From positions 1 to 24,246 of IMG/VR virus record IMGVR_UViG_3300035051_000049: a DNA stretch of 24,246 nt. One strand, given 5' to 3'. The notes below the pieces were generated by a model. The model saw only the letters and a program-made list of their open reading frames with translations, had not been told where the DNA came from and made no database searches. Source of the DNA: a virus. Taxonomy: Duplodnaviria; Caudoviricetes. This document shows positions 1 to 24,246 of the stretch, piece after piece. The position numbers were made by a program, and so were the translations under genes. Position 1 is the stretch's first letter; each line of letters starts with the position of its first letter.

Positions 1-330
1 CCCAACGACCCCAAGACTCCACTCGCGGACATGATTTCCGACTTCCACCTCGCGCTCCAGTCCGTCGCCCGTGTGACCGCTATGGGAGTGGAGAAGCACG
101 GACCCCTCGGGGGCTGGCGTAAGGTCCCCGGCTTCAAGCGAGACTATCAGAACAAGAAAGCCCGGCATGCAATCTCGGGCCTGGTGGACGACGGGGGGTT
201 GGATGAGGAGAGCGGGCTTCCGCATCTGGCGCATGAAGCTTGGAACGCTCTCGCGCTTCTCCAGTTCGCGCTCGAGTCGGAGCGTGGGACGGAGGCTGGG
301 ACGCCCGACCCTCACGACGACCATCCGTAG
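1..330 (+). CDS. dATP/dGTP diphosphohydrolase domain protein (DUF5664-like), probably 5'-truncated by the window
   Basis: Motifs V..V...G..K.G...W and D.ESGLPHLAH.AWNAL. Frame is open from base 1 (PNDPKTPLAD before the annotated Met). Confidence 0.8.
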   Translation, partial: PNDPKTPLADMISDFHLALQSVARVTAMGVEKHGPLGGWRKVPGFKRDYQNKKARHAISGLVDDGGLDEESGLPHLAHEAWNALALLQFALESERGTEAGTPDPHDDHP

Positions 331-346
331 GGTCTCCTTGCCTCCC

Positions 347-542
347 CCTTGAACGGAGGGCTGGGGGGTCGGGGGGTTGCCCCTCCCCCCTCCCTCTTGA
401 GTCTTCCGTAGCCCTCTCCGGGCTTCGGGCTTTCCTTGAACAACAGAGAGGCCGGGGGGTTGCCCCTCCCGGCCTCTCGTCTTCCGTAGCCCTCTCCGGG
501 CTTTCGTCTTCCGTGCCCCAACCCTCTCCGGGCTTCGGGCTT
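347..542. repeat. Duplicated ~80-bp unit with GC-rich hairpin between convergent genes; likely termination region
   Basis: GTCTTCCGTAGCCCTCTCCGGGCTT at 401-425 and 479-503. CGGGGGGTTGCCCCTCCC at 370-387 and 453-470. 11-bp stem GAGAGGCCGGG/CCCGGCCTCTC at 446-478. Confidence 0.8.
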
Positions 543-555
543 ATCCCTTGGGGGC

Positions 556-918
556 TTAACCCTTCTTGGGGGCGCGGAACTCCACGAAATCATAGCTCCA
601 CTTCTTCGTTGCCCCCTCGATTAGGGGTTGGATCTCCTCCGCGGGGATCCCCTTCTCCAGGAGTGCTACCGTGAGGAGCTGAGGGTTGATCGCTGATCCG
701 CTACCCTTCCGCAGGTTGATGACCCCCACGCCCTCGACGGGGTTGGACTTCACCCCGAAGCTGGTCATGAGCGGGAGAACCTGCTCCTTTACGTCCTTCT
801 TGATTGTCTCACCCTCATCGATCAGGGCTTTGGCCTTCGCCATTGCGACCGTCGCGCGGTCGAGTGTCGTCTTCAGTTCCTCGTCCACCATTTCTGCCTT
901 CATGCCTTTGGATCCCAT
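556..918 (-). CDS. Hypothetical phage protein (120 aa)
   Basis: AAGGAGG RBS, protein-like composition, last gene of the leftward operon. Confidence 0.8.
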   Translation of the reverse strand: MGSKGMKAEMVDEELKTTLDRATVAMAKAKALIDEGETIKKDVKEQVLPLMTSFGVKSNPVEGVGVINLRKGSGSAINPQLLTVALLEKGIPAEEIQPLIEGATKKWSYDFVEFRAPKKG

Positions 919-1373
919 AATGGTCCCTCCTTTAAAATTTTAATTCTTCGGTCTCTTTCCTTTGCTTCCCTGTCTTCGCGGACCTTATCTTCATTCGCTT
1001 CACGCCATCGCCTTCCGCGTTCCAGCTTCTTCTCCCGGCTCACCTCGGGGACGTATCCGTACTCCCGGTAGACTTCTACCTGATGGAGCACGTGGTCAAT
1101 TCCATCGCGCAGGAGCTGGGATACGAGCTCCGGGTCTATGCCGCTCACCGGGCACTTCCCGCAAACAACCATGCGGTTGACTTGCTGGGTGGGGAGCTGG
1201 TAGACTGATTGGCGATTCTTCAGCACCGTCTTTCCCTCTCCCCCCGGGACCCAGAATTCCCATGTCTCCTCGGTAAGCATGAGGATGGCCTCTTGAGCGA
1301 GAGCGCGATTAGCCTCACAGGAGCGACGACTCATGTCGCAGGTGAGGCTTTCGCACCAGATACGATCCGCTAT
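900..1373 (-). CDS. Hypothetical Cys-motif (possible Zn-binding) protein; start at ATG 1334 or ATA 1373
   Basis: ORF 900-1334 extends in frame to ATA 1373, adding WCESLTC before DMSRRSC. A CGKC motif occurs later. Charged C-terminal helix. Confidence 0.65.
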   Translation of the reverse strand: MADRIWCESLTCDMSRRSCEANRALAQEAILMLTEETWEFWVPGGEGKTVLKNRQSVYQLPTQQVNRMVVCGKCPVSGIDPELVSQLLRDGIDHVLHQVEVYREYGYVPEVSREKKLERGRRWREANEDKVREDREAKERDRRIKILKEGPLWDPKA

Positions 1374-2167
1374 TGAGGGTCCACCTCAGGTGCCAGGTCT
1401 GCCGTCTCGGCGGCCTTGGGCGTGGCTTTACCCTTGGCGGCCTTCGCCTTGCCCTTGGCGGCTTTGGCTTTCGCGGCCTTAACCTTCGCTTTGTCCGCCA
1501 CGGCTTCCTCCTTTTCCTCCTTGGCCTCGACCAGGGCAGCGGCTTCCTTCTTTGCCTTTGCGGCTTTGGCTTTGGCCTCCCGCCGGGCTTTTGCAGCCAC
1601 AGCCTTCTCCTCTTTCTCCTTCTCTGCCGTCACGAGCTCCCGCGTATTCATCCAAGCCAACACGTCGTCCACTCCGTCCAGCCCGTCCTTGGAGTCCTGG
1701 ATGAGACCGCAGGTCTGCTTCAGGTCGAAGAGGGTCAGGTCGTGGCGGGTGTGACTGGTCTTCATAGTTGAGCGGAATATGAGGCGCGTGATGATTTCCA
1801 CGAGCGGGGGAAGGTCAGCTCCAATACCGTTCTCGACGGTAAACTCCAGGACTCCGGAGGCAGTATCCCACTCGATTTCCTCCGACTGGATGAGCATGCG
1901 GGCCATTGATTTACGGGCGCGATTGTGCAGGCGGCCTATGGCAGGAGCGTCACCGACGATGAAAGTAAGCGGTCCGATAGGGGCTTCGGTGAGGCCCAGA
2001 ACCATGATGTCTTCGGTGAGGCTGGAGAAGAAGTCCAGAGATGCCCGGTCTTTCTTCTCGAACGTGATCTCCAGACCCGTTTGGGTCTTGAGATGTTTGA
2101 CGGTTGATGTGAGACCCTTGACGGGTTCGCTCTTGCCTTTGATGACTAGTGATACGACGCAATTCAT
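1370..2167 (-). CDS. Hypothetical protein with Ala/Lys-rich, histone H1-like C-terminal tail
   Basis: AAAGGAG RBS; 265 aa; tail KAKVKAAKAKAAKGKAKAAKGKATPKAA. Confidence 0.85.
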   Translation of the reverse strand: MNCVVSLVIKGKSEPVKGLTSTVKHLKTQTGLEITFEKKDRASLDFFSSLTEDIMVLGLTEAPIGPLTFIVGDAPAIGRLHNRARKSMARMLIQSEEIEWDTASGVLEFTVENGIGADLPPLVEIITRLIFRSTMKTSHTRHDLTLFDLKQTCGLIQDSKDGLDGVDDVLAWMNTRELVTAEKEKEEKAVAAKARREAKAKAAKAKKEAAALVEAKEEKEEAVADKAKVKAAKAKAAKGKAKAAKGKATPKAAETADLAPEVDPQ

Positions 2168-2333
2168 TAGTTCTCCTTTGCGGGGGTTCCCGCTAATTTG
2201 TGGGGGGTGGGTGGTCCCATGGTCCCCTGAGGTTGGGGGAATTTCTCCCCCGTGGTCCCCCTAGGATGGGGGTTAGGGGGTTTCCAGCATAATACCCCTA
2301 ATCCCCCTTCCGTTATTCGACCCGCGACTAGGT

Positions 2334-2504
2334 CTAGAACGGGGGCTCGAGATCATCACCATAAAGATAAAGGATGAGCTCATAATGGTGTTCGACTTGG
2401 GACTCCAAGGTCGCAATCTGGTCTCGCTGTTCAAGCTGGATGTGGGCCAGGATTGCGAGCGCAAGTAGCAAACCAAGGATGCATGAGATGGAGAAGGCCT
2501 TCAT
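2334..2504 (-). CDS. Small membrane-anchored coiled-coil protein (56 aa)
   Basis: GGAGGAG RBS, ATGA overlap with the upstream stop, hydrophobic N-terminus MKAFSISCILGLLLALAILAHI. Confidence 0.7.
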   Translation of the reverse strand: MKAFSISCILGLLLALAILAHIQLEQRDQIATLESQVEHHYELILYLYGDDLEPPF

Positions 2505-2704
2505 GCTCCTCCCCTCAGGGTCCGATCGTACATAGGTCGGGTGTCCCACCTGACGGGTGCTACCCCGCGACCTGAGATGACGTTCCGGCGACGTGAGGGG
2601 TCGTACCCTTCTGGGGGGTTGCAGATTGCGCACCATTCCGGGTTCATTCCGTGTTTGCAGCGGGTGCGGGCTTCGGGTTGCGGGCTTCGGGTGTCGAGTG
2701 TCAT
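2501..2704 (-). CDS. Small protein with CxH-x6-CxxC putative Zn-binding motif
   Basis: GGAGGAAGG RBS, ATGA overlaps on both sides, CKHGMNPEWCAIC. Confidence 0.75.
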   Translation of the reverse strand: MTLDTRSPQPEARTRCKHGMNPEWCAICNPPEGYDPSRRRNVISGRGVAPVRWDTRPMYDRTLRGGA

Positions 2705-2982
2705 AGTCCTTCCTCCAGTATTTCTTCGAGGTTATTGGGATAGTGGTTAGCGCTCATGGGTTGCGGGGTTGGGTCTGGCGTCTCCCATCCGATTCGCCAC
2801 AGGTTGCATGGCATCGGGGGGTTGGGTGCATAGCCGGACAGGAATTTCTCCCCACCCACGAAATCACCTCCGCACCAAACGTTCACTTCGGGTGAGTCGA
2901 ACGGGCAAGGGAGCGGCGCGGCACACCCGTGACCCTCGATATACCTCTGGTTAATCAGTCTCCTCATCTTTGTTCGCGTCAT
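2701..2982 (-). CDS. Hypothetical protein (93 aa, starts MTRTKMRR)
   Basis: AAAGGAGG RBS before ATG 2982; stop overlaps the next start. Confidence 0.65.
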   Translation of the reverse strand: MTRTKMRRLINQRYIEGHGCAAPLPCPFDSPEVNVWCGGDFVGGEKFLSGYAPNPPMPCNLWRIGWETPDPTPQPMSANHYPNNLEEILEEGL

Positions 2983-3034
2983 AAGTCCTCCTTTTCCCGG
3001 CGGGTTAGGCCGGGGGTTTCGGGTTTCGGGCTTC

Positions 3035-3751
3035 TCACGCCGCCACCTGACTTGCGTATTCGTCGCACAGGACCCGCAGGTCCGCTGTCCGTCTCCCAAC
3101 CGAGAACAGGTTCAGGTCCCGGTTGATACGCGTTAGAGCTCCATGCCAAGGGTAAAGTCCGTCGTCCCCTGCCAGCTCCACTTCAGCCCGGTGCATTTCG
3201 CGGAATGCCCCGAATCGGTTTGCGGGTAGAATTCCCCTGTCCATAGCGTCGAACGTCAGGGCTTTCATCTGCGGCTCAGGTAGCGGGATGGCACGCAGTC
3301 CCTCATGCCACTCGTGTAACTCTTTGGCCTGGTCCAGCGCCTTCCCGAATGCCGCGTCCGCCACGTACAGCAGTTCCTCAAAGGTCAATCCGCTGGTGTG
3401 TTTGCGGAATTCCAGGAACTGCCCGGAGAATTGCATGTTGGAGCAGGCAATGACGTGAGTCCCGGCTGCAACTCCGACGGCGAAGGTCTTCATCAGGCTG
3501 TTCCGGAATCCAAGCTGAACCAGGGATCCCCCGTCTCCCAAGGGGATGTCCAGGGTCCATGTCCCAAACATATTACGGCCTGCATTCCGGGTGCTGTAAC
3601 TCTCGTTGACGACTCCCACTCCCTCTGCCTGGACGATCAGGTCTAGGCTGTCCAACACTTCTTTGTGGGAGATCGGGTGCCAAGTCTTCGTGTACTCTGG
3701 GGCCGGGATTGCCTCGATTTCCGACCGGGTGTGACGTTCTTTCGAGTTCAT
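3035..3751 (-). CDS. DUF932-family protein
   Basis: T.TW.PI.H motif, GFRNS...FAVG..AG..V..CSN.QF.G and H(T/S) motifs typical of this family. AAGGAGGAG RBS. Confidence 0.75.
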   Translation of the reverse strand: MNSKERHTRSEIEAIPAPEYTKTWHPISHKEVLDSLDLIVQAEGVGVVNESYSTRNAGRNMFGTWTLDIPLGDGGSLVQLGFRNSLMKTFAVGVAAGTHVIACSNMQFSGQFLEFRKHTSGLTFEELLYVADAAFGKALDQAKELHEWHEGLRAIPLPEPQMKALTFDAMDRGILPANRFGAFREMHRAEVELAGDDGLYPWHGALTRINRDLNLFSVGRRTADLRVLCDEYASQVAA

Positions 3752-3972
3752 GGCTCCTCCTTCTCGAATGCGATTTTTGACCGTCCATCTGGGCTATCCG
3801 TGTCCACAAAACGTGGGGAACGGACGATACGATATCCCGCTCCTCTGTCCGGAACCCAGCTTTCACATTGGTCAATCAAACGGTCCAGGGAGTACCGGGC
3901 ATCCAGCGGGCTTACCCCGTCGGTTCCCAAGATCTCCCGCCCATCACGGGTGAATTGTACGTAAGCTTTCAT
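3748..3972 (-). CDS. Hypothetical protein (74 aa, starts MKAYVQF)
   Basis: AAAGGAG RBS before ATG 3972; ATGA overlap with the DUF932 gene. Confidence 0.75.
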   Translation of the reverse strand: MKAYVQFTRDGREILGTDGVSPLDARYSLDRLIDQCESWVPDRGAGYRIVRSPRFVDTDSPDGRSKIAFEKEEP

Positions 3973-4017
3973 AAGGTTTCTCCTTTGGACCACCCAATGC
4001 GGGTGGCCCGTTTCGGG

Positions 4018-4086
4018 TTAACTGGTTGCTCCCCACAGGAAGAGCAGAAAGATTAGGAATTCGGGGTCCATGAGAAGCTCGATCAT
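4018..4086 (-). CDS. 22-aa hydrophobic peptide MIELLMDPEFLIFLLFLWGATS
   Basis: Read manually. GAAGGAG upstream and ATGA overlap with the stop of 4083-4277. Confidence 0.5.
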   Translation of the reverse strand: MIELLMDPEFLIFLLFLWGATS

Positions 4087-4277
4087 CCGTCACTCTCCTT
4101 CAGCTCATAACCCATGCTGGCCAGGAGTTCGTCTATCGCCTCTACACCGGCATCGGACAGCCCGTGGTCCATGAGGGTGGCGCGCGCCTGCAGAACCCTG
4201 TACTGATTTGCGGTTGGGGTTGGGGTCCGGGCTTCGGGCTGCTGGTTACCCCACGTGATTACCTTGTTCCCTTCCAT
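4083..4277 (-). CDS. Hypothetical protein (64 aa)
   Basis: AAGGAGG RBS; fits the operon. Confidence 0.7.
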   Translation of the reverse strand: MEGNKVITWGNQQPEARTPTPTANQYRVLQARATLMDHGLSDAGVEAIDELLASMGYELKESDG

Positions 4278-4300
4278 GTCGTTCCTCCTTCCATCGTTGG

Positions 4301-4432
4301 TTAACTTACTGTCACCATGGTGTTGGTTATCCGACTGTACTCCAGGATCAACCGTACAATCTCTTGCCTGGTCTCCTCTCTGTCTTCCTCTACCGTGACG
4401 GTTATCACATACGCTCCACGCTGTCTCTCCAT
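4301..4432 (-). CDS. Hypothetical protein (43 aa, starts MERQRGAY)
   Basis: AAGGGAGG RBS before ATG 4432. Confidence 0.6.
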   Translation of the reverse strand: MERQRGAYVITVTVEEDREETRQEIVRLILEYSRITNTMVTVS

Positions 4433-4483
4433 ACTGCCTCCCTTACTGGTTCGTTCGCTCCAATTTGGGGTGATGGACTGCCC

Positions 4484-4557
4484 GTCACCCCACACAACAG
4501 CGCGCGAACCATGGGTCGGGGTCTTGGGTCGCCCCATACAACAGCGCGCGACCCGTG
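4484..4557. repeat. Intergenic ~30-bp direct repeat (44-bp period) next to a hairpin
   Basis: CCCCAYACAACAGCGCGCGA at 4488-4507 and 4532-4551. Hairpin TGGGGTGATGG/CCGTCACCCCA at 4466-4492. Confidence 0.8.
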
Positions 4558-4570
4558 ACCCCGAATTCCA

Positions 4571-4882
4571 TCAGGACTTGGATTTGGTCTTGGTGGACTT
4601 GGCGGACTTGGCTGCCACCTGATTCGCATCGGTCCCAAGGTCGCTGTCATCAGCGGGGAGCAGACCCTTAGCCTTGGCTTCTTCCACCAATTTGAGCGCC
4701 TTAGCCAGGCGTGCGCTGGTCTTGTCCTTGGATTTGGACTTGGATTCCTCCGCATCCCGAATTGCCTTGTCCAGGCGCGCGCGACACTCATTTACGCGGT
4801 CCACAGCCCTGTCGTATGCGCGCTGTGCGATCTCTACCCTTGTCATACCCTTGCCACCATTGATCTCGTGTGTGTTCGCCAT
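4571..4882 (-). CDS. Helical, basic hypothetical protein (103 aa); first gene of the leftward operon
   Basis: AAAGGAGAGG RBS before ATG 4882; coiled-coil-like, with Lys/Ser-rich tail. Confidence 0.75.
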   Translation of the reverse strand: MANTHEINGGKGMTRVEIAQRAYDRAVDRVNECRARLDKAIRDAEESKSKSKDKTSARLAKALKLVEEAKAKGLLPADDSDLGTDANQVAAKSAKSTKTKSKS

Positions 4883-4980
4883 CGTTCCTCTCCTTTGATT
4901 TGGGTCGGGTCCCCGGCAGGATGCCCCATGCACCCCGCCCGGCCCAACCGCCCCAGGGCCAAGCCCCTACCTTATAACGT

Positions 4981-4996
4981 TGCAAGCCCCATACCA
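4981..4996 (-). promoter_or_regulatory. Putative sigma54 (RpoN) -24/-12 promoter for the leftward operon
   Basis: Minus strand reads TGGTATGGGGCTTGCA, matching TGGYAYRNNNNTTGCW with exact GG-N10-GC spacing, ~100 bp upstream of the first gene. Confidence 0.6.
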
Positions 4997-5150
4997 GAGC
5001 GAAAGAGGCAGGTATACCCCAACCAATGGTATGTTTCACGCCGGACACCACAACGGGTAGATCTACCACAGCGTGACAGTTACAAAGGACGGAGGTTTCG
5101 CGAACAGAACAGTGTTCACCCGTGTCCGACGCGGGCTTTGAGCCTGGCAT

Positions 5151-5179
5151 GTGTGACAAAGGATGTCAGTTTGTTACAC
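5151..5179. promoter_or_regulatory. Nested palindromes, candidate operator or upstream activator site
   Basis: GTGTGACAAA-N9-TTTGTTACAC (1 mismatch) containing TGACA-N5-TGTCA at 5154-5168. Confidence 0.45.
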
Positions 5180-5197
5180 GTAATGTTGTTTTCCCCA

Positions 5198-5602
5198 CGA
5201 AACGCTGTTTTGTTTCACGCACATGCTCCAGGACTGCCTTTCGGGTCTTGGTCCGGGTCTTGGTCCTGGAAACCCAAGACCCACGTCGGACACGACCCGT
5301 GGCCATCACAGACCTAGACCGGTGGCGGGATATGCAGGTGTCCCATATTCCTGAACGATGTTTGGGTGGCTAAACCTGAGACCCATTAGCGGTATTCTCG
5401 TTCAGCCCGTTGAACAGCGTTTCGAGCCGCGTCGGTCGGGTTCCTTCGGTTTAATTCGGGTTCAGCCCGCTACCCACTCGTTTAGCCTGCGGAACGGCGT
5501 TTCGCTAGTGGGTAGTGGGTTTCGGTTGCGGAACAGCGTTTCGGGCTTGGGCAGTGGGTTTCGGGTGTGGGCAGCGGATTTCGAGCGCCAAACAGCGTTT
5601 CG
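5198..5602. repeat. Dispersed 12-bp repeat AACRGCGTTTCG (4 direct, 1 inverted)
   Basis: Direct copies at 5413, 5493, 5532 and 5591; inverted copy at 5198-5209. A 39-bp tandem unit starts at 5489 and 5528. Confidence 0.8.
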
Positions 5603-6045
5603 GTCTCGATCGGTCCGTTTGGGAAGTGGGTACCAGGTTACGGGAGCGAAACAGTGTTATTGGGTGGCGAACGCGGTACTTGAGTGGCGAACTGGTGACT
5701 CAGGGGGACCCGGCCTGGGGGGAAGGGATTGTGAGCGACACCCCCCCCCTACATATTTGGATACGGTACCTCTCGCGTCAGACAAGTATTCAATATCCAG
5801 AGAATTACCCCGCCGCCGCACCACAGGTCTGGATGGTAAGTTGGGGGAGGCCCGAAGCGGGTAGCCCGTGTACCACAACGTGAAACCCGCCGCCCACATA
5901 GGAGATTTCCCCCCAAGCTCCCACCTCCGGCCACCTCGAAGCTCAAAGGTTGAGTGGGTTTAGGGTTCTGCCGCCGCTACCCCCCGGAATTGGTCCCTCC
6001 TGGGTCCCGCTCAGCCTCCTCCCGCAACCCGTGGGGGGTCGACCG

Positions 6046-6094
6046 AAACCCGTAACCCGAAACCCATAACCCGAAACCCGAAACCCGTAACCCG
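6046..6094 (+). repeat. Seven tandem heptamers WAACCCR immediately upstream of terS
   Basis: AAACCCG TAACCCG AAACCCA TAACCCG AAACCCG AAACCCG TAACCCG. Confidence 0.95.
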
Positions 6095-6105
6095 TAGAGG
6101 AATGC

Positions 6106-6531
6106 ATGGACAAGGAAACGAAAGAAACAATGATCGCAATGCTCGAGGATATCCCGAACATCACTGCCGTACGGAAGCTCCTGGGGATATCGGCCGACGC
6201 GTACCAGCAGGCCAGAAAGGATCCCGAGTTTGTGCGAAGGGTGAAGGTCGCGAGGGGTGCAGGATACGACATGATGGAACACGAAGCTCACCGGCGTGCG
6301 GTCGAGGGTTGGGTGGAACCAGTCTTCTACCGCGGGGAACTCGTGGCAGGGGAAGACGGAAAACCCGTGGGGGTTCGCCGTTACTCCGATACCCTCCTCA
6401 AATTCCTCCTCAAACACTGCAACCCGAAGAAGTTTAACCCCGGAGTGAACGTGAACGTGGGGGACGGAGAGAAGGTGAAGCTGGTATTCAACGTAGGGCC
6501 GCCCTTGCCCGTGAAGGAATCCGATGATTAG
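6106..6531 (+). CDS. terS: Terminase small subunit (putative)
   Basis: N-terminal HTH-like segment and EA.RRAVEG..EPVFY.G...RYSD.LL.FLLK...P.KF motif; first late gene. Confidence 0.75.
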   Translation: MDKETKETMIAMLEDIPNITAVRKLLGISADAYQQARKDPEFVRRVKVARGAGYDMMEHEAHRRAVEGWVEPVFYRGELVAGEDGKPVGVRRYSDTLLKFLLKHCNPKKFNPGVNVNVGDGEKVKLVFNVGPPLPVKESDD

Positions 6532-6601
6532 CGGGGAGACCATAGCGGTTTACCTTCTGATCTGGGGGGCGATTCTGCTCCTCGGGAGGGATGAACCGTA
6601 G
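6524..6601 (+). CDS. 25-aa single-TM peptide MISGETIAVYLLIWGAILLLGRDEP
   Basis: Read manually. AAGGA upstream; overlaps the terS stop. Confidence 0.45.
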   Translation: MISGETIAVYLLIWGAILLLGRDEP

Positions 6602-6625
6602 CCCGCGGCCCGCGAAGGAGGAGGT

Positions 6626-6757
6626 ATGAGAGACAAGTATCCAGCGATTATAGCCCTAGGCGTCATCGGGGGCCTATGCGTCGCATTCGACGTCAGTTAC
6701 GCGAAAGAGGTAGTCCTGATGATTATCGGAGTCGTCTCTGCCGTGATTCGCGACTAG
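6626..6757 (+). CDS. 43-aa protein with two hydrophobic segments, holin-like
   Basis: Read manually: MRDKYPAIIALGVIGGLCVAFDVSYAKEVVLMIIGVVSAVIRD, with strong AGGAGGAGG RBS. Confidence 0.7.
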   Translation: MRDKYPAIIALGVIGGLCVAFDVSYAKEVVLMIIGVVSAVIRD

Positions 6758-6810
6758 CCCGCCATCCGTAGCCCGTAGCCCGTAACCCTCATCCCGTAGA
6801 GGAGGAGACC

Positions 6811-7044
6811 ATGTACAAACTCACTATTACACCCGCCATACCCCCGAGCTTTCGCGACAAGCTGGAGGCTCTTCTTCGCACCGAAGGCTGTATTATCAAG
6901 GGGAGAGGAACGGAATTCGCGGGCTCCACCCGCTCAACCATCGAATTTGCCAACTACAGACTCTCTCGGGTTCGCGGGTCTCTCGCTGCCATATGCGAGG
7001 GGGCTCGCGAGTCCGACAACCCACTCAACAAGGAGGAAGTATGA
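6811..7044 (+). CDS. Hypothetical protein (77 aa)
   Basis: GAGGAGGAG RBS; ATGA overlap with the next gene. Confidence 0.75.
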   Translation: MYKLTITPAIPPSFRDKLEALLRTEGCIIKGRGTEFAGSTRSTIEFANYRLSRVRGSLAAICEGARESDNPLNKEEV

Positions 7045-7442
7045 AAAAGTTAATCTGCGCTCTGGTGACCCTGATGGGTTTCGCCCTGGCAGGCTGCGCC
7101 ACGTCCGGCACGCCCGACCCGATCGACACCAACCGGATTCTCCAGGTGACCCAAACAATCTATCTGGACGTCAGGACCGTAGTGACTGATCCAGAAGTCC
7201 TACCTCTCTTCACCGACGAGGAGCTCGAACGTCTGGCGGAATTAGAGCGAAAGTACCTGGAGGTGGCCGAACGGATGAAAGCCTTCCCCGAAGACGCCGA
7301 GGCTATCGAGCAGGTGTCTTTCCTGGCCGGAGAGATCCTGGAGATTCTGGACGAGATAACGTTCGTAGAGAAGGCAAGACCTTACGTCGCCGCGATCCGG
7401 ATTTCGATTGGGATTCTGAGGAACCACCTACCACGAACCTAA
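7041..7442 (+). CDS. Lipoprotein (133 aa)
   Basis: AAGGAGG RBS; signal peptide MKKLICALVTLMGFA-LAGC with lipobox; helical mature part. Confidence 0.85.
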   Translation: MKKLICALVTLMGFALAGCATSGTPDPIDTNRILQVTQTIYLDVRTVVTDPEVLPLFTDEELERLAELERKYLEVAERMKAFPEDAEAIEQVSFLAGEILEILDEITFVEKARPYVAAIRISIGILRNHLPRT

Positions 7443-7461
7443 CTCCGGGAGGTAGAAGACA

Positions 7462-7845
7462 ATGCTATATGCCCCCGCCCGTTACTGGCTCCTGGACCCC
7501 GAGGCCCACCGCGAGATTTGCAATGGCTGTGGCCCCAAGGGATTCGGCTTATTCGTGCCCGATACCATCTGGGGACTCCCGATTACCGAAGCCTGCGACA
7601 TTCACGACTTCATGTACGCCATGGGGGAAACCGAGGAGGACCGCCACGAGGCCGATCGGGTGTTCCGCAACAATCTCCTGCGACTCGTGGAGGGGGGCTG
7701 CCGCTGGCTCCGTCCACTCCGACGCCGGCGAGCTCTAACCTATGCCCGTGCGGTAATGGCTCTAGGGGGTCCCGCGTTCTGGTCGGGGAAGAACCCGCCA
7801 GAGACGGAGGCTCCCGTCGCCCGCCGCCCGAGGGGGGTCGCGTGA
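7462..7845 (+). CDS. Phospholipase A2-like / DUF1353-like protein
   Basis: CNGCG, ACDIHDFMY and R..AD..F..N motifs; GGAGG RBS. Confidence 0.7.
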   Translation: MLYAPARYWLLDPEAHREICNGCGPKGFGLFVPDTIWGLPITEACDIHDFMYAMGETEEDRHEADRVFRNNLLRLVEGGCRWLRPLRRRRALTYARAVMALGGPAFWSGKNPPETEAPVARRPRGVA

Positions 7846-7886
7846 AGATCATACCCGAAACCCGTTACCTGAAGGGGGTCGCGTGA
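7842..7886 (+). CDS. 14-aa minigene MKIIPETRYLKGVA bridging the PLA2-like gene and terL
   Basis: GTGA overlaps at both ends, produced by the repeat GGGGGTCGCGTGAAGATC at 7833-7850 and 7874-7891. Confidence 0.45.
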   Translation: MKIIPETRYLKGVA

Positions 7887-9328
7887 AGATCGTATACAAT
7901 GCAGAGCGAACTCCCACGCGGTTCCACCGGTCCAACGCATTCTACCGATGCATGCGGGGTCCGGTCCGCTCCGGAAAGAGTACCGCCATGTGCGCGGAGA
8001 TCATGATGCGAGCTTGCCGGCAAGACCCCGATCCTCTCGACGGAATCCGCCGGACGAAGTGGGGGGTAGTCCGCAACACCTACCGCGAACTCGAGGACAC
8101 CACGCTCGCGACCTGGCTCATGTGGTATCCCGAGAAAGTCTTCGGGAAGTTCAACTATGGGACGATGACGCATCATATACGCGTGAACGATATAGAGTGC
8201 GACGTCATGTTCCGGGCTCTCGACCGGGCGGAAGACGTGAAGAAGCTACTCTCGCTCGAACTCACGGGGGGTTGGGTGAATGAGGCTCGCGAGGTTCCTC
8301 GCGCGATCATCGACGTGCTGGGTGACAGGGTTGAGCAGTACCCCCCGCGACGCCCTCTCGACGACGGGGGAGAGTATGGGTGTACCTGGGGGGGCGTCTT
8401 CCTCGACACCAACTCGCCGGACGAGGACCACTGGTGGTTCGACGCCGAGGCCAATCCCCCCGAGGGCTGGGAATTCTTCACCCAGCCTGGAGCACTAATG
8501 GAGGTAGAGGGCAAGTTCGTTCGCAACCCGATGGCTGAGAACATTAGGAACCTGAACGGGGGTCACGAGTATTATCTCAAGCGAGTCGCGGGCAAGAAGA
8601 AGTCGTACGTGCGCGTCTACTACTGCAACCAATTCGGATATGTGGAAGAAGGGAAGCGGGTACACCCGGAGTATAATGACTCGATTCACGTAGCCCCTTC
8701 CCCTCTCGTCCCCGACTCGCGCCACCCTGTTGTCGTTGGGTTCGACTTCGGTCTAACTCCTGCCGCCGCCTTCTTCAGCCGTCGCCCGAGCGGTCAGTGG
8801 TGGCTCTTCAAGGAACTGGTGACGGAAAACATCGGGATCAAACAGTTTGCGGAACTGGTCCTTATTCCTTACCTGATTGAAAACTTGCTCGACTACTCAA
8901 TCACATACTATGGAGACACGCACGGGAATGTCGGAGCGCAGACGGATAAGAAGACTCCTGGCCAGATTTTTGAGGCTCTCGGGATACGGGTGGTTATGCC
9001 CGACTTGGGAACAGGAGATACGATTCGGCGCGAGGCTCTGGCTCAACCCCTATCCCGCATGATCGACGGCCAACCCGGCCTTCTCGTCGACCGTAACTGC
9101 AAGACTATTCGGAAGGGTCTTAGCTCAAAGTTCTACTACAAGCGGGTGCAGGTTGTGGGGGACGAGAAGTACCACGATAAACCCGAGAAGAACTTCTGGT
9201 CTCACGTATGCGAGGCCGCGGAACACGCAATGGTGGGCGCTGGCGAGGGTAAACTCCTTACCCGTAGACCCACTCCAAAGAAGAAAGTAAATCGAAAGTT
9301 TAGATCAATTGGGTGGATGGGGTCGTGA
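7883..9328 (+). CDS. terL: Terminase large subunit
   Basis: Walker A GPVRSGKST, Walker B GGWVNE, coupling motif DTN.P, nuclease motif VGFDFG. Confidence 0.95.
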   Translation: MKIVYNAERTPTRFHRSNAFYRCMRGPVRSGKSTAMCAEIMMRACRQDPDPLDGIRRTKWGVVRNTYRELEDTTLATWLMWYPEKVFGKFNYGTMTHHIRVNDIECDVMFRALDRAEDVKKLLSLELTGGWVNEAREVPRAIIDVLGDRVEQYPPRRPLDDGGEYGCTWGGVFLDTNSPDEDHWWFDAEANPPEGWEFFTQPGALMEVEGKFVRNPMAENIRNLNGGHEYYLKRVAGKKKSYVRVYYCNQFGYVEEGKRVHPEYNDSIHVAPSPLVPDSRHPVVVGFDFGLTPAAAFFSRRPSGQWWLFKELVTENIGIKQFAELVLIPYLIENLLDYSITYYGDTHGNVGAQTDKKTPGQIFEALGIRVVMPDLGTGDTIRREALAQPLSRMIDGQPGLLVDRNCKTIRKGLSSKFYYKRVQVVGDEKYHDKPEKNFWSHVCEAAEHAMVGAGEGKLLTRRPTPKKKVNRKFRSIGWMGS

Positions 9329-9356
9329 CCCCCTCTTCCAGATAAGGGAGACAATT

Positions 9357-9668
9357 ATGGAATACACCACCGCAGACCTTAGTGGGGCAGGGGAATATAC
9401 CGATTGGATAAGCCCGAAGAAGAACAAGGCTTATGGGACCCTGACAGGATTTCTGGACTTTATGATAAGCGGAACATGGGAGGGGACCCTGACGGTGCAG
9501 AAGCGCCATACCCACAACTCAACTCCGACGGACCCTGTTGATTTAGTCCAGTATACCACTAACAAGGCAAACTTGATTGAGGATCATTCAGCTTCGGTTG
9601 AATACCGTATCGGGTTTAAGATTGGAGACTATACAAGCGGCACGGCAACCGTGCGATTGGAGCAGTAA
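9357..9668 (+). CDS. Small beta-rich putative virion protein (103 aa)
   Basis: AAGGGAG RBS before ATG 9357; ISGTWEGTLTVQKR motif. Confidence 0.7.
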   Translation: MEYTTADLSGAGEYTDWISPKKNKAYGTLTGFLDFMISGTWEGTLTVQKRHTHNSTPTDPVDLVQYTTNKANLIEDHSASVEYRIGFKIGDYTSGTATVRLEQ

Positions 9669-9669
9669 T

Positions 9670-11424
9670 ATGAGTCATCCGCGATCGCATATATGGGACT
9701 TTGATGATAAAGCCGACAAAGACACCGATGCCGTAGTAGGAAACCTGCTGCAATCAATCACCGGTGGAGGGTATGAAGATTCGGGGATTGCGGCGGCTGA
9801 GGTGAAAGGCCACCTTGGCAGCACCAACGGTCATCCGGTCGCCACAGCATCAGTCGACGGCTTCATGTCTAAGGAATATGCCGCCAAGGTAGACATCCTG
9901 TCTGCCGCAAAAATCAATTATTCCGGGTACCCGGGAGAAGCCGGGTTCCCTAACGGCATTTGTCCAGAAGACAGCCTGCCGTCAGGCATGCTGCCGTTGT
10001 CCGGATATACAGACCCCACCAGCCCGAATTACGGAAACTATATCTATTCCGACGGGTCCATTATGGTCTACCGCCCTCAGACTTTTATAAAAGTGGGTGA
10101 TGGCACCAACGGGCTGGCAGTAAATGAAGTTGATGTTGTTCCCTGGGATGCGTTTGCAACCGAAGCCGAGGCAAATGATGCTGGGTATTTCATCCATGAT
10201 ATTTTTAAAAACGGTGCCGTGCTGAAAAAAGGTATATTCAGGGATAAGTATCATAATTCCAAAAATGCAAAAGGCGCCGGGTTTGTTGCCAGCTCAATTA
10301 AAAACGGACTGCCGATTTCCATGAGTGCCGATCATAACCCGGTTGCCGACCTGACGGCTTGCTCAGCAAACGCCTATTATGAGGCGATTAATGCCGCACA
10401 TGCCAGGGATGGTGTTGACGGGGCAGTGAATGCAAGCTCTATCTTTTTTGTTGAGCCTCGGCAGTTTGCCGCTTACATGGCCCTGACCACCACGGCCCAC
10501 GCACAAGCATCCACATCAGACACTTATTGTGCCTATTATGATGCGACAGGCGTGACAAACTATCCCAAAGGGTGCAACAACAACGCGCTCGGAGATACCG
10601 ATGACGGGTCTGTCTCCTATGTGAGTGACGGATATTCCAATTGCGGCAAGGCCGGATCAGGTACACCGTTTGCGAAAATAACCGATAATGGGCAGGAGTG
10701 TGGAATAGCAGATGTAAACGGCCTGATGTGGCGTATTAACATTGGTATGACCTGTATTACAACCACCGCCTCTATCACCTCAGCGACTCAGGCAAACCCG
10801 TGCCAGATCACAGCGGCTGCGCATGGCAAGTCAACCGGCGATTGGGTTATGATCACTGGGGTTGCAGGTATGACAGAACTCAACGACAAATTGTATCAGA
10901 TAACTGTCGTTGATGTAGACAATTTCACCCTGGATGGCATCGATGCCACCTTGTACACAGCATATACGTCAGGTGGAACCGCCACGTTCGGTGCGTTTTA
11001 CAAAAAAACGGATGCGGCTGAATATGAGGATTTTACGTCTGGGAACTCATTGGCCACAGACCACTGGGGAGCAACCGGTGTTGCAGCAATGATGGAGGAG
11101 GTTGAGCTGGAATTTGTTTCTGGTGGTGCCTTTGCGCAATGGTTCGGGAACAGTACAAACCAAGTGTTGAGTCCAGATATCACAGGAAATGATTTTGAGA
11201 TTCTCCAGCTCGGCTTGCCTGTTTCCGGCGGGGCCAGTTCCGGTGGTACCAATTTGTTCGGATCTGATTATTTTTACCAGTATATCAGAAATGAACTATG
11301 CGTGCTTGCCGGCGGCTATTGGGCCTATGGTTCCAACGCCGGGGTGTTCAGCGTCGCTTTGAACTACTACCGGACGCTTTCTCGCGACTACGTCGGGTTT
11401 GCCTGCGCCTGTTACCCTGTGTAG
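9670..11424 (+). CDS. DGR target protein, putative receptor-binding/tail fibre protein with C-terminal C-type-lectin-fold variable region
   Basis: GIADVNG.MW motif, E1-FCCH-like insert (ITSATQANPCQIT...GMTELN), and C-terminus VLAGGYW..GS.AGVF...LN..R..S...VGF typical of Mtd/FGE-type DGR targets. Confidence 0.85.
   Translation: MSHPRSHIWDFDDKADKDTDAVVGNLLQSITGGGYEDSGIAAAEVKGHLGSTNGHPVATASVDGFMSKEYAAKVDILSAAKINYSGYPGEAGFPNGICPEDSLPSGMLPLSGYTDPTSPNYGNYIYSDGSIMVYRPQTFIKVGDGTNGLAVNEVDVVPWDAFATEAEANDAGYFIHDIFKNGAVLKKGIFRDKYHNSKNAKGAGFVASSIKNGLPISMSADHNPVADLTACSANAYYEAINAAHARDGVDGAVNASSIFFVEPRQFAAYMALTTTAHAQASTSDTYCAYYDATGVTNYPKGCNNNALGDTDDGSVSYVSDGYSNCGKAGSGTPFAKITDNGQECGIADVNGLMWRINIGMTCITTTASITSATQANPCQITAAAHGKSTGDWVMITGVAGMTELNDKLYQITVVDVDNFTLDGIDATLYTAYTSGGTATFGAFYKKTDAAEYEDFTSGNSLATDHWGATGVAAMMEEVELEFVSGGAFAQWFGNSTNQVLSPDITGNDFEILQLGLPVSGGASSGGTNLFGSDYFYQYIRNELCVLAGGYWAYGSNAGVFSVALNYYRTLSRDYVGFACACYPV
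11301..11424 (+). repeat. DGR variable region (VR) and IMH-like 3' end
   Basis: Adenine-poor constant codons alternate with NNY codons (TAT, GCC, TAT, AAC, AGC, GCT, AAC TAC TAC, CTT, CGC GAC TAC), as expected from AAY mutagenesis. Confidence 0.75.
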
Positions 11425-11444
11425 CGAAGCGATAGCGAGCGATA

Positions 11445-11660
11445 ATGTCTGAGCCGGTCTTGAATAGAAAGTTTGTGGAAATGATGCAGCTGCTGAACAT
11501 CTATCTAAATCATTTCCCCAAACATGAAAAATACGCTTTGTGCAATCAGATAAGGAACACTGCATATGAGGTTTACAATCTCATCACTTACATATTAAAC
11601 CATAACAACAACATTGTCAACCAGAAAATCTCAGAAAAGAGAGGGTGTTATGATCATTAA
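11445..11660 (+). pseudogene. avd: Truncated DGR accessory variability determinant (four-helix bundle)
   Basis: LNIYLNHFPKHEKYALCNQIRNTAYEVY is an Avd-type N-terminus. Similarity ends near codon 48 (~11588). Total 71 aa versus roughly 110-130 for intact Avd. Confidence 0.8.
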
Positions 11661-12090
11661 ATACCAAAAGGTCACTGACCTGCACACAACCTACACATTG
11701 GCTGAACCAGACTATCATGATGGTGATGCCCGTTGTACTGAACTGGCAACTCTAAACGGCATTACATATGTCCATGTGCCTGACTCAATCACCCTGCCTA
11801 TCCAGCCGGAACAAATCACGGTTGAGGAAGTCACACTGACCCCGGAACTGCGGGAGGAAATAAAAGCCGTATCTCCGTGCGTCCGGTTGTCTTACAAGCG
11901 GCTGCAAGATCGGATCAGGTCCAGGTACAGCCTGGAGGATGAAGCTTACTACACCCGAATCAGTGTAGGTGTGCTGATGGGGACGTATGAAATGCAGCCA
12001 GGTGAGCTTGATGAGCTTGCAGCTTACCAGGCATGGGTCGAAAAGTGCCGAGAGATCGCCAGGCTGGAACGGGCTGTGTGGGGGCTGTAA
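11650..12090 (+). CDS. Hypothetical protein (146 aa), possible tail-fibre accessory/chaperone
   Basis: GAGAGGG RBS before ATG 11650. C-terminal IRSRYSLEDE...AYQAWVEKCR resembles tail-assembly-type helices (inference). Confidence 0.65.
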   Translation: MIIKYQKVTDLHTTYTLAEPDYHDGDARCTELATLNGITYVHVPDSITLPIQPEQITVEEVTLTPELREEIKAVSPCVRLSYKRLQDRIRSRYSLEDEAYYTRISVGVLMGTYEMQPGELDELAAYQAWVEKCREIARLERAVWGL

Positions 12091-12269
12091 TGTTACGAGC
12101 ATCAATCATTTGTTTCATAGTCGCAGCCCTGACGCTTTGGCTGATGGGTTGCACAGAACAAACCTATCAACCTTTCCCTGAAGGAGGCCAGGAAGTTCAG
12201 TCTCCCATCGGTTACGAGATCCACTGCCAGGAATTTCCAGATAGTATTTTCTGTAAGGAGGCTGAATGA
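12090..12269 (+). CDS. Small lipoprotein (59 aa) resembling a BTLCP N-terminal segment
   Basis: TAATG overlap; MLRASIICFIVAALTLW-LMGC lipobox; PIGYEIHCQEFPDSIFC motif. Confidence 0.7.
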   Translation: MLRASIICFIVAALTLWLMGCTEQTYQPFPEGGQEVQSPIGYEIHCQEFPDSIFCKEAE

Positions 12270-12664
12270 AAAACCTTGCTGAAAAAGTACATTCAAAGGT
12301 CAAGCGATTGTTCACTTACAAATCAGACAAAGAACAGTTTCAGGACTTCTGGGATCATTGGAAAAGCTGGGCAGATGAGGTAGAGGCCAACCAGCTGTTT
12401 TCTGACGATTGTGACGGATTCTGTCTCACCTGCGCTGAACTCTTGATTAGGCAAGGAGCAAAGCCTGAAGACGTGACCATCTGTGATGTGACAACGGAAA
12501 CAGGCGGGCGGCATCTGGTTTGTGTATATGGATCATGGGTTCTGGATAACAGATACTATTATGTGCCTTACTGGAAAGATTTGAATTATGAATGGCGCAG
12601 GTCGATGAGAATGGATGAACCTGGAACATGGAGGAAAACTTGGAGCGCATACAGGAAAAAGTAA
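12266..12664 (+). CDS. Transglutaminase-like cysteine peptidase (BTLCP / C93, LapG-like) catalytic domain
   Basis: Y.SD......DHW, DDCDGF (Cys), G.RHLVC (His), WVLDNR (Asp); AAGGAGG RBS. Confidence 0.8.
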   Translation: MKNLAEKVHSKVKRLFTYKSDKEQFQDFWDHWKSWADEVEANQLFSDDCDGFCLTCAELLIRQGAKPEDVTICDVTTETGGRHLVCVYGSWVLDNRYYYVPYWKDLNYEWRRSMRMDEPGTWRKTWSAYRKK

Positions 12665-14733
12665 CCAGCACATTGGATAAGGATTTACCCGCCAAGGATC
12701 GCGTGATCCAGCAAGCCCTCTCGCGTTTCCGCACCTCTATGAACTCCGAGCTCCACAACAGGCTCGAAGCCGCAGAGGACCTCCGGATGCTCGCGGGTCA
12801 GGACCACTGGCCTGCCGAGGTCGTACTCCAGCGGGAGCTCGAGGGTCGTCCGGTCCTTACCGTGAACAAGCTTCCGGGCTTTGCGGACCGCGTGATCAAC
12901 GAGGGTCGCGTGAATCAGATCGCGATCAAGATTATCCCGCGAGGGGGTGGAGCATCGAAGGAGGTGGCCGAAACCCTTACAGGCCTAATCCGCGCGATTG
13001 AGCAGGAGTCCGACTCCGAGGTTGCATACCAGACGGCCTTCGAGGGTGCGGTGCAGTGCGGCTTCGGCTACTTCCGAGTAGTAACGAGTTACACGGAAGA
13101 CTCCCCGTTCGACCAGGAGATACGGATCGAACGCGTGAAGAATAACTTCTCCGTCGTCCTCGACCCGGCTCGAACGAAGGCGGACGGATCCGACTCCCGA
13201 TTTGCCTTTATCACCGAAATGATTAGCGTTGAGGAGTACGAGGCCCGCTATCCCGACGCCGACGTCCCCTCCTCTCTGCCAGATGACGGGGCCAACGCTG
13301 ACGTCGGACACTGGTTCGAAGACTCATCGATTCGCGTCGGGGAGTATTGGGTCAAGGTTCCGCACAAAAAGCGGGTGTACCTGCTCTCAGACTCTCGAGT
13401 CGTGGACGGGGACGAGTGGGACGAGGCATACCCCCTACTCAAGGAGAAGGAACAACTGGTACACGTCACCCAAGACCCGCAAACCGGTCAACCCATTCAA
13501 GTCCCAGGCCCGGCCCCCGAGGGTTCCGGTCTACCCGAGATGATTCTCAATGAAGTCCCGCAAATCGAGCGGGAGCGCGAGATCGACTCGCACAAAGTCC
13601 AGCAGTATATCATTGACGGACAGAAGGTCATCAGCGGGCCGCACGAGTGGCCAGGCCGCTTCATCCCGATCGTACCCGTATGGGGTAAAGAAATTACGGT
13701 TGACGGCCAGACTCACCTCCGTGGTGCCATCCGGAACGCGAAGGACTCGCAGCGGATGTACAATTACTTCCGGACTGCCGCGACCGAGACCGTAGCCCTG
13801 GCCCCCAAAGCCCCGTGGGTTGGAACCGCCGAGCAATTCGAGGGTTACGAGGAGGAGTGGGCCGACGCCAACCGCTCCAACCGCGCCTTCCTAGCTTACA
13901 ATCACGTTGCGGGTGTGAACCCCCCGATGCGCCAGATTGTGACTCAAACCGCAATCGGGGAGATTACCGAATCCAATATCAGCTCCGACGAGATGAAAGA
14001 TACAACTTCGATCCAGGACGCGTCTCTAGGGGCGCAAGGGAATGAGGTCTCCGGTCTCGCGATAGCCCGTCGCCAGTCCCAATCTGACGTCGTGAACTTC
14101 ACCTACGCTGACAATCGCCGCAGGGCCGTCAAATTCTGCGGAGAGATAATCCTTGACCTTATCCCGCGCATCTATGATACTGAACGCCAGGTCATGATCA
14201 TCCGGCCCGACGACGAAGAAGAGTTTGTGACGGTGAACCAGGTAGTCCCCTCTCCCGTCTCGGACGAACCCTTGATCGTGAACGACCTATCCCTAGGAAC
14301 CTACGGGGTGAGCGTAACGACCGGCCCATCCTTCCAGACTCAACGACAAGAGGCAGCGGCCTCCATGCTCGATTTCGTGCGGACCGCTCCCGATGCGGCT
14401 CGCTTCGTAATCGACCTGATCGCGGAAAACATGGACTGGCCCGGCGCGACCAAGATTGCCAACCGTCTCCGGAAGCTCCTACCCCCAGGGATTGACGAGG
14501 ACGGACCTCCTCCCCCGCAGGAACCCTCGATTGACGACGTGATAAAGAAGCTCAGGGCCGAGGGGATAACCCTAGCCAACGAGAAAAGGATGTTGGATAT
14601 CAAGGAGAAAAGAGACGAGATGACCGACGAGGGGAAGGCGTTCGACCGCGTCATCGAGGTCCTGGAGAAATACAAACGCGTAACCGACGAACCCAAAGGA
14701 GGAACGAGTGGGAGATCCGATTCGCGAGGGTGA
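12628..14733 (+). CDS. Portal protein, P22-like (alternative start TTG 12640)
   Basis: 701 aa; GRPVLTVNKL, G.GYFRV, IPIVPVWG, KDSQRMYNY, SG.AI..RQ and GPSFQTQRQEA motifs. Confidence 0.92.
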   Translation: MEENLERIQEKVTSTLDKDLPAKDRVIQQALSRFRTSMNSELHNRLEAAEDLRMLAGQDHWPAEVVLQRELEGRPVLTVNKLPGFADRVINEGRVNQIAIKIIPRGGGASKEVAETLTGLIRAIEQESDSEVAYQTAFEGAVQCGFGYFRVVTSYTEDSPFDQEIRIERVKNNFSVVLDPARTKADGSDSRFAFITEMISVEEYEARYPDADVPSSLPDDGANADVGHWFEDSSIRVGEYWVKVPHKKRVYLLSDSRVVDGDEWDEAYPLLKEKEQLVHVTQDPQTGQPIQVPGPAPEGSGLPEMILNEVPQIEREREIDSHKVQQYIIDGQKVISGPHEWPGRFIPIVPVWGKEITVDGQTHLRGAIRNAKDSQRMYNYFRTAATETVALAPKAPWVGTAEQFEGYEEEWADANRSNRAFLAYNHVAGVNPPMRQIVTQTAIGEITESNISSDEMKDTTSIQDASLGAQGNEVSGLAIARRQSQSDVVNFTYADNRRRAVKFCGEIILDLIPRIYDTERQVMIIRPDDEEEFVTVNQVVPSPVSDEPLIVNDLSLGTYGVSVTTGPSFQTQRQEAAASMLDFVRTAPDAARFVIDLIAENMDWPGATKIANRLRKLLPPGIDEDGPPPPQEPSIDDVIKKLRAEGITLANEKRMLDIKEKRDEMTDEGKAFDRVIEVLEKYKRVTDEPKGGTSGRSDSRG

Positions 14734-14866
14734 CATCGAAGCCCTACGGAACAGAAGGCGAGACGAGGGTAGACCCCTCAAGTCTCAAATCGTAATCAAG
14801 GATGGCAAGCGCTATTTCTACAACACCGACAAGAGGGGTCGCGTGCGCGTCACGGACGAGACGTAA
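14708..14866 (+). CDS. 52-aa basic hypothetical protein
   Basis: Read manually: AAAGGAGG RBS, GTG start, MGDPIREGDIEALRNRRRDEGRPLKSQIVIKDGKRYFYNTDKRGRVRVTDET. Confidence 0.65.
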   Translation: MGDPIREGDIEALRNRRRDEGRPLKSQIVIKDGKRYFYNTDKRGRVRVTDET

Positions 14867-14879
14867 CCTCCAACCCATA

Positions 14880-14965
14880 ACGGTTTTCCCGTCGCGGGCT
14901 ACCCGTAGCGGGTGAACCACCAAACCGTCTGGGGCGAAATCCCCTGCAACTCCGGGCTTGACCCG
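14880..14965 (+). promoter_or_regulatory. Structured leader upstream of the scaffold gene
   Basis: Outer stem ACGGTTT/AAACCGT (14880-14928) encloses two hairpins, followed by two more (14931-14944, 14953-14965). Confidence 0.5.
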
Positions 14966-14979
14966 AAAGGACCTGAAGA

Positions 14980-15813
14980 ATGGAATATGATGAGCAAGGC
15001 AATCCAGTGGTCGCCACTGAACCCGACGTAAACGCGGATCCGTCATCCGCAGAAGAACCCGATCCGAATCTCGACCCCGACCTCGACCCCGATCTCGAAG
15101 CGGGAGAGGGCGAGGAAGAGGGGGAACCGTCACCCTCCGAACCCCGACGACGTAAACCAGGGGCAGAGAAGAGAATTGGATCTCTCGTGGCCGAGCGAGA
15201 GTATTGGAAGGGTCGTGCGGAAGCCGCCGAGGCCAGCCGTACCTCTCCCGTACCCGCTCCAGGCTCCGCGAGCGTCCCGACGGACAAGGAGCTGGACCCG
15301 AACGACTTTGACAGCGACGCAGCCTACCTGAAGGCTATGGCGAAGCAGGCCGAGGCTCGTCTTGAGGCCCGGTTCGAACAGGAGCGGCAGCGGGCGTCCC
15401 AGACGGAACTCCAAGCCGCAATCCAGAAATCCGCCGCCCGCGCTCGCGAAGCCCACCCCGATTTCGATTCAGTGGCGCTGAATCCCGCAGTCCCCACGAG
15501 TCAGACTATGGTGGACGCAATGAAGGGGGAGAATTACGCCGAGATCCTGTACGCGCTTGGGTCCAATGTGGCCGAAGCGCAGCGGATTTACGGGTTACCC
15601 CCAGTCCAGCAGATCAAGGAAATCGGGAAGATTGAGGCGCGACTTACACGCAAAACACCGAAAAGAAATTCTTCTGCCCCGGACCCGCCCCCCACAATTC
15701 GCGGGAGTAGCCCGGCGTCACCCGGAAAGGATCCCGAGAAGATGACGCGAGCTGAACTTCACGCGAAGTGGGAGAAGGATCGGAAGGAAGAGTTGAGGAG
15801 AAAATATGGCTAA
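14980..15813 (+). CDS. Scaffolding protein
   Basis: Acidic/Pro-rich N-terminus, KRI..L..ER coiled coil, P.Q..EIG.IEA.L and S.AP.P motifs; directly before the coat gene. Confidence 0.85.
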   Translation: MEYDEQGNPVVATEPDVNADPSSAEEPDPNLDPDLDPDLEAGEGEEEGEPSPSEPRRRKPGAEKRIGSLVAEREYWKGRAEAAEASRTSPVPAPGSASVPTDKELDPNDFDSDAAYLKAMAKQAEARLEARFEQERQRASQTELQAAIQKSAARAREAHPDFDSVALNPAVPTSQTMVDAMKGENYAEILYALGSNVAEAQRIYGLPPVQQIKEIGKIEARLTRKTPKRNSSAPDPPPTIRGSSPASPGKDPEKMTRAELHAKWEKDRKEELRRKYG

Positions 15814-17056
15814 CGCATTTCTTACCCACTCCATGATTGCGGAGCGGGCATTATTCGACCTGACAAACAATCTGATTATGGCGCAGAAAGTGTATAAGGG
15901 GTACAACTCCGAATTCGCTACTGCAGTCGGGGGGTACCAGAAGGGTAACTCCGTAACCGTTCACCTGCCGAATAAGTTCCGGACCAAATCCGGGGCGGCA
16001 ATCAATAAAGTCCAGACAGTGGAAAACTCCACCACGGTTACCGTGGACGAGCAGGAACACGTGGCTCTGGATTTCACCGAGCGGGAATTGACGCTGGATA
16101 TCGCGGATTTCAGCCGGAAATACATCAACCCGGCGACCATAGCCCTCGCGAACAAGATCGACTCCGACGGGCACGACGAGTACGTGAACGTGTATAATTT
16201 CGTGGGTACTCCGGGGACGACTCCCGCGACATTCCGCGTTCTCGCCGATATTGCGGAGCGGATGGATAACGAGGCGGTCCCGGATGACCGGCTCGCGATG
16301 TGGTCTCCCAAGGCCGCGTGGGGTCTGGCCGACGGGGAGCTGAAGTCCCTGTTCCACCAGAATATCGTGGGGACCATGGTCCGGCGCGGATTCCTGGGTC
16401 GATTCGCCAACACCGAACACTTCATGACTCAGAACGGGTCCTCCCATACAGTCGGGACGCACTCCACGGGATCGACGGGGGTGATGAACGGGGCAACCGC
16501 TGAGGGTGCTTCCTCGCTGGTGACCAACGGGTGGGCCGCCTCGACTGAAATCCTGAAGCGGGGTGACGTGATCACGATCGCTAATGTCGTGGGGGTTAAC
16601 CCCGTAAGCGGAAAGGCGTGGGAGGGAAGCCAGCTTCGCCAGTTCGTCGTCACTGCCGATGTAACCTCGGATGGCTCGGGCAACGCGACGATCCCGATCA
16701 GCCCGAAGATCTACTCCTCTGCCGCCGGGGAAGACGTACTCCCGTATCAGACGGTAGTCACGCTGCCCGTAAATGGTGCCGCGATTACGGTCGTCACGGG
16801 AGCTGAGGGGACGACTCACCTGCAGAATCTGGCGTTCCACCCCGACTGCTTTGCCCTGACCATGGTTCCGTTCAAGAAACCGAAGAGCGCAGGCAGCAGC
16901 ATCATGTGGGGTCAGGCATCGGATAAACAGCTTGGGTTGAGCATCACGGTTGCGACCGCGTTCGACATCGACGCCTATTCCGAGGCCACTCGCCTTGACG
17001 TGCTGTACGGCTGGGATACGGTCCGGCCCGAACTCGGGGTGAGGATTACAGGGTAA
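15806..17056 (+). CDS. Major capsid protein, P22 coat (gp5) family
   Basis: MAN.FLT, G.SVTV.LP.KF, PA..ALANKID, LK.GDVITIA.V..VNP, NLAFH.D.F.L, RLDVLYG...VRPE. Confidence 0.95.
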   Translation: MANAFLTHSMIAERALFDLTNNLIMAQKVYKGYNSEFATAVGGYQKGNSVTVHLPNKFRTKSGAAINKVQTVENSTTVTVDEQEHVALDFTERELTLDIADFSRKYINPATIALANKIDSDGHDEYVNVYNFVGTPGTTPATFRVLADIAERMDNEAVPDDRLAMWSPKAAWGLADGELKSLFHQNIVGTMVRRGFLGRFANTEHFMTQNGSSHTVGTHSTGSTGVMNGATAEGASSLVTNGWAASTEILKRGDVITIANVVGVNPVSGKAWEGSQLRQFVVTADVTSDGSGNATIPISPKIYSSAAGEDVLPYQTVVTLPVNGAAITVVTGAEGTTHLQNLAFHPDCFALTMVPFKKPKSAGSSIMWGQASDKQLGLSITVATAFDIDAYSEATRLDVLYGWDTVRPELGVRITG

Positions 17057-17058
17057 CC

Positions 17059-17142
17059 CGTAGTCCGTGACGCGTAACCCCGGCCAGATAACCCCGGCTC
17101 GTAGTCCGTGACGCGTAACCCGTAACGGGTAACCCCGGCTCG
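17059..17142 (+). repeat. 22-bp direct repeat (41-bp period) plus TAACCCCGGC x3 after the coat gene
   Basis: CGTAGTCCGTGACGCGTAACCC at 17059-17080 and 17100-17121. Confidence 0.9.
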
Positions 17143-17148
17143 ATAATC

Positions 17149-17190
17149 GCGGGAGGATAACCCCCGCCTCCCGCTTCTTTTTTTTCTTTC
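17149..17190 (+). terminator. Rho-independent terminator after the coat gene
   Basis: Stem GCGGGAGG/CCTCCCGC followed by TTCTTTTTTTTCTTTC. Confidence 0.85.
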
Positions 17191-17335
17191 CTGGTAGCTT
17201 CATTTTCTGTGCCAGCTTGACGCTGTGCGTTGTGCGTTGGGGGTGTGCGGGGGGTGTGTGGGGTACCAGGGGGGGGGGATTACCCGTTACCCAAAGACCA
17301 AAACCCATTACCCATTAACCAAAAAGGAGAACGAA

Positions 17336-17695
17336 ATGGACTCAACCGACAATTACCGCATCGCGCCGACCTGGCTCCACCGAAAGGGGGAGGCTCGCCT
17401 CTTCACCACGCAAGAGGAAGTGGACGAAGCGTGGGGGGAGGGGTGGTTTGGACCCCCCTGGCTAAACAATGACGATCTTCTCCTCGGCAGCAAGGATTTC
17501 GAGGAAGAATTCCGGACCAAAGCTGGACTCGTCCGTGCCGTAAAGGAAGACCCGAGGTACGCTGGACTCGAACTCAACCCGAGGAATACCGTGGAAGACT
17601 TGATGAGTGACGTTATCGCGCATGAAATCGTCGTCGGGTTGCGTGCGGGGGGTGAGGACTCGGACGCGGGTGCGGACGCGGGTGAGGAGGAATAA
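17336..17695 (+). CDS. Hypothetical protein (119 aa) following the coat gene
   Basis: AAAGGAG RBS before ATG 17336; TAATG overlap with the next gene. Confidence 0.8.
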   Translation: MDSTDNYRIAPTWLHRKGEARLFTTQEEVDEAWGEGWFGPPWLNNDDLLLGSKDFEEEFRTKAGLVRAVKEDPRYAGLELNPRNTVEDLMSDVIAHEIVVGLRAGGEDSDAGADAGEEE

Positions 17696-18411
17696 TGGCC
17701 AGTAGCAGCGCCAACGACATTATCGAGCGGGCCTTGGTGAAGCTCGGGGTATTCCATCCGGGAGAGGCAATTCCCGCTTCGGTTCAAGCTCAGGTCTTCG
17801 CGGAACTCAACGACATGCTGGAGCGATGGGCGCTGGAGCGGCTAATGGTTTCCGCTGACGTCTTGGAGTCTTTCTCCCTCACGCCTGGGAAGGCGGATTA
17901 CACGTACGGGACAGGAGGAGACTTCGATTCCCCCGCCCCCGACTCCATCCTCCCCGGCGCGTTCATCCGGTCCGGCGCCACAGATTTCCCGCTCCACCGG
18001 GTGACGCTCGACACGTATCGCGCCCGGCCCACCAAGGACACGGGGGCCAGGCCGGAGGTCTTCGCGGTTAACCCAACCCCTGACTTGAACGAGATGTGGT
18101 TCTGGCCTACCCCTTCCGCAGCGGACGACGTGCACTTTCGCGTCCGTAAGCAGCTCACGTCTTTCCCGGATCGGACTACCGACGTCAGTCTCCCCAAGGG
18201 GTTTCGCGGGGGGATCGTGTCCAACTTGGCCATCGAGGTGAGCTCCAATTTCGGGAAGAAGGTGGGCCAGGGGCTTGCGGTTCAGGCCATAGGATTCACC
18301 CACTCGATAAAGCATGCGAACCGGGTCTCGGGCTACCCGATGCGCACCGACCTTGGAGCTATGACAGGGAATGCCCGCAGCCCGAGATTCAACTCGGGGC
18401 CGTTTGTGTGA
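17695..18411 (+). CDS. Head-to-tail adaptor, P22 gp4-like
   Basis: A.DII..AL..LGV...GE, LNDML..W, Y..G.GGDF, WP.P and NLA.E....FG motifs; expected position. Confidence 0.8.
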   Translation: MASSSANDIIERALVKLGVFHPGEAIPASVQAQVFAELNDMLERWALERLMVSADVLESFSLTPGKADYTYGTGGDFDSPAPDSILPGAFIRSGATDFPLHRVTLDTYRARPTKDTGARPEVFAVNPTPDLNEMWFWPTPSAADDVHFRVRKQLTSFPDRTTDVSLPKGFRGGIVSNLAIEVSSNFGKKVGQGLAVQAIGFTHSIKHANRVSGYPMRTDLGAMTGNARSPRFNSGPFV

Positions 18412-18412
18412 T

Positions 18413-18465
18413 ACCCGTAGGGGGAGACCCGTAAGGGGAGACCCGCAGGGAGACCCGCAGGGGAG
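18413..18465 (+). repeat. Four tandem 12-14-bp units ACCCGYA(A)G(n)AG
   Basis: ACCCGTAGGGGGAG ACCCGTAAGGGGAG ACCCGCAGGGAG ACCCGCAGGGGAG. Confidence 0.9.
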
Positions 18466-18489
18466 TGCAACGGAACAAAGGAGGATATA

Positions 18490-18669
18490 ATGGCTATCGA
18501 ACCAGCAACATACAAAGAACTAAGACGCGTGACAATTACCGAGGCAAACAACGGGTATACCGTCTCCAAGTACACGGACCAGGGGGAATCGGTCGAGGTC
18601 GCCACGAGTTGGGAGGAGGCGGCAGACGCAGCCCGCAAGATGATGGGTGCCGGGAAGGGAACGTCGTGA
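18490..18669 (+). CDS. 59-aa hypothetical protein
   Basis: Read manually: AAAGGAGG RBS, MAIEPATYKELRRVTITEANNGYTVS...; GTGA overlap with the gp10-like gene. Confidence 0.75.
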   Translation: MAIEPATYKELRRVTITEANNGYTVSKYTDQGESVEVATSWEEAADAARKMMGAGKGTS

Positions 18670-20111
18670 AGCTAAAGATCCCATTTACCGGACCGACCTA
18701 CCAGTCCGATTCGGTCTTCCTCTCGAACCAGATCTGCCGCAACTTCTACCTTCGCCCGTATCCCGAGATGGGTCAGGGGGCTATGGCCCTCTTCGGAACT
18801 CCGGGGCTGGTCGAGTGGTGCGACTTGGGGGTGGCGAGTAGGGTCCGAGGTATCCTCTCGTTCGACTCCTACCTCTATGCCGTCGCGGGCGGCAAGCTCT
18901 TTCGCGTAACCCCCGACGGTATCGCGGAGGAGTTGGGGTCTCTCGACACCACTGCGGGCACCATCAGTATGGCAACCAACGGGCTGGATCTGATTATCAT
19001 CGATGAGTTCTTCGGTTATATATGGGATTTCGGGGCTGAGACTTTCGCCAAGATAACAGACCCCAACTTCCCTCCCTGCCAGAGTGTAGTCCACATTGAT
19101 GGCTACTACCTTGTCCCGAAGCGAGACACGGGTCAGATATGGCGATCCGACTACAATGACGGTTCGACCTGGGGCGGACTCGCGTTCGACTCGGCGGGGG
19201 CCGATCCCGACGACGTTCTCGCGATTCAAGTCTCCAACCGTGACGTGTACACGATAGGGGAGCGGACGACCCAAATCTGGGTGAACACCGGGGCGGCAGT
19301 CTTCAATTTCCAATCCATTCAGGGAGCATTCATAGAGAAGGGGTCCGTCTCTCCTTTTGCCTCTTGCGTGGGGAATAACGCAGTCTATTTCGTCTCGCGG
19401 GACTACAACGGGCAGGGTGAGGTAGTCCAGGTGGTCTCCCGTCTAGCAAAGGTCATCTCTACTCCCGCCATCACCCGCCAGATTCAGTCTTGGGGTGACC
19501 TCGGGGATGTTCAGCTCTTCTCCTACGAGCAGAAGGGTCACACACATATCGTCGTAATGTCTCCGAACGCCAGAGAGACGCTCGTGTTTGACTCGACAAC
19601 CGGACAGTGGCACGAGCGATCCTCACGCTTCCTCGATGGTATGGAGATGGTAAACGGGCAATGGCGCGTGACCTCCCATACTTTCTTCGCCCGAGCCTCC
19701 CGGCATATCGTGGGGGACATGGAGAACGGGAAGCTCTACACGCTGGACCCCGACGCGTACGACGAGGACGGGGAAGAGATGATCTCGGTTCGCCGGACTC
19801 CAATCTTTCGCTCGAATCAGGAGCGGATAACGATTCACGAGCTACAGGTCGTTACGGAACCTGGGGTGGGACTCGTGACGGGAGAGGTGCAGGACGTAAG
19901 CCCGCAGGGGATTCTCCGTTGGTCGCGAGACGGGGGTCGGAGGTGGTCCGCCGGGGAGGACATTCCTCTCGGGCCGATCGGGGAGACGGAAAACAGGGCG
20001 CGGGTCATCCAACTCGGGCAAGGGGATAACTGGGTATTCGAGCTGGCTATCTCAGCCCGAGTGAAGCGGGTGATTAAGGACGCCATAGCGGAAGTGGAGA
20101 TGGATATATGA
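18666..20111 (+). CDS. Tail hub / packaged DNA stabilisation protein, P22 gp10-like
   Basis: TPGL, LYAV.G.KL, DGYY, Y.Q.GH, D..T.QWHER, L.WSRDGG..WS and G..GE...R motifs. Real start is probably GTG 18666, not 18465. Confidence 0.9.
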   Translation: MKLKIPFTGPTYQSDSVFLSNQICRNFYLRPYPEMGQGAMALFGTPGLVEWCDLGVASRVRGILSFDSYLYAVAGGKLFRVTPDGIAEELGSLDTTAGTISMATNGLDLIIIDEFFGYIWDFGAETFAKITDPNFPPCQSVVHIDGYYLVPKRDTGQIWRSDYNDGSTWGGLAFDSAGADPDDVLAIQVSNRDVYTIGERTTQIWVNTGAAVFNFQSIQGAFIEKGSVSPFASCVGNNAVYFVSRDYNGQGEVVQVVSRLAKVISTPAITRQIQSWGDLGDVQLFSYEQKGHTHIVVMSPNARETLVFDSTTGQWHERSSRFLDGMEMVNGQWRVTSHTFFARASRHIVGDMENGKLYTLDPDAYDEDGEEMISVRRTPIFRSNQERITIHELQVVTEPGVGLVTGEVQDVSPQGILRWSRDGGRRWSAGEDIPLGPIGETENRARVIQLGQGDNWVFELAISARVKRVIKDAIAEVEMDI

Positions 20112-20335
20112 GTTTAGGCCTACCATCACTCCCGAAAACCGAAATGTTTATCGGAGGGATAATGTCCATGGAGTGGCAGGAGTTCTTCCGCCTGCTGTTC
20201 GAGCGTGTCGGGGGGTACGAAGATTTGCCCGACAATGAGTTGCTGACGATAGATGAGGAACACAGGGTAACATTTACCTGGGATGGAACTGTCGTCGGAG
20301 TATGGATTGACGGAGTGTTTGTGAAGAATATATAA
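20108..20335 (+). CDS. Small tail-associated protein (75 aa)
   Basis: G.MS.EW..FF..L..RVGG N-terminus, of the kind that follows gp10-like genes; ATGA overlap. Confidence 0.65.
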   Translation: MSLGLPSLPKTEMFIGGIMSMEWQEFFRLLFERVGGYEDLPDNELLTIDEEHRVTFTWDGTVVGVWIDGVFVKNI

Positions 20336-20374
20336 TGTAGAACCCCGGGGAAGGGGTCATGGGAGGAGGATGGA

Positions 20375-20935
20375 ATGGAAGCGGAACTGAGGAGCAAAGG
20401 TGGGGACCGCATTAGGCTCGCGAGGATCGACGATATCCCGCGCATACTGCAGATGGCTTACGGGTTTCACGAGGATGCGATTCGACCGTTGGGTCTGGGG
20501 TATTCCCCCGCAGACTTCGGGGCCTATCTCGTATTCCTCATCCAGTCTCCAATCGCCTCGGTCTTCGTCCTTGAGGGGGACCTTGAGGGGGACCTTGAGG
20601 GGAGGGGAATCCAGGGAACGATAGCGGGTCTGATCTCCCCATGGTTCATGCAGGGGTCGGACGTCATCCTCACGGAGCAGTGGGTGTGGGTGGAACCTGA
20701 AGCTCGTGGGGGCGGGGCATTCTCCCGTCTCCTGGAAGCCCTGACCCAATGGGGGATCGGACTCGGGGCCACCAAGCTCTGCATGGTCGCGATTGGGAGC
20801 GGGACCGAGGAGCAGGTGCGGGAGTTCTATGCCCGAAGGGGCTTCACCTACATGGAAACGCACTTCATCAAAGACTTAAGCTCGGGATCGGGCGCGAGGA
20901 CGGGTCCGGGATCGGGCGCGAGGGAGGAGGAATAA
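20375..20935 (+). CDS. GNAT-family acetyltransferase-like protein
   Basis: IRLA...DIP.I, WV.PEARG.G...RLL and FY.RRGF motifs. Confidence 0.85.
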   Translation: MEAELRSKGGDRIRLARIDDIPRILQMAYGFHEDAIRPLGLGYSPADFGAYLVFLIQSPIASVFVLEGDLEGDLEGRGIQGTIAGLISPWFMQGSDVILTEQWVWVEPEARGGGAFSRLLEALTQWGIGLGATKLCMVAIGSGTEEQVREFYARRGFTYMETHFIKDLSSGSGARTGPGSGAREEE

Positions 20936-21783
20936 TGGCTATCGGAACAGCAACAGCAATACTCGGGGGAGCAGCTTTGGGGGTTGGAGGTTCTATTCTG
21001 GCCGCGGATAAGCAATCGAGCGCGGTCAATTCCGCCGCATCTTCTCAGGCTCAAGCCACTTCGCAATCGACCCAGATGCAGCTCGACTTCTTGCGCGAGA
21101 ACCACGAGGACATCGCCGAGGCAGTGGAAGCGGGGCTTATCGACCTGGATCAGGGGTTTAATCTCGCGATTCGGAAGCTGCAGCCCCTTACGGGTTTGAA
21201 GGTGTACAAACAGGCTCGGAACCTCCTAGCGGACCCGTCCTCGCTCGCGGATCGCCCGTCTTACCAGTTCCAGCTCGAGCAGGGAACGGAGGCGCTCCAG
21301 GGGGCCTTCTCCCGTGGATCCGGAGGGGGGCTGTCCGGACGAGGGGTCCAGGCCGCTCAAGAATTCGGGCAGAATCTGGCGTCAACCGCACTCGATGCGG
21401 AGTTGAACCGCCTGTTCCCCTTCATCAATACGGCAGTCCAGGCCCGCTCGAACATCAGCCAGCTTCAGGCATCCCAGGGCAGTGCGAAGGCCAATCTACG
21501 CCTCGGAGGGGCTACGGGACAAGCCAACGTCTCCGGCCAGTACGCGCCGGGTATTGCCGCCGGGATTCAGAGTCAGGGGAATATAGCCGCAAATCAGGCT
21601 ATCCTTGGGGCAAACGTCCAAACCGGACTCATGTCCAACTTGGCCAACGTGGGGACTCAGTTCATGAACACTGCAGCCGCTAACCCCGGCTTATTCAGCA
21701 CCCCCGCCTCGACTCCCCAGCCGTATAACCCGTGGGTATCGGCGCAGAACCCGCTGGGATTAACCCCTGGCCAGGGATTATAA
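20935..21783 (+). CDS. DNA ejection (pilot) protein, gp7-like
   Basis: GGAGGAGG RBS; Gly/Ala-rich hydrophobic N-terminus; P.YQF..EQG..A and GLSG motifs; Gln/Asn/Ala-rich. Confidence 0.75.
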   Translation: MAIGTATAILGGAALGVGGSILAADKQSSAVNSAASSQAQATSQSTQMQLDFLRENHEDIAEAVEAGLIDLDQGFNLAIRKLQPLTGLKVYKQARNLLADPSSLADRPSYQFQLEQGTEALQGAFSRGSGGGLSGRGVQAAQEFGQNLASTALDAELNRLFPFINTAVQARSNISQLQASQGSAKANLRLGGATGQANVSGQYAPGIAAGIQSQGNIAANQAILGANVQTGLMSNLANVGTQFMNTAAANPGLFSTPASTPQPYNPWVSAQNPLGLTPGQGL

Positions 21784-21831
21784 GAGGGGGGGGGGATGCC
21801 CGCCCCAACACTAACCAGGAACGGAGGAATT

Positions 21832-23136
21832 ATGCCGACTTTACCGCAGTTACAGCAGTTTCAAGTCCCAAATTACGCAGCGGACCTTCTCACGAAGCAG
21901 ACCACGGCCCAGCTCGCACAGACAGCCCGGCAGAAGGTGCAAAACGAAGCCGCCCTCGAGATGCAAAAGCTGGGCTTGAGGAACCGCGAGATTGGAATCT
22001 CGGAGGGGAGACTGGGGCTGGATATCCAGAAGCAGCAGGTTGAAGTCGCCAAGCTCCAACGGGAACAGGCAATCGACGCCAACGAGTTCGCGCTCAACCT
22101 CCTGACGGGAGTCAACTCCGAGGAGGACCTCTCGATAGCCAAGCACCAATTCGCCTCCCGCTACCCGGAGCACCTCCAGATGGTGAATCAAGTCCTTCCG
22201 TCTTATAACCCGACTTCAGTCCGCCTTATCCGCAACTCGCTACGGGATGAGACCACACGCCTGAAGCAAGAGGAACTCGCGTTCAGTCAGGCGATGGACG
22301 TCGGTAGATTCGGGCTGGAGGAGAGAGCGCAACGGCTCGGCGAGCGGAAGCAGACCTTCGAGGAGACGAGGCCGAGGGGTTACGCCCCCGGAACCCTCAT
22401 CAAGACTCCAGGAGGGACGGATCAGCAAGTTCCCACGGCCCCACCCAAACCCGACTTCGAACTCTTCACGGATTCGGAGGGGAACCAGGCGTATCTCGCA
22501 AAGGGCGCAAGTGTCCCGTCGGGATGGACCCGCGTGGATAAGCGTACCGGTCCTGCCGTCAACGTGTATACGGGGGACTTGGCCCGCACGACTCGCACCA
22601 AGGTGGAGTCCGAGATCATCGAGGGGGTGAAGAATGTCCAGTCCTTCCGCAAGACGGGGGAGATGTTCAAGGATGAGTACCTGGAGGTAATGGGTAAAGG
22701 AAAAAAAAAGGCGGCTGAGATTATGGACAAGGCCGGAGTCTCGACGGAAGATCAGAGGAAGTACATAAACGAGTACGCCCAGTGGTTCCGCCAGGCCAAG
22801 TCCGACTTCCTTGCCTACCGTAAGTGGGTGACGGGTGTCGCGGGAGGGGAGAAGGAGATGCAAGAGATTGCCACTGCCTTCCCCGATCCGGTGAACAACA
22901 GTCCCGAGCAGTACAAGGCGAACCTGAAGTCAATCGAGGAGACGACGAAGCGGGTACTCCAACTGAACGCAGACTTCCTCCGCCTCGGGATTGACATGGA
23001 CCAGCCTCTATCCGTTGTGCTGGAGCAGGCGAAGGAGAAAGGATTTGACCAGTTGCCGCCGGGGGCTGAACCCCAGGTCATCCGCTACACCCGTGACACC
23101 AACGGAAATCTTGTTCGAGAGGAGGAGGTCAGATGA
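21832..23136 (+). CDS. Second ejection/internal virion protein (in-frame upstream ATG at 21796)
   Basis: GGAGG RBS before 21832; Gln-rich coiled-coil N-terminus; position in the ejection cluster. Confidence 0.65.
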   Translation: MPTLPQLQQFQVPNYAADLLTKQTTAQLAQTARQKVQNEAALEMQKLGLRNREIGISEGRLGLDIQKQQVEVAKLQREQAIDANEFALNLLTGVNSEEDLSIAKHQFASRYPEHLQMVNQVLPSYNPTSVRLIRNSLRDETTRLKQEELAFSQAMDVGRFGLEERAQRLGERKQTFEETRPRGYAPGTLIKTPGGTDQQVPTAPPKPDFELFTDSEGNQAYLAKGASVPSGWTRVDKRTGPAVNVYTGDLARTTRTKVESEIIEGVKNVQSFRKTGEMFKDEYLEVMGKGKKKAAEIMDKAGVSTEDQRKYINEYAQWFRQAKSDFLAYRKWVTGVAGGEKEMQEIATAFPDPVNNSPEQYKANLKSIEETTKRVLQLNADFLRLGIDMDQPLSVVLEQAKEKGFDQLPPGAEPQVIRYTRDTNGNLVREEEVR

Positions 23137-23174
23137 TGGAGCGAATGGGACCACGAGAGGGGGAGGTCAGATGA
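23133..23174 (+). CDS. 13-aa minigene MMERMGPREGEVR bridging two ejection genes
   Basis: ATGA overlaps at both ends; repeat CGAGAGGRGGAGGTCAGATGA at 23116-23136 and 23154-23174. Confidence 0.45.
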   Translation: MMERMGPREGEVR

Positions 23175-24246
23175 AGAAGGTAGTAGGTCCAGAGGGCCAG
23201 GAGTTTGAGTTCCCGGACGACGTAACGCAAGAGGAAATAGACTCCGTGGTCCAGCGGGAGCTTGGATCTCAAGACGCGGGCGGAATCCCCGACCCCACCT
23301 TTGGGGGGTCTGGCTCCGTAGCCGCTCTTGACCCCGCTTCTGCAGCTCAGACCGAGAAGGGGGCCTCGATGGGGAGGGCAATCGCACTCGAAGCTCCACA
23401 GACTCTCGGAGGGGTAGCGGGGGGCCTGACCGCAGCCACCGGCCTGACCGCCGGTGGTCCCGTTCTTCTCCCGCTCGCAGTGGGTGCCGGCGTTGGAGGA
23501 GCTTTCGGGGAGTCCATGAAGCAAATCGGACAGCACCTCTCGGGTTCGCTCGACGCTCCCGCGACGTCAACGGAAGCGGCCAAACGGATAGGGGAGGCGG
23601 CTTTAACCGAAGCGGGGTTCGAGATGGTTGGGGGGTTGGTCGCGAAGGGATTCGGGAAGATCCTCGCCCCGTTTCGCAAGGAGACGATCCCCGGCCTCGC
23701 GACAGCCTCGAAACGGTTCGAGGATCAGATTAAGCCAGTCCTCCTCCCCTCCGAGGCCACCGAGTCTCGAGTCTTGGATATCCTCGGAAACATCAGCGAG
23801 TCGAGCCTCATCGGGGGAAACGCGATAGCCAAATTCAAGACCAAACGGGGGGAATTCTTCGACGATTTCGCGGACAGTATGATTGACCAATTCGGGAAAC
23901 GGGTAAGCCCGGACGAGTTGGGGTCTCTGTTCGTCACGGCACTCGAAGCGAAACGGAAAGTCCACAAGGAAGCGGCAGACGTGCTGTACAATAACGTGCA
24001 GGCCCTCATCCCTCCCGACGAGATCGTGAAGCGGACTGAAGTGAAGCTGGTCCCCACGGGCATCGCCGACGAGTATGGGAATCCGATAACGAGGACGGTT
24101 GAGGAGGAAGTGGAAGAGGTAATCCCGGGCTTCCGCATCCCCACCCGTAGCCTGCGCGACTTCTCGTCCAAGGTCCGCGTGCATTCCACGGAGCTCGGGG
24201 GAATAGAGGCGAAGAACGCGGGGGACGACCTGATGGATGCGATCAA
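23171..24246 (+). CDS. Large ejection/internal virion protein, 3'-truncated by the window
   Basis: Missing from the ORF track because it has no stop in the window. GGAGG RBS, MKKVVGPEGQEFEFPDDVTQEEID, then a Gly/Ala-rich hydrophobic segment. Confidence 0.8.
   Translation, partial: MKKVVGPEGQEFEFPDDVTQEEIDSVVQRELGSQDAGGIPDPTFGGSGSVAALDPASAAQTEKGASMGRAIALEAPQTLGGVAGGLTAATGLTAGGPVLLPLAVGAGVGGAFGESMKQIGQHLSGSLDAPATSTEAAKRIGEAALTEAGFEMVGGLVAKGFGKILAPFRKETIPGLATASKRFEDQIKPVLLPSEATESRVLDILGNISESSLIGGNAIAKFKTKRGEFFDDFADSMIDQFGKRVSPDELGSLFVTALEAKRKVHKEAADVLYNNVQALIPPDEIVKRTEVKLVPTGIADEYGNPITRTVEEEVEEVIPGFRIPTRSLRDFSSKVRVHSTELGGIEAKNAGDDLMDAI

Follow-up and report, generated by a model that had tools for sequence, protein, structure and literature searches.

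An orphan DGR target, most likely frozen in one VR variant, beside a truncated avd in a phage with P22-like portal and coat proteins

The DNA analyzed here (the window) is a virus record of 24,246 nt without further contigs (IMGVR_UViG_3300035051_000049) that encodes a terminase together with portal (E 7e-170) and coat proteins of the P22-like type, and it carries an orphan DGR target that is most likely frozen in one VR variant, a reading to which we assign a probability of roughly 0.8. As in leftover targets, the target gene is intact, its VR equals the TR of a relative except at adenines, and no core DGR lies beside it. Of the components that characterize a functional DGR, neither an RT nor a TR was found in the ~35.6 kb of this genome covered here, and the avd is not full-length (48 of 127 codons remain). 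The positions of the cassette, and of the accessory module in which it lies, are given in Table 1.

Table 1. Features of the window that bear on the cassette and its surroundings (strand "." where none applies).
Feature	Position	Strand	Basis and remarks
Accessory module, terminase-portal slot	9329..12631	+	Absent from near-identical strains; ~3.3 kb
103-aa gene, left end of module	9357..9668	+	ORF list; no Pfam or PHROG match
DGR target gene	9670..11424	+	584 aa, intact ORF; predicted C-type-lectin fold with inserted FCCH barrel (aa 383-439)
VR (homology span to sister TR)	11297..11411	+	Sister TR pieces align to 11297-11411
Target 3' end and downstream element	11412..11444	+	GC-flanked GATA loop at 11431-11434; same as in sister
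avd 5' fragment	11445..11588	+	48/127 codons
Break point; downstream part of avd and the TR lost, the RT presumably too	11588..11589	.	Sister contigs and X8 fork
61 nt of unmatched origin	11589..11649	+	33% GC; continues the avd reading frame; no recognizable RT tail
Conserved 146-aa gene, after RT in intact cassettes	11650..12090	+	82% identical to L006 (intact), 84% to L082; no Pfam or PHROG match
59-aa small protein, lipoprotein-like by eye	12090..12269	+	Weak phrog_902, E 0.005
Transglutaminase-like cysteine peptidase (C93), right end of module	12266..12664	+	Pfam PF06035, E 5.7e-10

The target gene had been predicted to be intact, and its ORF is indeed unbroken. An AlphaFold model of residues 111-584 (pLDDT 87, from a 31-sequence alignment) has as its top structural match TaqVP of Thermus aquaticus (PDB 5VF4; Foldseek E 1.8e-11; VIA Z 29.4), with an rmsd of 3.0 over 293 residues at 18% identity, and also resembles Mtd (Z 12.6) and TvpA (Z 11.9). 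Unlike TaqVP, the window target is phage-borne and orphaned and contains an inserted FCCH barrel, for which a Pfam scan of the window ORFs gives E1_FCCH at E 5e-11. Based on this model, the protein is predicted to combine a CLec fold with a VR at its C-terminus, as a DGR target should. It likely has a receptor-binding role, probably as an accessory virion ligand-binding protein rather than as the sole receptor-binding protein. The only relative in genome collections comes from a Desulfuromonadales MAG (62%), and searches of cultured phages returned weak matches only, with none covering 80% of the query.

Downstream of the target, the sequence had been read as an Avd N-terminus, and two lines of evidence agree with this. 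Within the 71-aa fusion ORF (11445-11660), which consists of 48 avd codons followed by 23 unrelated codons, Pfam bAvd matches residues 5-56 (E 2.2e-6, 28.5 bits, a score under the 40-bit cut-off as expected for a fragment), and the first 48 residues are identical to those of a 127-aa Avd (P0001) that matches the PHROG Avd family at 9e-22. The switch that had been placed near 11588 falls exactly at 11588/11589; however, 38% of the avd remains rather than half of it. As also predicted, the next gene follows immediately, overlapping the end of the fusion ORF.

Twenty-four sequencing runs are listed with this locus, all labelled oil field metagenome and none of them an RNA run; six are flagged as possible sources, and most samples may come from one campaign. 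Eight of these runs (X1, X7-X11, X13, and X16) were compared through their contigs only, and the junction was callable in X1, X7-X10, and X16. Contigs of X9, X10, and X16 follow the window to 11588, diverge from it exactly there, and reach a TR 256 nt later, and it is only in such sister contigs that the cognate TR is present. In X8, contigs fork at 11588, one branch following the window (depth 4.4) and the other running on into avd (depth 3.3), with a TR piece also present, such that intact and broken forms occur together in one sample; the fork has 30 letters on its left, one under the bridging threshold. The sister contigs stop within the TR or a short way past it, or are covered for only 30 letters more, and we infer that the sisters carry an RT because a full RT is found in 65 of 69 informative avd loci (from a survey of 80 loci, 12 of which were set aside as too short, with L067 counted back since its downstream gene is visible).

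We note that the suggestion that the last ~23 codons of the fusion ORF are the tail of the RT failed. On a PSSM built from 54 RT C-termini, the segment scores 3.1, a value matched by 26% of 5000 shuffles, whereas 12 real RT tails score 23-33 on the same matrix (in-sample). An HMM gives 1.9 bits for the segment, no RT sharing words with the 23 codons was found, and the RT GH motif, which lies 61-70 nt upstream of the ATG of the next gene in the measurable intact overlapping loci, is absent in the window. The reading frame does fit that of the RT relative to the next gene, but as a one-in-three coincidence this was set aside. Among viral contigs, the 61 nt occur only in L001, a search of metagenome contigs returned none, and no donor was found. 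In L067 and L093, in contrast, the avd is clearly joined to the 3' part of an RT.

This leaves the proposed deletion of the avd 3' part, TR, and RT standing in part. The loss itself is seen at 11588, but a simple deletion from a sampled sister lacks support, because X9, X10, X13, and X16, the four runs in which intact avd-TR contigs or TR-like pieces occur but the deletion form does not, have no contig over ~11605-11695, gaps that in themselves prove little. As the 61 nt to the right of the break match neither RT tails nor sampled sisters, we favor an illegitimate join of two module variants over a simple deletion.

The VR was expected to carry adenine-linked variable codons, and this was borne out by the nine members of the target's 90% cluster, in which 15 of the 15 TR-adenine codons vary, compared to two of the 21 other VR codons (Fisher p 2e-8; the list of TR-adenine codons derives from comparisons with sister TRs, with one position inferred). 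The TR piece in X8 differs from the window VR at 14 positions, eight of which are itemized, seven of these with A in the TR; that in X16 differs at 10 positions, seven of which are itemized, all with A in the TR. The sole listed difference without A in the TR is at 11382 (T in the window, G in the TR). Since only part of the differences are itemized (8/14 and 7/10), the rest of the TR was deduced from the difference counts. On this basis, the TR back-inferred in the original prediction is ~3 bases off, with G at 11382, A at 11343 (listed), and probably T at 11317 (deduced from the counts). Separately, an apparent "zero differences" for the TR pieces in X9 and X10 was rejected, as we judged it to be a counting effect of overlapping pieces.

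The region following the VR is preserved. Contigs of X9, X10, and X16 have no listed differences over 11412-11444, and the downstream element is identical in sisters whose VRs vary. The GATA loop is present, and the stem folds weakly (z +1.5); across the 80 loci, a GC-GRNA-GC motif is found at most 70 nt upstream of avd in 41. The cis-elements required in BPP-1 (PMC3240598) are the IMH and a hairpin whose loop is of the GRNA type. As the 3' cis-elements are unchanged from the sister, the window target should be targetable in principle, and service in trans is possible.

The single VR of the window-type records suggests that such rewriting is most likely not taking place, which is one of the two outcomes raised in the original prediction, the other being dependence on a DGR in trans. 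Among three window-type target entries (P0011, found on five contigs, P0012, and P0019), none of the 15 TR-adenine codons differ, compared to 4-14 of 15 for other target pairs, and an X1 contig (depth 232, from a run flagged as a possible source) crosses the VR unbroken. Counting against freezing, the window-type contigs of X7 are interrupted at position 11389, one of the TR-adenine sites, and have one difference that is not itemized; moreover, as contigs drop rare variants, low-level VR diversity would be invisible in these data. The intact contig of X10 has 18 listed differences in the VR vs 4 listed upstream. The intact contig of X9, on the other hand, carries the window VR allele (one difference over 11240-11588), and thus the break fixed an allele that is still present in intact phages; given this, the sameness of the VR could also reflect selection or recency. 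An adenine ratio of 876 to 19 across loci was set aside, as it is biased by the choice of pairs.

It is unlikely, in our assessment, that the window target is instead an orphan serviced in trans, in which case it would still be rewritten whenever its phage happened to co-reside in one cell with a prophage or sister phage of matching TR. The cognate TR is present in the same habitat, X8 holds both forms in one sample, the VR, 3' end, and downstream element of the target equal those of the sister, and avd, TR, and brt function in trans from a plasmid (PMC5758913, in the portion available). However, the contigs contain no second VR allele with the window-type N-terminus or junction.

Further evidence bearing on service in trans comes from the same target in other phages. 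The target is known with three different N-termini, and its intact, broken, and HNH-replaced forms are 98-99% identical within one habitat. An unrelated phage of 47.8% GC (G001, locus L082) carries it at 98.4%; this genome (59,990 nt, complete by CheckV, with terminal repeats) has no RT, no TR, and a single VR-like copy, and at L082 4311-5004 a gene resembling HNH/endonuclease VII, which starts at the 3' end of the VR, takes the place of avd-TR-RT. Five target entries with the HNH-type C-terminus (P0013-P0016 and P0018) have five different VRs at the TR-adenine codons, and between P0014 and P0018 all 499 body residues agree, whereas 11 of 15 TR-adenine codons do not. The entry P0015, with numerous changes scattered over its length, is possibly a low-quality one, a complete genome is linked only to P0013 among these five, and the HNH gene itself is seen in L082 and X11, with a same-length insert in X16 and the other members assigned from their C-terminus. 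The presence of an HNH-type copy in a complete genome without an RT hints at diversification in trans. However, P0017 has the N-terminus of P0014 but an intact-type end, and so the diversity among HNH-type copies could equally stem from intact phages having been invaded by the HNH gene more than once; service in trans, repeated invasion, or plain recombination would each explain it. One idea, for which these HNH-type copies are the strongest pointer but which we hold to be doubtful, is that unrelated phages drawing on one pool of hosts share this target gene, and that those without avd-TR-RT (lost through the break in the window, through HNH replacement in L082) exploit the TR RNA and RT supplied by an intact phage infecting the same cell, making hypermutation a public good.

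Several other observations were made at these loci. The fourth X16 record, which had been considered as a new allele of the L082 phage, was rejected as such, because its listed changes match P0014, which has a different N-terminus. A 20-bp hairpin covers the likely ribosome-binding site of the HNH-like gene of L082 (z -3.9), and a 525-aa ORF at L082 6254-7831 carries a motif, identified by eye, from which we take it to resemble IscB/RRXRR-HNH proteins. In L086 (1396-1446) and L088 (4951-5001), the target is followed by the downstream gene after a spacer of ~50 nt that resembles, by eye, the ends of the HNH insert of L082.

Very unlikely is the possibility that a cognate TR and RT reside in an unseen part of the genome, making the window target a non-adjacent one. 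The window is a 24-kb fragment, and non-adjacent targets within 50 kb are described as common in phage DGRs in the accessible text of PMC5758913. Within the window, the best second copy of the VR has at least 40 non-adenine mismatches in 124 nt, and tblastn gave no RT match, while the control L006 was matched. An overlapping record (G005), 99.7% identical over window positions 1883-9289, extends ~11 kb further to the left, and no TR or RT was found in it either. Assuming colinearity, window and G005 together cover ~35.6 kb, whereas two complete relatives, neither of which gave an RT match, measure 40 and 44 kb, leaving ~5-8 kb unseen; across the part searched, the prediction that the genome lacks a cognate TR and RT is upheld. 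Pattern scans of viral contigs for the TR returned only the VR of L001. A scan of metagenome contigs gave no match, but its pattern required T at 11382, a base absent from the TR, and was thus unable to detect the TR. In addition, the broken avd adjoins the target and the VR is invariant, both of which argue against a non-adjacent target.

A misassembly at 11588/11589, which had been named as an outcome that would overturn the prediction, is highly improbable, despite the apparently chimeric assembly of L038 at its TR, which shows that such errors happen at these loci, and the flagging of the six top runs as possible sources, since the same junction recurs in L001 (a separate assembly with an identical VR), is bridged by contigs in X1 and X7, and appears in the clean fork of X8, since the fusion ORF is encoded on seven contigs, and since no repeat within the window links the two sides. 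L001 differs from the window at 115 positions in two tracts, none of which fall within 9200-12269 and thus none in the cassette.

Returning to the phage itself, the module has 49% GC, compared to 57-59% for the backbone. In two near-identical strains, L097 (identity 94-96%) and L102 (89-97%), ~490 nt stand in place of 9329-12631, from which it follows that the target is not essential to this phage lineage. The gene downstream of the cassette is mosaic across the compared samples. As side observations, the terminase-portal slot holds differing gene sets in the window, L097, L100, L101, and L102 (~0.5, 2.5, 3.3, and 4.7 kb), marking it as a swap site for accessory genes; the two difference tracts of L001 (8377-9200 and 12270-12424) are nearly all synonymous in the terminase, pointing to recombination between strains; and intergenic arrays in which 7-nt units recur at a spacing of 14 nt (6018-6115, 6755-6803, and 17053-17166), which adjoin the slot in L097 too, are possibly regulatory. 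A Desulfotignum MAG is the named source of a near-identical Avd (P0005), and taken together with the target relative in the Desulfuromonadales MAG, this makes a host of the sulfate-reducer type likely.

Taking these observations together, the orphan target probably arose in three steps. A phage with a P22-like backbone would first have acquired the 3.3-kb module in its terminase-portal slot from a phage of lower GC content, probably in the same host, the direction of transfer being suggested by the GC difference. The break at 11588/11589 would then have removed the rest of the avd, the TR, and presumably the RT, or ~1.4 kb by comparison with L006, in which the avd start and the downstream gene are 1598 nt apart vs 205 nt in the window. 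Without TR RNA and RT, a DGR cannot carry out retrohoming in cis. Based on this mechanism and on the allele counts, the VR allele present at the break would subsequently have been inherited unchanged, without mutagenic retrohoming in cis. One may speculate that freezing is favored once a good binding variant has been found.

Decay of this kind recurs among related loci: the four of the 69 informative avd loci that lack a full RT include the window cassette and one that is probably chimeric, and L093 provides a further case. In L093 (5463-6410, from a Desulfuromonadales MAG), an in-frame Avd-RT fusion of 315 aa keeps YVDD, with the TR and the 5' half of the RT deleted. Independent losses are seen in L067 (4001-4330), where the avd 5' part is joined to an RT tail, and in L013 (5090-5150), where the RT has an internal deletion. 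L038 (3800-4500), where the VR is rich in N and the TR passes into AT-rich sequence of a different kind, is probably an active DGR in a chimeric assembly. The avd is cut at 76-83 codons in L019, L040, and L043 (by a small deletion, frameshift, or stop), with TR and RT still downstream.

Comparison with characterized systems helps to place the cassette. The intact relatives share the order target-avd-TR-RT with the BPP-1 DGR (mtd-VR-hairpin, avd, TR, brt), and the window shares with it a predicted CLec target, adenine-specific VR variation, and a GRNA-type loop after the VR. Unlike BPP-1, however, the window has neither TR nor RT, its avd breaks off at codon 48, the stem that follows the VR is a weak one, and its dispensable target lies in the terminase-portal slot. 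Leftover DGR targets without a core have been described in Treponema denticola isolates (PMC4891356) and incomplete cassettes in crAss-like phages (66 of 91 genomes, PMC7290462), with leftover targets or incomplete phage cassettes described also in PMC12386605, in each case going by the available part of the source. As in these, the window VR differs from a relative's TR at adenines, and no TR or RT was found in the ~35.6 kb of the genome covered; in contrast to these, the breakpoint is placed to the exact nucleotide, a single sample contains both the intact and the broken form, and the target is common to unrelated phage backbones. Remote targets, in the accessible portion of PMC5758913, likewise lie apart from TR and RT with intact cis-elements, but they are served by a DGR of the same genome, whereas none was found in the ~35.6 kb of this phage, and remote targets are, according to that portion, not to be expected for phage DGRs. 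No report of service across phages or of HNH replacement of avd-TR-RT was found in the literature as far as its accessible text extends, with subscription journals thinly covered, and the available parts of PMC12629997 and PMC11792537 contain nothing on cross-phage service.

As a frozen DGR, the cassette is thus ordinary, since such decay is published and recurs among related loci. Its value is that of a natural experiment, in which intact, broken, and HNH-replaced forms of nearly the same target exist in one habitat. Because intact and broken forms occur in one sample, raw reads could test whether the DGR of one phage rewrites the target of another. RT-anchored surveys are already described as missing remote targets (PMC8144416, in the part available). 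If rewriting across phages were true, phages that lack an RT would still have a way to diversify their binding proteins, and hypermutating phages would be undercounted by such surveys.
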